DNA from: Escherichia phage BF17
Length of the DNA stretch: 64,000 nucleotides
Strand: one strand, 5' to 3'
Sequence record: MW822008.1
Every line of letters starts with the position of its first letter. The first letter of the stretch is position 1. A program made the position numbers and the translations under genes. Positions 1 to 64,000 of this stretch are shown piece by piece. The notes under the pieces are model-generated. The model saw nothing but the letters and a program-made list of their open reading frames with translations, had not been told where the DNA came from and did not search any database.

Positions 1-124
1 GCGATGTGACTGTTCCATTACGAACACCGTGGAACGGCTACTTTGAAACGCTTCATAATGCACGAGTTGTCGCTGTTGATAACCCTGAACAAATCGATTT
101 CGATTCATTGGACTGGAAAAAACT

Positions 125-568
125 ATGACAGTACTGCACCGATTGAAGAAGGTTAAGCATCCAGTTGTATATGAGGACTGGAAACGACAGAAGTTGCTGG
201 GTGATTTTTATTACCCAAAATCTAAAGTTCTTGCGAATTCAAGATGTACATATTTCAAACATAATGATAAAGATACAGTATTTGTTGAAATGGGTTTCAA
301 TCCATCAAATACAATGTTCAGCACTAACCAAACATTTTACAAATTTCATATCCAAAAAGATTCATTTTCTATCATGATTTTAAAACTTTTAGTTGAAGAT
401 CTGCTATACCGTGGTGAACGTGTTCCTTTATCATTAGTGGATATTCCTTATAATAATTTAGAGGAAATGTACTTCCAACAGTTGACAGTACAAGAAAACT
501 TCGGTATGATAGGACTTCAAGAGTTAGAGATGATTAAGCAAATTCGTGATATCTACTTTAAGGAGTAA
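125..568 (+). CDS. hypothetical protein (EE-x-F-Q motif family)
   Basis: 147-aa ORF; C-terminal EEMYFQQLTV motif shared with >=11 other ORFs in window. Confidence 0.6.
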   Translation: MTVLHRLKKVKHPVVYEDWKRQKLLGDFYYPKSKVLANSRCTYFKHNDKDTVFVEMGFNPSNTMFSTNQTFYKFHIQKDSFSIMILKLLVEDLLYRGERVPLSLVDIPYNNLEEMYFQQLTVQENFGMIGLQELEMIKQIRDIYFKE

Positions 569-570
569 CT

Positions 571-714
571 ATGCCAGTACGTAACAGTACTTCACGCTTT
601 ACGCTTCAACAGAAAGCAGATCTTTTGAATATGGCAAACAAAGATTCTAATTTTCACTATCTAGTACTCGGTGGTTCAGTTGAAAAGATTGACCTACGTG
701 AGTGTATGAAATAA
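571..714 (+). CDS. small hypothetical protein (47 aa)
   Basis: ATG 7 nt after AAGGAG; below ORF-track size cutoff; tightly packed with neighbours. Confidence 0.4.
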   Translation: MPVRNSTSRFTLQQKADLLNMANKDSNFHYLVLGGSVEKIDLRECMK

Positions 715-727
715 CAAAGGGGATAAA

Positions 728-898
728 ATGAGCCTACGTGAATCATGGGAACAATTTAAAGAAGAGATTGGTTATCGTGGTGTTAAGATTGAACCAATCA
801 ATCGTACTGAAAGCATCAAAGCTAGTACTAATGGCACTACCTATGATCGTTATGATGAAAAGTATGGTTTACATTCTAAACCAAAGGATACTGAATAA
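728..898 (+). CDS. small hypothetical protein (56 aa)
   Basis: ATG preceded by AAAGGGGA; stop overlaps next start (TAATG). Confidence 0.4.
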   Translation: MSLRESWEQFKEEIGYRGVKIEPINRTESIKASTNGTTYDRYDEKYGLHSKPKDTE

Positions 899-1041
899 TG
901 GTGTATACTAACATTTTTACTGGTATTATGCGTAAGTTTGTTAATGGTATTGGATATGTATCCAATGACAACGGTAGTACATGGGTAAAAAATAATACGT
1001 CAGAATCTTTAGTGAAAAGTCTTCCGTATTATAAAGCTTGA
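898..1041 (+). CDS. small hypothetical protein (47 aa)
   Basis: ATG overlapping upstream stop; open frame to TGA at 1039-1041. Confidence 0.35.
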   Translation: MVYTNIFTGIMRKFVNGIGYVSNDNGSTWVKNNTSESLVKSLPYYKA

Positions 1042-1066
1042 CACATGAAAATGGAGTATGTATAAT
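1038..1066 (+). promoter_or_regulatory. sigma70-like promoter TTGACA-N17-TATAAT
   Basis: TTGACA 1038-1043, TATAAT 1061-1066, upstream of ORF at 1084. Confidence 0.55.
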
Positions 1067-1083
1067 ACTCCTATATTAATCAA

Positions 1084-1671
1084 ATGAGGATATACGAAAT
1101 GGCTGGTGTTGATAAAATTTGTGAATTCAGTGGCGATTATGAAGGTTACGAAATGTACAAGTCCAAGCGTAATCACATTCAAGTTCTGTCAAAGTACCGT
1201 AAAGAATTCCGAGGACACAAAGCAACATTGTATGTTTTTGAGAATGGATATTCTGAAGTTTTCACAAGTGGTGGGTATAGTACAGCTAACATGGCACATA
1301 TCAACCCAAACCCAACTGAAGATGATTGGAATAGTGGTAACGCTTTTCGTATTTCAATTTTGAATAAAATGAATCGTTACGACCGTTATTGTACATTCTT
1401 TGAAAATATTTCAGAATACAAGCAAGCATTAAAGAAATATAATCAACGCTTACTAATGAATTATGATTACATTCTTCATGTTCCTACTGTTCCAGGTCAG
1501 GTTAATGGTCTGTATACGAACAGTACACATGATTTAACTGCGGTGAAGCGTCGCCTCAAACGTATGTTGGGTTGTGGTAATTTAACAATCAAGGTTATGC
1601 GTAATGAATCAATGTATAACTTTTTAAATGTACTACACTACACATTGAAGGATAATAATGGAAACGATTAA
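1084..1671 (+). CDS. hypothetical protein
   Basis: 195-aa ORF with GAGG RBS and upstream promoter. Confidence 0.65.
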   Translation: MRIYEMAGVDKICEFSGDYEGYEMYKSKRNHIQVLSKYRKEFRGHKATLYVFENGYSEVFTSGGYSTANMAHINPNPTEDDWNSGNAFRISILNKMNRYDRYCTFFENISEYKQALKKYNQRLLMNYDYILHVPTVPGQVNGLYTNSTHDLTAVKRRLKRMLGCGNLTIKVMRNESMYNFLNVLHYTLKDNNGND

Positions 1672-1855
1672 GTTTATGTTTGAGGTGTTTGTTGCATTCA
1701 TCTTATGTGCTGTATCTATTGCTATTGCTTTAATCCCAGTAATCGTTTACCAAGTTAATGGTGGTACAGACCCAACAGTTGATCTGTTTCTTCGTTGCGT
1801 GGGATTCTGCATATGGTTGGCGATGTTTATGTACTATATGCATCGTGAGGATTGA
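1658..1855 (+). CDS. small hydrophobic membrane protein
   Basis: 65-aa ORF, strongly hydrophobic; start overlaps upstream stop. Confidence 0.5.
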   Translation: METIKFMFEVFVAFILCAVSIAIALIPVIVYQVNGGTDPTVDLFLRCVGFCIWLAMFMYYMHRED

Positions 1856-2688
1856 TTATGTCATTGGAAAAAGTAATTATTTCTGAATTCCGAAAGTACA
1901 TCATTGATTGTGATAGAGATATACAGCGTAAGTTCAATGAGTATCTTGACAAATATCCATATTTGATGTTTAATCCATTTGAAACTCAATCCGATGTTAA
2001 TCTTGGATTTTACATTGGGTTTACACAACGAATTCTACAACAATATGAGATGAAACAGCCAGAGGTTTGGGTAGAAACTGATTCGAATGAGACGAATGTT
2101 TTTTATCTGTACTCTTATTATGCTGAAATTGTTAGTTCAATGACGCTAGAAGGGTATCTATTCGTCAAAACATCTGATATTGAAAAAATATACATAGAAC
2201 CTGTATCTTTGGATATGGTTGCCCAGCTTCCAACAGTCCAATATTTGGATGCAAATGAGTTGACATATTCGGTGTTTGAGTACCTTAACCGAGACGATTT
2301 AACTCAAGAAATTGAGAATATGGTTTCAAAATATACCACAACTCTTATATCTAATGGTTCACTTAGAATAGAACTGATTTACGACGATACTAGTACTAAT
2401 GCAGTACGAGGAACTCGAATTGGAAAAGTTACTATACGTGTTGTCCACAATGATGTAGTACTTGGTTATATTTCGAAACGTGGTCATGACTTGTGTTTGA
2501 TTAACACATATGTTATTGAACGAAAAGAATGGAACGATTTAATGCAAAAAATCGTAGACGGAAGTGGAATTCGTGATATAATGTGTAATGAGGTAGTGAC
2601 GATGAATCCTGACATTGACTGTGATGTATATTTCCCAGTTCCTGGATTTACTCTACGTAATTTTGGTACATTAAAGGGTACAAAATGA
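1852..2688 (+). CDS. hypothetical protein
   Basis: 278-aa ORF, ATGA overlap with upstream gene. Confidence 0.7.
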   Translation: MIMSLEKVIISEFRKYIIDCDRDIQRKFNEYLDKYPYLMFNPFETQSDVNLGFYIGFTQRILQQYEMKQPEVWVETDSNETNVFYLYSYYAEIVSSMTLEGYLFVKTSDIEKIYIEPVSLDMVAQLPTVQYLDANELTYSVFEYLNRDDLTQEIENMVSKYTTTLISNGSLRIELIYDDTSTNAVRGTRIGKVTIRVVHNDVVLGYISKRGHDLCLINTYVIERKEWNDLMQKIVDGSGIRDIMCNEVVTMNPDIDCDVYFPVPGFTLRNFGTLKGTK

Positions 2689-2975
2689 AAATTTTAGAAG
2701 TCTTACTTGAAAAGGATGCATCCGGCACTCTTTATGTTGGTAATGAGTTCAGTCCTGATCCAATTGATATGATGCAGCGTATTCAAACACTGACCCAATC
2801 AATTTCAGTTAAACAACCTTTCCTAAAAGAATTGGAAATTCACTGCGATAAAGATATGGAACAACATGATAATGTTATTTCTGATATCAAAAGTCTATTG
2901 ACAAAGAATGGATATGTGGAGTATAATCCTTCTATCGTAATCGTTATCCCTGACTTTATGAAAGGAACATTGTAA
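2685..2975 (+). CDS. hypothetical protein
   Basis: 96-aa ORF, ATGA overlap. Confidence 0.6.
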   Translation: MKILEVLLEKDASGTLYVGNEFSPDPIDMMQRIQTLTQSISVKQPFLKELEIHCDKDMEQHDNVISDIKSLLTKNGYVEYNPSIVIVIPDFMKGTL

Positions 2976-3244
2976 TGACTAAAGAAGAAATGAAATCTCG
3001 CCTAAGCGAACTTAAGAAAGAACGAAAACTAGTCCGTTTGGACTGGGACATTCTTAACAAAAAAGATGAGCAATCATATGCTAACTGGAGTTCCGATAAA
3101 GTTCGCAATGACCGTTCCAAAGAAGACGCTAAACAGTTTATGGCATTGACCAAACGTTTATCTTCACTGAATAGTGAAATTACAGGTCTTCAAAAGGAAA
3201 TTATTTCAATTCTTCAAGTGGAGATCAACTCACTGTATGAATAA
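2975..3244 (+). CDS. hypothetical protein (K/E-rich helical)
   Basis: 89-aa ORF, start overlaps upstream stop. Confidence 0.6.
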   Translation: MTKEEMKSRLSELKKERKLVRLDWDILNKKDEQSYANWSSDKVRNDRSKEDAKQFMALTKRLSSLNSEITGLQKEIISILQVEINSLYE

Positions 3245-3530
3245 ACATGAAGTGATTCATTTTGATGGTAAGATTTATGTACCAAACAATGATAGTACTG
3301 AATCTTATTATCTAATCAATGCAATTATGTCAGAAACACAAACATGTTGCCGTCAGCGTCCAGGTGAGTATGAGTTCAGTCAGACCATTGGTTATTATCG
3401 TTATACTGAACTTGATAAATTTACAATCGATTCTAAAAAAGTTATTGACGTTCTCACGAAGAACGGATATAATGAATCCGAATCAAACGAAACAGAGTTA
3501 CCAGTCGTGAAATTTGTTCTAAAAAAATAA
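3237..3530 (+). CDS. hypothetical protein
   Basis: ORF track 3174-3530 trimmed to ATG at 3237 overlapping upstream stop. Confidence 0.5.
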   Translation: MNKHEVIHFDGKIYVPNNDSTESYYLINAIMSETQTCCRQRPGEYEFSQTIGYYRYTELDKFTIDSKKVIDVLTKNGYNESESNETELPVVKFVLKK

Positions 3531-3558
3531 TTAATTTTTGGGACAACGCTGAAAAGCA

Positions 3559-3567
3559 TGATATAAT
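3559..3567 (+). promoter_or_regulatory. extended -10 promoter element TGaTATAAT
   Basis: TG at 3559-3560, TATAAT 3562-3567; weak -35. Confidence 0.4.
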
Positions 3568-3651
3568 GTATATTATCGGCAGATGTAAAAATGCAAACCA
3601 TTCCTCAATGATGAGGGTTTTTCATAAAAAAGAAATAAAAGGGTATTAAAA

Positions 3652-3861
3652 ATGGCTAAAGAAACTAACGCACAAGTACTAGATATCACCGACTTCGACC
3701 GCACTGTGAACTACATTCAGTTCCAGATTCATCAAGCTGAAGAAGCTCTCGCAGTATTCCACGGTACTGGTGCAAGGCCAATCCGTTTTGCTCATCTAAT
3801 TGCATGGAAGAAAAGTCTACAAGAAGAACTTTCTGAACTGCGTAAAGCAAACCGTAAGTAA
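3652..3861 (+). CDS. hypothetical protein
   Basis: 69-aa ORF flanked by promoter upstream and hairpin+T-run downstream. Confidence 0.6.
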   Translation: MAKETNAQVLDITDFDRTVNYIQFQIHQAEEALAVFHGTGARPIRFAHLIAWKKSLQEELSELRKANRK

Positions 3862-3868
3862 TTGATTT

Positions 3869-3899
3869 CCCGCCTCATCAATGTTGATGGGGCTTTTTT
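3869..3899 (+). terminator. intrinsic terminator hairpin + T-run
   Basis: GCCTCATCAA...TTGATGGGGC stem followed by TTTTTT. Confidence 0.55.
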
Positions 3900-3926
3900 A
3901 ATAAAATACAAACTGAGGATATATTA

Positions 3927-4433
3927 ATGAGTGTTGAATATTGGTTTTTGTTTATATGTCTTGGTACACTAGTACTGATTACATTGGGCTTAATCTTCAA
4001 TACGGTAATCAGTGGTAGTAATTACTTCAAGTCCTTTCAACTTCTAATGTCAGCTATGCAGTACAGTGACGAGGCAGAAGAAACCACTACGTTGATTTTG
4101 AATAAACTTGAAGCTAACTTACTGGTTGCTAAAATTTCTTCGTGTAATACAAATATTGTATTTTATGCATCACCCGTGGACATTAATGGGTACGAAATGA
4201 GTTACCAGCCAGCCGTTGCTGAAATTTTTATTGGTTCTAAGTATTATGCATATGGATATATCCGAAAGTATTATACTGAAGCAAAAGCCGAGCTAACAAA
4301 GAAACGACCGTCAATTAAGACATTAAAGCGTATCATCGCACTAGAAAAGAAACTACGAGGTGATGTGACAAAAAATGATTCACCCACTGTAGTAAATACA
4401 AAGAAAAAAAATAACGTAGTGGAGTTGGATTAA
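3927..4433 (+). CDS. hypothetical membrane-anchored protein
   Basis: 168-aa ORF, N-terminal hydrophobic helix; GAGGA RBS. Confidence 0.65.
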   Translation: MSVEYWFLFICLGTLVLITLGLIFNTVISGSNYFKSFQLLMSAMQYSDEAEETTTLILNKLEANLLVAKISSCNTNIVFYASPVDINGYEMSYQPAVAEIFIGSKYYAYGYIRKYYTEAKAELTKKRPSIKTLKRIIALEKKLRGDVTKNDSPTVVNTKKKNNVVELD

Positions 4434-4738
4434 TGGACGCAGATAAATCAAACAGTATTCTTATTGATGTACAAACGAAGTTATTAGATGTTATGGAAAT
4501 CATCAAAGATTTACCACAAGGATATCAGTTTAAAGTTCGTGAAATGTTATCTTGTGCAGAAACGGTTGTGTCTATGTACAATGATGTGCAGCATGGAATT
4601 ATCCCTGAAATTCTTCAAGATGGTCTAAATATTAACACAAAGATTCCAGCACAAGAGCCTGAAGAGGTTGTTCAGCCTGAACCAGAACCTCCTATACGTA
4701 AAGTACTGGATCTGTCTGGCATCAAAATTAACATCTAA
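4433..4738 (+). CDS. hypothetical protein
   Basis: 101-aa ORF, start overlaps upstream stop. Confidence 0.6.
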   Translation: MDADKSNSILIDVQTKLLDVMEIIKDLPQGYQFKVREMLSCAETVVSMYNDVQHGIIPEILQDGLNINTKIPAQEPEEVVQPEPEPPIRKVLDLSGIKINI

Positions 4739-4760
4739 AATACATTCAATAGGAGAAGTA

Positions 4761-4910
4761 ATGAGTAATCAAAAAATCGACTTAGTAGTAAAACTTCAAG
4801 AGATTCAAGCACTAGCTAAAGAACTTGATGAAAAACGTGCAGCAGCAGTTGATTCACTGTGTGCAACAATTCTGACTGTTTTTGCAGATTACGAAAAGAA
4901 ATCTGATTAA
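4761..4910 (+). CDS. small hypothetical protein
   Basis: ORF track 4668-4910 trimmed to ATG at 4761 after AGGAGA RBS. Confidence 0.5.
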   Translation: MSNQKIDLVVKLQEIQALAKELDEKRAAAVDSLCATILTVFADYEKKSD

Positions 4911-4920
4911 ACATTACTTT

Positions 4921-4950
4921 ATACCCAGTCTAGTACTGGGTATTTTTTTA
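4921..4950 (+). terminator. intrinsic terminator
   Basis: ATACCCAGT / ACTGGGTAT inverted repeat followed by TTTTTTT. Confidence 0.65.
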
Positions 4951-4960
4951 AGGAAATAAA

Positions 4961-5353
4961 ATGACTGAATCAGAACTACATGAAATGATAGATTTCATTT
5001 ATGAAATGATACAAGATAAAAATAACATCAATACAATTATTTCTGGTCCAAGACAAATTGGTAATCAAATGACATATTCTTTATCTTTATGGATAAAACA
5101 GAACTACAAAGTTGATTGTTTGTATTTCCGTCCTGATATTGATGCTTATTATTTTGTCAATCATGATGCATTAATGAAACCAAATAAGCGTCCAGTTGAT
5201 GATACCTTTGTGACACACCCATTTTACCTGGCTGATTCCGAAGAAGATGAGTTTCAAAAGAACACAACGTTAAGCCCAGGTGAAATTTGCATCCCTTACA
5301 CACTAAAAGATAAAATGATTTACATCACAGAAGTTATGAAAACATGCTGGTAA
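4961..5353 (+). CDS. hypothetical protein (EE-x-F-Q motif family)
   Basis: 130-aa ORF; SEEDEFQKNTTL motif. Confidence 0.65.
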   Translation: MTESELHEMIDFIYEMIQDKNNINTIISGPRQIGNQMTYSLSLWIKQNYKVDCLYFRPDIDAYYFVNHDALMKPNKRPVDDTFVTHPFYLADSEEDEFQKNTTLSPGEICIPYTLKDKMIYITEVMKTCW

Positions 5354-5367
5354 GTGCAATGAAACTC

Positions 5368-5376
5368 TGATATAAT
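5368..5376 (+). promoter_or_regulatory. extended -10 promoter element TGaTATAAT
   Basis: TG 5368-5369, TATAAT 5371-5376 upstream of ORF 5402. Confidence 0.4.
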
Positions 5377-5401
5377 ACAAATAATGATAATAGGAGGATA
5401 T

Positions 5402-5620
5402 ATGAAATTTATTAATTTTGATATTTCTAAGGTCAAAGAATTATTTGTAAGAAATGCAGTTTATGATATCATGTTACATAACGGTACTGTACAAGAAGAT
5501 GTTGTATTGTTTTCGTTTGATGGTGAAAATCTCGAAACTATATATAAATTCAGCAACTTAGATGGTGACTTTTGGGAAACCAGTGCTGTTAAAATGTATA
5601 GAATTAAAAAGGAGCATTAA
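5402..5620 (+). CDS. hypothetical protein
   Basis: ORF track 5384-5620 trimmed to ATG after AGGAGGA RBS. Confidence 0.6.
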   Translation: MKFINFDISKVKELFVRNAVYDIMLHNGTVQEDVVLFSFDGENLETIYKFSNLDGDFWETSAVKMYRIKKEH

Positions 5621-5621
5621 T

Positions 5622-6110
5622 ATGCCAATTCGTGGTGTACCAGAACCATTAATGGAAGTTATTAAGCATGTTCGCATTGGAGATCGAGAAGTTAATCTTC
5701 GCCGTAATAACATTTTTTACTTTAAAACTTCAGAAATGAGTTCTGTACAGATTGTCATTGGTACATCTATTAAGATTACTCGTGTACTTGATGGTAGTAC
5801 TGACTTCGTTGAATATAATGTACTTACTAATAAAGTAACGCATATATATAAATGGAGTGGGTATAAAACTATTAAGTATGAATTTGACTTAGCTAGAACT
5901 GAAGAAGAACGATTTATGCTGAGTACTATCAATCCAGCAAACTATCCTGACCTTGATGCATTTTTGCTAATTTTAAAATTGTATAATGAAGCAAATCAGA
6001 AAGCCAAAGATTATGATAGAATCATGTATGAACGCCGAAAAGAACGTGCACAAAAAAGTTATGATCTGTATGATAGCCCATACGTGAAATATAGTAAGGG
6101 GTCGAAATGA
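5622..6110 (+). CDS. hypothetical protein (EE-x-F-Q motif family)
   Basis: ORF track 5562-6110 trimmed to ATG after GGAG RBS; TEEERFMLST motif. Confidence 0.6.
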   Translation: MPIRGVPEPLMEVIKHVRIGDREVNLRRNNIFYFKTSEMSSVQIVIGTSIKITRVLDGSTDFVEYNVLTNKVTHIYKWSGYKTIKYEFDLARTEEERFMLSTINPANYPDLDAFLLILKLYNEANQKAKDYDRIMYERRKERAQKSYDLYDSPYVKYSKGSK

Positions 6111-6511
6111 ATAAAGAAGTTCAAATTATCATAACTCCACCTATACAAAGTCTGGATGTATCCATTAGTGATTTTTTGGAAAAATACTATGAATGGTTTA
6201 ATGAAGATTCAGTAATTTATAACCATTCATTACCTGATGGTTTCGTTGAGCTTATTGAATTAAATGCCAAATCACTATACTTCTGTGTTGAATACAATGA
6301 TTATATGACAGATGAAGCATATCGTTTTCGTTGTACATTGTATCCTAACCATTTTTCCATTGGTTATAAAGACTATCAGTACTGCACCACAAACTATAGT
6401 GTAGAGGAAGAATTTCAGTACAATTTACTTTATCCTGATTTAGATTATACGATTGCAGTACTGTTGACTAAAATCATGGATTTTTATAAAGATAAATATA
6501 ATGCAGCCTAA
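6107..6511 (+). CDS. hypothetical protein (EE-x-F-Q motif family)
   Basis: 134-aa ORF; VEEEFQYNLL motif; ATGA overlap. Confidence 0.65.
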   Translation: MNKEVQIIITPPIQSLDVSISDFLEKYYEWFNEDSVIYNHSLPDGFVELIELNAKSLYFCVEYNDYMTDEAYRFRCTLYPNHFSIGYKDYQYCTTNYSVEEEFQYNLLYPDLDYTIAVLLTKIMDFYKDKYNAA

Positions 6512-6682
6512 GACATTTGATGAGTGGTTTAATCTACACTATAATATAAATGCAGCAGATATATACTATTTTAAGCTTGAATTGTATATATCATTGCGTA
6601 ACCCAATTGAGTACTATAACAACATTATCAATTGTGATGATTTTGGTACATATTTTAGTATAGCAGTCATGGACAAAATAAG

Positions 6683-6853
6683 ATGACACACAAAGAATGG
6701 TTAGATGAACTAAAATTTAAACATAATCCTTTTGGTTTTGGTATACGCCAAGGTCATTATGATGTGTTAAAAGATAAACAACTTTTCAAATCATTTGTAC
6801 TTGATGAGGATAGTAATCACTGGTACATCTATGAGCTTGCAATTAGGAAATAG
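6683..6853 (+). CDS. small protein, MTH-x-EW family (56 aa)
   Basis: Translates MTHKEWLDELKF..., N-terminus matches three tandem small ORFs at 8188-8674. Confidence 0.5.
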   Translation: MTHKEWLDELKFKHNPFGFGIRQGHYDVLKDKQLFKSFVLDEDSNHWYIYELAIRK

Positions 6854-6863
6854 AAGATATAGT

Positions 6864-7213
<350 letters not shown>

Positions 7214-7226
7214 CGAGGAATCCAAA

Positions 7227-7424
7227 GTGACTAAAGCAGAACTTGTAGCATTATTGGAATCATATCCCGATGATGCATGTATTGAAGTTGTTCATAGTGC
7301 GAGACATTTTGACATTGAAGATGTAGTACGTTATAATGATAAAGGTGTACTCATCATGGAACTATGTATTGGTGAAATGAAAACTGTACCCGAATCAGAA
7401 AAACGTAAAAATAGTAAACCGTAA
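7227..7424 (+). CDS. hypothetical protein
   Basis: 65-aa ORF, GTG start after GAGGAA RBS. Confidence 0.5.
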   Translation: MTKAELVALLESYPDDACIEVVHSARHFDIEDVVRYNDKGVLIMELCIGEMKTVPESEKRKNSKP

Positions 7425-7434
7425 GGAAAATAAA

Positions 7435-7653
7435 ATGGAATCTACTCTATTAGAAGTTATTAACTCATTAAACGCTGGCGACAATGTTCAAGTACTCCTT
7501 CAGGGATACCGTGTAAAAGGTTCAGTAGTTTTAGTTAATGATACCACTGTTGTTGTAACTGAAACTAACCCGTTTGACAGTAATGAACTTGCTAATATCC
7601 ATATTGATATTAAAAGTATTATTGGTGTTGGTGTAACTAAACCACAAGAATAA
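7435..7653 (+). CDS. hypothetical protein
   Basis: 72-aa ORF. Confidence 0.55.
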   Translation: MESTLLEVINSLNAGDNVQVLLQGYRVKGSVVLVNDTTVVVTETNPFDSNELANIHIDIKSIIGVGVTKPQE

Positions 7654-7674
7654 CAATTGTTATTGGGGATTACT

Positions 7675-7947
7675 ATGCATTTTGAAAAATTCAATACAAA
7701 TCGTAACACACGCATTGACGTTCTTTATGAAACACAAGACTCAATAAGCATTCGTACACGTAGTGGTGATGTATATCATGACTGTACTATTGGTTGGGAA
7801 CAGGGAAGAACACGTAGTGCAGAATTCGATAACTATCGCTTCTACCAAGGGGACACCACAATCTGGCCTGAAGACGTAGAAGATATTGCGTTTGAAGATG
7901 AACATAAAGATGAATTTATAAAATTTAATCCCAAAACCGAATCATAA
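7675..7947 (+). CDS. hypothetical protein
   Basis: ORF track 7657-7947 (TTG) trimmed to ATG 7675 after GGGGA RBS. Confidence 0.55.
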   Translation: MHFEKFNTNRNTRIDVLYETQDSISIRTRSGDVYHDCTIGWEQGRTRSAEFDNYRFYQGDTTIWPEDVEDIAFEDEHKDEFIKFNPKTES

Positions 7948-7950
7948 ATA

Positions 7951-8080
<130 letters not shown>

Positions 8081-8084
8081 AAAT

Positions 8085-8170
<86 letters not shown>

Positions 8171-8187
8171 CAATTAAAGGTTAAACC

Positions 8188-8348
<161 letters not shown>

Positions 8349-8352
<4 letters not shown>

Positions 8353-8509
8353 CACATGAAGAATGGATGAATGACATTAATTTTAGATATTCGGGTATCG
8401 GTAAATGGCTAAAGTATCATTGGGAATTCATTTCAGAGCCACATCTGTATGATAAACTTATCAACGATCCAGCATATGAAATGTACTTAATTGAACTACT
8501 GGTACGAAT

Positions 8510-8513
<4 letters not shown>
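8349..8513 (+). CDS. small protein, MTH-x-EW family, tandem copy 2 (54 aa)
   Basis: Near-identical 5' half to copy 1; ATGA overlaps at both ends. Confidence 0.5.
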
Positions 8514-8681
<168 letters not shown>

Positions 8682-8682
8682 G

Positions 8683-9136
<454 letters not shown>

Positions 9137-9164
9137 GTATCTTAACAACAGAAGGTATATTGAA

Positions 9165-9404
9165 ATGGGTAAGTATTTTGTGAGTTATAGTTATAATGTA
9201 TCACGAAAGATTCCACGTGGTGACGGAATGGGATGGTCTTATGATGCATATACTTTAAATGAGTCATGTATCATCGAATTACAAGAAAAAGACCTTGACA
9301 TTTTAAAAATCAAACAATATATTCTTGATGTTGAATTGGCACATCGTACTGATACCTATCCAGATGTAAACAACATCAGCATCTTAGTACTAACCAAAGT
9401 ATAA
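9165..9404 (+). CDS. hypothetical protein
   Basis: ORF track 9135-9404 trimmed to ATG 9165 after GAAGG RBS. Confidence 0.55.
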   Translation: MGKYFVSYSYNVSRKIPRGDGMGWSYDAYTLNESCIIELQEKDLDILKIKQYILDVELAHRTDTYPDVNNISILVLTKV

Positions 9405-9482
9405 GATAAAAAGAACTTTACTAAATAATTCCACTGGAGATTAATATGTTTAAAGATGAACGTCCAGATTTGTAAAAAGTAC

Positions 9483-9511
9483 TTGAATAAATAATTCAGT
9501 ACTGATATAAT
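9483..9511 (+). promoter_or_regulatory. promoter TTGAAT-N17-TGaTATAAT
   Basis: Extended -10; drives transcription into ORF-poor segment 9518-9870. Confidence 0.5.
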
Positions 9512-9875
9512 GAATTCCACAATCAGACGTATATGGTGTAAGTTACGTCGATGTAATCCAGAACAAGATCTCTGGTACTCTAGGAAGTGGTGAATGTTAA
9601 CCTAGACGGGTTTGATAATTGGACGATAGGCAATTATTACTTGACTAGCAGGTTTAAACTAGAGGTGACCGTCCTTCACCAAACTGGAAAACCGGATGGA
9701 CTTTTATTTAAAAGGGTAAGGCGTGGAAATATGTTTACAGAAGTTGCTTTTAGTAGCCTGTACGCCCCACGTCAAGGTAGTCGAAAGGTAAGTTAAAACG
9801 GGTGGTTATAAAGCTGAATTAACAGCGGCGTTTAAAAGCGTCACCATCCATTTTTTTTTAATTAAAGTTGGTGAT

Positions 9876-10685
<810 letters not shown>

Positions 10686-10709
10686 ACGAAATTACAATAG
10701 GAAATTAAA

Positions 10710-10895
10710 ATGCAACTTTTAATTCTTTCAATATTGTATATTATTATAATGGTTCCGATATCAATACGTTTAATTACAGTTGAACGATTTTTATCGAAAC
10801 ATGGAAATAGATCTATGATCTTTGTACCAATCGGGTTGATATTGTTTGGTATATTTTCATTTATAATGGGAATTAACGCTACATTCATTTCATAG
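10710..10895 (+). CDS. small hydrophobic membrane protein
   Basis: 61-aa ORF, two hydrophobic segments. Confidence 0.45.
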   Translation: MQLLILSILYIIIMVPISIRLITVERFLSKHGNRSMIFVPIGLILFGIFSFIMGINATFIS

Positions 10896-10904
10896 GAAAC
10901 AAAT

Positions 10905-11435
<531 letters not shown>

Positions 11436-11480
11436 GATTCCCGATTCAGTAGCTTATAAAGCAGTTCCGTGTGTGCCTAT

Positions 11481-11533
<53 letters not shown>

Positions 11534-11534
11534 T

Positions 11535-11572
<38 letters not shown>

Positions 11573-11591
11573 AGAGGTACTTCGAGTATGC

Positions 11592-11658
<67 letters not shown>

Positions 11659-11805
11659 TAATTGACATATCATTGAATGGGGTGTATTATGGTTCAAGAA
11701 GAAAACTGGGGTTTTTAACCTAACGAGGTCATTATGAAAGTAAGTAAAGAAACTGCCAAACAGCTTGAAGTACTTTGTAGTGCTGCACCTATGCCGACAC
11801 TTGGC

Positions 11806-11876
<71 letters not shown>

Positions 11877-11917
11877 AATGCGAAAGAGTATAGAGACTTG
11901 TTGGTTATCTTACTTCT

Positions 11918-12000
<83 letters not shown>

Positions 12001-12003
12001 TCA

Positions 12004-12076
<73 letters not shown>

Positions 12077-12093
12077 CAAAATAAAGGTACACT

Positions 12094-12510
12094 ATGAAAT
12101 ACAACATTGTCAAAATGGTGAACTACGTATTAAAAAACAACGCATGGTCACTGCATGATGTACAATTAGAAGATATTGGTGAAGTTAGAGTTTTTTGCTA
12201 TGATGGCGATTTGAACGAAACCACTGATTTGAGTAAATGTTTTAATATTTTTCTTGGTTATGAAATCAATAATCATTTTTATTCATTTGATGTGTATTTT
12301 GAACGAGTTAAAATCAGAATTGCTAATGTAAATAGTGATTATTATGACACTAGAATTGAATTGAATTTTGACGATATTGATACTGAAGAAAAATTCTTTC
12401 AGTACTGTCTCGTAAACGATCCAAATGGATTGACATTTGAGGACATTAAAGCTATACTTATAGTTCAAAGATTAATTCCAGAAGAGGTTATAAATCCCTT
12501 TAATGACTAG
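12094..12510 (+). CDS. hypothetical protein (EE-x-F-Q motif family), tandem paralog A
   Basis: 138-aa ORF; TEEKFFQYCLVND...RLI C-terminus similar to next ORF. Confidence 0.65.
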   Translation: MKYNIVKMVNYVLKNNAWSLHDVQLEDIGEVRVFCYDGDLNETTDLSKCFNIFLGYEINNHFYSFDVYFERVKIRIANVNSDYYDTRIELNFDDIDTEEKFFQYCLVNDPNGLTFEDIKAILIVQRLIPEEVINPFND

Positions 12511-12862
12511 TTTAATAACTCGTATAATGCAAGATGTTCGTAAGAATCTTAATACTGGTAATTTTGATGATCCTAACATAAAAATATTATGTTATGATGG
12601 ATTCACCCTAGTACATCCATCAGAATCTAATAATTTATACATAGTATATACTTCTCCTAATCTTTTGTATCGATTTGATTTATATACTACAATGGCTAAG
12701 ATAACATTAGGTGTTTCTAAGGAGCCAATTTTTATAGCAGTACGTGATTTTGAGTACACAGAAGAGTCATTATTCCAGTACTCAATGGTAAATGACATTG
12801 GTGACTTGACATTAGAAGAGATAAATGTTATAGTTGGTATGTGTCGTTTGATTAATCCATAA
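12503..12862 (+). CDS. hypothetical protein (EE-x-F-Q motif family), tandem paralog B
   Basis: 119-aa ORF; TEESLFQYSMVND...RLI. Confidence 0.65.
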   Translation: MTSLITRIMQDVRKNLNTGNFDDPNIKILCYDGFTLVHPSESNNLYIVYTSPNLLYRFDLYTTMAKITLGVSKEPIFIAVRDFEYTEESLFQYSMVNDIGDLTLEEINVIVGMCRLINP

Positions 12863-13066
12863 CTCGGAGCTTAATATGTTTTTGAATTTGTTATGCTTAT
12901 TTGGTCGTACATTGGTTCTTGCTATTATTCATACACCTGGTATTCGTAATTATGTTTCTTATGAATTTAAGAAAAATTACCACAACAATACTGAAGTTCG
13001 TGCAACTAAGATGTGCAAAGACTTCAATGGAGATGTTCCACCATTCAAGAAGTACGAGGATGAATA

Positions 13067-13351
13067 ATGGAATTTATTGTTGCACCTGATGAACTAAAAA
13101 CATTCACGTTCCGAGACAATAACAATTATCCTTATACAAATCATTCATTGAATTCATTGCATGTTATTTCAATCATTGCATCTGAATACAGAGACAATCC
13201 ATGTATTGATTTTAAAACCACTGATGGTGAATATACATGGGTAGTTCCGAACGATAAATACAGTTATCAGGGTGCAGTAGAGATCCGCGACTCGATTCTA
13301 AAGCAAATCGAAGATGGACATACTCATCCTAAACTAAACATTCAGTACTGA
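13067..13351 (+). CDS. hypothetical protein
   Basis: 94-aa ORF. Confidence 0.55.
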   Translation: MEFIVAPDELKTFTFRDNNNYPYTNHSLNSLHVISIIASEYRDNPCIDFKTTDGEYTWVVPNDKYSYQGAVEIRDSILKQIEDGHTHPKLNIQY

Positions 13352-13510
13352 AATCGTTTAACCGGATAGCTTCTAGTCGGTACTGAATTCCTCCTTTTGT
13401 CTAGAAGCTATCACTCTTTTAAAGTATAATGATATCACCCTCATGGTTCATTATATTCGTTACCCTCTAACAGTATCTTTTTATTCCTCTTTGATACTGT
13501 ATTTTAGAAG

Positions 13511-13540
13511 TTGACATTTTTACTTCTACTGTGTTATACT
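13511..13540 (+). promoter_or_regulatory. sigma70-like promoter TTGACA-N18-TATACT
   Basis: TTGACA 13511-13516, TATACT 13535-13540. Confidence 0.45.
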
Positions 13541-13543
13541 TAA

Positions 13544-13572
13544 GGCTGATTCATTATGAATCGGCCTTTTTT
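13544..13572 (+). terminator. hairpin + T-run immediately downstream of promoter (terminator or attenuator)
   Basis: GGCTGATTCAT / ATGAATCGGCC stem then TTTTTTCTTG. Confidence 0.5.
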
Positions 13573-13590
13573 CTTGTGGGGATTAATGTA

Positions 13591-14007
13591 ATGAATAAAG
13601 AAGTTATTAGTTTAATGGATGAGTATATCAACCAAACATATCGTTTTATATTTTTTAATGCATTTGAGTCCAGAACAACGTATTATTCTGGTGAATATGA
13701 GATAATAACTGGATCATTTCTTAACGGATACATGGAGTTTTTAGAACAAAGCGATAATGTGTTCATTTCCATATCTGAAAAACATGGTAATGATTATGTT
13801 ATTGATATGTGGCCTAATAAAGTAGAGATTGATACCACGCACAAAATCGTAATTGATGTGGATGAATCGTTGTATGATTTAACTGAAGATATGTACATGC
13901 AACTAAATTTCGTATACGATCTAACTAACATAAGTTATTCTAATCTAAGTAAATTATTTTATATTTGTGGTGTACTACATAAAAACGTACAACAAAATAA
14001 AGGATAA
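13591..14007 (+). CDS. hypothetical protein
   Basis: ORF track 13531-14007 trimmed to ATG 13591. Confidence 0.55.
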   Translation: MNKEVISLMDEYINQTYRFIFFNAFESRTTYYSGEYEIITGSFLNGYMEFLEQSDNVFISISEKHGNDYVIDMWPNKVEIDTTHKIVIDVDESLYDLTEDMYMQLNFVYDLTNISYSNLSKLFYICGVLHKNVQQNKG

Positions 14008-14079
14008 ACATTTAAATGTTGACAATTTACAACATAAATGGTATCTTTGAAATTGCCAGAACCCTACGAGGAAGATGAT

Positions 14080-14487
14080 ATGGTCAAAATTTTAAGTGAC
14101 AATGCAGTTGATATTGTCATTGATGTACTTGAAAACAGTAATACATTTGAGAAGAAACACAGTACTGTATACTTCGGTAAAGATTGCTGGTTGAGCTATA
14201 TATCTGATAAATCGTTTGTAATTCGTGTTGAAACGGGTGATATTGGATTTACGGTACATGCGGCACATACCAAAACTGATAAACAAATCACTGTTATTGC
14301 TGACACGCCAAGTATCTGGGATAGAATTGATGATTGTGAACACTACACGTCAACATTCTATGATACAGAAGAAGAACATTTCATGGATAGTACTGTTAAA
14401 GAATTAGCTATTCCATTTAAACTTATGAAAGCAGCAAGAGATTTTATTTTAAAATACAAAAAAATAGGAGTTGATGATGCAATTTAA
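14080..14487 (+). CDS. hypothetical protein (EE-x-F-Q motif family)
   Basis: ORF track 14038-14487; internal ATG 14080 follows GAGGA RBS; TEEEHFMDSTV motif. Confidence 0.6.
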   Translation: MVKILSDNAVDIVIDVLENSNTFEKKHSTVYFGKDCWLSYISDKSFVIRVETGDIGFTVHAAHTKTDKQITVIADTPSIWDRIDDCEHYTSTFYDTEEEHFMDSTVKELAIPFKLMKAARDFILKYKKIGVDDAI

Positions 14488-14923
14488 TGGTAAGGTTTCT
14501 AAAGTAGGTTTAGTTTTTGAAAATTGTGAGTTCATTGAGATTGATGTAAAGAATGTTTTATGGATGCATATTGCTGACGAGAAAACTCTTTGTAGTCGTT
14601 TTTCCAACGGTCTAACTATTAGTACTGGTATTGGTGAGTTCGGTATTGCATTGCGTAGTGATACACCATCGGATTTCATGGATAACTCTACACTGTTAGA
14701 CCGTTTAAAAATGCGTGATGTTACACACGTTTATCTTTATGATACTAATGGTGTTGAACAGCGTTATGTAGTTGAATGGGCTAATTATAACCTTAGTGAT
14801 CAATATTCAGTAAACCAGCGTGTTCAACTCACCCCTGGTGGTAATATTGTGTTTGTTAGTTCAACTGGTAAATTAATCAGTGTAGATGATGAAAGTATCG
14901 ATCTATTCACTTCATATAACTAA
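14471..14923 (+). CDS. hypothetical protein
   Basis: 150-aa ORF. Confidence 0.6.
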   Translation: MMMQFNGKVSKVGLVFENCEFIEIDVKNVLWMHIADEKTLCSRFSNGLTISTGIGEFGIALRSDTPSDFMDNSTLLDRLKMRDVTHVYLYDTNGVEQRYVVEWANYNLSDQYSVNQRVQLTPGGNIVFVSSTGKLISVDDESIDLFTSYN

Positions 14924-14934
14924 TATGAGCTACT

Positions 14935-15354
14935 ATGAAAACAATCAAAACACATTTCAAAGATACATGGACAGAAGTAAGTACTGGTAATATTCAAGAT
15001 ATTTTATACAGTACTGAAACTATTCATGTCTATGACGAAGAGACAGCAGCGGAGCAGTTAAAGGTATTGCATCGTAGTGTAGGTGAACACACCGAGTACG
15101 GTGTTAAACATACTCGTGAATTGGTAAGTACTGATCATATTGACACCTGTACTGTAAATCTATCAAAAGAAGAAATGTTTGATTTTATTCTAAACAATAC
15201 TTTAATAATTCATCCAGATGGATCACTATACAGTAAAACAGATGGTACACAAGTTCATAAAAAGTACAATGTGACCATCAATGATACGGTGATGTCTGGA
15301 TATGATTTAGTTGATGCAATCAACGAGTACGTTTCTATGCAGAGGTTGAAATGA
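14935..15354 (+). CDS. hypothetical protein
   Basis: 139-aa ORF. Confidence 0.6.
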   Translation: MKTIKTHFKDTWTEVSTGNIQDILYSTETIHVYDEETAAEQLKVLHRSVGEHTEYGVKHTRELVSTDHIDTCTVNLSKEEMFDFILNNTLIIHPDGSLYSKTDGTQVHKKYNVTINDTVMSGYDLVDAINEYVSMQRLK

Positions 15355-15716
15355 TTAATCTGATATATTTTACAATTATTTGTTGCATTACTATTGTACT
15401 TTGTCGTCTAATTCATGTATACTCATATCATAAAGCGTTGAGAATCGAACAAGAGATTTACAACGAAAACCGTGAGCCAGAGCCAGAGAAGCTACCCCGC
15501 TCACCATATGCATTGAAGCGTGAGATGCATTCCGAGAGTAAGAAGTGGGGTTATGCAATAACCAAGCATGGTTATATCTACACTGCTGCAAATGGCTATT
15601 TTCAAATTCACCATGATCTTTCAGTTGCGATTGGAATTTTATGGGAAATGGAGGATATAGGTGGTTATGAGCGTACTAAATTTCCAAACTTACAAAATGA
15701 TCCAGGAACTTCATGA
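15351..15716 (+). CDS. hypothetical membrane-anchored protein
   Basis: 121-aa ORF, N-terminal hydrophobic helix, ATGA overlap. Confidence 0.55.
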   Translation: MINLIYFTIICCITIVLCRLIHVYSYHKALRIEQEIYNENREPEPEKLPRSPYALKREMHSESKKWGYAITKHGYIYTAANGYFQIHHDLSVAIGILWEMEDIGGYERTKFPNLQNDPGTS

Positions 15717-15870
15717 AGAACATGATATAATTGTAGATGTAGAAAAGAAGGAAGTTGTTATGAAGAAGCAAGCATACCGCATCTTAGACAACTTCTATCT
15801 TAAGGCATTTATAATGAAGTTCTGTGCAGACGAGCACTTAACAGGACGTGTTATACGCAAGGAGTCGTAG

Positions 15871-16212
15871 ATGGACATGAGTTCAACAATTCAGTACTTG
15901 AGCGAGAATTTTGTCAAAATCATTTCACGTGGTGGTATGATTGTGCATCCTAAAACTGAAGATATGTATATCATTCGTTTTGATGCAAATTCTTATGATC
16001 AAGTACTTGTTGTTTCGAAATTAGTAGGTTATAATGAAGTCGTTCAGTTCTGCTGTACCGAGTTCGGTATCTATATTAAAGATGCAGAAACCAATGAGAT
16101 TTCACATTATTTTTATCACACACTGATGGGTACTAAAGATTTTGGATTGAAATTCAATGATTTAGTACAATGTCACTATATGTTTAAAACATACCCAGCA
16201 TCTGGGAAATAA
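15871..16212 (+). CDS. hypothetical protein
   Basis: 113-aa ORF. Confidence 0.6.
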   Translation: MDMSSTIQYLSENFVKIISRGGMIVHPKTEDMYIIRFDANSYDQVLVVSKLVGYNEVVQFCCTEFGIYIKDAETNEISHYFYHTLMGTKDFGLKFNDLVQCHYMFKTYPASGK

Positions 16213-16223
16213 GGAGTAACAAT

Positions 16224-17039
16224 ATGAGCAACATTTTCTTCAAAACCATTTCCTTCAAAAAAGAATCTTACTCTTACGCTTATGTAGATGGTAAAGTACT
16301 CAATATCGTTCTAGATGGTGTTGATGTGCCTGTTCAATTTACCAGTCATCAAGAAGCGATTGAGGGTGCTCAAGAGCTTAACAGCTTACTAAATGGTATT
16401 GAGAAGAAACCTGAAGTTAAATCTGACCTTGATTTATTGGTTGACAAAATTAAAAGTGGTGAACTATTATCAATTCTAGACCAGTGTAATGAAAAATTAC
16501 GTGGTGTTGTTGGTGATGTACGTACTACAGTTCAAGATCGTCTACTTGAGCAAGCATTCAAAGAAGTTACTAAGAAAACTGAAGAACGTGTTGAAGGTAT
16601 GATTAAAAACATTGATGACGTTCTCACTCATATGTTCACCAAGCCATACGAATCAAGTACTGATTCTGACGAGAAACAAGAAGAACCAGTAGAACGCACT
16701 AAGCCATCTATTGTTACTAAAGTTAAACATAGTTTTGGGTCACTGGATGATGTATTTGGCTTTACAAATGTACGTGTTAGTACTGATGAAAAGCCAGAAG
16801 TTGATGAAATGCTAATTGGTGACATGACAACTGGACAACTCAAAAAAGAGATTGATACCTTTGTTAATGAACTAATTAGTTCTGAACGTGCTGAAAATAT
16901 GTTTAGCAGTATTTCAGCTAACTTCGGTAAAGAAGCAACTGAGCAAGCAGTACAGGCATTCAAAGATTTGATTTACACTGTCGCAATTGCTAATCCAGAA
17001 CAAACACTGGAAGAAGTTCTACGTAAAAACTTCAAATAA
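16224..17039 (+). CDS. hypothetical acidic protein
   Basis: 271-aa ORF, AGGAG RBS, followed by terminator. Confidence 0.7.
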   Translation: MSNIFFKTISFKKESYSYAYVDGKVLNIVLDGVDVPVQFTSHQEAIEGAQELNSLLNGIEKKPEVKSDLDLLVDKIKSGELLSILDQCNEKLRGVVGDVRTTVQDRLLEQAFKEVTKKTEERVEGMIKNIDDVLTHMFTKPYESSTDSDEKQEEPVERTKPSIVTKVKHSFGSLDDVFGFTNVRVSTDEKPEVDEMLIGDMTTGQLKKEIDTFVNELISSERAENMFSSISANFGKEATEQAVQAFKDLIYTVAIANPEQTLEEVLRKNFK

Positions 17040-17053
17040 GATATAGATAAAAG

Positions 17054-17082
17054 AAAAGCCACTACATTGTAGTGGCTTTTTT
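17054..17082. terminator. bidirectional intrinsic terminator between convergent genes
   Basis: AAAAGCCACTACA / TGTAGTGGCTTTT palindrome flanked by A-run and T-run. Confidence 0.7.
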
Positions 17083-17083
17083 G

Positions 17084-18241
17084 TTATGCGTTATAACCAA
17101 CAATGACTACAGTACAGCCAAATGGTTCAACAACTTTTAATACAACATTATCATCTGCATCGAGTTCAACTTCACTTAGAACAACATGATTGTCTTCAGC
17201 ATATACTTGAACTTGTGGGAGGATTTTACCATGTTCACTGACAGGAATGGACAGTGTGTACATAGAATCACCATCAACTACCCAATCACTATCGGTATAC
17301 GTGTTGTGATATGGAGTGGTGTGTAAGGTTTTACCAATAATACTCAATGAGATTGGAGCGTCATCAGTTTGGTACACAGTAATATTACCGCTAGGATCTA
17401 CAATGAGGTCTACTCCAATTTGGAATAAATCACCACTGTATGCTTGTAGAGCAAGATACTCACCACGCTCATGCACAGTAGCTGGTACAGTTGCCATGTA
17501 CATACCATCGGACGTGTACTCAAACTGAGATAGAAGTACTGAAGTAACGAAGTCAATATCTTCTCCGCTTTCTAGTATATCAAATTCAATAGTTTTGGTA
17601 TTATATATGTCAGAAGTGAGTATGATGGTTCCTTTACCGGATTGAGTAATTGGATCAACTGGAATACTAAAAACATCATCAATTATTTCAGTTGTGAAGT
17701 ACTCGGTTCCGTCAGGAAGTATAACGGTAATACGCATTCCAGTTGTATCAATGGCTGAACCTGCGTTGAATAGGCGACCACCTACCAAATCATCACCTAC
17801 GAACGTTGGGGACATAAGGATGTTGTCTATATCTCTATCTATAATCCCGCATTCAGGGGTGTACATATTATATAGTGTTTGTGAACTACCTAGAATTGTT
17901 TTGTGCAAAAGAAACTTATAAACAAACCCAGTAGGATCTGATTCAAGTTTAGCATCTGAGTATCCTCTTACGAAAAAAGAGTTCTTTCTTATTTCACTTA
18001 GGATTTGGTCATTAGTTTTGTTGTAGTTTAATTGATATCCTTGTATATCCTTTGTTGTAATTTGTACTTTACGATAAATTACATTACTTACAGGATCAAG
18101 TAAATCATATAATCTATGGCTTCTCTGACGATAGATTCGAACATTTTTGAGTTTAGTCCCATCGTTGAGAATTGCACCATCGACTACATATCCACATTCA
18201 CCGAACTTATATCGTCCAGCAGCAGCAATCGATCTTGACAT
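17084..18241 (-). CDS. hypothetical beta-rich protein (possible structural protein)
   Basis: 385-aa ORF on minus strand with GGAGGG RBS; lone minus-strand gene within the plus-strand block. Confidence 0.75.
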   Translation of the reverse strand: MSRSIAAAGRYKFGECGYVVDGAILNDGTKLKNVRIYRQRSHRLYDLLDPVSNVIYRKVQITTKDIQGYQLNYNKTNDQILSEIRKNSFFVRGYSDAKLESDPTGFVYKFLLHKTILGSSQTLYNMYTPECGIIDRDIDNILMSPTFVGDDLVGGRLFNAGSAIDTTGMRITVILPDGTEYFTTEIIDDVFSIPVDPITQSGKGTIILTSDIYNTKTIEFDILESGEDIDFVTSVLLSQFEYTSDGMYMATVPATVHERGEYLALQAYSGDLFQIGVDLIVDPSGNITVYQTDDAPISLSIIGKTLHTTPYHNTYTDSDWVVDGDSMYTLSIPVSEHGKILPQVQVYAEDNHVVLSEVELDADDNVVLKVVEPFGCTVVIVGYNA

Positions 18242-18301
18242 TCATCCCTCCATTGGTATAATTATTATAACGTATTTATTCTAGATAGGTAAAAAAGCAC
18301 C

Positions 18302-18330
18302 TTGACTGAGTTGTGTTTTTGACGTATACT
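18302..18330 (+). promoter_or_regulatory. sigma70-like promoter TTGACT-N17-TATACT
   Basis: Upstream of ORF 18358. Confidence 0.5.
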
Positions 18331-18357
18331 TAAATGGAATATCAATAAGGGGATTTT

Positions 18358-18942
18358 ATGAGTGTTGTAGAAAAACGTTTAGTACTGAAAAATGGTAAAA
18401 TGACTGTTAAGCTATACAAAGATGAAGCTGATTCTTTTATGGCTAAAGCAATTGAGAAATCCGAACGATATAAAATTCTTGCACCTGCAAGTAAATCGCC
18501 GTATGGATTTAATCACGCTCACAGTCATTTTGTAGGGATGGTATGTGAACATGCATCATTTGTACTTTTTAATGAAATTGAAAACTATTCAGGTATTGCA
18601 CTTAACATTGATCCAGCGTTCCAAAGTGATGGTCGTGATGGTGAATGTGATATCAAAGTAAACAACTTAAGAATTGAAGTGAAAGGCATCAAGTACAAAT
18701 CGTGGACCGACTTTGGACCATGTGTTAGTACTCGACAGTTAAAAAATATACAGAAAAAAGCTGACGTTATTCTGTGGGTATTGTATAATGAGAAAAAGCA
18801 AGAATTCACATTTGAGGGATTCAACTATGTAAAAGACATTAGTTCGATTCCAGTTGTGCTAACAGGTGTACCAGGGCGACCGATGATTGAAAATCACCCA
18901 GTACTGAGTATTATTAAACCACTTCAGGAGTTACCATTATGA
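18358..18942 (+). CDS. hypothetical protein
   Basis: 194-aa ORF; a DGECDIK / IEVKG stretch could be a PD-(D/E)xK-type nuclease motif, unverified. Confidence 0.6.
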   Translation: MSVVEKRLVLKNGKMTVKLYKDEADSFMAKAIEKSERYKILAPASKSPYGFNHAHSHFVGMVCEHASFVLFNEIENYSGIALNIDPAFQSDGRDGECDIKVNNLRIEVKGIKYKSWTDFGPCVSTRQLKNIQKKADVILWVLYNEKKQEFTFEGFNYVKDISSIPVVLTGVPGRPMIENHPVLSIIKPLQELPL

Positions 18943-19166
18943 TTACTGCCACTGTATATCAAGATATTAATGAAGAATTTAATTCTAAAATTGCATTTTT
19001 ATCCTTTCCCGTATTGCCAGCTATTGGTGCTACGTTGAATCTTACAATCTGTGGCTTTGAAAAATACTATGAAGTACTAGATATTGAGTACTGTGCAGAT
19101 GTTTATTCATGCAACAGTGAGATTGCTATTCCTGTGCAAATCGACATTATTGTAAAAGAGGTTTGA
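18939..19166 (+). CDS. hypothetical protein
   Basis: 75-aa ORF, ATGA overlap. Confidence 0.5.
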   Translation: MITATVYQDINEEFNSKIAFLSFPVLPAIGATLNLTICGFEKYYEVLDIEYCADVYSCNSEIAIPVQIDIIVKEV

Positions 19167-19627
19167 TTATGTTTAAACACTTTCTAGTAATCACTGCTGT
19201 TGTATTCAGTACTTCCTGCTTTGTAGCACCAGTACATGCGGAAGACCAGCGTCAAACAATCAAGACGATTGGAACAGGGAAAGCCCAACCAAAACGTACT
19301 GCTGAAGAATACATGCCTGAGATGCGTGAACGTTACCGCCAGCAATACCGTGAAAAACATGCTAATGATAAGCCTATCAAAAAGCATAAATGGAATGTAG
19401 TCAAATCGCCATCGTTTTGTGCTGGGTATGCTAAGGTTAAGGATGAACAGCACAACAAGCAGTACTATAAAGATATGTACACATTCTATGATTCGAGGAT
19501 CTCGGATGATGACATGATGGCTGCTAAGGTTGATAAAGAAGAATTTCTTCAGGGTTATGACATGACCGATGATGACAAGATCATGGAATGTGTTGAAGTA
19601 TATGAAAAATACAGAGGTTTTGAATGA
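19163..19627 (+). CDS. hypothetical secreted protein
   Basis: 154-aa ORF with N-terminal signal-peptide-like segment ending ...VHAEDQ. Confidence 0.65.
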   Translation: MIMFKHFLVITAVVFSTSCFVAPVHAEDQRQTIKTIGTGKAQPKRTAEEYMPEMRERYRQQYREKHANDKPIKKHKWNVVKSPSFCAGYAKVKDEQHNKQYYKDMYTFYDSRISDDDMMAAKVDKEEFLQGYDMTDDDKIMECVEVYEKYRGFE

Positions 19628-20067
19628 CACTTTTGCTGATTCTAGGTTTATTAGTGTCATATTTCATTTTTCTTAACATCTTCTCTGATGCATCACATTT
19701 TGCATATGCTTCAGCTATTGCAAAACACGAAGGGATAAAGAAGTATATTCCTGCATTGTTATTCTCATATATGTACCATCCAAGGTACTTTACACTAGGT
19801 GTGTTTGACAAGTATGTATACGACGAAAAAGCACTCAATGAAATTGAATACTTTGTAAGAACTCATGCTAATAACAATCCAAAATCATTAATTAACTTTA
19901 CTGATAATCGTAAACGTGTTAGTATTAGAACTGACTTGTATCCTACCAGTCACTTTCATCTAGGTGATTGGGGTGTGTACAGGATTAGATACGAAAACTT
20001 ACTGTTACCACCATCACATGTAAGATACATAGAAAAATATTTGTTGAAATGTGTTGACTCCAAATAG
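19624..20067 (+). CDS. hypothetical membrane-anchored protein
   Basis: 147-aa ORF, N-terminal hydrophobic helix. Confidence 0.6.
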   Translation: MTLLLILGLLVSYFIFLNIFSDASHFAYASAIAKHEGIKKYIPALLFSYMYHPRYFTLGVFDKYVYDEKALNEIEYFVRTHANNNPKSLINFTDNRKRVSIRTDLYPTSHFHLGDWGVYRIRYENLLLPPSHVRYIEKYLLKCVDSK

Positions 20068-20083
20068 TAAATGGCAGTATAAT
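20054..20083 (+). promoter_or_regulatory. sigma70-like promoter TTGACT-N18-TATAAT
   Basis: -35 lies within the 3' end of the upstream ORF. Confidence 0.5.
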
Positions 20084-20120
20084 AGCTTCATACCGCAATA
20101 ACTGACAAGAGGATTTAACG

Positions 20121-20579
20121 ATGGACGTATTAGCTACTCAATTCAAACGCAACGCAGAAGAACGTGAAGGTTACCTAAGTATCAGTGAAGTGGTTGAGGA
20201 TGGATTCAAGCAGTACATTTTCAACAGTGCAATTAAACTGAAGCCAACAAAAGATTCACCGGATCGCAGCTTCACCAAGTGGATTGCATTCTGGGAAGAG
20301 TCACCAATTGCAATCGAAATGACTGTCATTACTACAGTACTAGAAACTGGTTACATCAAAGCAATTGTAGTTGATAAGAAAGTTCGTACTCTTGATGAAA
20401 TCGGGACATACCCAGCACGTAACTCTAAAGTATTTGGGTGTTTAGTTGATGGTAAGTTTATGATTGAAAAAGATGCTAAGAACTATGTAATTGATAAACT
20501 ACAAACCAGTGCTACTAAACAGGAAGTCGTAGACCAGAACGCAGTGGATGCTATTAAAAAGGCATGGGGACTGAAATAA
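20121..20579 (+). CDS. hypothetical protein
   Basis: 152-aa ORF, GAGGA RBS. Confidence 0.65.
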   Translation: MDVLATQFKRNAEEREGYLSISEVVEDGFKQYIFNSAIKLKPTKDSPDRSFTKWIAFWEESPIAIEMTVITTVLETGYIKAIVVDKKVRTLDEIGTYPARNSKVFGCLVDGKFMIEKDAKNYVIDKLQTSATKQEVVDQNAVDAIKKAWGLK

Positions 20580-21001
20580 TGTTCACACTTAGCAATGCAA
20601 AGTATCTATTTCTTATTGCTATTATTGGTTGGGTTATGGCTCCAGTGCTTAATGCACTGGGGTTTCCAGACGGACATAAACTTGTAAATGTTTCAGGTGT
20701 AATCCAGGGCATTTCATGGTATTCATTGATTATATTTTCTATATGTATTCATACTTTTGCACGTGATTGCCGCCGTCTGCTTTTTGTTAAAGTATTCGGT
20801 ACTAAGAGATATAGTTTTGTGTTTACATTTATTTTAATACCATGTATTATCTATGCTTTTGTATTTGATTACTATACTTATCTGTGGGTGTGTGGTTCTA
20901 TGTTTGTTATGTTGGAATATACAAGAACTGTTCAAAACTCATATGCTGATGAGTATTATGATCTTGAAGTTAAACGAAAATTAACGGAGCTAAACAAATG
21001 A
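20579..21001 (+). CDS. multi-pass membrane protein
   Basis: ORF track 20564-21001 trimmed to ATG overlapping upstream stop; several hydrophobic segments. Confidence 0.6.
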   Translation: MFTLSNAKYLFLIAIIGWVMAPVLNALGFPDGHKLVNVSGVIQGISWYSLIIFSICIHTFARDCRRLLFVKVFGTKRYSFVFTFILIPCIIYAFVFDYYTYLWVCGSMFVMLEYTRTVQNSYADEYYDLEVKRKLTELNK

Positions 21002-21423
21002 GGGGATACAATAAGATTTGTATTTTTGTATTTTTAGTTTGTGCAATCAATACATTTGGATATTACTGTACTGAAAACAACATTTCATATGGTTTAAATC
21101 CTTTGTGGTTTACAATTGCCAATGTAGCACAAATTGGTATTGCTGTTATGTCTGCACTTATGTTCTGTCCAATTGTCACTATGGATACTGATCATGAAAG
21201 GCTTGGATTTATCCGTGATACTGGAGACGAACCTTACAGTAGATTGATTGTGTTGTATCCATTTATTGTTATTTTAGGTACTAACATCCAACTTGGGTCT
21301 TTATCTAATAGTGTTACTTCAGCAGCCATTACAGTCTTTGCATTCACATTTTTTATGGTACACAAATCAGTACTCAAATGGCACATCACCAAAATGGCAG
21401 AGAAAGGTACAGAAAACAGTTGA
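20998..21423 (+). CDS. multi-pass membrane protein
   Basis: 141-aa ORF, hydrophobic segments, ATGA overlap. Confidence 0.6.
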   Translation: MRGYNKICIFVFLVCAINTFGYYCTENNISYGLNPLWFTIANVAQIGIAVMSALMFCPIVTMDTDHERLGFIRDTGDEPYSRLIVLYPFIVILGTNIQLGSLSNSVTSAAITVFAFTFFMVHKSVLKWHITKMAEKGTENS

Positions 21424-21482
21424 CGTGAGTTATTGAGAGATATATAATTATTACATCAAAACTGGGAAATGGTAAGGAACTT

Positions 21483-21734
21483 ATGAACATCGATAAGGTC
21501 AAAGAACTTAGTGAAGCACTAATTAAGAACGAAGAAGCTTGTGAAGAACTTCGCAGTACTATCAAAGTTGAGTACGCACGACTCCAAGGTATGCTTCAAG
21601 AATCAGAATGGGTAGTAACTAAATCTATCGAAGCAATCTATAAGGATATCGAATCCCTTTTCAACAAGAAAAGTAAGATTGAATCTGATTCATATAACAA
21701 ACGTAAAGAGTTATCTACTGCACTTGGTATCTAA
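21483..21734 (+). CDS. hypothetical protein
   Basis: 83-aa ORF. Confidence 0.55.
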   Translation: MNIDKVKELSEALIKNEEACEELRSTIKVEYARLQGMLQESEWVVTKSIEAIYKDIESLFNKKSKIESDSYNKRKELSTALGI

Positions 21735-21740
21735 AAGTAT

Positions 21741-21769
21741 TTGACATAACAAATAATATGGAGTACAAT
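21741..21769 (+). promoter_or_regulatory. sigma70-like promoter TTGACA-N17-TACAAT
   Basis: Upstream of ORF 21809. Confidence 0.5.
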
Positions 21770-21808
21770 GTGCTCCTAATTTAATTATCAGCTAAAAAGG
21801 AAAACATT

Positions 21809-22069
21809 ATGAAATCTATTCTCGTTGCAGTTAACCAGGTTGCTTCCCCATCTTTTAACTTCAAACAAGTTGTTGCTGATAATCTGAAGAAGATCTGTCC
21901 AAACGCTGAATTGACTTTCTGTGTGTTTGATTCAGAAAAAGTAACTAAAGTTGATCTAAACTATCTTTTGAACGAAGTACAAAGTATTTCTGGTGAAAGT
22001 AACTTAAAAGTTCTTCATGAGATTGCAGAAGATTATGATGCCACTCTAGTAATTTCGGAGAAATTCTAA
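21809..22069 (+). CDS. hypothetical protein
   Basis: 86-aa ORF. Confidence 0.55.
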   Translation: MKSILVAVNQVASPSFNFKQVVADNLKKICPNAELTFCVFDSEKVTKVDLNYLLNEVQSISGESNLKVLHEIAEDYDATLVISEKF

Positions 22070-22074
22070 ATCAA

Positions 22075-22494
22075 ATGATTACATTCATTCAGTACTTAAT
22101 CATTAAATTTTTTGGCTATTATACGATTGAAGGCAAAGCTACACTTGCACATAAAATCTTCGTAGCATTATGTACTGGTGATTACCCTGTATTGAATAAG
22201 TACTGTAAATCTCAAGCATGTATTGATATAATGGCACTTCGCATCTATGAGTGCCGTTCAAATAGATACAATTTTTTCCAGTACAGATATGATAAAGATA
22301 ATTTTGATAGCATTAAAATGCTAAAGAATTTATGTAATAATAAAAAGAATATGCATATATCTGAATTTGTTGCATTGTATTTTTATTTAAAAAGTTCATT
22401 ATACATGAATACACTTCAACGCTTCGATACTAGAATTAATGTATTCAACGATAAAGAATTTTATATCTATGATAAATTTTTAGATAAGGTTTAA
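22075..22494 (+). CDS. hypothetical protein
   Basis: 139-aa ORF. Confidence 0.6.
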   Translation: MITFIQYLIIKFFGYYTIEGKATLAHKIFVALCTGDYPVLNKYCKSQACIDIMALRIYECRSNRYNFFQYRYDKDNFDSIKMLKNLCNNKKNMHISEFVALYFYLKSSLYMNTLQRFDTRINVFNDKEFYIYDKFLDKV

Positions 22495-22495
22495 T

Positions 22496-22993
22496 ATGAC
22501 GACTGTTTATATTGATAAACGCTTGGGAGTATTACTTACTGATTCAAAAGTGACATCAACTGAGCAACGTTCATTTTTGAACCTATTCCCGTTGAAGCCA
22601 AAACTTAGTTATGGTGTAGTTTCACAAAAAACATTGTATGTACACGACCGACTGTTTAGTGCTTGCGGTGAAGTTAGTGAAATTAACAAAGTACTGAGAT
22701 ACTTGATTTCACAAGAGACTGTGATACCAGACCGCAAGGCGAGTTGTCACTGTGTTCTTGTGTCAAAAGATTACATCATTCACTTAATCGTTAATAAGGG
22801 TAAGTTTACCAAGAAGATTGATTATCTCCATAATGATTATACATTCTTTATGGGTAGTGGTGGTGAATACATGCTTGATGCAGCAGTACATGAAGAGTAT
22901 AATACTCTTCTTGATAAGGTATTTGATACCTTCATGGATGTTCATAACCATGATATCTATACCGATGATAATATTAATGTATACCGTTTTTGA
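22496..22993 (+). CDS. hypothetical protein
   Basis: 165-aa ORF. Confidence 0.65.
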   Translation: MTTVYIDKRLGVLLTDSKVTSTEQRSFLNLFPLKPKLSYGVVSQKTLYVHDRLFSACGEVSEINKVLRYLISQETVIPDRKASCHCVLVSKDYIIHLIVNKGKFTKKIDYLHNDYTFFMGSGGEYMLDAAVHEEYNTLLDKVFDTFMDVHNHDIYTDDNINVYRF

Positions 22994-23015
22994 TTTCATT
23001 CATTAGGAGAAGTAA

Positions 23016-23984
23016 GTGAAAAAGCTTGATTTAAATGCAATTTCTGAAGAAGTACTGGATGAGTGTTTTGCTAGTGAAGAAGTCAACGTATTAGAGGCTC
23101 TTGATTCCGTCGAAGAAGAAGAAGAACATGACGGTCACAAGTTTGAGAAACCAAAAACAGGTATCAGCTTAACTCGCCCTAAAGGGATAACGAATGAAAT
23201 GCTCATCCAAGCAGTGCGTGATGGTATTGACGTTGAAAAGAACATTGACCTTTTGGTTCGCTACAACTATCCAATGGTAGTAAGTGTTGCACGTAAGTGT
23301 ACATGTTTTATCCCATTTGAAGATAAGATTTCTTATGGTGTTGAAGGTTTAATGCGAGCAATTCATACGTTCGACACTACCAAAAATGTTAAGTTCATTA
23401 CATATGCAACAACAACTGTGTACATGACAATCTATAACGAAAGTGCAGATGCTAATTATCTAGTGCATTTCCCACGTTATATGAGTGTTAATAACATTTA
23501 TGTGAAACGTTGTGTAGAAGAGTATCAAAGGAAACATGGTAAATACCCAACTCCTGAGATGGTGTCAAAAGAGACTGGTATTGAGATTCAACACGTTAAG
23601 AATTGTCTAACTTACAATAACACTTATGTAGCATTGAATATGAAAATGAGTAATGATTCAGAAAGTACATTATCTGACATTGTTACTTCAGTTGAACCTG
23701 ATTACAACTTAGGCGTAGAAACTGTCAGTACCCCACTGGTACAAAGTATTGCAGAAATGATGAGTAACCTATCTGCCAAAGACCGTGAATTGATTGAACG
23801 TGTACATGGTATTGGTTCTTATTCTGAACCAGAAACGCTACGAGAAATCATTGAGAGTGGTTTTGAAGATGAGAAGGGTAAGGTCATGACTGCTCGTTCT
23901 TCATTGCACCGCAAGTACTCTGAAGCAATGGAACGTCTTCGTAAGATGGTGAAGACGCAAGGTTACGAGTTCGAAGATTTTTAA
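23016..23984 (+). CDS. sigma-70 family RNA polymerase sigma factor (phage-encoded)
   Basis: GTG start after AGGAGA RBS; GVEGLMRAIHTFD...FITYATTTVYMTI resembles sigma70 region 2; C-terminal ...TLREI...RSSLHRKYSEAMERLRK resembles region 4. Confidence 0.6.
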   Translation: MKKLDLNAISEEVLDECFASEEVNVLEALDSVEEEEEHDGHKFEKPKTGISLTRPKGITNEMLIQAVRDGIDVEKNIDLLVRYNYPMVVSVARKCTCFIPFEDKISYGVEGLMRAIHTFDTTKNVKFITYATTTVYMTIYNESADANYLVHFPRYMSVNNIYVKRCVEEYQRKHGKYPTPEMVSKETGIEIQHVKNCLTYNNTYVALNMKMSNDSESTLSDIVTSVEPDYNLGVETVSTPLVQSIAEMMSNLSAKDRELIERVHGIGSYSEPETLREIIESGFEDEKGKVMTARSSLHRKYSEAMERLRKMVKTQGYEFEDF

Positions 23985-23991
23985 GATTAAA

Positions 23992-24017
23992 GGGTTGACT
24001 TCGGTCAGCCTTTTTTT
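23992..24017 (+). terminator. intrinsic terminator (GGTTGAC-TTCG-GTCAGCC + T7), member of repeated hairpin family
   Basis: 7-bp stem with TTCG loop followed by TTTTTTT, directly after sigma factor gene. Confidence 0.7.
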
Positions 24018-24551
24018 ATGGGACAAATTTATTAATGGTGATACAATGATCTATGTACAATCACAATGACAGTACTGGTACTGACAATCTTCCCCTACTT
24101 CACTTGAAAATGTAAAGGATAGATGAGCTTTTCATTGTAGCGAACAGCAAAAGAAACCCGTTAGATGTGGGCATAGTTTGAACCCCTCACGGCAATGCGG
24201 CTGTATAAAGAACCACGTTAGGATAGCTGGTGGTTCCTTGATAGACATATAAGGATAACACCTTACGAATTATCTAAGGGAGAGTTATCGAATTTTGTAC
24301 AGGAAAGTTGCGTCCAAAATTTGAGTACTCACATTAAGTATTTGATTGCATAGATACTTAATGAAGATACACTATGTTTAAAAGTGTAGACCGTCATATG
24401 AAACTGAAGTAGAGAGAAACAGGATGACCCGCTTTCGCACTCATTATGAGTAATCTTCAATGCAATAGCTCTGATACCATCAGCGTCAAATTCCCCTCCA
24501 TGCGGGGGGAAGAAAAATCCCTTCCTCAAATCCCGTCAATATTAAAAGTCC

Positions 24552-24580
24552 TTGACAGTTATGATTCATTCGCGTAGAAT
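24552..24580 (+). promoter_or_regulatory. sigma70-like promoter TTGACA-N17-TAGAAT
   Basis: Upstream of ORF 24645 and the HNH gene. Confidence 0.5.
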
Positions 24581-24644
24581 ACGTAGTATTAGAAGCGAAC
24601 AGACATCTCGAAGAGATGGATGATTAACCACTAAGGAATATCTA

Positions 24645-24854
24645 ATGAATTCAGTAATCTTTTTAATTATTGCTCTTTCACCACAATCTGGTGTACAAAT
24701 CACCCCAATGAATTCAATGAATCAATGCATTGCAGTACGTGACAGTACGTATGAACAAGTAAACAGCGTATCACTTAGAACAGTTGGTGAAGAATTAATG
24801 TGGTGTTACAATAGTAATACTAAAGAGAAACTTATTGTTGGACAAACAAAATGA
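24645..24854 (+). CDS. hypothetical protein
   Basis: 69-aa ORF. Confidence 0.45.
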   Translation: MNSVIFLIIALSPQSGVQITPMNSMNQCIAVRDSTYEQVNSVSLRTVGEELMWCYNSNTKEKLIVGQTK

Positions 24855-25078
24855 GTTATGGTGTTCGTTTTGAGATTCGTTCTATTGTTACCAACAACAA
24901 GAAAGAAGCATCGGTGGATGGATCTATACGCGAATTATATCTATCATGTATCCGTGCCAAATCAGAAGCTGATGCATTAGCACAAATGTTTAGTTTTAAT
25001 TTCTTACATGGATACTATTTGGTAAGAGTTATCGAAGTTAAAAAAGTAAATTTTGGGTGTCTTGAAGGAGAACTATGA
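24851..25078 (+). CDS. hypothetical protein
   Basis: 75-aa ORF, ATGA overlap. Confidence 0.45.
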   Translation: MSYGVRFEIRSIVTNNKKEASVDGSIRELYLSCIRAKSEADALAQMFSFNFLHGYYLVRVIEVKKVNFGCLEGEL

Positions 25079-25873
25079 ATGAATACTATTGATGAATTGA
25101 TTCGCCGGAATTCAAAATACTACGAACCATCAGAAATTGTAGGTAACATTACTAAATCTGAGTTCGGCCCAAATACGCGAAAACTCATTCATGTCATGTC
25201 TCGTGATGGCTTTAAATGTGATTGTTGTGGTGAATCCAATGTGGTATTCACTTTGCATAAACACAGTACTAAAGACCGTTATAAATTCAGACCTTATGTA
25301 CTTAAAGGGAAACGCCTTGTACGCATGACGTTAGACCATAATGTACTGGACTGTCTCCAGGGCGGTAATGATAAAGAGAACATGACTGCACTGTGTGAGG
25401 ATTGTAACGCATTACGCCAGCATAAGTTTGCTGAGTACAGTGAGTTTAAACACTGGTATCATAACGCGGATCGTTCAATTGAGCCGGACGTTAACTACTG
25501 CTTTATTGAGTACATTAAGAATGCCAAAGATACATACATTCTAAAATCAATGTCACCTATTACAGTGTTCCCTGAGAATCTATTCAGTACTATGCAGCGT
25601 GATTTTAAACGTGGTATCATGAATGCATTCAAACACTTAGACAAAGGTATCAAGCACTTTGAGGTGCAATGCTTAAATGAAGGAATGAATCGTTTAGTAC
25701 AAATTTACATGAAATCATTTATAGGTGTTGACAACGCACGTCTACCAGTATATAATTACTTCATTGAAAGCGAAGAAGGTGAATCACTTCGTGATTATGG
25801 TGAAAGATTTAATAATAAAGTCTTCACTGCAATCGCAAACGAGATTCATTACTATAAACCGTATGTAATTTAA
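25079..25873 (+). CDS. HNH endonuclease (freestanding homing-endonuclease-like)
   Basis: CDCCGE zinc motif then LDHNV...GGNDKENMTALCEDCNALRQHK matches the HNH pattern; GAAGGAG RBS. Confidence 0.75.
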   Translation: MNTIDELIRRNSKYYEPSEIVGNITKSEFGPNTRKLIHVMSRDGFKCDCCGESNVVFTLHKHSTKDRYKFRPYVLKGKRLVRMTLDHNVLDCLQGGNDKENMTALCEDCNALRQHKFAEYSEFKHWYHNADRSIEPDVNYCFIEYIKNAKDTYILKSMSPITVFPENLFSTMQRDFKRGIMNAFKHLDKGIKHFEVQCLNEGMNRLVQIYMKSFIGVDNARLPVYNYFIESEEGESLRDYGERFNNKVFTAIANEIHYYKPYVI

Positions 25874-25887
25874 TTAGAGGATATATC

Positions 25888-26070
25888 ATGCAAATCATCA
25901 TTCTTATCGTAGGTATCATTCTTGGTGTATATGGTCACTCCTGGATGAACGAGAAGTTCCCTAATACCCGTCCTGAGTATTGCAGTACTAATGTATTCCA
26001 GAATGGTGAGAAACCAAAGGATAGTATTGGTAAGAAACTGGACAAAGTACTTGACGTAATCAACGAATAA
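25888..26070 (+). CDS. small membrane protein
   Basis: 60-aa ORF with N-terminal hydrophobic helix. Confidence 0.45.
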   Translation: MQIIILIVGIILGVYGHSWMNEKFPNTRPEYCSTNVFQNGEKPKDSIGKKLDKVLDVINE

Positions 26071-26079
26071 GGGTAAAGT

Positions 26080-26280
26080 ATGTTTAAATCAAATACAAAT
26101 GTTGGTAAGAAGGTTCAATTACTTGAGGATGTATCCACTATGAGTGGAACCTTCACTAAAGGTCACATCATGACTATTATTGCCGAAACATCCCGTGGGT
26201 GGGATTTGGAAGATGCTGATGGTAATCGCATCCTTGAGGCTGGATACTTTGGTCATATTGAATATAAAATCCTTGATTAA
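26080..26280 (+). CDS. hypothetical protein
   Basis: 66-aa ORF. Confidence 0.5.
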   Translation: MFKSNTNVGKKVQLLEDVSTMSGTFTKGHIMTIIAETSRGWDLEDADGNRILEAGYFGHIEYKILD

Positions 26281-26375
26281 GGATGCAACATGACTTTAGA
26301 GATTGTCTTTGGTATTGTTAGCTTAGTCGTCTGTGTGGGTTGGTTTGGGTATCTGATGATTTTTGGTGATTAATA

Positions 26376-26403
26376 CTTGACATAAGATATCAGTACTGTA
26401 TAA
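26376..26403 (+). promoter_or_regulatory. sigma70-like promoter TTGACA-N16-TATAAT
   Basis: ...CAGTACTGTATAATGTTTATATCAAA, shared with 26725 and 41550. Confidence 0.6.
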
Positions 26404-26449
26404 TGTTTATATCAAACGACACCCACTTTAACAAATAATAGGAAATATT

Positions 26450-26728
26450 ATGTCTTTTACCAAAGAAGAACGTGACCTTATTAAAAAAGCAATCTGGTTT
26501 TATGCTAATGAAGGGGAGTGCGATGAAGAAAAAGCACGTGAACTGTGTAATATCCTTGAGCAGAAACAAGAACTGAAAGTTTATCGTATCCGTGTTTTGG
26601 ATGACGGGGATCGTATTGTCCTAGCTGAAACAAAAGAAGAAGCAGAACAAATCTTCACTGATAAAAACGAAAATCCACATTGGATGGAAGAAGTCTGTGA
26701 AGTAAAAAAAGGTACTTATATCGATTGA
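26450..26728 (+). CDS. hypothetical protein
   Basis: 92-aa ORF. Confidence 0.55.
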   Translation: MSFTKEERDLIKKAIWFYANEGECDEEKARELCNILEQKQELKVYRIRVLDDGDRIVLAETKEEAEQIFTDKNENPHWMEEVCEVKKGTYID

Positions 26729-26753
26729 CTGTACTGAATAATAGCAGTATAAT
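26725..26753 (+). promoter_or_regulatory. sigma70-like promoter TTGACT-N17-TATAAT
   Basis: Same family as 26376. Confidence 0.55.
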
Positions 26754-26846
26754 GTTTATATCAAAGGGAATGCAGTGAAAGGAAAGACAGCATAATCGTA
26801 CTCGTCACTGCGTTTCCACCCTTTTAAATTAAATGAGGAATTAACT

Positions 26847-27155
26847 ATGTTTCAAACTAACACTCAAGGTTTTGTAATCATCGATTTGAACCAAAACAGC
26901 GGTTATTGGATGAAACCTACTGACGCATGTATGCAGTTTGATTTTTTAGGTTACAGGATTAGTGTAAGTACTGGTGCTTCTGTACTGCGTGGTGGTTGTA
27001 TCGTTGAACATCTGGTAACTGATCCAGAAGGTCGTGAGTATGAAATCGCAGGTTCAGTACAAGATGCCATTATGTTTGTATGTCAGCGTGAAATGAATAG
27101 TTCGAATTCAAATGCACTGACTCATGCTCTTTCTCAAGAAGTGGAGGTTCGTTAA
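26847..27155 (+). CDS. hypothetical protein
   Basis: 102-aa ORF, GAGGAA RBS. Confidence 0.6.
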   Translation: MFQTNTQGFVIIDLNQNSGYWMKPTDACMQFDFLGYRISVSTGASVLRGGCIVEHLVTDPEGREYEIAGSVQDAIMFVCQREMNSSNSNALTHALSQEVEVR

Positions 27156-27406
27156 TGAAATATATCGTAGCAGTACTCGTTGCATTTTTACTCACTGCAT
27201 GTGACGCTTCAACAAAAGAACGCACAAGTGATTTTATTCTCCCTATTGAATTACAAGAAGCAGGATGTAAGATTTATCGTATGCAAAAGGACGGTGCTGG
27301 TGTAACCTTGTATACAGTTTATTGCCCTAATGCAAATACCAGTACTGGATACAGCAGCGGTAAAACACGAATCAATACTTCAGTGATTAATGGAGTACAA
27401 CAATGA
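27155..27406 (+). CDS. putative lipoprotein
   Basis: Signal peptide ending in lipobox-like LTAC. Confidence 0.6.
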   Translation: MKYIVAVLVAFLLTACDASTKERTSDFILPIELQEAGCKIYRMQKDGAGVTLYTVYCPNANTSTGYSSGKTRINTSVINGVQQ

Positions 27407-27771
27407 GCCTTGATACAACCCGTGCAACAGATTTATTAACTCGTATGAATAATGAAGAATTTCTTGCTGAAATAAAGTACAAGCTTGAAAAACTGGCACG
27501 AAGTGCTGAAGTAATTGAAGTTGAAGGTCACTTACCAATGGACCAATTCAATACGTTCAACGAAGATATGGTTTATTATCCAAATGAAATTTGGATTGAG
27601 TGGGAGTCATGGACTAACAAAACTCTACGCATTGAAGGTTATTGTGTGAATTATGAATCTGAACCTGGTGATGTTACAAAAACTCTCTCCATTTGGTGTA
27701 CAAAAACACATGAACTCGTTGAGGTGAATTTGAATTATATGAAAGGTTTCCGTTGGGGTGATGTTCAATGA
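27403..27771 (+). CDS. hypothetical protein
   Basis: 122-aa ORF, ATGA overlap. Confidence 0.6.
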   Translation: MSLDTTRATDLLTRMNNEEFLAEIKYKLEKLARSAEVIEVEGHLPMDQFNTFNEDMVYYPNEIWIEWESWTNKTLRIEGYCVNYESEPGDVTKTLSIWCTKTHELVEVNLNYMKGFRWGDVQ

Positions 27772-28043
27772 TTAAAAAACTATTGACAGTTGTCTTTGTA
27801 TTCTGTACAATGTTTCTTACAGCATGTAATGATGACGGCAGGTTTAGTGCAAAAGACTTAGTTCGTCAGGATTGTACATTCACAGGTAAGTCTTTTATTA
27901 ACGAGTATGAAATATGTACACAATCAGGTCGTATCTGTGGTGGTTGGGAAAAACGTCAGGAGCGATTGTATGTATATGAATGCCCTGGTCATCTCAACAA
28001 AGTACTAAGCACACACAAACTTGTTTATGATAAGGTTGAATAA
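27768..28043 (+). CDS. putative lipoprotein
   Basis: Signal peptide ending in LTAC lipobox-like motif. Confidence 0.6.
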   Translation: MIKKLLTVVFVFCTMFLTACNDDGRFSAKDLVRQDCTFTGKSFINEYEICTQSGRICGGWEKRQERLYVYECPGHLNKVLSTHKLVYDKVE

Positions 28044-28258
28044 TGACTACCAATGAAATGATGCAGGTTATTTGGGATAAAGGTTGCGATCTTAAAATCA
28101 CCAGTACTGATGTTCGTGTATTCAAAACTGAATATATGGAGTACTTGGACCTTGATACTTATAATAATATTGTATCAATTGAACACAAAGGTGCAGTACT
28201 GGAAACAATTGACGTAGTACTGAAGAAAGCTACCGACCTATTAGGAGCGGCAGTGTGA
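28043..28258 (+). CDS. hypothetical protein
   Basis: 71-aa ORF. Confidence 0.55.
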   Translation: MTTNEMMQVIWDKGCDLKITSTDVRVFKTEYMEYLDLDTYNNIVSIEHKGAVLETIDVVLKKATDLLGAAV

Positions 28259-28401
28259 ATAACAAAGAGTGGGAAGAGTACCGTAAGAAGTGCAGGGAGT
28301 TTGATAAAGAACTAACTGGTACAGTGAATGCAGTAATGTGGGTATCTGTAATTATTGCAGTTCTTGCGTTGGGTGCTATTATTATTAATAAATTATTCTA
28401 A
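28255..28401 (+). CDS. small membrane-anchored protein (GTG start)
   Basis: 48-codon frame from GTG 7 nt after AGGAG; C-terminal hydrophobic helix; not in ORF track. Confidence 0.4.
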   Translation: MNNKEWEEYRKKCREFDKELTGTVNAVMWVSVIIAVLALGAIIINKLF

Positions 28402-28411
28402 GGCGAATATC

Positions 28412-28612
28412 ATGTTTACTTTATATCTCGCAGTAGTTCTCACCAATGGTGAAATCACTCGTACTATTGGTGAAGGTGTATATAAAACACCAGACCAGTG
28501 CTACTCTGCTACTCATTGGCCTCGCGATAGTGGGGATGAAACTCGCACTGAATTCAAATGCATGAAAGTAAAAGGTGATTTTGTTAACCTTAAGGTTATC
28601 GAGGCGAAATAA
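28412..28612 (+). CDS. hypothetical protein
   Basis: ORF track 28355-28612 trimmed to ATG 28412. Confidence 0.5.
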   Translation: MFTLYLAVVLTNGEITRTIGEGVYKTPDQCYSATHWPRDSGDETRTEFKCMKVKGDFVNLKVIEAK

Positions 28613-29127
28613 TGGATATTAATGAGTTGTTGATCTTATTGTTTAATCGTGGAAATGATGTAAGACGTTCTGAATATCAAGACAAAATTCACATTGAAAC
28701 TGATAAATGTTATGGTAAAACAACTCATGAGATTTTGAAGCCAAATGGCAAACGATATGCCGATGTATGTTTTCATGAACGAAGTGATGGTAGTGAAATA
28801 ATCAGTACTGAAATTGTGTTTTATGATAGATCCTCGGCAGGTTCGTATGAAATAGAACTTATATATTGTCCTGGTTCAGAAACACACAATAAACGTCAGA
28901 TATTATATGATGTTTATTCACCTCCAGGTGTAGCTGAATATTTTGTTATTGATTACAGTACTGAAGAAAGTGTGTTTCAACAGAGCTTGATTCATAACTT
29001 CCAGTTGAATGATCCAAATGTACCAAAGTTGTTCAAACTACTCGATACTATCGATGTTGATTTTGAATTTGTTATGTGCATTAGAACTTCCTTGATCGAT
29101 GAATTTATGGAACTACTTAATATATGA
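28612..29127 (+). CDS. hypothetical protein (EE-x-F-Q motif family)
   Basis: 171-aa ORF; STEESVFQQSLI motif. Confidence 0.65.
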   Translation: MDINELLILLFNRGNDVRRSEYQDKIHIETDKCYGKTTHEILKPNGKRYADVCFHERSDGSEIISTEIVFYDRSSAGSYEIELIYCPGSETHNKRQILYDVYSPPGVAEYFVIDYSTEESVFQQSLIHNFQLNDPNVPKLFKLLDTIDVDFEFVMCIRTSLIDEFMELLNI

Positions 29128-29345
29128 ATCGTTACTACATTGTGTATGAGCATGTATCTGAGTTTAATAATGTACGTGGTTATAAGAAAGAAGTACAGAA
29201 GATTGATGTATTTGTTCGTGCATTAAGTCCAACACATGCACTATTTAAATTGTTTGATGAAGTAACTAAGTACAACACACCAAAAACACAACGCTATATT
29301 GAAACAGTACATAGTGTAATACTCACTGAATATGATGGAGAATGA
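29124..29345 (+). CDS. hypothetical protein
   Basis: 73-aa ORF, ATGA overlap. Confidence 0.55.
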   Translation: MNRYYIVYEHVSEFNNVRGYKKEVQKIDVFVRALSPTHALFKLFDEVTKYNTPKTQRYIETVHSVILTEYDGE

Positions 29346-29348
29346 CAA

Positions 29349-29567
29349 ATGAATTTATATCTAGTTGAAGGGTCAGTACAAGTATCCAAGCAAGACGGAG
29401 AAGGGTATCGTTTTTCACATGTAGAATATTTTAAGTACGTAGTAAAGGCCGATGGTCAGTACGACGCAGAAATTCAGGTTGAAGAATCATTCCGTAAGAA
29501 GAATGATATTGGTAAATTTGAATACCAAGACTTACAATTCACTGTATGGCCTAGCATTAATGACTAA
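29349..29567 (+). CDS. hypothetical protein
   Basis: 72-aa ORF. Confidence 0.55.
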   Translation: MNLYLVEGSVQVSKQDGEGYRFSHVEYFKYVVKADGQYDAEIQVEESFRKKNDIGKFEYQDLQFTVWPSIND

Positions 29568-29806
29568 GATGTGGTGGTGTCATGGTGTCTACAATGTCTA
29601 TGAATATGGTAGATTCAAAATGAGCAGCACCTATGCCAGACGTGTTAATGCGAAAAACCAAGTTGATGCTGCTTGTGAGATTGTAGAGTGGTATGCAGAG
29701 TTCAATGCCATTGATTTTATGTACGAAATAGTTACAATAAATGTTGTACAAATTGACACGTCTTTGATATAATAACTGTATCAAAACAACCGCAACTGAG
29801 GATACT

Positions 29807-30469
29807 ATGTTAGTTAATCTTAATTTCATCACTTCTCCTGATTGGGCATTGCGTGGTGTTTCTTTGAACTTTAAAGAAACTAATTTCGACAACATTGGTG
29901 ATTGTACTTTAGTTAATGCTACATTTGATCCTCATCATCCTTTTTGGGCTGAAATTCATGATCCTAATGTAAACAATAGTACATCTGTTATGACTATTGT
30001 ACAGACGAAACATACAGGTATCCTCGCAGGTTACAGACCAGGACATGCGATTGAACACTTCACTGATTATGATGTAGTGGATGAGTATCCAATGATCCAT
30101 GAAGATGGAAGTTTATACACGTCAGAAGACTTCCGTGCTATCTTTAATAGTACTGATAACATTCTACCAAGTGGTCGTCCACGCCCTGAGTCTTATCTTA
30201 TGCACTCGTCTTATGGTGTAGCAGATACGCTTGAACAGATTTTGACGAAGTACAAGAACCTTATTGAAGGTCCAGAAGAAATTGTCATGTGCTATCATCC
30301 AGTCCTGAAGTCTGACCAACCAGAGAGTGGTGGGTGGCGTTGGCATAAGAATGGTGAGTACATTGGTACTAAGCGTAGTAAAGAACGCTTTGAGTACTTG
30401 TATGATGAGCCAGATGTTGAGGTTGTTTTATGTTATAATTTTCTTAAGGTGAAAAAGAAATGTATCTAG
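29807..30469 (+). CDS. hypothetical protein
   Basis: 220-aa ORF, GAGGA RBS. Confidence 0.7.
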   Translation: MLVNLNFITSPDWALRGVSLNFKETNFDNIGDCTLVNATFDPHHPFWAEIHDPNVNNSTSVMTIVQTKHTGILAGYRPGHAIEHFTDYDVVDEYPMIHEDGSLYTSEDFRAIFNSTDNILPSGRPRPESYLMHSSYGVADTLEQILTKYKNLIEGPEEIVMCYHPVLKSDQPESGGWRWHKNGEYIGTKRSKERFEYLYDEPDVEVVLCYNFLKVKKKCI

Positions 30470-30702
30470 TATTGAGTTTTGTAGTTGCATTATTGTTTAT
30501 GTTCTACCCTACACTAGTAGCAGTAGCCACTAAACGAAAGCTGGTGGATATCACTACTGTATTCTTGCTAAACGTGGCACTCGTTCTAGTGTCTATTATC
30601 ATTCCCGTGAGCTTTACGGTTATTGATATGGCATCTGTATTACTATTCGTCTTCAGTTATCTTATGCTTATTGAAGAAAAACCTGTTGACAAACGTTTGT
30701 AG
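30460..30702 (+). CDS. small membrane protein
   Basis: 80-aa ORF, hydrophobic. Confidence 0.55.
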   Translation: MYLVLSFVVALLFMFYPTLVAVATKRKLVDITTVFLLNVALVLVSIIIPVSFTVIDMASVLLFVFSYLMLIEEKPVDKRL

Positions 30703-30713
30703 TACTGTATAAT
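30686..30713 (+). promoter_or_regulatory. sigma70-like promoter TTGACA-N16-TATAAT
   Basis: -35 overlaps 3' end of upstream ORF. Confidence 0.5.
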
Positions 30714-30760
30714 GGTTCTTGTAGTCTGAAACTTAACACTTAAACTTGAGGATATAAAAC

Positions 30761-31087
30761 ATGTTATCAGTTCTAATTTCAATTCCTGCTCTAATTCTGT
30801 TATGGGTTATGGTTTTCGAATTCTTCATTAAAGACGAAACCGAGCGTGATGAGTTTCGTGAGTTGTTTATGTTAGACTCACCCATTGTACGAATCTTCTT
30901 CGTTGTAGTACTTATTTCAGTACTGTCATGGTTAGTAAGTTTTGTATTACCAATTGGACCATTTGTTTCAATTATGAATTTAGTTGAGAACATTGTTGGT
31001 ATTGTGTGGTTTACTAATGCATTGTTTGCTGGTAAAGTTTCCATTTGGTTTGATATCTTGAAAGATAAACTAACTAGTAAGAAGTAA
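30761..31087 (+). CDS. membrane protein
   Basis: 108-aa ORF, GAGGA RBS, hydrophobic. Confidence 0.6.
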   Translation: MLSVLISIPALILLWVMVFEFFIKDETERDEFRELFMLDSPIVRIFFVVVLISVLSWLVSFVLPIGPFVSIMNLVENIVGIVWFTNALFAGKVSIWFDILKDKLTSKK

Positions 31088-31165
31088 CGTTCAAAAAGTC
31101 TCTAATAGTATTAAATACTTCTGTACAAATAATATGTGCAGAAGTATTGCTCGTTAGAGGTTATA

Positions 31166-31531
31166 ATGAAAAAATATATAAGAATGATAATGGTGTTTGT
31201 AGTATTCATGCTTTATTCAAGGTTCAGTACAGCCGTACCTGCTTACCTTGATTGTATGGGAAACGATGGAACATGGCATGTACTTTCTAATGACCCACAA
31301 AATGGAAACAATATTGTCGTAGATAATGAGGTTTACCGTTTCAGGGCCGAGAGTTTGATTGGGAATAAAAAGGTATCGACATATAAATCAGATGCTGGTA
31401 TAATAGCAAATGTAATATTGATAGTGGACCCCAAGACAAAGGATGGGGATATTTACATAGTCATTTATCAAGATTCGTCGAACAAACGCGATCAGGATAT
31501 TGATAAATTGAATATTCATTGTGAACTTTAA
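31166..31531 (+). CDS. hypothetical secreted protein
   Basis: ORF track 31136-31531 trimmed to ATG 31166 after AGAGG; signal-peptide-like N-terminus. Confidence 0.6.
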   Translation: MKKYIRMIMVFVVFMLYSRFSTAVPAYLDCMGNDGTWHVLSNDPQNGNNIVVDNEVYRFRAESLIGNKKVSTYKSDAGIIANVILIVDPKTKDGDIYIVIYQDSSNKRDQDIDKLNIHCEL

Positions 31532-31541
31532 GGTATAACAA

Positions 31542-31925
31542 ATGATAAACGATGTAATGCTTTATGTATTAATTACTCCGATTCTTATTAACTCAGTAAT
31601 AACTATTTCAATGGCATTATTTGGTATAGTAGCAATTGTTTATGCGGTTAGTACTGGAAAGTATACTTTAATTAGTAAGGTTGATTCATGGTTCGCATCT
31701 GATAGTGTACCATATTCAGCTAGTATGATTACGATTGGTATTCTAATCGTTGCATTTACACTGCACTGTATTGGTTTTATTAATACAAGTATTTTTTCAG
31801 TTTTTATTGGTCTATCATTATATCCATCACTTTGGTACTTGATTTATGTAATCGATGTTTGGTATAATAACTACAAGCAGTACAAAGTGAAGAAATCCAT
31901 TTTATCCAAAGGAAACAAATCATGA
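31542..31925 (+). CDS. membrane protein
   Basis: 127-aa ORF, multiple hydrophobic segments. Confidence 0.6.
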   Translation: MINDVMLYVLITPILINSVITISMALFGIVAIVYAVSTGKYTLISKVDSWFASDSVPYSASMITIGILIVAFTLHCIGFINTSIFSVFIGLSLYPSLWYLIYVIDVWYNNYKQYKVKKSILSKGNKS

Positions 31926-32272
31926 AAGTAATTTTGTTTTTTGTTTGTATGATTATATGTGGTATGTCTTATGCAGAACCATTACCTGGACTAGTCTGTA
32001 CTGAAGGTGATATTAAACACATTTACCAAGGTGATAGCGATGACCATACTATCGTTTATATCGATGGTGAAGTGTATAATTTTGTTAAAGAACATACTGT
32101 AGGTGACATTAGTTTTACGCAGTACTCGAATGATACTGATCCCAATATGCTTGCATTTCTTCAAGTTGATGTATATGAAGAAAGTAATGGCGAACAGTAT
32201 GTTAAACTTGTGATGATGCGTAAGGCAGCAAAACAGGCAACATTCGGTGGCTTGTGTAAATATGAGGACTAA
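31922..32272 (+). CDS. hypothetical secreted protein
   Basis: 116-aa ORF; signal peptide; resembles 31166 ORF (…IVxxDxEVYxF…). Confidence 0.6.
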   Translation: MKVILFFVCMIICGMSYAEPLPGLVCTEGDIKHIYQGDSDDHTIVYIDGEVYNFVKEHTVGDISFTQYSNDTDPNMLAFLQVDVYEESNGEQYVKLVMMRKAAKQATFGGLCKYED

Positions 32273-32276
32273 ACAT

Positions 32277-32468
32277 ATGTTGATTTATCAATGTGATAAC
32301 ATTCGTGTTATGCAGCATCCATACTTACAAATCTTTGATGTGCAGCAGTATATGGAAGGTGATGATCCAAGAACCTATGGTCGTAAGTATGATTACTTCA
32401 CTGTAAAGCAGTGTCGTGACATCAAAGAAGTACGACAATTAGTTCAAGAACTTCAAAATAAAGGTTGA
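32277..32468 (+). CDS. hypothetical protein
   Basis: ORF track 32247-32468 trimmed to ATG 32277 after GAGGA. Confidence 0.5.
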   Translation: MLIYQCDNIRVMQHPYLQIFDVQQYMEGDDPRTYGRKYDYFTVKQCRDIKEVRQLVQELQNKG

Positions 32469-32494
32469 CTTCGGTCAACCTTTTTTGTTATAAT
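32463..32494 (+). promoter_or_regulatory. terminator hairpin with embedded -35 (TTGACT) and downstream -10 TATAAT
   Basis: GGTTGAC-TTCG-GTCAACC + TTTTTT, then TATAAT 18 bp after the TTGACT hexamer. Confidence 0.65.
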
Positions 32495-32523
32495 TATTTC
32501 ATCAACTACTGGGGATTTTAATT

Positions 32524-32964
32524 ATGTACGTATATCGTTTTGAACTTAAATTCAGTTATATTGAACCTAACTTAGATCCAGCAAAAACAGTAGGGCCGTT
32601 CGCACGGTACTCTTCACGATACAGTACTAAAAATGGATTTGACCGTTTGTGCATGACCACGCCTTCGCAATTCCAACCAGAACCAACTGAAGATGGAATC
32701 TATTCAATCAAACGTGGCTGGGCATTTGGCTGTCAGAGTTTGAATGATTTGTTTAAGTTCTTTACTATGGACTTGGGTAAATTACATCGTGCAGGGTTTG
32801 CTGTATCAGTATATGAAGTTCCTGATAATCATGTTGACATTGGTCGTAGTCAGGTTCAGTACTATTGTGGTAGTGCCAATCTGGTTCGTATTATGTCAGT
32901 GAGAGAAGCAAAGGATGAGTACCGCCAAAGTAAAAGAGTAATACATGAGGCTGTATATGGATAA
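32524..32964 (+). CDS. hypothetical protein
   Basis: 146-aa ORF. Confidence 0.65.
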   Translation: MYVYRFELKFSYIEPNLDPAKTVGPFARYSSRYSTKNGFDRLCMTTPSQFQPEPTEDGIYSIKRGWAFGCQSLNDLFKFFTMDLGKLHRAGFAVSVYEVPDNHVDIGRSQVQYYCGSANLVRIMSVREAKDEYRQSKRVIHEAVYG

Positions 32965-33301
32965 GACTCAAATAGAATTAAAAAAATTTGTATCGTTTTA
33001 TCTACCCAATGACCCACGTTGTACACAATATGATGTTGCATATTACAATGCATTGACTACACAGTTAATGAAGAAATTCAAACAGTGCTTGACTGTATTC
33101 AATGATGATGGTAGACGTAGATATAGAATCATTCCAATGAATGATGAAAACGATAACTACTTTGACTTTGATGTTGTTTTTCGAGCATACAATGATGATA
33201 GAATAAAATTAAATTATGAGCAAATAATGCTTGACCTGAGTGTTATCTGTGTTATAATTACTCACATAGCCGAACTTGATGGTTTAAAAGAATGGTATTA
33301 A
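32957..33301 (+). CDS. hypothetical protein
   Basis: ORF track 32945-33301 trimmed to ATG after GAGG. Confidence 0.55.
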   Translation: MDKTQIELKKFVSFYLPNDPRCTQYDVAYYNALTTQLMKKFKQCLTVFNDDGRRRYRIIPMNDENDNYFDFDVVFRAYNDDRIKLNYEQIMLDLSVICVIITHIAELDGLKEWY

Positions 33302-33315
33302 CTTAGAGGATAATC

Positions 33316-33582
33316 ATGAAGCTTAAATTACAATACAATGGTTTTACTTTGCGTAACGACACTGAGTTTGTCAATCGTTCACCCGGTGCTGAGTTGTTTT
33401 TGCGAGAGATGAACATTCCTTTCGTCATCACTACTGTTGGTGACCGTGAAGTGCTACAATACGCAGAGCATCAAGTTATTGATGTTCCGTGGTATTCTGA
33501 GCATATGTATATGGATATGGCCCGTCGCTACGACTGTAAGTTCGTAGTTGAAGGTGATAAAATTACAGTCCAATTCAAATAA
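33316..33582 (+). CDS. hypothetical protein
   Basis: 88-aa ORF, AGAGGA RBS. Confidence 0.6.
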   Translation: MKLKLQYNGFTLRNDTEFVNRSPGAELFLREMNIPFVITTVGDREVLQYAEHQVIDVPWYSEHMYMDMARRYDCKFVVEGDKITVQFK

Positions 33583-33593
33583 GGTAACTTAAA

Positions 33594-33887
33594 ATGATCA
33601 GTACTTCAGTAAATGCAAGCATCGTGGCAGACGTAGAAATGGTTAAAGAATGTACAGACGAAACCCTTCGCAACATGTACATCAATGATTTGATTTCAGA
33701 GTACGGAAGTCGTGGTGTTCATGAGTTTGTTCGCCTAAGCGGTGAATTGATGAAGAATCGCATTCGTATGAAGCTTAATGTGCATCCAAAAGCATGGGCG
33801 TTTACAATGAAGTACGCTGAAGATATTGTTGAGTTGCGTCGCAATGATGTGTATAATCGTTTACACAATGGTACATTAAAGGACTAA
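33594..33887 (+). CDS. hypothetical protein
   Basis: 97-aa ORF. Confidence 0.6.
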   Translation: MISTSVNASIVADVEMVKECTDETLRNMYINDLISEYGSRGVHEFVRLSGELMKNRIRMKLNVHPKAWAFTMKYAEDIVELRRNDVYNRLHNGTLKD

Positions 33888-33937
33888 ATTATAGGAATCC
33901 GTAAAAGGATTCCTGTTCTTGTTTATAAGGTAATAAA

Positions 33938-34162
33938 ATGAAATATCTAGTACTAGTACTGCTATTCTTGAGTACTGTTGTATGTGCTAAACCAAAGTAT
34001 CATGTAGTGTGTATCAACGAGATGGAAGGATATACTGAAACATATAAGAACCATATTGTTGAAGTTGCAGCCCAAGGTTCCTATGGGACCATCATCTTCC
34101 TTAAGAACAATGTGATTGTTCAGTACAAAAAAGATTTAAATTGTAAAGTGACTAAAAAATGA
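33938..34162 (+). CDS. hypothetical secreted protein
   Basis: 74-aa ORF with signal-peptide-like N-terminus. Confidence 0.55.
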   Translation: MKYLVLVLLFLSTVVCAKPKYHVVCINEMEGYTETYKNHIVEVAAQGSYGTIIFLKNNVIVQYKKDLNCKVTKK

Positions 34163-34232
34163 TCTAGATCAATTTTTCAGATATTCTCTGTAAATAATAG
34201 CAGTACAGAACATTATTTTACGGAGGTGTAAT

Positions 34233-34469
34233 ATGGAAACTATAATCATCATATGTGCGTTGTTTGCATTTTTGGTAATGTGGTCACCAACATTCATTGC
34301 ATATAAAATGAAAAATAAAAATGCAGAAGCAATTATGTACGTAAACTTATGTTGCATACTAACTTATGGAATACTTTTATTCTTTACTGAATTTACATTA
34401 ATCCCAGTAGTAGTTTGTTCATCAATGTTTATTTGGTTGTTTCTGCTTTATGAATCTATTAAAAAATAA
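34233..34469 (+). CDS. small membrane protein
   Basis: 78-aa ORF, hydrophobic; GGAGG RBS. Confidence 0.55.
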   Translation: METIIIICALFAFLVMWSPTFIAYKMKNKNAEAIMYVNLCCILTYGILLFFTEFTLIPVVVCSSMFIWLFLLYESIKK

Positions 34470-34523
34470 AAGATATAGGGTTGGTAATATGCCATCCCTT
34501 TTACTTTATGTGGGGTTTAATTA

Positions 34524-35096
34524 ATGAATAGAAAAGGTAAGTTCAAAGTATCAAAGAAGAACAAAAGTTCTAGATTTAGACCTATAACTTTAACTTTTAA
34601 GGCTAAAGAAGAATTAACTGCACTTAGTAAAAAGATAATTTCATCTAAGATTAAAGTATCATACGTAAATTCGGTAAAATTTCAGAAGGTTAAACCACAA
34701 GACAAACTCATTTCACTTATATTTAAACGTAATGATTTTGAGATATTAGTAGATGATTATAGAGCCTATAATGCTGGATTCATTCATGTCACTTGTAATA
34801 CCGAACTAACTGAGTTGGAACATTTGACATGTATCATAAGTGTAGATAACGGTGTGGTGAAGTACAATTTTTTACATTTTACCAATATCAATAATGGAAT
34901 GGGTGTACAATCCAGACCTATAGTACCTACATGTGATGTGACTAATTTAGCAAAGCTCAATGAAGAAGAATATTTTCAAGAAAGCATTGTAACTGAGCAT
35001 TTAGATGCTATAATAGCAACTTACAAAGAATGCATATGGGTTTTGAATGCGATAAAGCCCAAATTGTGTTTAATGAATGTCGTTCGTGATTTATAA
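34524..35096 (+). CDS. hypothetical protein (EE-x-F-Q motif family)
   Basis: 190-aa ORF; NEEEYFQESIV motif. Confidence 0.65.
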   Translation: MNRKGKFKVSKKNKSSRFRPITLTFKAKEELTALSKKIISSKIKVSYVNSVKFQKVKPQDKLISLIFKRNDFEILVDDYRAYNAGFIHVTCNTELTELEHLTCIISVDNGVVKYNFLHFTNINNGMGVQSRPIVPTCDVTNLAKLNEEEYFQESIVTEHLDAIIATYKECIWVLNAIKPKLCLMNVVRDL

Positions 35097-35109
35097 CTGG
35101 AGATGTAGT

Positions 35110-35553
35110 ATGGGTTGGATTAACGTTAATAGCATTGAACTAAATGAGCAAGACATATTTGCCTTTGTTAATTTGGTAGAGAACATTGCTATTAAAGGTC
35201 GTCTGTTTAGTTCATCGGACGGTAAAAAATGGATCTCTCTTATGAACGACAATGGCGAGATTTATGACGTTATGCAACTACCTCATTGGGCTTATAAGAA
35301 TACATCTGATGATGTGATGGCTGCTGTTATGCGTGAGTTTGAGAAGCTGCCAGGTGGTGATATTAAGAACATCGTATTCAATGCAGAACGCATGAACTAC
35401 ACACCAGAGCAGCTTCAACAGTTGGCAATTGCTGCCTATCAAGCTGCCATTAAGAAACCTGAATGTGTGATATTAAAGTACACACCGAACTTGAAGTTAA
35501 CATTAGAAGATATGGATTCCTTTATCTTCAGTTCAGAACTTAAACAGTACTGA
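35110..35553 (+). CDS. hypothetical protein
   Basis: ORF track 35077-35553 trimmed to ATG 35110 after GGAG. Confidence 0.6.
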   Translation: MGWINVNSIELNEQDIFAFVNLVENIAIKGRLFSSSDGKKWISLMNDNGEIYDVMQLPHWAYKNTSDDVMAAVMREFEKLPGGDIKNIVFNAERMNYTPEQLQQLAIAAYQAAIKKPECVILKYTPNLKLTLEDMDSFIFSSELKQY

Positions 35554-35664
35554 TTTGACTTTGGAACAACCATTTCATATGTGATATAATCTTAAGTGTC
35601 TGTTGAAATAAACAGCACATGAAGTATAAATATTAAAGTAATTTATCTCTTTAAGGAGTATGAA

Positions 35665-36048
35665 ATGGTTGATAAATGGAATAAGAAAGATCCATCGCAT
35701 GATGTGGATATTTCTGGAATTGATAATGCACATAAGCATAAGTATCTTGATTCACTAGGTCTACTAAAGCCTGACCAAAGTCTTGCACATGATCGTCCTT
35801 CACGTGAAAAAGCTTTCAGTCTAGAATCACTAGGCCATGAATTGAATCGTGTATTTGAAGATCATCCAATTTATGTACGTGATATCATTGAGAAACTTAA
35901 AGTGACTCCTAAAGAGCACTTCAAGGCAACAGTACACGCAGCATTCCGTGCACTACATGAAGCACTAAAGAAAACTCATAACCTTCGCAAGATTCATGAT
36001 GACATCGTGAACTCTATTGAAGGCGAAAAACATAAGTTTAAAAAATAA
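35665..36048 (+). CDS. hypothetical protein (shares SLGLL / PKE-x-K motifs with 36896 ORF)
   Basis: 127-aa ORF; AAGGAG RBS. Confidence 0.6.
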   Translation: MVDKWNKKDPSHDVDISGIDNAHKHKYLDSLGLLKPDQSLAHDRPSREKAFSLESLGHELNRVFEDHPIYVRDIIEKLKVTPKEHFKATVHAAFRALHEALKKTHNLRKIHDDIVNSIEGEKHKFKK

Positions 36049-36055
36049 TTAAAAG

Positions 36056-36088
36056 GGGTTGACTTCAGTCAGCCCTTTGTCGTATAAT
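36056..36088 (+). promoter_or_regulatory. hairpin with embedded TTGACT and downstream TATAAT (weak T-run)
   Basis: GGGTTGAC-TTCA-GTCAGCCC then CTTTGTCGTATAAT. Confidence 0.55.
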
Positions 36089-36257
36089 ATTTTCATCAAG
36101 TGATACAAAATACAAACAACGTGAGGTATTAAATTATGCAAGGTACTAAATTCATCATCGCTGCCCTAATCGCTGCTGTTGTAGTGGGTACAGTATGTTA
36201 TTCAATTGACACCTATATCAATACACCTAGTGTTGAACAAACCAAATAAGGGATATC

Positions 36258-36521
36258 ATGGCTGAAACATTATCACTATATGCGTTAGTACTGTTATTTG
36301 TCGGATTTCTTCCCGCACTCATTACCGCCATTCGTGTTGTTAAACATGAAGCTGCATTGATTGTATGTAGTATTGGGTCGAACATTCTATTGTATTTCTT
36401 TTTGACAAATACTATTGTACTGTTTGCTTTCTTTATCATGATTCTCTGGGTACTTGTAATTCTCGGATTCTTCATTTGGTCATTGGTTGATCCTAAGAAA
36501 AAATCAGGAGAAGTGAAATGA
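36258..36521 (+). CDS. membrane protein
   Basis: 87-aa ORF, hydrophobic. Confidence 0.55.
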   Translation: MAETLSLYALVLLFVGFLPALITAIRVVKHEAALIVCSIGSNILLYFFLTNTIVLFAFFIMILWVLVILGFFIWSLVDPKKKSGEVK

Positions 36522-36814
36522 AATTAATTATTGCAATGATGATGTGTTTGGCTTTCCCTGTACTGGCTACTCCTAATCTGGACTGCACACTGTTGCGTTC
36601 AGATGGTGACACACTTGAAATCAACACATATGAACTCTTTGGTCCAAGTGTAGTGGAGAATGAAACCACCTACAATTTCAAAGCTATTGACTTTGAAGGT
36701 AATGTTCCAGTACTAACTACAATGACTATTGACAAAACTACTTTACTCGGACGAATCACCACACAACGAGGTGAAAGTAAAACATTCACAGCGAAAGCTG
36801 ACTGTAACTACTAA
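36518..36814 (+). CDS. hypothetical secreted protein
   Basis: 98-aa ORF with signal peptide. Confidence 0.6.
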   Translation: MKLIIAMMMCLAFPVLATPNLDCTLLRSDGDTLEINTYELFGPSVVENETTYNFKAIDFEGNVPVLTTMTIDKTTLLGRITTQRGESKTFTAKADCNY

Positions 36815-36836
36815 TGGTATAGTACAGTGAAAATAG

Positions 36837-36867
36837 GGTTGACTTCGGTCAACCTTTTCTTTATACT
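36837..36867 (+). promoter_or_regulatory. terminator hairpin with embedded -35 and downstream TATACT
   Basis: GGTTGAC-TTCG-GTCAACC + TTTTCTTT then TATACT. Confidence 0.6.
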
Positions 36868-36895
36868 ATAAATATAGTCATAGAGAATAAACAAT

Positions 36896-38407
36896 ATGAA
36901 ATCTATGGAGAGAAATCAAATGCCAGGTCAATTTACTGATAAAAATGGCGGGAACATGGCAGGTCACTCTGATAAATGGAGTGAACGCAATCGTCGTCAA
37001 AATAGCTACCAAGCAGGACAGGGGTCACGTGGTTCACGTAATCAAGGGACAGGTTTAGCTGGTAAGGCAAACGCAGAAGCAGGTGAAGTTAAGAGTACTG
37101 AGAACATGACTGAGCTAGAAAAGCTACGTTATGTTAACTCATTAGGTCTTCTTAACGCAACACAGAAACAACGCCTTGCTGATATGGAACGTGCTGAGAA
37201 AGAACAAGCAGTTCCTAAAGAAGAACCAAAACCAGAAGCTCCTAAAGCAGCTAACCCTGTTAAAGAGTTATCTGATAACTTAGGTAAGATCTTTGCTAAC
37301 AAACCACAGTTGATTCAGGGTATTGTCAAAGCACTACAGGCAGTTCCTAAAGAAGAACTCAAAGGTAAAGCACAAGCTGTACTTGATGCAATGAAAGGTA
37401 ATAAGAGCACTGAACCCACTGAAGTATTCAGTACTATCATGCGTGCACTTGAAGGTACACACAAAGAAGATTCCAAAGAACCTGAACAGGGTGAAGCAAG
37501 TCTTGATGGTATTCTTAAAACTTTTGATAGTATTGGTAAAGCAGACCGTGCTAATGCCCAGCAAGTCAAGAATGTACTGGCTAAACTTGAAAACCGTTTA
37601 GAAGGTAAAGATGATAAGGTTAAGCTCGTATCAGATGCAGTTAACAGTGCACTTAAATCTTATGTACAAGGTGAGAAAAGTCGCTTCGTAACAGCTATGG
37701 ATGCTGCATTCAACACTATGAAAAAGTATGAAGCAGAACATGGTGAGAAAGTGACACCTGATGGATATCTACTACGTAAAGATGAAGAAGGTGCAGTTGA
37801 ACAGAAAGATGTTGAGCCTGAGCAAGAAGATCTACCTGATACCGTTGATATGGATGGATACATTCATCGTCCTGAGATGGAAGAGTTTGGGTCAGATAAA
37901 GAAGGTTTTGAACATGCAATGGCAGTATATAAAGCATTAGTTAAAAATCCAGATTATGCTAACCGTTTTGTTGACGAGTTTGATAGTGCATGGAATAACT
38001 ACAAAGAGAAAGGTTATGACTTCCCTGCTGAAGCTGCATTCTTTGAACTTGGTAAACTATTAGCTAAACATGGAATTGACGTTGGTTCATCTGATTCTGA
38101 CGGTATGGAAGAAGAACATCTTGAAATGACTGATAAATCAATTCATGAACTTCAAAAGTTAATGATGTGGATATCCGAGATTGGTAAAAAAGCAGGTGCT
38201 GATAGTAAAAGTATCAACAAAAATATTAGTTGGATTAAAGATAATGTTGGTAACAATGCTCGTAAACTTCAAAAGGCTTGGGCTGATTTAGTAAATGGTG
38301 CAGATGATGTTGACATTGAATCACCAGAAGCATATGAGTATGCACTAACTACACTTGATAACTCATTCAAAGAGTACGACCGTGGTGTTGGAAAGGATAA
38401 AAAATAA
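36896..38407 (+). CDS. hypothetical K/E-rich protein (503 aa)
   Basis: Largest plus-strand ORF; alternative start ATG 36920 after GGAG; low-complexity charged sequence. Confidence 0.75.
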   Translation: MKSMERNQMPGQFTDKNGGNMAGHSDKWSERNRRQNSYQAGQGSRGSRNQGTGLAGKANAEAGEVKSTENMTELEKLRYVNSLGLLNATQKQRLADMERAEKEQAVPKEEPKPEAPKAANPVKELSDNLGKIFANKPQLIQGIVKALQAVPKEELKGKAQAVLDAMKGNKSTEPTEVFSTIMRALEGTHKEDSKEPEQGEASLDGILKTFDSIGKADRANAQQVKNVLAKLENRLEGKDDKVKLVSDAVNSALKSYVQGEKSRFVTAMDAAFNTMKKYEAEHGEKVTPDGYLLRKDEEGAVEQKDVEPEQEDLPDTVDMDGYIHRPEMEEFGSDKEGFEHAMAVYKALVKNPDYANRFVDEFDSAWNNYKEKGYDFPAEAAFFELGKLLAKHGIDVGSSDSDGMEEEHLEMTDKSIHELQKLMMWISEIGKKAGADSKSINKNISWIKDNVGNNARKLQKAWADLVNGADDVDIESPEAYEYALTTLDNSFKEYDRGVGKDKK

Positions 38408-38417
38408 ACATTTAAAA

Positions 38418-38449
38418 GGTTGACTTCGGTCAACCTTTTTTTGTAAATA
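38418..38449 (+). promoter_or_regulatory. terminator hairpin with embedded -35; weak -10
   Basis: GGTTGAC-TTCG-GTCAACC + TTTTTTT. Confidence 0.6.
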
Positions 38450-38478
38450 TTGTAGAGGGTTTTATAAGAGGTAATGCA

Positions 38479-38730
38479 ATGTTTAAATATGTTTTATTTT
38501 CACTTGTATTGTTTACTGATATAGTTTATAGTACTGAATACCAGTGCTCCATTGCTAGACAGGAGTTTAGAAACGGTGAGTTCTATACCAAGTCTTACAC
38601 TAGAGGATTGGTACATGACAATAATAAAACTATAGGGTTCAATGCATTTGATAACAAAGATCGATATACGTCTGGAATACTATCTGAACGTAAGTCGGAT
38701 ATACTAGGTATCGAGCGTGAATTCCGGTGA
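38479..38730 (+). CDS. hypothetical secreted protein
   Basis: 83-aa ORF with hydrophobic N-terminus. Confidence 0.5.
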   Translation: MFKYVLFSLVLFTDIVYSTEYQCSIARQEFRNGEFYTKSYTRGLVHDNNKTIGFNAFDNKDRYTSGILSERKSDILGIEREFR

Positions 38731-39091
38731 CACGGTTGCAATGTGTAATGATATTGAGAGTACTAAGAAAGTATATACTAATGGTGAAAATACCTTTAGA
38801 TTCCACAATCTTACTACCAATGAAAGTTTATACTTCTACAACTGTAAAGAGTTCATTAAACCTGCGGATAACTCATGTGATATGCCGGAGCCAAAAGCTG
38901 CTGTATGTGAGGAACCACAATCTAAAGCTGACAAAGATTCAAAAGATAAGAAAGACAAAGCTGACAAATCGGATAAAAAAGAAAACAAAAAGAAAGCTAA
39001 AGATGATAAAGATAAAAAGTCCCCTAAGCCAAATCCATTTGAAAAGCCAAAGAATGAAAAGCCAAAACCAGACATGACATGTAAAATATAA
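38717..39091 (+). CDS. hypothetical protein with K/D-rich low-complexity tail
   Basis: ORF in +1 frame relative to upstream ORF, GTG start (first ATG at 38751); may be fused with 38479 ORF by frameshift. Confidence 0.4.
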   Translation: MNSGDTVAMCNDIESTKKVYTNGENTFRFHNLTTNESLYFYNCKEFIKPADNSCDMPEPKAAVCEEPQSKADKDSKDKKDKADKSDKKENKKKAKDDKDKKSPKPNPFEKPKNEKPKPDMTCKI

Positions 39092-39098
39092 AAGAAAA

Positions 39099-39131
39099 GG
39101 GTTGACTTCGGTCGGCCCTTTTTGCTATAAT
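39099..39131 (+). promoter_or_regulatory. terminator hairpin with embedded -35 (TTGACT) and downstream -10 TATAAT
   Basis: GGGTTGAC-TTCG-GTCGGCCC + TTTTT + GC + TATAAT. Confidence 0.65.
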
Positions 39132-39157
39132 CATTTCATCAACTACTGGAGGCAAAC

Positions 39158-39571
39158 ATGTTAAAAGTTATTTTCCGTTCTATCAGTTCATTACTTCTTA
39201 TGATTAGTTCAGTTTGTTATGCAAATGAAGTATCTGATTTATTTGAGAAGAATTACCCAACTGCACAAGAGATGGGTGTTTTAAAATGCAAGCTAACTTC
39301 GTACAACATCATCGGCAGTAAACTTGTACTGGAACATGAACGTAGTACACCAATCCCTCTAGTAGAAGAAGGTAGTACCTTTAGCTTCAAGTACGGGGTG
39401 AATGTAACATCTGGTGTAATGAACAATGTTGATGCAGAGACTGGTTCAACATGGAGTACTAGCGGTAAAGATGTGTTTCATCGTATGCGTGAAAATGGTA
39501 AACTGAAGTACGTATATGAAAGTTCATTCATGAAACGTGTATTCATTATAAAAAATTGTGTACCAGCATAA
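39158..39571 (+). CDS. hypothetical secreted protein
   Basis: 137-aa ORF with signal peptide; GGAGG RBS. Confidence 0.65.
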   Translation: MLKVIFRSISSLLLMISSVCYANEVSDLFEKNYPTAQEMGVLKCKLTSYNIIGSKLVLEHERSTPIPLVEEGSTFSFKYGVNVTSGVMNNVDAETGSTWSTSGKDVFHRMRENGKLKYVYESSFMKRVFIIKNCVPA

Positions 39572-39582
39572 GGAACAACATC

Positions 39583-39858
39583 ATGCGTTCATTTGAAAAC
39601 TTAATCGGTAAACTTCGCTTACAAGAAATTGAAGCTGATGTGAAGGAATTATCTGAAACTAAGAGTTACATTCATTTAGATGAACTGTTTATTAAGTACG
39701 GTGAGATTGGTTTTAAGTCATTATTTGTTTTTGTCATGAAGGTGCATAGTTTAAAGTACTTTGATTTGAGTTCAAAAGACGGACAACCAAATCTGTATTA
39801 CATGTATTATCTTAAGAACATAGACGAAGCTAATACATTATTCTTAGAATATATGTAG
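39583..39858 (+). CDS. hypothetical protein
   Basis: ORF track 39556-39858 trimmed to ATG 39583 after AAGGAA. Confidence 0.55.
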   Translation: MRSFENLIGKLRLQEIEADVKELSETKSYIHLDELFIKYGEIGFKSLFVFVMKVHSLKYFDLSSKDGQPNLYYMYYLKNIDEANTLFLEYM

Positions 39859-39867
39859 GGGTAAAAA

Positions 39868-40206
39868 ATGGAACAACATTTTGAATTAATTAATAAGGTA
39901 TCATTTTATGTAGTATCGTTAATTTGGGTGTATTACATGTTTTGTTACATTATTGCATTCTTCCGATACACGACCTTGTATCAACGCATATACTACGATG
40001 CACCAATTTCATTTTTGATGTTCAGTGCATGTACGTGGGGGATAATTGAAGCACTGGTATGTGGATATAGTACGGACGAATTAAATCTCGTATCGGTGTT
40101 GACATTACTAACAATTGCTACTATGATAGCTACAGTTCCGATATTTTTGCTCTTTAAACTGCTTCATCGCATCGATGAGTGGCGTAATAAAATCCCTGAA
40201 AAGTAA
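39868..40206 (+). CDS. small multi-pass membrane protein, paralog family (cluster A, copy 1)
   Basis: 112-aa; hydrophobic segments; motif F(R/K)Y-TL-x-R-YP and basic C-terminus WRNKIPEK. Confidence 0.65.
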   Translation: MEQHFELINKVSFYVVSLIWVYYMFCYIIAFFRYTTLYQRIYYDAPISFLMFSACTWGIIEALVCGYSTDELNLVSVLTLLTIATMIATVPIFLLFKLLHRIDEWRNKIPEK

Positions 40207-40215
40207 GGATTGATA

Positions 40216-40557
40216 ATGATTTTTTACACTAATGCGTTTGCTTATGCCGTTGCATCAATCTACATTGTGTACTTCTTATTTGGTGGAGTACTGTACTTCT
40301 TTAAGTACAAAACATTGTTTAACCGAATGTATCCAAATCACCCAATTGTAGTAGTACTTTTGATTATTTCTGTTGCTCACATCATTGTAGAAACAATAAT
40401 GGGTATTAGTGCAGTACATTACAGTCTAGGTACTATTGTAATTATTACTATGATCATCGCATACATTTTAGTAATGGGTTCTGGTTTATTTGGGAATGTA
40501 GCAATGAAAATGTATAATCGAATCAAAACATTACGTGATAATCTACCGGAGCGTTGA
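40216..40557 (+). CDS. small multi-pass membrane protein, paralog family (cluster A, copy 2)
   Basis: ORF track 40210 (TTG) trimmed to ATG 40216; C-terminus LRDNLPER. Confidence 0.65.
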   Translation: MIFYTNAFAYAVASIYIVYFLFGGVLYFFKYKTLFNRMYPNHPIVVVLLIISVAHIIVETIMGISAVHYSLGTIVIITMIIAYILVMGSGLFGNVAMKMYNRIKTLRDNLPER

Positions 40558-40558
40558 G

Positions 40559-40903
40559 ATGTATAATTTAAATTTAATATCATATATCATAACAACACTG
40601 TTTACTTTCTATGTCTTTGTTGGTATACTCCTACTGTACTTTAAATTTTATAAACTCTTTGACCGTTTATATCCATCATTGAAACATGAATTCTTATTGG
40701 TGATGTACATCTGTTTAACGTGTATGTCTACATTTTTCACTGTATTTGATGGTATCATCGGTATTAAAGCTGAAGATCCAAATGGGAGTACACTTGTTGC
40801 CTTTATTCTGGTAGGATTCTTCGGTACTTATATCACTTTCATTTCAACATGGTCTGTGGTTGATTATCTCATTAGATTACGAGATAAAATGCCAAATCGA
40901 TAG
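40559..40903 (+). CDS. small multi-pass membrane protein, paralog family (cluster A, copy 3)
   Basis: ORF track 40535 trimmed to ATG 40559; C-terminus LRDKMPNR. Confidence 0.65.
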   Translation: MYNLNLISYIITTLFTFYVFVGILLLYFKFYKLFDRLYPSLKHEFLLVMYICLTCMSTFFTVFDGIIGIKAEDPNGSTLVAFILVGFFGTYITFISTWSVVDYLIRLRDKMPNR

Positions 40904-40911
40904 GGGGTGCT

Positions 40912-41169
40912 ATGTTTGCATTGCGTAATAAAAATACAAAAGAGATTCTATGTATCTCAACAGTATGGGATTGTGCAGGAAGTGAAATGATTCTCGAAGA
41001 AGGTTCAGGTGATTGTGTTTATGTTGTACAGGATCGTCGCGAACTGGAATCATTACTTGACGAATTTAATGCTGGTGGAAATCCTAAAAGTACTCAATTC
41101 CCTGAGATCAGGAATCCAGCACCACCAGGCTCTTATGAAATTCTACAACTGTGGGAGATGGATAAGTAA
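40912..41169 (+). CDS. hypothetical protein
   Basis: 85-aa ORF. Confidence 0.55.
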   Translation: MFALRNKNTKEILCISTVWDCAGSEMILEEGSGDCVYVVQDRRELESLLDEFNAGGNPKSTQFPEIRNPAPPGSYEILQLWEMDK

Positions 41170-41429
41170 TGCGTCAAATGCACAAAGTAACCGAGCTAAA
41201 CAAGCGTCTGATTAAACAATCAATGTTTGAGGATAAAGAGTCTTACTATAACTTCAAACGTGCTGTAGAGGCTGCTATCCACATTCAGAAGCTTAAAGAT
41301 AGTGGATGTATTATTCTCGAAAATGGTTCTGACGTTGTTACTGATGACTTCAGTGTAGCGTTTGATGTTTCACCTGATGGTTCGCTATCAATGCCACGCT
41401 TAGGGACTGGTGACATGACTGTGTGGTAG
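41169..41429 (+). CDS. hypothetical protein
   Basis: 86-aa ORF. Confidence 0.55.
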   Translation: MRQMHKVTELNKRLIKQSMFEDKESYYNFKRAVEAAIHIQKLKDSGCIILENGSDVVTDDFSVAFDVSPDGSLSMPRLGTGDMTVW

Positions 41430-41549
41430 GTTTCACTATGGGGAATGTACCAGGCACGGTGTATGTAGATGATGCTGAGTTGAAAGAAAGCTTCAAAAAC
41501 TTATCGCATCTTGAACCACAATACGCACATGAAATGAATTTATTTTGAG

Positions 41550-41577
41550 TTGACAAACTCATTCAGTACTGTATAAT
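41550..41577 (+). promoter_or_regulatory. sigma70-like promoter TTGACA-N16-TATAAT
   Basis: ...TTCAGTACTGTATAATGTTTAT family. Confidence 0.6.
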
Positions 41578-41624
41578 GTTTATCAAGGGGATGAACTTCT
41601 CATCCCCACAATCGAGGAATTGTC

Positions 41625-42179
41625 ATGATTACTTTTAAGAAAACTGCTAACCACATCCATGAGATCTACATTAACGGTCACAAAGCTGGCCTTCTTCGTT
41701 TACTCGCCCATCATCCGAATATTACCGTATCTGATAATGAACCTAAAGATTGGCGTGTATTTTTCTTTGGAAAGTACAGTGATTTTCAAGTATCAAACCT
41801 GAAGAACATTCGTTCAGTATGCACGTTAACTGAAATTAAAGAAAAGTTAACCAAAGCATTGAAAACTAATCCAGATAGTGTTCTTCCACCTGATAACTTT
41901 GTAGAGAAAGGATATGCCTTAGCTCATTTCAAAGATGGTACTATTCAATCTATCAGTACTGAATATGAATATCAATGGACTGAGTACTTCACTTATGGAT
42001 CGCGTAATACATTGATGGCTTCACGTAGTAAATTGGAAGAAGTACTGACTCGTATGAATGAACGCGAGCGTCAATTTTATGACAAACCAGAAATGTGGAG
42101 TTCAACTTACATTGACCGTATTGACTATGTTATTATGACTCCAATCTTTGACACTGCTTACTATGATTCTTTGAAATAA
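41625..42179 (+). CDS. hypothetical protein
   Basis: 184-aa ORF, GAGGAA RBS. Confidence 0.65.
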   Translation: MITFKKTANHIHEIYINGHKAGLLRLLAHHPNITVSDNEPKDWRVFFFGKYSDFQVSNLKNIRSVCTLTEIKEKLTKALKTNPDSVLPPDNFVEKGYALAHFKDGTIQSISTEYEYQWTEYFTYGSRNTLMASRSKLEEVLTRMNERERQFYDKPEMWSSTYIDRIDYVIMTPIFDTAYYDSLK

Positions 42180-42395
42180 GGATAACTTATATGAAACTAC
42201 GTACTCGTAATCGACTGATGGATGCACTGTACCATGAACAGCTTTCACTGAATGAAGTGAAGCGTCAGTTAATGTACACATATCTGTTACCCGCTCGCAT
42301 TGCAAAACAACGTGCTAAAGAATTGCTGAAAGAAGCAATCGAGTACTGGGAATCTGATTCGTACTAATTGTCACGTTAATTAAGTGAGGCGATAA

Positions 42396-42647
42396 ATGAA
42401 AATTTTATTAGTTCTAATACTACTAATTGTTTTACCATTTACGTTAGTATCTCCTGAACTTGCATGGAATGTGTTTGTGTACTTACTATGTACTATTGTA
42501 GTAAATGGTATCTTGTTCTTAGTTCTATTCATAAATGGAATAGGACACGGTGGAGGATGGACCAGTACTGCTGATATTGTACATAAAACCACTATGTCTT
42601 TATTTGTAGTGTGGAATTTATTCTGGACTTGGTTTGTGTTCTTCTAA
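42396..42647 (+). CDS. small membrane protein
   Basis: 83-aa ORF, hydrophobic. Confidence 0.55.
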   Translation: MKILLVLILLIVLPFTLVSPELAWNVFVYLLCTIVVNGILFLVLFINGIGHGGGWTSTADIVHKTTMSLFVVWNLFWTWFVFF

Positions 42648-42657
42648 TTAAAAAAAT

Positions 42658-43029
42658 ATGAATATAGATTTGAAAGGTGCAACACGAACTGTCATACTCA
42701 TTGGGGAATATGCTATCAAGATTCCAACCTTTAAAAGTTGGAAGCTATTCTTAACAGGGATGATAGCTAACCTCAATGAACGTTCGTGGATGCAGTACTC
42801 CAAGCGTAGTAATAGTGGTATCTGCCCTACGTTGTGGTCATCATGTACTGGACTAGTAACTGTACAGAAACGTTGTAAGCCAGTGCAACATAGGGGTTTA
42901 TTTTGGCTGGAGTTGTGTGCTTTAGCATTGAATTCAGAGTTAAGTGCTGACTTCTTTTATTCAGATGCGAAGCCAGAAAACTTTGGGTATCTGTGTGGTA
43001 AGTTGGTTAAACTTGATTATGGAGATTAA
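42658..43029 (+). CDS. hypothetical protein with protein-kinase-like catalytic motifs
   Basis: AIK near N-terminus, then DAKPENFG (HRDLKPEN-like) and LDYGD (DFG-like) with kinase-like spacing; only 123 aa. Confidence 0.45.
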   Translation: MNIDLKGATRTVILIGEYAIKIPTFKSWKLFLTGMIANLNERSWMQYSKRSNSGICPTLWSSCTGLVTVQKRCKPVQHRGLFWLELCALALNSELSADFFYSDAKPENFGYLCGKLVKLDYGD

Positions 43030-43030
43030 T

Positions 43031-43303
43031 ATGTACGCACTGTATAATAAAGAAAAGAAACGATTTGCTAAGGTTGAAATTTCGATTGATACATTTGACA
43101 TGTTGGAGTACTGTATTGTAACGGACTTATATGCTAACTTGTATTACGTTCTTGATGACGTATCAGTACTGCAACGATTGCTTGAGAATTCCAAAAGTCA
43201 ATGCCAGGGCATCCATGATGGTTCATCTTATGAAACACCTGAGTGTTCCTACGGCTATCTGGACGGGTATGAGATTGTGAAGTTGGGTATTGTTGGATGC
43301 TGA
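43031..43303 (+). CDS. hypothetical protein
   Basis: ORF track 42944-43303 trimmed to ATG 43031 after GGAG. Confidence 0.5.
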   Translation: MYALYNKEKKRFAKVEISIDTFDMLEYCIVTDLYANLYYVLDDVSVLQRLLENSKSQCQGIHDGSSYETPECSYGYLDGYEIVKLGIVGC

Positions 43304-43307
43304 AACA

Positions 43308-43577
43308 ATGACCAATGATGAATTCATGGAATTTATAAAAAATATACAAAGTTCAAAAACTGGAGAAGAAAAAGAAACATATAAATTTAAAAGTTCAATA
43401 ATACTTATGAAAATGAAATTGATTTCTCATACTTTTAATGAGAAGTATGATTTTATCTTTGTGAACAGTGACTACAATGATTTAGTTTATAATATAAATG
43501 TTTTGTGGGAAGAAGAACTACAAAGCAAAATACATACAGTACGAAAACCATTAAAAAATCCTTTCAAAACGGGTTGA
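43308..43577 (+). CDS. hypothetical protein
   Basis: ORF track 43290-43577 trimmed to internal ATG. Confidence 0.45.
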   Translation: MTNDEFMEFIKNIQSSKTGEEKETYKFKSSIILMKMKLISHTFNEKYDFIFVNSDYNDLVYNINVLWEEELQSKIHTVRKPLKNPFKTG

Positions 43578-43603
43578 CTTCGGTCAGCCCTTTTTGCTAT
43601 AAT
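43571..43603 (+). promoter_or_regulatory. terminator hairpin with embedded -35 (TTGACT) and downstream -10 TATAAT
   Basis: GGGTTGACTTCGGTCAGCCCTTTTTGCTATAATCATTTCATCAA consensus copy. Confidence 0.7.
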
Positions 43604-43631
43604 CATTTCATCAAGACGAGAGGATGAATAC

Positions 43632-44147
43632 ATGACACGCATTAACTTAGTACACGTTAAAGAACTTGCTGACCAACATCTGATGGCTGAATATCGTGAA
43701 CTCCCACGTGTGTTTGGTGCTGTACAAAAACATGTTCAAGCACGTAAGCGAGTCCGTGATTTCAAAATTAACAGTACTTACCTGTTAGGTTCAGGTCATG
43801 TAACATTCTTCTACAACAAGTTATTGTACTTACAGAAGCGTCATATTGATATTGTTAACGAATGTTTGCGTCGTGGTATGAAGATTCAAAACACTGAAGT
43901 AAACGACATTAGCGGATTCCCTGCTGAGTTTTGTAATGACTACGTACCATCGGAGTCAGAGATTAAAATGTCTCGTGAGCGTTTGATTGAGAAGATACAG
44001 ATGAAGCCTATGTGGTATAAATTTACTGACGTTGAACGCCCACAGTACGTTAAAGATATGCAGGACGTAAGTGGTGATATAGAATCTAGTACTGATATGT
44101 TCGACGAAATTGAAGAACAAATCAAAGATGAAATGAATAATTATTAA
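43632..44147 (+). CDS. denV: pyrimidine dimer DNA glycosylase / endonuclease V
   Basis: N-terminus [31 protein letters not shown]...RVRDFKI...[10 protein letters not shown] closely matches T4 endonuclease V as I recall it, including Thr2 and Glu23. Confidence 0.9.
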
Positions 44148-44153
44148 AGGAAA

Positions 44154-44186
44154 GGGTTGACTTCGGTCAGCCCTTTTTGCTATAAT
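44154..44186 (+). promoter_or_regulatory. terminator hairpin with embedded -35 and downstream -10
   Basis: Consensus copy of the GGGTTGACTTCGGTCAGCCC cassette. Confidence 0.7.
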
Positions 44187-44212
44187 CATTTTATCAACTT
44201 AAGAGGTAACAC

Positions 44213-44455
44213 ATGAAACTATCTTTTATACGATTAGCAGAATTCTTCGGTACTGATATCATTACTTTACAACAAATTGCAGACAATACTTCATTAAGTA
44301 CACAAGAAGTACTTGACTTAGATGTAATTCAGTGCGATAATACGTCCATCGATTACAAAGAAGGTCTTGTCGAAAAAGATAAGATTCAGGCTAAGATTAA
44401 TGGTGCTGGACGGGTTCAGTACTGGAAAGGAGTTTTAAGTAATGTTAATTTATGA
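44213..44455 (+). CDS. hypothetical protein
   Basis: 80-aa ORF, AGAGG RBS. Confidence 0.55.
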   Translation: MKLSFIRLAEFFGTDIITLQQIADNTSLSTQEVLDLDVIQCDNTSIDYKEGLVEKDKIQAKINGAGRVQYWKGVLSNVNL

Positions 44456-45857
44456 CGAGCTTGGTGTTGGATACCATTTTACCGATGTTGTGCAATTGGA
44501 GGGTGAATATGTACGCGACGCACGAGAAGACACACCACTTGATAAAATAAAAACACTTAATTCACTAATAATAAAAAATATAATACACATTGAATTATTA
44601 CAAGGATTTGTCGTTGATGGCATAGATGAGTATAATAAAAAAAGATATTCTAAAAAATTTCGACAACCAAAATGTAATTTGAAAATAGCATTTTGGTATG
44701 ATGGTTTATTGTTCATTCAAGGTTATAAACAATTTCTTTCCAACTTAAGTTCAGGAAACTATTGTCCGGGTGAAAAAATATATAATTTAGAAAAAACCAT
44801 TTTATCTGCAAAAAATAAACTATCCGGTGGGTGTAGTATAATAACTGGGAATGGTGAGTGGCTGGGGAGAACAAATACTAAACTTTATGCACTCTGCACG
44901 AAAACCAATAAACCTTGGGAATTCACCATCGGTACACAATATTCTCAGAATTGTCCTGACTGTAAAAAAAGCAAAAAAACTAATAAAGACTTAGATGTGT
45001 TTTTTGAACAACAATGTATAAAATTAAATGCAAAATTTATTGGTATTTTCATGTATAATGGTGTAGATAATAGTATTGTCAAATCGGTATGTAATTGTTG
45101 TGGTAATGAACGTATGGATTATGGAATAACGTTTCGTGCGGGCAGTAGAAAAAGTTTATGCCCACTTGAATCAAGCAGAGTAGAAAAAATAAAAAAATCC
45201 CAATACTTACAAAATGAAGTTTTGGAAGAAAAAATAAAAACTGCAATGAAAATCCATAATATAAGATTTGATGATTCTAACAAATTTGAACCTGAGAAAT
45301 ACGCAAATGTCAAAACTACTATTATAAATTATATTGATTCGAGTGGAACCCCTGGTAGTACATGTCTTTCAAATTTGATTTATAATACAGACAAACGAAG
45401 TATTGGTTCAAAAAACATGACTAATGGTGGTGAGTTGTATACAAATTCATTTGGAAATATGTACAAACTAGGTCACACGACAAAAACAAGTCGTAGGATA
45501 TACGAACAAAATTTATCCTTCTCCAAAAAAAATATATTATGGAAAAATGAACTAATTTTAAAGTTTCCTGGTGAAAATGGGTATGGTCGAGCGATTTATT
45601 TTGAAAAAACAATTTTAGATTATGTAAATAATATAATTGATTGGGTGAAAAACGTTCAAAAAACACCAATATTCGCCCGTGGTTGTGTTGACGAAGGTGA
45701 TGGACATACTGAAACATTTTTAAAGATATATGAATCATATTTTAGATATAAATTGAATGAATTGTACTTGACATATAAAGATGAATGGGATATAATTATT
45801 TTCAAAGATGAAAAGAATTTTATTTCTAATACAAGAGATACTAAAAATGACCAATGA
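44442..45857 (+). CDS. hypothetical Cys-rich protein in AT-rich island
   Basis: 471-aa ORF; visibly lower GC than flanks; CPDC / CNCC motifs. Confidence 0.65.
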   Translation: MLIYDELGVGYHFTDVVQLEGEYVRDAREDTPLDKIKTLNSLIIKNIIHIELLQGFVVDGIDEYNKKRYSKKFRQPKCNLKIAFWYDGLLFIQGYKQFLSNLSSGNYCPGEKIYNLEKTILSAKNKLSGGCSIITGNGEWLGRTNTKLYALCTKTNKPWEFTIGTQYSQNCPDCKKSKKTNKDLDVFFEQQCIKLNAKFIGIFMYNGVDNSIVKSVCNCCGNERMDYGITFRAGSRKSLCPLESSRVEKIKKSQYLQNEVLEEKIKTAMKIHNIRFDDSNKFEPEKYANVKTTIINYIDSSGTPGSTCLSNLIYNTDKRSIGSKNMTNGGELYTNSFGNMYKLGHTTKTSRRIYEQNLSFSKKNILWKNELILKFPGENGYGRAIYFEKTILDYVNNIIDWVKNVQKTPIFARGCVDEGDGHTETFLKIYESYFRYKLNELYLTYKDEWDIIIFKDEKNFISNTRDTKNDQ

Positions 45858-46905
45858 ACAAATTATTGATATTTTAAACAAACTTGGATATGATGAAATA
45901 ACAATTAATGTGGATAAATGTACATATGATGTATTTCATCCTAAAAGAAAAATAATTTATACTGGTATGGATTTAAATAAGATCAACTTTAATACAAAAG
46001 CAATAAAATTTCCACCGTTGGATTATAACACAATAAAATTAAGTTGTGAGAATATTTTCAAAGATAGTGAATGTAAATTTTGTTATTTGGAATATAATGA
46101 AAACAAACCAAATGACACAAAAGTTTTTTATTGTGCACCTAAAAGAAAAAAACCAACCAGTATATATTATAGACATTTGGTGAGTGGTGGTATTCGTATT
46201 AATGTTGAATGGGATATTGAAGACATCTATGATAATGTCTTGATTAAAATAAAAGATATGGATGGTTTTGATATTGATCATGTTGAATATAATGAAAAAG
46301 AAACTTCAAAAACTATAATTCATTTTAAACACCCAAATAGATTATTAACAGTTAAAAATGAATTTAGATATATAATGAGAGATAATTGGTCATTAAAAGA
46401 ACCGCAGATTTCATTAGACGAAATAAATGAGATTGGTAAGAAATTTTCAAAAGAACATCCAAAATATAAGTATCTTGGATGTAAAAGATTCAAAGGTTCA
46501 AAATCGATATTATCGTTTGTTAAAATCGATAATGGAAAAATTTGGAATCCATCATATGAATCAATAGTTTATAGTAATATTAACAGTGATGTTGGTGGAT
46601 ATATTGCAAATGATATAAAAAATTTATATATATTTAAAACTGATTCATTTGTTGGAACATTTATATGCAATGAAACAAAATTTAACTTTCATAAAAATGA
46701 AAGGGAGTTTTGGTTGGATGATGGGGAGATTGAGATAATTGGACAATTCAATGAACGATATTCTTTTTTAAAAGGTATTGTAGATACAGTTAATAGTGAA
46801 ATAGAAATAGATCATGATTTAGATATTGTTGGATATACGTGTATTAGGAAAATACATAATATTGAATATATACAACAACGTTGTTATGATTTATTCAATT
46901 TATAA
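45847..46905 (+). CDS. hypothetical protein in AT-rich island
   Basis: ORF track 45808-46905 trimmed to ATG 45847; AT-rich, K/N/I-rich. Confidence 0.6.
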   Translation: MTNEQIIDILNKLGYDEITINVDKCTYDVFHPKRKIIYTGMDLNKINFNTKAIKFPPLDYNTIKLSCENIFKDSECKFCYLEYNENKPNDTKVFYCAPKRKKPTSIYYRHLVSGGIRINVEWDIEDIYDNVLIKIKDMDGFDIDHVEYNEKETSKTIIHFKHPNRLLTVKNEFRYIMRDNWSLKEPQISLDEINEIGKKFSKEHPKYKYLGCKRFKGSKSILSFVKIDNGKIWNPSYESIVYSNINSDVGGYIANDIKNLYIFKTDSFVGTFICNETKFNFHKNEREFWLDDGEIEIIGQFNERYSFLKGIVDTVNSEIEIDHDLDIVGYTCIRKIHNIEYIQQRCYDLFNL

Positions 46906-46913
46906 CAAAAAAA

Positions 46914-46946
46914 GGGTTGACTTCGGTCAGCCCTTTTTGCTATAAT
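46914..46946 (+). promoter_or_regulatory. terminator hairpin with embedded -35 and downstream -10
   Basis: Consensus copy of the cassette. Confidence 0.7.
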
Positions 46947-46974
46947 TATTTCATCAACTGATGAGGATAACGAA

Positions 46975-47745
46975 ATGACCAGAGAAGCACGTAGCATTCA
47001 AATTCAGAAAAACTTCAACTCCATGATGGTTGCTCTTGAGTGTTTGCTCGACGATAACAGTACTGTAAAAAGTATGGTTGTCAGCGGTGCACCTGGTGTT
47101 GGTAAGACTTACACCCTGTCACAACGCCTCCAGAAAGCTCATGACGCAGCAGAATGGAACGTAGCCACTATCAGTGGTAAAATGACTACTCTTGCTCTGT
47201 ACGAAGTTCTGTACAAGAATCGTCATAGCACCAACGTATTAGTACTGGATGATATGGACAGCATCTTTGATTCAGAAGACGGTATGAACCTGCTCAAAGC
47301 AGTACTGGACAGCGGTAAACGTACTGTGTCTTACATGACTAGCTCTAAGTACTTAACTACCAACGGTATCCCTAACAGCTTTGATTTTAACGGTCGTATC
47401 GTATTCATTACTAACAAAGATTTAGCACTGAATGCTAAAGCTAAAACCAAAATGTCTGCTCACTATGCTGCTCTTATGTCTCGCTCTGTGTATGTTGACT
47501 TACAGATCCAGACTAAAAGCGATATCATGATTCACATTGAAAACGTAATGAACAAGACCAATATCCTGTCAACTAAAGGTGTTAATAGTAATGGTAGCAA
47601 AGCAATCCTGAATTGGATGCTGAAACATGAAGATGCACTTCGTGCTCCTTCACTGCGTATGCCTCTGTTGATTTCAGCAGTATACAACAACAACCCGTAT
47701 GATTGGGAAGAGCAGTGCGAAAACTTGTTCCTTGAGAAAATTTAA
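46975..47745 (+). CDS. P-loop NTPase (AAA-like ATPase)
   Basis: Walker A GAPGVGKT and Walker B-like VLVLDD; 256 aa. Confidence 0.75.
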   Translation: MTREARSIQIQKNFNSMMVALECLLDDNSTVKSMVVSGAPGVGKTYTLSQRLQKAHDAAEWNVATISGKMTTLALYEVLYKNRHSTNVLVLDDMDSIFDSEDGMNLLKAVLDSGKRTVSYMTSSKYLTTNGIPNSFDFNGRIVFITNKDLALNAKAKTKMSAHYAALMSRSVYVDLQIQTKSDIMIHIENVMNKTNILSTKGVNSNGSKAILNWMLKHEDALRAPSLRMPLLISAVYNNNPYDWEEQCENLFLEKI

Positions 47746-47754
47746 TTACATGTA

Positions 47755-47786
47755 TTGACAGTACTACCATAGTGTAGTACTATAAC
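47755..47786 (+). promoter_or_regulatory. promoter-like TTGACA-N17-TACTATAAC
   Basis: Upstream of the 7-gene membrane-protein operon. Confidence 0.45.
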
Positions 47787-47812
47787 TTAATATTCACCAC
47801 CGGAGATACGAT

Positions 47813-48151
47813 ATGCTTGAGTTTTTTAATTCAGATACAATGCTTAGTATTACTTTGATTTATCTGTTTGGTTTTTTCTTTTATCATGCACTAGTTGTAG
47901 TACTATGGTATTTTAAAAAGAAAATCGTTTTCAAACTGTATCCTGATGGAAACATTTCACTACTTCTTTTCACTATTATCCAAGGTATGTTTGCAATTGT
48001 TGGTCTTATCGCACACTTAATTTATTGTGCTAATCCACAGTTGAACTCAATATCACAATATATTGTATTCCTTGGATTACTAATTTGGGTGCTGATATAC
48101 TTGTTTAATCTCATCATCAATGGTAGAGCAAAAATTCGTGGGGACTTCTAA
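47813..48151 (+). CDS. small multi-pass membrane protein, paralog family (cluster B, copy 1)
   Basis: 112-aa; hydrophobic; basic C-terminus RAKIRGDF. Confidence 0.65.
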   Translation: MLEFFNSDTMLSITLIYLFGFFFYHALVVVLWYFKKKIVFKLYPDGNISLLLFTIIQGMFAIVGLIAHLIYCANPQLNSISQYIVFLGLLIWVLIYLFNLIINGRAKIRGDF

Positions 48152-48498
48152 TGTTTGAATCTTATCTTGAGTTTTTAAAGAGTAGTTCTGTTGCACATTC
48201 AATTGCAGGGATTATTCTAACAGGTTATGTAACATTTTGGGTGGTTATGTTTCTAGGATGGTATTTTAAACGACAATTCTATAAGCGTAATGGTGAAGAT
48301 TTTATGAATTCTGTTATTAATCAATCGTTGTTTGCATCAACATTGATAGCATGTATTGTAGCAACACTCACAGGAAAGGTACTGCCAGCATTCTCCGCAG
48401 TTTACGGTACATTGGGTATGATATGTGTAGTTTTTTACTTGACCATTAAACTTTGTTGTGTTATGATTGACCTTCGAAACAAGATACCGGAGGAATGA
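48151..48498 (+). CDS. small multi-pass membrane protein (cluster B, copy 2)
   Basis: C-terminus LRNKIPEE; overlapping start/stop. Confidence 0.65.
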   Translation: MFESYLEFLKSSSVAHSIAGIILTGYVTFWVVMFLGWYFKRQFYKRNGEDFMNSVINQSLFASTLIACIVATLTGKVLPAFSAVYGTLGMICVVFYLTIKLCCVMIDLRNKIPEE

Positions 48499-48833
48499 TG
48501 GAATATTTTTTACACTTACTGCCGTGGTATATGAAAGTTAGTACTATGTACTATATTCTTAGTGCTGGATTCTACTTTCTGATGTGGTTCTTCAAACGAC
48601 CAATTTCAGTATTCATCTCTGATAACATGCTGCAATTAAAATTACACGCATGGTTTTTTATGGCGATGTTTATGCCTATTATTCACTACTCAATGATTAG
48701 TAGAGGGTTCCGTTCCAATGGTGAACCAATTATATTAGTATTCTATTGGGGTTCAACTATTGCATATGTAAGTTTGTTGTTGATCCCAGCCGTTCATAAA
48801 TTACGTGCTAAAGTTCCTGATGCGAGGTACTAA
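48495..48833 (+). CDS. small multi-pass membrane protein (cluster B, copy 3)
   Basis: C-terminus LRAKVPDARY; ATGA overlap. Confidence 0.65.
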   Translation: MMEYFLHLLPWYMKVSTMYYILSAGFYFLMWFFKRPISVFISDNMLQLKLHAWFFMAMFMPIIHYSMISRGFRSNGEPIILVFYWGSTIAYVSLLLIPAVHKLRAKVPDARY

Positions 48834-49147
48834 TGGATATCGTAACATTGATTTACACGCTTTATTCATTCTATTTTATTATGTGTTGGGTTGGATTTTT
48901 ATTTGTATTGAAGATGTTTGATTATGTTGAAAAACAGATAAAAGAATTTTGTATTCCTTTTATTGGGTCAACCATAATTAGTATTACTTGTTTGTATTAT
49001 TTGGTATGTGATCCACCTGTTAATACAGCAATGATTGACTTCATGTTATTACCAACAACAGTTATTTTTTTATGTAGTCTGATGCCACCGATTAGTCGTG
49101 GGCTAACCGAATTTAGACGCAATCAAAAGCGTAAACGAGGGATGTGA
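48833..49147 (+). CDS. small multi-pass membrane protein (cluster B, copy 4)
   Basis: C-terminus RRNQKRKRGM. Confidence 0.65.
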   Translation: MDIVTLIYTLYSFYFIMCWVGFLFVLKMFDYVEKQIKEFCIPFIGSTIISITCLYYLVCDPPVNTAMIDFMLLPTTVIFLCSLMPPISRGLTEFRRNQKRKRGM

Positions 49148-49515
49148 TGGAAATTGCACTTATTATATTAACTGCTATGTTGTTTATTAGTACAATTGTT
49201 ATTATTGGCAAGTTCTTCTGTGTATCCTTCTTGGAAACCGTATACGATGAAATTGCTGATGATTATGAATTACATGCGGGATTTTTTACTACGTATTGGA
49301 TTAGTTTATTACTACTTATCACTGTATGGATTTTACATATATTCAAATGGGGTATGGTAGATGGTGATCCAGTACTGGCAATTATCTGTGTAGTGTTTGG
49401 TCTACTCGGTGGTGCTGTCCATAATCTGATGGTAATTTGGCAAACCGTACAATATGTATTAGTTCCACATTTTCAGAGAATGCACCAAAGCATCAAATAC
49501 CGCAAACGAGGATAA
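49144..49515 (+). CDS. small multi-pass membrane protein (cluster B, copy 5)
   Basis: C-terminus SIKYRKRG. Confidence 0.65.
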   Translation: MMEIALIILTAMLFISTIVIIGKFFCVSFLETVYDEIADDYELHAGFFTTYWISLLLLITVWILHIFKWGMVDGDPVLAIICVVFGLLGGAVHNLMVIWQTVQYVLVPHFQRMHQSIKYRKRG

Positions 49516-49516
49516 C

Positions 49517-49879
49517 ATGAATAATATTGAATTATCTTTTATTGGTCAATTAATGGTAATGGCGTATACATTTATCTTCTCACTGAATGCATTCGTGTGC
49601 ATTGGGAAGTACTTCCATAAGCGACCATTATCAAATATATATGATGTAATACAAAGGAGATATAGTCCAGCATATACTGTGTTGAGTACAGCATTCAATT
49701 TTGGTTTTATTCTAATGCTGGTTGCATTATTAACATCGAGTTCGAATTTTATAACATTTGGTATTATGGTATGTTCACTAACACTGTGTGTGGTTATTCT
49801 CTGTGCATCAGTTGAGTTGATGGCGTGGATGTATAATAAGATTTCCGAAATCCATGAGCGTTTAGGTAAGAGGAACTAA
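49517..49879 (+). CDS. small multi-pass membrane protein (cluster B, copy 6)
   Basis: C-terminus HERLGKRN. Confidence 0.65.
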   Translation: MNNIELSFIGQLMVMAYTFIFSLNAFVCIGKYFHKRPLSNIYDVIQRRYSPAYTVLSTAFNFGFILMLVALLTSSSNFITFGIMVCSLTLCVVILCASVELMAWMYNKISEIHERLGKRN

Positions 49880-49880
49880 A

Positions 49881-50252
49881 ATGAGTTATCGTGAAATATT
49901 TTCGATCATTACTATTATTGTGTTTAGTTTAGGTTCTTTGATTTGGTTATTGTATTACTTCTGTGTAACCCCAGTATATAATATGCTAAATTCAGTTCGC
50001 TCTGATGTTGGTATTGTTTCTTTTATTATCTTCATGGCATATTATATGCTAAGTATCACAGGTTTGGTTTTGGTTGTTATCTTTGACCTTGGACCGAATC
50101 AAGATGGTATGGAGATGTGGGAATTGATAACGATGTTTGCATGTATGATACCTGCATTTGGTGTATGTGCTGGTGTATTTTATGGGTTGTGTAAAGGTGT
50201 AAACTACTTAAAAAATATCCACAATACTATTCGTAAAAAACGTATGTTGTAA
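49881..50252 (+). CDS. small multi-pass membrane protein (cluster B, copy 7)
   Basis: C-terminus IRKKRML. Confidence 0.65.
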   Translation: MSYREIFSIITIIVFSLGSLIWLLYYFCVTPVYNMLNSVRSDVGIVSFIIFMAYYMLSITGLVLVVIFDLGPNQDGMEMWELITMFACMIPAFGVCAGVFYGLCKGVNYLKNIHNTIRKKRML

Positions 50253-50258
50253 TAAAAA

Positions 50259-50283
50259 ATCCAGTACTATAATAGTACTGGAT
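50259..50283. terminator. bidirectional terminator between convergent blocks
   Basis: ATCCAGTACT-ATAAT-AGTACTGGAT palindrome with A/T runs on both sides. Confidence 0.65.
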
Positions 50284-50288
50284 TAATT

Positions 50289-51413
50289 TTAATTATCTAA
50301 GCCACCAATTACACTGAACAGTGTGGTAACGTCTGAACTATTATCTATGTAAGTTCTTCTACCAACATAATATAGTTGTCCTTTTGCTTGAATAAAAGTT
50401 ACGGTCCCTGTATTGAATGTTATAATATCATTGTATGTAATGTCAGGTGGTAGTGCTGCTGATAACGCAGTAACTTTACTTAATGCAGCACTAGTACTAC
50501 CATTTATACCAGCAGCAATACTACCAGTACCATAGAACTTATTATCTTTACCAATGAATACGTTGGCTGATGCTTGTGTAGCTGATGTTATTGCCTTACC
50601 AATTTGGAATGCGGTTCCTATGGTGTATGGTGTGCTCCTGGCTGCGTCTATGCTTTGTGTATATCCATCCCCTAGCTGACCATTAACTTTGTCACCACAT
50701 GAGTATAAAGTACCATTGAGGCTGTATATGATCCCACGGTTAGAGAAGCTAACAGCTTCTGCATTAGTCCATACTGGAGCGGTGTATGAGTTTACACGAC
50801 TAGCAGTAGTTCCTAGTCCTAGTATACCATATGTGTTATCACCACATCCAAACCATTGTCCAGTACTGTTTTGATAGAACACTGAACGTTCTGTTGATTC
50901 CATGCGTACAGCATCCACAGCACCACTTTTAACGAACGAAGTGGATGAGGATGTAGTACCAGTACCCAATGCACCATAAGTGTTTGTACCAATCGCATAG
51001 ATTGATCCTAGTGGTGTCATCACACGTATACAGTTATATCCCAATTGAACTTTACATTCAAATAGGTTGTCCCATATTTCAGGAACAGCAGAAAATAAAT
51101 TTGTAATTTCGAACCATGATGTTGTCGAACCAATTAATCCTATACTGCTTTTGTTTCCTAAAATGAAAACAGTTTTGTCCTTCTTAATTATCCATGATGA
51201 TAGGAAACCTATCTCACAGCTATGAACATTTGATTCTATTTGGGTAATATAATACTTAACTGTGTTATCACCCATGAATGCCGCAGCACCGGATGCAAAA
51301 AGGTTTCCAGTTTGTTTATTTAAAATGTAGTTATTGTTTCCATATACACTAACATCATAAGAACTTTCTTGTTTTTCGTTCCCATAATCAAATAACAATA
51401 CGAAAGGTAACAT
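50289..51413 (-). CDS. RCC1-like repeat protein, MLPF-leader family member 1
   Basis: 374 aa; MLPFVLLFDYGN leader variant; G-x-N-x-x-G-Q-L-G-x-G repeats (GCGDNTYGILGLG, SCGDKVNGQLGDG); GGAG RBS. Confidence 0.8.
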   Translation of the reverse strand: MLPFVLLFDYGNEKQESSYDVSVYGNNNYILNKQTGNLFASGAAAFMGDNTVKYYITQIESNVHSCEIGFLSSWIIKKDKTVFILGNKSSIGLIGSTTSWFEITNLFSAVPEIWDNLFECKVQLGYNCIRVMTPLGSIYAIGTNTYGALGTGTTSSSTSFVKSGAVDAVRMESTERSVFYQNSTGQWFGCGDNTYGILGLGTTASRVNSYTAPVWTNAEAVSFSNRGIIYSLNGTLYSCGDKVNGQLGDGYTQSIDAARSTPYTIGTAFQIGKAITSATQASANVFIGKDNKFYGTGSIAAGINGSTSAALSKVTALSAALPPDITYNDIITFNTGTVTFIQAKGQLYYVGRRTYIDNSSDVTTLFSVIGGLDN

Positions 51414-51490
51414 GATAAAATCTCCTTGTGTTATACTTTATTTAATCATTTTATAATGTACAATTTTACAGCGATTTAATTGAGGTACTC

Positions 51491-52141
51491 ATGAATAAAA
51501 GAAGTAAGTTCTATCAAGAATATTTCACTAAACATAAACGATTCACAAAAAAATACTTTACATCATCCCACCGACCAGTTGCAAGTTACAAACGTCCTAA
51601 TACTAACTATCTTGCTGGTGGCAAGTTTAGTGCAAAGTTCGAATTACTTATGCGTGAAAAGAATATCAAGATGCATTACGCAGAGACGAGAAAAAACTCA
51701 TCAATTATTTGCTCTGATTTTCTTGAGTACGGTTGCTTAACTTATAAATTCAATGATGTATATTTGTATATTGATGTTGATTGTAACAGTACTCTTATGT
51801 TTGAGATTTCAATTCACCCAAATCACAACCGTTATATAAACATTAACTTGATTGATAAAGTACTGATTGGTATATCTAGTACTGATGGTGGTGGATTTGA
51901 ATTTATTGCTTCAAAATATGATGAAGATTTCGTACTTTACCCAGTACTTGATGATGTGAAAGATATTCTCAATTCATTAAAAGGAAGTCAATACAAATTA
52001 TCTGAAGAACAGCTATTTCAGTACTCACTTATTCATGATGATATCGAGATATACTTAGAGTGTGCGAGAATCTTGGAGTATCTTTATAATGAACTAACAA
52101 CAACTGGTAAAGTGACTGCATTCACATTATATAATATGTAA
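51491..52141 (+). CDS. hypothetical protein (EE-x-F-Q motif family)
   Basis: 216-aa plus-strand ORF embedded in the minus-strand array; SEEQLFQYSLI motif. Confidence 0.65.
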   Translation: MNKRSKFYQEYFTKHKRFTKKYFTSSHRPVASYKRPNTNYLAGGKFSAKFELLMREKNIKMHYAETRKNSSIICSDFLEYGCLTYKFNDVYLYIDVDCNSTLMFEISIHPNHNRYININLIDKVLIGISSTDGGGFEFIASKYDEDFVLYPVLDDVKDILNSLKGSQYKLSEEQLFQYSLIHDDIEIYLECARILEYLYNELTTTGKVTAFTLYNM

Positions 52142-52147
52142 AAGAAA

Positions 52148-52167
52148 AGCCAGTACATAGTACTGGC
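52148..52167. terminator. bidirectional terminator
   Basis: GCCAGTAC-ATA-GTACTGGC palindrome between convergent genes. Confidence 0.6.
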
Positions 52168-52173
52168 ATTATA

Positions 52174-53310
52174 TTAAACTGGTGGAGAATTATATGGCTC
52201 AAATTTATAAGTTGTCGTAGCAGTACCAGCAATGGCGTTGTTAGCTAGTATGTACATAGTCCTGTAGTCGATTACCACTACAGTAATACTACCACCAAAA
52301 GCATAGTCTGTTATGTTATTAGTGTTGAATGGTAAATTAGATGAACTGGTCCATGTATTAGCTGTTGTGCTATTTGTACCATTGGAATAACCTACACTAG
52401 ATGCACCAGTTGTCCATAAGTTTCCATCATTGAACAAGGAGACATGGTTAGTTGTATATGATTTATTAGGTATAGAACTATCAATTGGTGTATTCCAAAC
52501 TTTAGTAACCCATGTTGTAACTGCTGTATTATTAGTAACGCCATTACCTAATGAACCATTTATTGGTATACCTCTTATATAAGAAGTGTTAGTACTAGGG
52601 TCAACATATCCAAATGTATATGTATCAAATGCAAATTGAAAACAATCAGAACTCGGTAATGTGTACAGTAATGTATATGAAGACGTGTTTATTGATGAAT
52701 TTGTACCGTTCACACCTTGGTATAAAATACCACTAGCCAATATTTGATTATTATTTTTTGTTATAGTGTTCATTGATGGATATGTTTTCACATCACGCAC
52801 ATCATTAGTCACATATGTTTGTGTTGATAATGCAACGTTACTACCATTACCTATAACCCCTGTATTTGCACCACTCCCATAAAGTGAACCATCATTCAAA
52901 AGAACCATTGTAACATTACCATTTCCCGTAATTGTTTTAATATTACTAACATCCACCGCAGCAAATACAGTTGATGTTAAATCAGTGAAACGTGTATAAT
53001 GTGATGTTGTGCCATTGATTGGTGTCGCAAAACCAGAATACAAAATTCTATTTTCTTTGGTAATAAGGAATGTGCCAGTAACACCATTTGAATGGATATC
53101 AACAATATTATCGCCCATTAATACCCAATCACTTACGAATGTTGTTGTACCAGTACCCAACCCATATGTCGTATTGTATCCACGTCCATACACTCTACCA
53201 TCACTGAGTAATGTTACCACACATTGACCACCACCACCAAGTATAACTTTTTGTATAGTACTCTTTACTTTTATATTCCCGTACTTAACCATTCTTGCAA
53301 AAGGTAACAT
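52174..53310 (-). CDS. RCC1-like repeat protein, MLPF-leader family member 2
   Basis: 378 aa; MLPFARMVKYGN; co-transcribed with member 3 (14-nt gap with AAGGAG). Confidence 0.85.
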   Translation of the reverse strand: MLPFARMVKYGNIKVKSTIQKVILGGGGQCVVTLLSDGRVYGRGYNTTYGLGTGTTTFVSDWVLMGDNIVDIHSNGVTGTFLITKENRILYSGFATPINGTTSHYTRFTDLTSTVFAAVDVSNIKTITGNGNVTMVLLNDGSLYGSGANTGVIGNGSNVALSTQTYVTNDVRDVKTYPSMNTITKNNNQILASGILYQGVNGTNSSINTSSYTLLYTLPSSDCFQFAFDTYTFGYVDPSTNTSYIRGIPINGSLGNGVTNNTAVTTWVTKVWNTPIDSSIPNKSYTTNHVSLFNDGNLWTTGASSVGYSNGTNSTTANTWTSSSNLPFNTNNITDYAFGGSITVVVIDYRTMYILANNAIAGTATTTYKFEPYNSPPV

Positions 53311-53324
53311 TCTTTTTCTCCTTG

Positions 53325-54473
53325 TTATATTGATGGCATATCCAACACATATGAGTTGCTAGTGATTGATGAATATGTAGAATTTAAACCTGTACTATAA
53401 ACATAATCACCTGCCCATAAGAATGTTCTATCCAATGTTGTATGTATTTCAATATCATCATATGATGATAATGATATTTGTGCTAGTGTATATGTAGTAG
53501 CATCAATGTTTGAACCAATACCCAAAGTACCATTGTATTGTGATTGGGAGTTTTGACCAGTTGCATATATACCAGATTTGGTTATTAAATGCTGATTATA
53601 CATTGACGTACCTTTAAACAATTTAATTAAATTAGAGTTAGGTGTTGTTATTTGTGCAGGAGCAAGTATTGTTGTTGTAGTGCCACCATCACCTAATTGT
53701 CCATATCGTTGGTAACCACCAGCGTATACCTGTTTAACTCCAGTAGTAGTTTCTATAATAAAGAATGAACCATAGCCAGTAGTATTAAAGTCTATAATTT
53801 TATTTGTACTCAAACCAACATTATATCTAGTAAATGTTGTTGCATTAGCAGAACCACCAGCATTCCCACCGACCATTTGACCACTATAATAAAATGCACC
53901 AGTACTGTCAGTATAAGCCATACAGTTCTCACTACCATAGATTTTTACTGGTGTACTGGGGAAACTAGAGGTTATATTCACACATGTATTATATTTTGCA
54001 GTAGTTCCAGTAATTTCACCATTGTTGTTTTGACCAATTGCCCAAACTGTGTCATCGGAACGTATAGCCATTGAGCTAAAAAACGATGACACAAATTGTT
54101 TAATAAAGGAACCAGGGAGGGAAGTAAGCATACTATTGATTTGTGCACTCACATTGGTCCATGTATTCACAACTGAATTGACACCTGCCGCTGCACCTGA
54201 ACCTGAACTCCACCATGATTCATCATTCTTTTTAATCAATGTACCGTTAGCAGAACAATAAACATCAGCAACTGAACTATTAACTAATATCCATTCCCTC
54301 GCTGTTGTGGTATTACCAGTACCTAGCTGTCCTGCTGCATTACTACCCTTAGCATATAAATCACCACTCTGCGTTAAAAGCATAGCATGTTGGTATCCAG
54401 TAGATAATTTCTTTATTTTTGGTAATGCTGGTGCTTCATTTCCATAATCAAACATTCTAACAAAAGGTAACAT
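53325..54473 (-). CDS. RCC1-like repeat protein, MLPF-leader family member 3
   Basis: 382 aa; MLPFVRMFDYGN; AKGSNAAGQLGTGNTT, AGGYQRYGQLGDGGTT. Confidence 0.85.
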   Translation of the reverse strand: MLPFVRMFDYGNEAPALPKIKKLSTGYQHAMLLTQSGDLYAKGSNAAGQLGTGNTTTAREWILVNSSVADVYCSANGTLIKKNDESWWSSGSGAAAGVNSVVNTWTNVSAQINSMLTSLPGSFIKQFVSSFFSSMAIRSDDTVWAIGQNNNGEITGTTAKYNTCVNITSSFPSTPVKIYGSENCMAYTDSTGAFYYSGQMVGGNAGGSANATTFTRYNVGLSTNKIIDFNTTGYGSFFIIETTTGVKQVYAGGYQRYGQLGDGGTTTTILAPAQITTPNSNLIKLFKGTSMYNQHLITKSGIYATGQNSQSQYNGTLGIGSNIDATTYTLAQISLSSYDDIEIHTTLDRTFLWAGDYVYSTGLNSTYSSITSNSYVLDMPSI

Positions 54474-54543
54474 AATTCCCTCCTTTATTCATTATACTAT
54501 ATTTAATCAAAAAGAAAAGCCAGCACTCTGTACTGGCATAATA
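54474..54543 (-). terminator. array cassette: terminator hairpin + TATAAT + AAGGAGG
   Basis: Minus strand reads GCCAGTACAGAGTGCTGGC-TTTTCTTTTT...TATAGTATAATGAATAAAGGAGG-ATG. Confidence 0.65.
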
Positions 54544-55695
54544 TTATTTCCACGGTAGAAGTGAATCTGGAACTCTTGTTGGTACATTGGTTGTTGACAC
54601 ACCTGTGAGATTTGGAACACCACATGTATATAAATTATCAGCTTCATCCACTAGCATTGTATAAGAATATCCCCTACAAAAACTACCAATTGCACGGCCT
54701 TCTAATGCAGAAAGATTCATTTCAGTAAATGTTGTTATATTTGCCACGTTTGAACCAACACCACATTGACCATTTGTATTCAGACCACATAAAAATAACT
54801 TATTATTATTTTTAATTGTACATGATGGCCCTGCAAGGTTTGTGCCAAGTTCACCCACCAACTCTATTTCACCTTGGAATGATAAATTTGGAATTAATGC
54901 ACTCATAGGAACTGGTGTTGTATTTCCAGTACCAGCTTGTCCCCTAACGTTAGTTGAAGCCACTTTGACGGTCCCATCATTAAGAAATATATAAGAAGTT
55001 TCAATTGTATTGACTGCTTTAGTCGCAGTAATAATAGAAGATTCTTGAGTAAATGTTAGTACGTTTTGTGCTGATGTTCCTGATACAAATGTATTACCTG
55101 CGTACCAATATGTGCCATCATTGAGCACTAATCCAGTACTGCGTATTGCACACCCAGCACTTCGAACATTTTCAATAGTACTATAAGTGAATTGTGTAAC
55201 GCTTGCAGTTGAACCATTTCCAAATACACCACCTATTCCCGCTCCACAGTAGAACCACTTTCCATTTTTTAAAAATACACGTAAACAACCAGATATAACA
55301 ATATTATCAATATCATCTGCAATAACACCGAAGTCAGCAAAGTTCTGTGTTACTTCAACCCAAACACCGTTGGTATCTGCTGATAATATTGGAATTACAG
55401 ACCTTGAACCAGTGTACCAAATAGTTCCATTTTTCTTAATAGCAATTGTACCTTGAACACCACCCCAATAACGTTCCACATTTGTATTGACATTAGTCCA
55501 TGAAGTTGATGTGTTAGTTGAGCCATATGCACCATTACCGCTTTGTCCATATGTTGCTGTACCATACCAATATAGATCGCCTGTAGTGTGTAAATAAAAT
55601 TTGGAATCAGCCGAGCATTGTAATCTATTTTTAAATATAGGTTTTGGCTCTGGTGCTACATTCCCGAACTTAACCATTCTTGCAAAAGGTAACAT
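54544..55695 (-). CDS. RCC1-like repeat protein, MLPF-leader family member 4
   Basis: ORF track extends to 55761 through the RBS; trimmed to MLPFARMVKFGN start. Confidence 0.85.
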   Translation of the reverse strand: MLPFARMVKFGNVAPEPKPIFKNRLQCSADSKFYLHTTGDLYWYGTATYGQSGNGAYGSTNTSTSWTNVNTNVERYWGGVQGTIAIKKNGTIWYTGSRSVIPILSADTNGVWVEVTQNFADFGVIADDIDNIVISGCLRVFLKNGKWFYCGAGIGGVFGNGSTASVTQFTYSTIENVRSAGCAIRSTGLVLNDGTYWYAGNTFVSGTSAQNVLTFTQESSIITATKAVNTIETSYIFLNDGTVKVASTNVRGQAGTGNTTPVPMSALIPNLSFQGEIELVGELGTNLAGPSCTIKNNNKLFLCGLNTNGQCGVGSNVANITTFTEMNLSALEGRAIGSFCRGYSYTMLVDEADNLYTCGVPNLTGVSTTNVPTRVPDSLLPWK

Positions 55696-55772
55696 ATTTC
55701 CTCCTTTATTCATTATACTATATTTAATATAAAAAGAAAAGCCAGTATCAAGTACTGGCATAGTATTAAGGT
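55696..55772 (-). terminator. array cassette: terminator hairpin + TATAAT + AAGGAGG
   Basis: GCCAGTACTTGATACTGGC hairpin family. Confidence 0.65.
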
Positions 55773-56903
55773 TTAAATATTTTTATAATTAATTTCTACA
55801 TAGTTACGTTGTGTTCCAGTATATCCTGGAACATTACCTAAATTTCCATTACCTGCACCAAACAGACGTTCTCCGACTGCAAAATATGTCCCATAGAAAC
55901 AACCATCAAACACAGGAACATCATTATAATTTGATATGTAATTATCCATTGAATCCATTCTAGTGTATGCAGTCAGAGTTACATTTGTACCTATACCATA
56001 TGCACCATAAGGGTTAGTACCAGCAACATAATACCCAGTGGGTGTACATATTACTGGTGAATTTGCCCCTGATCTCGTGTGGATAAATCTAAATGTACCT
56101 TCAGGTACTGGTGCTTCTTTACTGAATAATGTTGTAGCTACTACTGGGTAATCAATACCATAACTATTACCACTCAACCACGTTTTACCATCACTATCTT
56201 TGAATAATGAACAGGATTGTGTGCATCCGAACAGATTCAAATTGGTTACATTTGGAAATTTACTAATTTGTGTATATACCAGAACTGTGGTTGCGGTAGC
56301 ACTACCAAGTTGTCCACGACCATTATCACCCGCACTGTACATGTACCCATCGGTCTTTAATATTATACTAGCGTTTCCTAAAATATCAAAATCAACAACA
56401 TCCGTTTGTGTTAATGTAGCTATAGGATAACGAAAATTCACTGCCTCACCAGTACCAAATTGACAATTGGTGTTTACCCCACATCCATATAAGTTGCCGT
56501 TTTGCATTAATATAAACAAACCTGTTGTCATTTTAATTTTCTTAATATTAAGAATATCTATATCTTGGAATATGTGTGTTACATTTACAAATGTGGTTGA
56601 GTTAACAGCACTTGAACCATAATAAGAACCGTTCCCGCTACCAAAGAATTCATCGCCTTTTCTGTACATTGCACATAGACTGCCACCCCATACATCATCA
56701 ACTCCAGTGTCAATTTGAATAACTGAAGTAACACTAGTTGTTGCACCAGTGCCAAGTTCACCACCTGAATTGAATCCAAAACCATACAAATCTCCACTTT
56801 CGGTGAGCACCAAAACACTGTTAGTGGTTGTGCATGAAATCTTTTTGATATTATTAGATGGTCTTTTATTTCCGTACTTAACCATTCTTGCAAAAGGTAA
56901 CAT
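55773..56903 (-). CDS. RCC1-like repeat protein, MLPF-leader family member 5
   Basis: Trimmed to MLPFARMVKYGN; GFGFNSGGELGTGATT, SAGDNGRGQLGSATATT. Confidence 0.85.
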   Translation of the reverse strand: MLPFARMVKYGNKRPSNNIKKISCTTTNSVLVLTESGDLYGFGFNSGGELGTGATTSVTSVIQIDTGVDDVWGGSLCAMYRKGDEFFGSGNGSYYGSSAVNSTTFVNVTHIFQDIDILNIKKIKMTTGLFILMQNGNLYGCGVNTNCQFGTGEAVNFRYPIATLTQTDVVDFDILGNASIILKTDGYMYSAGDNGRGQLGSATATTVLVYTQISKFPNVTNLNLFGCTQSCSLFKDSDGKTWLSGNSYGIDYPVVATTLFSKEAPVPEGTFRFIHTRSGANSPVICTPTGYYVAGTNPYGAYGIGTNVTLTAYTRMDSMDNYISNYNDVPVFDGCFYGTYFAVGERLFGAGNGNLGNVPGYTGTQRNYVEINYKNI

Positions 56904-56980
56904 AATTCCTCCTTTATTCATTATACTATATTTAATCAAAAATAAAAGCCAGTATCAAGTACTGGCATAGTTTTATAGTA
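56904..56980 (-). terminator. array cassette: terminator hairpin + TATAAT + AAGGAGG
   Basis: Conserved cassette copy. Confidence 0.65.
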
Positions 56981-58090
56981 TCATTTCGGCATTGTAATTG
57001 CAGACCATGAGTTCGTGGTAATAGGACCTGGCACATACAAAAAAGAACCACAAGCATAAATTTGATTATTACCATCAAATACTATACTAAAATGTGCACA
57101 TGTGTATAATGCTGATTTTTCTGGGTTGTAATTATCTAAAGTTAGTGTATTGGTGAATCTACTCAAACCACCACCAGAACCATTTCTACCAAATTCACCA
57201 GTACTATATATCTTTCCTTCGGTTGTTGCGTACATATTAACATATGAAGTTGCACTTGATTTTGATATTTTATGTATCTTACTATCAATAGTAGTGGAGT
57301 TAAATGCAAATGGATATACTTGTGTGTTCGTTGTAATACCGTTACCAAGTTGACCAACATACTGCCAACCTGCGTTGTATATATTGCTGGCTGAATAAGC
57401 AAGAGTACCAGTACTGTTACCACCAAACAGTTTAACACTGGTTAACCTGCTTACTAGTGTAGTATACTGTCCTGGACTTACGCCAAGTGAACCATACCCA
57501 CTACTCCCACAACCGAGAAGTTCACCATTTGATGTTAATATTAATGTGTTATTCTGTGTACCCAATATATCAAGGACTGTATTAGCTCCGGTATTAATAA
57601 CTGAAACAAAAGTACTCTGAGCCGTGGAATACCCACCACCGAGTGAATAGTTACCATTCATGCCTCTACCATAAACAATCGAACCACTAGCATCAACGTA
57701 GTGCATTGTATCTGCACCAATTGATATCATTTTAATATTAGATATATGTGGAAATGAAGAAGTAACATTCAAACCACCCAACGGAATCGTAGTATTTCCT
57801 GTGCCTAATTGTGTGGTAACTCCATGCATTATGAATTCTTCACCCTTGATATAAAGAATATTGTACGCCCCAGCCCATGCATCAGTAACACCTTCTGAAA
57901 TTAATATCCAAGTATTTCTTGTTGCTGTATTTGTAACGTTTAACTGAAAATACGAATTAACCCCACAACCATAAAGTGAGCCATCGCCATAGAGGACGTA
58001 CAAATTATCAAGACCGCACAGTACTTTCTTTATCTTTGGATCTTCAGGTGCAATATTCCCGTAATCAAACATTCTAACAAAAGGTAACAT
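56981..58090 (-). CDS. RCC1-like repeat protein, MLPF-leader family member 6
   Basis: Trimmed to MLPFVRMFDYGN; AGWQYVGQLGNGITT. Confidence 0.85.
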   Translation of the reverse strand: MLPFVRMFDYGNIAPEDPKIKKVLCGLDNLYVLYGDGSLYGCGVNSYFQLNVTNTATRNTWILISEGVTDAWAGAYNILYIKGEEFIMHGVTTQLGTGNTTIPLGGLNVTSSFPHISNIKMISIGADTMHYVDASGSIVYGRGMNGNYSLGGGYSTAQSTFVSVINTGANTVLDILGTQNNTLILTSNGELLGCGSSGYGSLGVSPGQYTTLVSRLTSVKLFGGNSTGTLAYSASNIYNAGWQYVGQLGNGITTNTQVYPFAFNSTTIDSKIHKISKSSATSYVNMYATTEGKIYSTGEFGRNGSGGGLSRFTNTLTLDNYNPEKSALYTCAHFSIVFDGNNQIYACGSFLYVPGPITTNSWSAITMPK

Positions 58091-58161
58091 ATTTCCTCCT
58101 TTATTCATTATACTATATTTAATACAAAAAGAAAAGCCAGTATCAAGTACTGGCCTATATC
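58091..58161 (-). terminator. array cassette: terminator hairpin + TATAAT + AAGGAGG
   Basis: Conserved cassette copy. Confidence 0.65.
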
Positions 58162-58899
58162 TTAGACTGAATTGTCAGGATAATATCTCCCACGTCCCCA
58201 TATTATTCGCACAGCACCACCACCAGCAGCCGTATAAGAAGAATTATCCCATATACTACCACCACCACCATACCTCTTACCAGCACCACCACTACCAGCA
58301 CCACCATTATATGAACCATCGTAGCTACCACCAATACCATTAGCACCTTGAACAATGATACCAGTACCACCACCCGTACCAATGAACGAGGTATTATAGA
58401 ATGCACCACCACCACCGCCCCCGCCAGCACCATTTTCACCAGTGATTGCATTTCCGTTACCACCTTTACCTGTGTAGCCACCAGCACCACCACCAATGAC
58501 TGCACCACCACTTAAACCAGTGTTGCCACCATTACCACCACCATCATTAATAGCGTTAGCAGCTTTTCCACCTAGTCCACCAACCGTATATGCACCAGTG
58601 AAGCTAACACATAGTTTTTCAGTTCCACGATATAAACCGTTTTCAACTGCTGTAGTAGTGTTGGGATGTGTAAGAGAAACACTTAAGTACTCACCACCAG
58701 AAACCGGAATATTATTACGCCACGATAAGCCGCCACCAGCACCACGTTGACCACCCGGCGAAATAACACATACTGATATTTCGGTAACGCCAGCAGGAAC
58801 TGTAAATTGTGTTGTTCCTATTGTCGTGATTAATTGTTCACCATGTGGCTTATATTCAATTTTATTCCCGAACTTAACCATTCTTGCAAAAGGTAACAT
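58162..58899 (-). CDS. glycine-rich protein with MLPF leader, family member 7
   Basis: 245 aa; MLPFARMVKFGN then FTVPAGVTEISVCVISPGGQRGAGGG and long GGxGG tracts; no RCC1-like motifs. Confidence 0.8.
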   Translation of the reverse strand: MLPFARMVKFGNKIEYKPHGEQLITTIGTTQFTVPAGVTEISVCVISPGGQRGAGGGLSWRNNIPVSGGEYLSVSLTHPNTTTAVENGLYRGTEKLCVSFTGAYTVGGLGGKAANAINDGGGNGGNTGLSGGAVIGGGAGGYTGKGGNGNAITGENGAGGGGGGGAFYNTSFIGTGGGTGIIVQGANGIGGSYDGSYNGGAGSGGAGKRYGGGGSIWDNSSYTAAGGGAVRIIWGRGRYYPDNSV

Positions 58900-58970
58900 A
58901 ATTCCCTCCTTTATTCATTATACTATATTTAACCAAAAAGAAAAGCCAGTATCAAGTACTGGCTTTTACA
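58900..58970 (-). terminator. array cassette: terminator hairpin + TATAAT + AAGGAGG
   Basis: Conserved cassette copy. Confidence 0.65.
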
Positions 58971-60161
58971 TTACAATTGTCTAGGTGTATCCAGTACATA
59001 TCTATTTGTACTAGGACCACCATCATCATAAGTTCCGGTTGAATATATATTTTTCATATCAGCAGTTAGGAAAGTACGTAACGACCCTCGATATATTTTT
59101 ATTTTATCATACATAGAATATGTTATTTCTGACGGCAATGGACATGCAGTAAATTTACCAATGGTAACATTAGAACCAACACCCAATGAACCAGCATAAC
59201 TACTCGCATTTAAACCTGTTGCATATACACCAGAACTCGTAACTAGTATACTAGATTGTGCTGGGTATCCAGTATGAATTGAATACAAAGTACCGGGTGG
59301 TAAGGTTGAACTATTATTTCCTAATACTGCTCGTGCTGTACTAGACGTAGTGTTATTACCCCATGCCCCATTATTGGCGTTCCCACCCACTAGGAACTGA
59401 CGTGCTCCTGTACTTGGATTCTCCACTAAAGCACTGACTGCACCAATTGTACATACAACATATTGTAATGTTTTTGTATATGTTGTACTTGGCTGATATA
59501 AAGTATATTGATTGTATGGAGTCCATGTATCAGTAGTACTTATACCTGATGTACTACCACCAATATATAAATTATTTTGTGTATCATAAAACATTACACA
59601 GCTATTTGTTGACTGTATTCGTGCAATATCAACATTAGGCGTGACAGCTTTTACAAATGATCCATCTGTTATTTGTTGAGTACTACCAGTACCATCAGCG
59701 AATTGTCTAGCCCCACTCCAACCAGTACTCCATATTGTATTATTATCCATTAAGAAAGTAAACCAAGTAGTACCTGCATACATCTGTTTAATTGAAGTAC
59801 CTGAACTTTGTGTGTACAAATTTTCAATATATTGGTTATAACTTAAAAATGATGTAGTACTAGTTTCTAAACCAATATGACCACCATATCCACAATAAAA
59901 ATAATTTAAGTCCTTATCTTGAACTAACAAAGTTCCTTGTGTCATCCAGCAATCTTTGACATTTTCTCTAATTAATGTCCACGACCTTACTGCATTATTA
60001 TTTCCGCGACCGAACTTCCCATAACTATTATTTCCTCGTGCGTATAGTTGACCGTCAGTATAAAGTACAACCACATCAGTATCAGTTGGTATTATTTTCT
60101 TAATTAGAAGAGGTTCAGGTGTGATATTCCCATAATCAAACAATCTAACAAAAGGTAACAT
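58971..60161 (-). CDS. RCC1-like repeat protein, MLPF-leader family member 8
   Basis: 396 aa; MLPFVRLFDYGN; ARGNNSYGKFGRGNNN. Confidence 0.85.
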   Translation of the reverse strand: MLPFVRLFDYGNITPEPLLIKKIIPTDTDVVVLYTDGQLYARGNNSYGKFGRGNNNAVRSWTLIRENVKDCWMTQGTLLVQDKDLNYFYCGYGGHIGLETSTTSFLSYNQYIENLYTQSSGTSIKQMYAGTTWFTFLMDNNTIWSTGWSGARQFADGTGSTQQITDGSFVKAVTPNVDIARIQSTNSCVMFYDTQNNLYIGGSTSGISTTDTWTPYNQYTLYQPSTTYTKTLQYVVCTIGAVSALVENPSTGARQFLVGGNANNGAWGNNTTSSTARAVLGNNSSTLPPGTLYSIHTGYPAQSSILVTSSGVYATGLNASSYAGSLGVGSNVTIGKFTACPLPSEITYSMYDKIKIYRGSLRTFLTADMKNIYSTGTYDDGGPSTNRYVLDTPRQL

Positions 60162-60231
60162 ATTTCCCTCCTTTATTCATTATACTATATTTAACCAAAA
60201 AGAAAAGCCAGTACTTGATACTGGCGTAATG
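60162..60231 (-). terminator. array cassette: terminator hairpin + TATAAT + AAGGAGG
   Basis: Conserved cassette copy. Confidence 0.65.
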
Positions 60232-61374
60232 TCAATAAGCTTCCCACGGTAAGGGTGTCTTCCTAAATCCATACCTGGTTGTGGTCGCACCATCACCAGC
60301 AATGTATCGACCGATACCACATTGGTATAACTCTGTACTACTACATATAGCACCACCAATAGTACCACTACTCCACAGAATTATATTAGAATATGTTATT
60401 GGTAAATCACTACATTTAGTATATACACCAACGGTAGCAGCCCCACTAATACCACCAAACATACTTCGGTTAGCACCAGTATAATATATACCATCTGGAC
60501 TCATAAATGCAGAGGTGTAAGTTGTACTACAATCCACTGGACTTCTTATAGTATTAAGATCGCCTGGGTATGTCCTGGCACCAAAGGTGTATACATTACC
60601 ATCAGTTGTAATACCATTACCTAACTGCCCACTGTTTTGTCCACCACATGTAAGCAACAATGCAGAACCAGAAACAATTGCAGTAGCATTATACGAAGTA
60701 CCCATCGCAATAGAAGCACCAGACAATAGTTTTGGAGTAACAATAGCTGTTGTATTACCCTGGCCTAATTCACCATTGATATTTCGTCCCCATGCGTATA
60801 TAGAAGTTGTATCCAATCGACATAGTACTGAACCATAACTAAACGTATATCGCATGTCAATTACCGCATTAGGCAAATTAACCTTAGTTGCAACACTAAT
60901 AACACCACCAGTAACACCACTGTTTGCGTTCATGTTACGACCATATGCATATAAAGAACCATCTGAAGTTTTAATATGCATCATACCATCTGTACAATAC
61001 AATGCATCTATACTATCCACTGCAACCGGACCCATACTGGTAGTTATATCGGTCCACCCAAGCGTGGTAGTACTGGAAATTAAGTTATTTCCGGCGTATA
61101 GTATTCTATTATTATTAGTAACTACAACTGTATATCTGGCAGTAACACCAATTAATCGAACATCAGTATATATCTTAGACCACGCACCTAATGAATTGGT
61201 GTTTGCATCCAAAAAGCCCAACTGCCCATCTGTATTGTATCCAATACCCCATACATCACCTGCACTGTCCAATAACACTTCATGTGAAAATCCAATCTTA
61301 AAATCTTTTATTGTAGGAACTACCGGAACTGGTGCAATATTCCCGTACTTAACCATTCTAGCAAAAGGTAACAT
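60232..61374 (-). CDS. RCC1-like repeat protein, MLPF-leader family member 9
   Basis: 380 aa; MLPFARMVKYGN; GIGYNTDGQLGFLD, AWGRNINGELGQGNTT, CGGQNSGQLGNGITT. Confidence 0.85.
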   Translation of the reverse strand: MLPFARMVKYGNIAPVPVVPTIKDFKIGFSHEVLLDSAGDVWGIGYNTDGQLGFLDANTNSLGAWSKIYTDVRLIGVTARYTVVVTNNNRILYAGNNLISSTTTLGWTDITTSMGPVAVDSIDALYCTDGMMHIKTSDGSLYAYGRNMNANSGVTGGVISVATKVNLPNAVIDMRYTFSYGSVLCRLDTTSIYAWGRNINGELGQGNTTAIVTPKLLSGASIAMGTSYNATAIVSGSALLLTCGGQNSGQLGNGITTDGNVYTFGARTYPGDLNTIRSPVDCSTTYTSAFMSPDGIYYTGANRSMFGGISGAATVGVYTKCSDLPITYSNIILWSSGTIGGAICSSTELYQCGIGRYIAGDGATTTRYGFRKTPLPWEAY

Positions 61375-61445
61375 AATTCCCTCCTTTATTCATTATACTA
61401 TATTTAATACAAATAAGAATGCCAGTATCAAGTACTGGCATTATG
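61375..61445 (-). terminator. array cassette: terminator hairpin + TATAAT + AAGGAGG
   Basis: Conserved cassette copy (weaker U-tract). Confidence 0.6.
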
Positions 61446-62555
61446 TTATTTTGGTAAATCAATTTTAGTAAAGACTGCAACATCCTCGCTTGCTCCAGGA
61501 ATGGCGTAATACGATCCAGTACTATACACATCTCCATCTTTGGTTAATATTGATGTCAAACCATCACTAAAAAGAACATCCCTAATTGCACTAACTTCAA
61601 CGGGTAATTGTAAATTTGTAGCACTATATATAGCACCAGTTTGAGAATTGTTTAATCCCAAACCACGGTTCGCCCCAACACCCTTCTGATATGTACTAGT
61701 AATTACCATTTGTGTCGCAGTATTTAAGGCAGGTGAATTCGTCATAAACAACGGAGAACTATTCGGCAAAGTACTTACAGGAACTGCACGGAATGTAGTC
61801 GTACCTGAACTAAGAAAGTTTGGAGTTTGACCACATACGAAATATGATGTGCCATTATAGTAATTTAATGCATTACCACCAATTGCTGCATCGATTACAC
61901 CAGAACTACGTAATCCCCAAGTGTTAACTTGTGTTTGGCTCCCCGTGCCATGCTGCCCACTGCTATTCCATCCAGAACTATATAGCTTATTATCTAATGT
62001 AAGATACATACTATCATTCGCATTGGTCATTACTTTACGAACGTTCGTAGCACATTGAGTTAATGTGTAAATTGATGATGAACCAATACCTAAAGAACCA
62101 CGATATCCATTATCTCCTGCACCATAGAGTACTGAATTAGTGCTAAGTACAAATATTAAACCATTTGTACATACAATATTAGCAATTTCACTTACTGGTA
62201 TTGCATTTGTGAACCAACTGGTTCTATCAACTAATACAGTACTGTAAGAAGTAGTTGTGGAAGATGTGAACCAGTACGTTTGACCTGATGACCATATCGT
62301 ATTATCATTTTTAATAATAACAAGTGTACGATCACCCACGAAAAAATTAGAAACATCTGTACTTACTAATATCCATGAGGATACTGTGTTGGTATTTCCA
62401 TTTCCAGATTCACCACCTTGATTTCTACCTATGTAATATAAATCATGTGAATCTGTCAATAAGAATTGACCCTGTGTAGAAGCACCAACTTTAATTATAT
62501 TTTTAGGACCAGGTGTGATATTCCCATAATCAAACAATCTAACAAAAGGTAACAT
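61446..62555 (-). CDS. RCC1-like repeat protein, MLPF-leader family member 10
   Basis: 369 aa; MLPFVRLFDYGN; co-transcribed with member 11 (10-nt gap with AAGGAG). Confidence 0.85.
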   Translation of the reverse strand: MLPFVRLFDYGNITPGPKNIIKVGASTQGQFLLTDSHDLYYIGRNQGGESGNGNTNTVSSWILVSTDVSNFFVGDRTLVIIKNDNTIWSSGQTYWFTSSTTTSYSTVLVDRTSWFTNAIPVSEIANIVCTNGLIFVLSTNSVLYGAGDNGYRGSLGIGSSSIYTLTQCATNVRKVMTNANDSMYLTLDNKLYSSGWNSSGQHGTGSQTQVNTWGLRSSGVIDAAIGGNALNYYNGTSYFVCGQTPNFLSSGTTTFRAVPVSTLPNSSPLFMTNSPALNTATQMVITSTYQKGVGANRGLGLNNSQTGAIYSATNLQLPVEVSAIRDVLFSDGLTSILTKDGDVYSTGSYYAIPGASEDVAVFTKIDLPK

Positions 62556-62565
62556 ATTTCTCTCC

Positions 62566-63696
62566 TTAATTTAGTAATGCCCCTGGCAAATCCACTTTGA
62601 CGAATTGTGCATATGCTGAGGAATTTTGATCAAAGTTTGGTCCCAATCCATAAAATGAGCTAATGCCGTCTTCATTTGTGTATATGATATAAACGTTCTT
62701 TACATCATTTCCGCATATAAATCGAATGTCTTTCGTTTGTGTTCCCGCTGGAACATTACGAAGGTTCACAACGCCATTACTTGCATTGTTATCAGCCGAC
62801 GCAATTGGTAATTGATTTTGACCATATTGACCACGCATATTTTTTGCATCTAAACCAAACACAGTATCTGATACCGCACCAACTTTCAAAAATGAACCAA
62901 AACTATTATTGAATGACTTTGGAAATGTACCACTATAAACACTTCTCCCATCTGATAATACCGCTGAACTGAATTTCCCGCTATTCGATATGGCAAATTC
63001 ATTGTAAGGAAGTGTACCCATTTTGGTATATACAGAATATGAATTAGTGGAAGTATTATCAATAATCTTATTACCATTATATCCAATACCATACTGGTAT
63101 CCGTCTGCATCTTGAACTATACACAAAGGACCACTTGGGGTTTGTGTCAACGAAACAACACGTTCAACTTGTATATCACCAAATGTATTTCTTCGCCATG
63201 TTCTATCTATTATAGTACTAGTATTACCCAAAGATAATGCCACACTATATAATAGATTGTTTTCAGTAAAAATGGCAACATAATATGCGTGGTTAATAAC
63301 TTGCTTCATCCCAGCATCAATAACTTCCTGTGGAATATGATCAGTAACATCCAACCAATCAAGGTTAGATGATGCAATATCTGGAGTACTGAATTTGTCA
63401 AATCTAGTTGAGCCACAAACTAGCACTCTATCATCATTTGTCAAAGCCACTGTGCTAGTCTGCATATTAGAACTGAATGATTTAACATTACTAATGTTAG
63501 ACTTGTACCAACCCTTATCAGCAGCACCCACCGTGAATCCGGTTCCCATTGATCCACTTGTACTTGTACCATAAGCCCACATCTCACCACTATATGTTAG
63601 TGCCATACAGTGGCTTCCATTTGCTTGGAAATCCTTTATACCAGTGGGAGCAACCACTGTATTCCCATAATCAAACATTCTAACAAAAGGTAACAT
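62566..63696 (-). CDS. RCC1-like repeat protein, MLPF-leader family member 11
   Basis: Trimmed to MLPFVRMFDYGN; AYGTSTSGSMGTGFT. Confidence 0.85.
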   Translation of the reverse strand: MLPFVRMFDYGNTVVAPTGIKDFQANGSHCMALTYSGEMWAYGTSTSGSMGTGFTVGAADKGWYKSNISNVKSFSSNMQTSTVALTNDDRVLVCGSTRFDKFSTPDIASSNLDWLDVTDHIPQEVIDAGMKQVINHAYYVAIFTENNLLYSVALSLGNTSTIIDRTWRRNTFGDIQVERVVSLTQTPSGPLCIVQDADGYQYGIGYNGNKIIDNTSTNSYSVYTKMGTLPYNEFAISNSGKFSSAVLSDGRSVYSGTFPKSFNNSFGSFLKVGAVSDTVFGLDAKNMRGQYGQNQLPIASADNNASNGVVNLRNVPAGTQTKDIRFICGNDVKNVYIIYTNEDGISSFYGLGPNFDQNSSAYAQFVKVDLPGALLN

Positions 63697-63770
63697 AACT
63701 AAAATCTCCATATAATAATTATAATGTATTTACAAAAAAATACCAGTACGTATTTCAGTACTGGTATCAT
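63697..63770 (-). terminator. variant array cassette: terminator hairpin + TTATAAT + GGAG
   Basis: Minus strand ATACCAGTACTGAAATACGTACTGGTAT + TTTTTTT then TTATAAT and GGAG before ATG. Confidence 0.6.
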
Positions 63771-64000
63771 TTATGGTAAAATGATAGATTGTAACGAACT
63801 CATACCCAATGCTGGAACACTAGCCTGTGGTGCTGGAGAATTCAATTTTGGTGATGAAACCGCATAAGTCATTCCTGTACCCAAATCTGGATCAAAAACT
63901 ACAGCACAATAATTCCCACTATATATAAGTCCATTCTTGTATCCTTGTGCACTTTGAATGCATTTCGTGAACGTACCAATATCTGTAGTGGCATTTATTA
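63771..64000 (-). CDS. C-terminal fragment of a further beta-rich gene (family member 12, truncated by window edge)
   Basis: Minus-strand frame open from window edge to TAA (plus 63771-63773); translates ...GTGMTYAVSSPKLNSPAPQASVPALGMSSLQSIILP. Confidence 0.5.
   Translation of the reverse strand, partial: INATTDIGTFTKCIQSAQGYKNGLIYSGNYCAVVFDPDLGTGMTYAVSSPKLNSPAPQASVPALGMSSLQSIILP

Follow-up and report, generated by a model that had tools for sequence, protein, structure and literature searches.

The window, i.e., the whole stretch of 64,000 nucleotides from Escherichia phage BF17 (MW822008.1) that was analysed here, harbors an array of genes sharing a short N-terminal leader. A six-frame scan of the window revealed 11 open reading frames (ORFs) with the start MLPF[AV][RL][ML][VF][KD][YF]GN, all of them on the minus strand within 50289-63711. 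The array, the member under study and its parts are located as follows:

50289..63696, minus strand: whole leader array, consisting of ten RCC1-like genes and the glycine-rich gene
50289-51413, 52174-53310, 53325-54473, 54544-55695 and 55773-56903, minus strand: RCC1-like genes, first part, matched by RCC1 Pfam models
56981-58090, 58971-60161, 60232-61374, 61446-62555 and 62566-63696, minus strand: RCC1-like genes, second part, matched by RCC1 Pfam models
58971..60161, minus strand: upstream neighbour, RCC1-like, with leader MLPFVRLFDYGN
56981..58090, minus strand: downstream neighbour, RCC1-like, with leader MLPFVRMFDYGN
58162..58899, minus strand: glycine-rich member of the array, encoding 245 aa (plus stop) and orthologous to 121Q gene 243
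58864..58899, minus strand: 12-codon leader MLPFARMVKFGN (ATGTTACCTTTTGCAAGAATGGTTAAGTTCGGGAAT), modelled as disordered
58165..58845, minus strand: body, residues ~19-245, predicted as TNF-like beta-sandwich plus polyglycine (glycine-rich) domain with the C-terminal motif GAVRIIWG..R.YP

The ORF at 58162..58899 starts with MLPFARMVKFGN, is glycine-rich throughout and carries GGGAVRIIWGRGRYYPDNSV at its C-terminal end. A preliminary description of this DNA had presented it as the seventh member of the array, with an array-type leader continued by a glycine-rich protein lacking RCC1 motifs, and this holds: RCC1 Pfam models gave no match to it, whereas all other ten array ORFs were matched. In BLASTP against the RCC1-like product of 54544-55695, similarity was limited to the N-terminus, where 12 of 12 residues are identical, with nothing significant thereafter; the 36 leader nucleotides of both genes are identical as well. 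This agreement between a glycine-rich and an RCC1-like gene far exceeds chance. An origin of the glycine-rich protein as a propeller paralogue of the RCC1-like type was rejected due to the missing RCC1 match, the restriction of neighbour similarity to residues 1-12 and the different fold. Among the ten RCC1-like paralogues themselves, the bodies are only 17-29% identical, and six of the ten invariant columns of their alignment fall into the 12-residue leader.

The boundaries between the array genes are built from recurring elements:

58861..58972, minus strand: ~110-bp junction repeat comprising terminator, promoter-like element, ribosome binding site (RBS) and the first 13 codons, found at most array gene boundaries
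58941..58967, minus strand: terminator-like hairpin (AAAAGCCAGTACTTGATACTGGCTTTT plus T-run) belonging to the upstream gene and included in the junction repeat
58905..58932, minus strand: 28-nt array-specific cassette TTAAATATAGTATAATGAATAAAGGAGG with a TATAAT-like element (58917-58922) and a Shine-Dalgarno site (58905-58912)
54479-54506, 55700-55727, 56908-56935, 58095-58122, 60167-60194 and 61380-61407: six further exact copies of the 28-nt cassette
58134..58156, minus strand: terminator-like hairpin downstream of the glycine-rich gene

Upstream of seven of the 11 array genes, a near-identical unit was found, composed of a terminator-like hairpin (GCCAGTACTTGATACTGGC plus T-run), the TTAAATATAGTATAATGAATAAAGGAGG cassette and the ATG. 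The other four genes (starts 51413, 53310, 62555, 63696) have kept the leader despite different upstream DNA. The 28-mer cassette occurs in seven exact copies in the window (0 expected) and is restricted to the array in 121Q; one copy includes the ATG at 58108, which lies upstream of the true start (58090) of the downstream neighbour. Terminator-like hairpins following array genes numbered 11 as compared to 3.6 expected. Each array gene thus looks like a transcription unit of its own. A sigma-70 scan found sites no more often than in shuffled sequences and none at the cassette, and the promoter-like element shows only an approximate likeness to the CBB late motif ATAAATA.

Regarding its origin, the region 57000-60200 of the window is 97.5% identical to CMSTMSU, 95.7% to fEgEco12 and about 91% to 121Q, and the source is an Asteriusvirus-type (121Q-like) jumbo coliphage. 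The glycine-rich ORF is kept at 94-99.6% in 17 related coliphages, and 186 homologues of its product (E ≤ 1e-3) were detected in a large protein collection. These are mostly free-standing proteins of 240-280 aa with common invariant motifs and the C-terminal GAVRIIWG..R.YP. A domain search of the body, proposed in the preliminary description, had a divided outcome: the window protein itself has no Pfam match at E ≤ 0.1, and its phmmer homologues, e.g., P0038, match PF21722 (Gly_rich_2) with E 1e-7. In a precomputed table, PF21722 is likewise assigned to many of the homologues, distant members being matched by Gly_rich_2. A tblastn search with an rV5-type homologue as query is to be read with the low-complexity filter in mind, which masked most of the query. 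The dN/dS ratio of the body against 121Q amounts to 0.79, calculated from only 20 differences and thus not informative. The glycine-rich ORF is confirmed as a genuine conserved gene.

The AlphaFold2 model of the glycine-rich protein, built on 40 homologues, reached a pLDDT of 92 and a pTM of 0.88. It combines a TNF-like beta-sandwich with an interleaved lattice of glycine-rich strands, as in the ALK-GRD-like fold. Foldseek with this model again ranked two kinds of target at the top, and the BFVD matches were viral "glycine-rich domain-containing proteins". Sequence and profile searches of the PDB with the protein gave no significant match, and its identity to the tail fibre gp24 of cyanophage Pam3 is 17%; judged from the model, its body falls into the class of glycine-rich domain folds. 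The same fold serves receptor binding in Pam3 gp24 (PMC9608196) and in TFP_Y of a Klebsiella phage (PMC12671077), and in the Klebsiella phage fibre, host-range mutations fall in the glycine-rich domain (PMC12671077). No glycine-rich protein was found in the phi92 paper.

In contrast to the well-modelled body, residues 1-18 of the glycine-rich protein are coil of low confidence, with a pLDDT below 50 for residues 1-7 and the first strand starting from residue 20. The model of the RCC1-like neighbour (pTM 0.83, built on the ten window paralogues) agrees in this respect, as residues 1-10 are below pLDDT 50 and the first strand likewise begins at residue 20. The leader is therefore predicted to lie outside both folds and to be disordered on both body types, in line with the previous assumption that it is no part of the propeller fold. 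According to our own inference only, the even leader positions (L2, F4, R6, hydrophobic 8, Y10) would share one face of a beta-strand, which would suit strand addition to an acceptor. A Sec, Tat or lipoprotein signal peptide was rejected by inspection of MLPFARMVKFGNKIEYKPHGEQ, which features no hydrophobic core, AxA site, lipobox or twin arginine. No description of the leader sequence was found in the searchable literature.

The leader is not restricted to the two body types of the window. In the complete genome of 121Q (348.5 kb, six frames), it is confined to the array. Scanning IMG/VR with a degenerate DNA pattern of the leader returned only contigs of jumbo phages (121Q, CBB, GAP32 and relatives) besides one short chance ORF, and a similar pattern applied to metagenomes added about 45 long ORFs preceded by a Shine-Dalgarno site, along with a dozen short chance matches. 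The bodies found in the viral and metagenomic scans include Kelch propellers (E down to 4e-32) and Laminin_G_3 lectin folds, furthermore members of phrog_6011 ("virion structural protein"), a single fusion of RCC1 with Kelch and further families that are unassigned. Thus, the attachment of the leader to at least two unrelated domain types, as initially proposed, extends to Kelch, LamG and other families elsewhere. Altogether, 85 unique leader proteins form ten BLAST clusters, and the leader is spread over at least four fold classes with about ten genes per genome. The window protein fits this set with M-[LI]-P-F-x-[RIP]-hydrophobic-x-x-[YF]-[GA]-N straight after a Shine-Dalgarno site. In phage CBB, CBB_536, 537 and 548-554 all carry the leader, and two genes standing alone elsewhere in that genome have it too: the glycine-rich CBB_144, which sits between nrdD and nrdG, and CBB_247 (LamG). 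The leader-bearing bodies are of lectin or adhesin fold; among solved structures, they come nearest to proteins of tail fibres, tail brushes and spikes. A comparative review of jumbo phages makes no mention of RCC1 or Kelch arrays, and the papers on Sharanji and fEgEco12 hold nothing further on the leader-array genes.

Comparison of related genomes revealed mosaicism at the leader. Synteny with phage Ecwhy_1 breaks inside the junction 58861-58972, and Ecwhy_1 carries a different gene at the site of the glycine-rich one. Moreover, the leader allele on orthologous bodies differs between the window and 121Q, e.g., MLPFVRLFDYGN-ITPGPKNIIKVGAST compared to MLPFARMVKYGN-IVPGPKNIIKVGAST. The occurrence on varied bodies, the reassortment of alleles and the mosaic breakpoint together demonstrate that the leader is a module moving independently of the body.

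Published virion proteomes allow the fate of the leader proteins to be followed. Mass spectrometry (MS) of phAPEC6 virions detected the RCC1-like gp003, 005, 006, 007, 009, 010, 549 and 551 with 1-5 peptides each, in a list which also holds likely contaminants (PMC7247149). For CBB, nine of 11 leader proteins were detected, compared to 55 of 554 ORFs overall (hypergeometric P = 2e-8; PMC5259590), the set of 11 originating from pattern matches and annotated arrays rather than from a whole-genome scan. Coverage was 34% (5 peptides) for the glycine-rich homologue CBB_144, 41% for CBB_536 and 51% for CBB_549; CBB_550 and CBB_554 possess the leader and are absent from the detections (PMC5259590). 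The CBB paper also lists the RCC1-like GAP32 gp001, with leader MLPFSRIIQYGN, as detected by MS (PMC5259590). Tagged proteins are thereby shown to be strongly enriched in virions, an enrichment which could instead reflect the co-regulated late expression of a set of structural genes. In the record of 121Q, the RCC1-like genes are not labelled as structural. All six MS-detected structural proteins of CBB which are missing from GAP32 are leader proteins, and it is those missing proteins that the CBB authors regarded as the candidate class for tail whiskers (PMC5259590). Unusual hairy fibres on tail or capsid have been described for CBB (PMC5259590), phAPEC6 (PMC7247149) and fEgEco12. In addition, the peptide table of CBB virions includes LFEYANVIIPPNYK (CBB_536) and LLQYGNK (CBB_553), both tryptic and each preceded by Arg (PMC5259590). 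Leader residues 7-12 thus persist in virion-associated protein, and positions 6-13 of the leader stay uncleaved in CBB. The earlier interpretation of the leader as a functional targeting, assembly or secretion signal instead of a part of the propeller fold is supported.

Taken together, the leader is probably an uncleaved, portable tag for virion incorporation by docking, carried by small adhesin-type heads and shuffled via the junction. The glycine-rich protein would be one such head, made of a TNF-like and a polyglycine domain, in which the 12-residue tag M-L-P-F-x-R-hydrophobic-hydrophobic-x-Y-G-N would replace the N-terminal docking shaft of classical fibres with the same fold. Rak2-like jumbo phages (Asteriusvirus, CBB, GAP32 and relatives) place this tag on many unrelated, putatively ligand-binding bodies, which would thereby be marked for incorporation by docking to a common acceptor protein. 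A candidate place for the acceptor are the "hairy" fibres or decorations of tail and capsid, which would obtain a swappable set of binding heads. Our inference comprises a causal role of the tag in incorporation, docking as its mode of action, the place of the acceptor and the binding of host-surface ligands by the bodies. The tag presumably travels as the 3' end of the ~110-bp junction (terminator hairpin, promoter-like element, RBS and 13 codons), which would supply dedicated expression as well as recombination sites. Recombination at the junction could shuffle the bodies, reassort the leader alleles and keep the leader DNA uniform within an array. A more far-reaching version is conceivable, and we put it forward only tentatively, as something that may well not hold: the tag might suffice on its own as an uncleaved "plug" for docking any cargo to a dedicated acceptor on whiskers or capsid fibres, the RCC1, Kelch, LamG and glycine-rich arrays might form a recombining library of interchangeable host-binding heads on a common scaffold, amounting to modular display in nature, and the "DNA-condensation" (RCC1-like) proteins might really be adhesins.

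Other explanations start from the gene or from its DNA. It is scarcely credible that the glycine-rich ORF results from reading a GGN-rich stretch in the wrong frame, as the preliminary description had cautioned, or that the leader simply forms the opening strand of each domain. GGN-rich sequence and overlapping ORFs in other frames do occur in the region; nevertheless, conservation in 17 phages, the 186 homologues, a confident model (pLDDT 92, pTM 0.88) with a clear structural match and the detection of the CBB homologue by MS rule out the artefact, and the pLDDT below 50 of the leader in both the glycine-rich and the RCC1-like model speaks against its being part of the folds. The genuine wrong-frame ORF is located at 58203..58511 (minus strand) and was annotated as gp004 in phAPEC6, where it replaces the intact glycine-rich gene; due to this mis-annotation, the glycine-rich protein could not be found there by MS. 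Another reading regards the 36 nucleotides as a DNA- or RNA-level feature only, kept as a regulatory or recombination junction and spread by gene conversion, with a functionless peptide. It draws on the seven exact 28-nt cassettes, on the mosaic breakpoints within the junction and on the synonymous sites of 23 Asteriusvirus leaders (window and 121Q), which are nearly frozen (TTA 22/23, CCT 22/23, AGA 22/22, AAG 15/15) while Pro codons slightly further downstream are free to vary. This indicates homogenization by recombination or an RNA-level constraint, and the window alone thus cannot separate protein-level from DNA-level constraint. More distant relatives allow the distinction. On L017, a contig from a metagenome, a glycine-rich gene (58% identical) lies next to an RCC1-like one; MIPFARIVKYGN opens both of them, and the two leaders differ by five synonymous and zero non-synonymous changes, with no promoter cassette between the genes. 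CBB, GAP32 and other jumbo contigs likewise keep the residues via CCA/CCT/CCG, AGA/AGG/CGT, TAC/TAT and GGA/GGT/GGG, with synonymous variation at P3, F4, R6, Y10, G11 and N12. Across the 85 unique leader ORFs, including those from metagenomes, M1, P3, F4 and N12 are invariant and L2, R6, Y10 and G11 nearly so, whereas position 5 (A/V/P/S/G/T) and position 9 (K, D, Q, N or E) vary. The leader residues are thus under protein-level selection outside of Asteriusvirus. Together with the retention of the leader behind quite different upstream DNA (starts 51413, 53310, 62555, 63696) and on isolated CBB genes, this renders a pure DNA- or RNA-level role highly improbable.

Further alternatives accept a function of the peptide and assign it to a different destination. 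In phage T4, the capsid targeting sequence (CTS), an N-terminal peptide of about 10 residues on IPI, IPII and IPIII, directs its cargo to the inside of the head and is removed by the prohead protease after hydrophobic-x-E; the IP loci are polymorphic in T-even phages. A leader of this kind would target its bodies into the prohead core, so that they are packaged inside the head, possibly in an inner body, with ejection into the host as a further possibility. Its length and N-terminal position resemble the CTS, the genomes of these phages include genes for a prohead protease resembling T4 gp21 and for a scaffold resembling gp22, and MS of whole virions does not resolve inside from outside. Moreover, phAPEC6 has an inner body, for which its authors suggested the RCC1-like proteins as candidates (PMC7247149). 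In about half of the leaders outside of Asteriusvirus, positions 7-9 also read hydrophobic-x-E and thus resemble a gp21 site; still, the virion peptide LFEYANVIIPPNYK of CBB spans the putative E9-Y10 site, which is uncleaved there, and position 9 varies among K, D, Q, N and E, all leaders of the window having either K or D. A T4-like cleavage motif was consequently rejected as a general feature of the leader. The bodies, too, are lectin or adhesin folds close to tail fibre, brush and spike proteins instead of DNA-binding or enzyme cargo, and targeting into the capsid is on the whole rather unlikely. A role as recognition tag for a phage chaperone or protease (e.g., ClpS-, ClpA- or ClpP-like), serving folding, quality control or timed degradation, could be derived from the ClpS-like adaptor and the ClpA-like and ClpP-like proteins encoded by 121Q and from an M-L-P-F N-terminus rich in residues of the N-degron type. 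Glycine-rich fibre heads of the Pam3 gp24 type need chaperones as well (PMC9608196). However, the tagged proteins are stable enough to be detected in virions at 34-51% coverage. As Met1 is not expected to be removed in front of Leu, an N-degron would furthermore stay unexposed, and we hold this role to be very unlikely.

If the leader acts as a docking tag, several consequences arise. A shared tag of 12 residues unites the RCC1-like arrays of 121Q-like phages and the Kelch, LamG and other "structural proteins" of CBB and GAP32 in one functional class. As the papers on CBB and phAPEC6 left the gene products of the whiskers open, the leader proteins offer a concrete list of candidates. Provided that the tag is sufficient for incorporation, it would rank among the shortest virion-incorporation signals known and could be used for cargo display on jumbo phages. 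A junction combining regulatory signals with a protein tag further illustrates how a foreign binding domain may be captured and committed to the particle in a single recombination step. Besides, the annotation of the glycine-rich gene in phAPEC6 calls for correction.

With regard to known systems, we know of no sequence relation between the leader and the "tail wing brush" gp33 or the tail spike gp29 of mycobacteriophage Bxb1. Both of them (PDB 9D93) are nevertheless among the closest systems. Exchangeable receptor-binding parts behind a conserved N-terminal module are a familiar principle of phage tailspikes, fibres and adhesins (e.g., the tailspikes of CBA120 and G7C or gp38 of S16 and T2), and the known anchors are folded domains of about 50-150 residues. 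The array shares with them the conserved attachment part on exchangeable binding parts and the presence of several such proteins per phage, whereas the candidate anchor is a linear peptide of 12 residues and not a folded domain. The mobile PeSL (promoter-early stem-loop) regulatory cassettes of T4-type phages were reportedly described by Arbiol et al. in 2010. As in the PeSL case, variable ORFs are bordered by near-identical units of terminator stem-loop and promoter, which serve as sites of recombination; repeated units flanking ORFs and breakpoints between related genomes within the cassette were both found in the array. The array repeat differs in extending 13 codons into the gene, so that a protein tag is shuffled with the regulatory unit, and in its promoter-like element, which is not a full sigma-70 promoter. 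The closest system for the glycine-rich body is Pam3 gp24 (PDB 7YPX), next to TFP_Y of Klebsiella phage SCNJ1-Y. Pam3 gp24 docks to the baseplate via an N-terminal alpha-helical trimerizing shaft and has a dedicated chaperone (Tfa-like) gene adjacent to it, whereas the window protein has no helix in front of the TNF-like domain and its gene is flanked by RCC1-like genes on both sides. An assignment as Pam3-type fibre was therefore rejected, with the head present and both the helical shaft and an adjoining chaperone gene missing. The T4 CTS resembles the leader as a short N-terminal peptide common to unrelated virion proteins at a variable locus, and it differs in that leader residues 7-12 persist in virions, Glu is not conserved at position 9 and the bodies are adhesin-like. 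The tag thus works like the T4 CTS and like the N-terminal anchors of exchangeable receptor-binding proteins, yet fails the defining features of both. The principles of CTS, N-terminal anchors and PeSL cassettes are known, and the leader is of use chiefly for uniting mis-named gene arrays and for opening the question of the "hairy" appendages to experiment.

The array of RCC1-like genes and the glycine-rich gene (window 50289-63696) is one array, in which two alleles of the N-terminal leader are interleaved:

MLPFARMVK[YF]GN, leader allele of 5 genes of the window array
MLPFV[RL][ML]FDYGN, leader allele of 6 genes of the window array

In the related coliphage 121Q nearly all leaders belong to the MLPFARMVK[YF]GN allele, and the allele attached to orthologous bodies varies from phage to phage. 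The N-terminus of the leader proteins is hydrophobic. An in-frame start upstream of the leader is supplied by the repeat cassette ATGAATAAAGGAGG (window 58091-58108, 55696-55761 and 56904-56939), and mechanical ORF calls therefore lengthen array members by MNKGG(N) or more. Since the Shine-Dalgarno site falls within this type of extension, the methionine of MLPF is the real start.

In the coliphage phAPEC6, the annotated gp004 is a 102-aa ORF that reads the glycine-rich gene in a different frame (window equivalent 58203-58511, minus strand), and the intact gene bears no annotation. The two reading frames lie as follows in sequence L007:

9158-9463, other-frame ORF
9117-9869, intact glycine-rich gene

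Because the intact gene is unannotated there, the published virion mass spectrometry of phAPEC6 was unable to detect the glycine-rich protein. Between the glycine-rich orthologues at window 58162-58899 and 121Q 124425-125162, 14 non-synonymous and 6 synonymous changes were counted, resulting in a dN/dS of approximately 0.8, with counts too small for inference; a fast-evolving binding surface of the glycine-rich protein would fit this ratio, drawn as it is from so few changes.

In a Logan contig (SRR12907740; L070 1230-1262), a glycine-rich orthologue has lost its start codon and entire leader to a 37-nt deletion bounded by two GGGAAT direct repeats. This orthologue is also internally deleted (206 aa) and is probably a decaying leaderless copy. 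Furthermore, a 667-aa protein of another sequence (L056 7528-9531) features a single MLPF leader ahead of two propellers in series, the first RCC1-like and the second Kelch, and appears to be a fusion of two array-type bodies.

Within the array, a 216-aa gene lies on the opposite strand (window 51491-52141, plus strand; phrog_34359; 121Q gene 233). A single minus-strand gene amid small plus-strand genes (window 17084-18241) matches phrog_10468 "virion structural protein" and corresponds to 121Q gene 155, annotated as an Ig-domain structural protein; its product is without the MLPF leader. Moreover, 121Q genes 48, 464, 473, 475 and 581 (L009, L012 and L014, parts of 121Q) encode ClpS-like, ClpP-like, HslV-like and ClpA-like proteins.

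Glycine-rich genes with different short N-terminal leaders occur in two other contigs, one rV5-like (L002 8134-10744) and the other small and metagenomic (L004 284-1876). These leaders, with the patterns M-x-E-[LM]-[LM]... and M[LF]P[FL]PI[IM]..., are common to adjoining LamG-like and small genes, and the leader-sharing trio of L002 is located directly upstream of spanins and terminase. The theme of a shared leader may reach past the jumbo phages.
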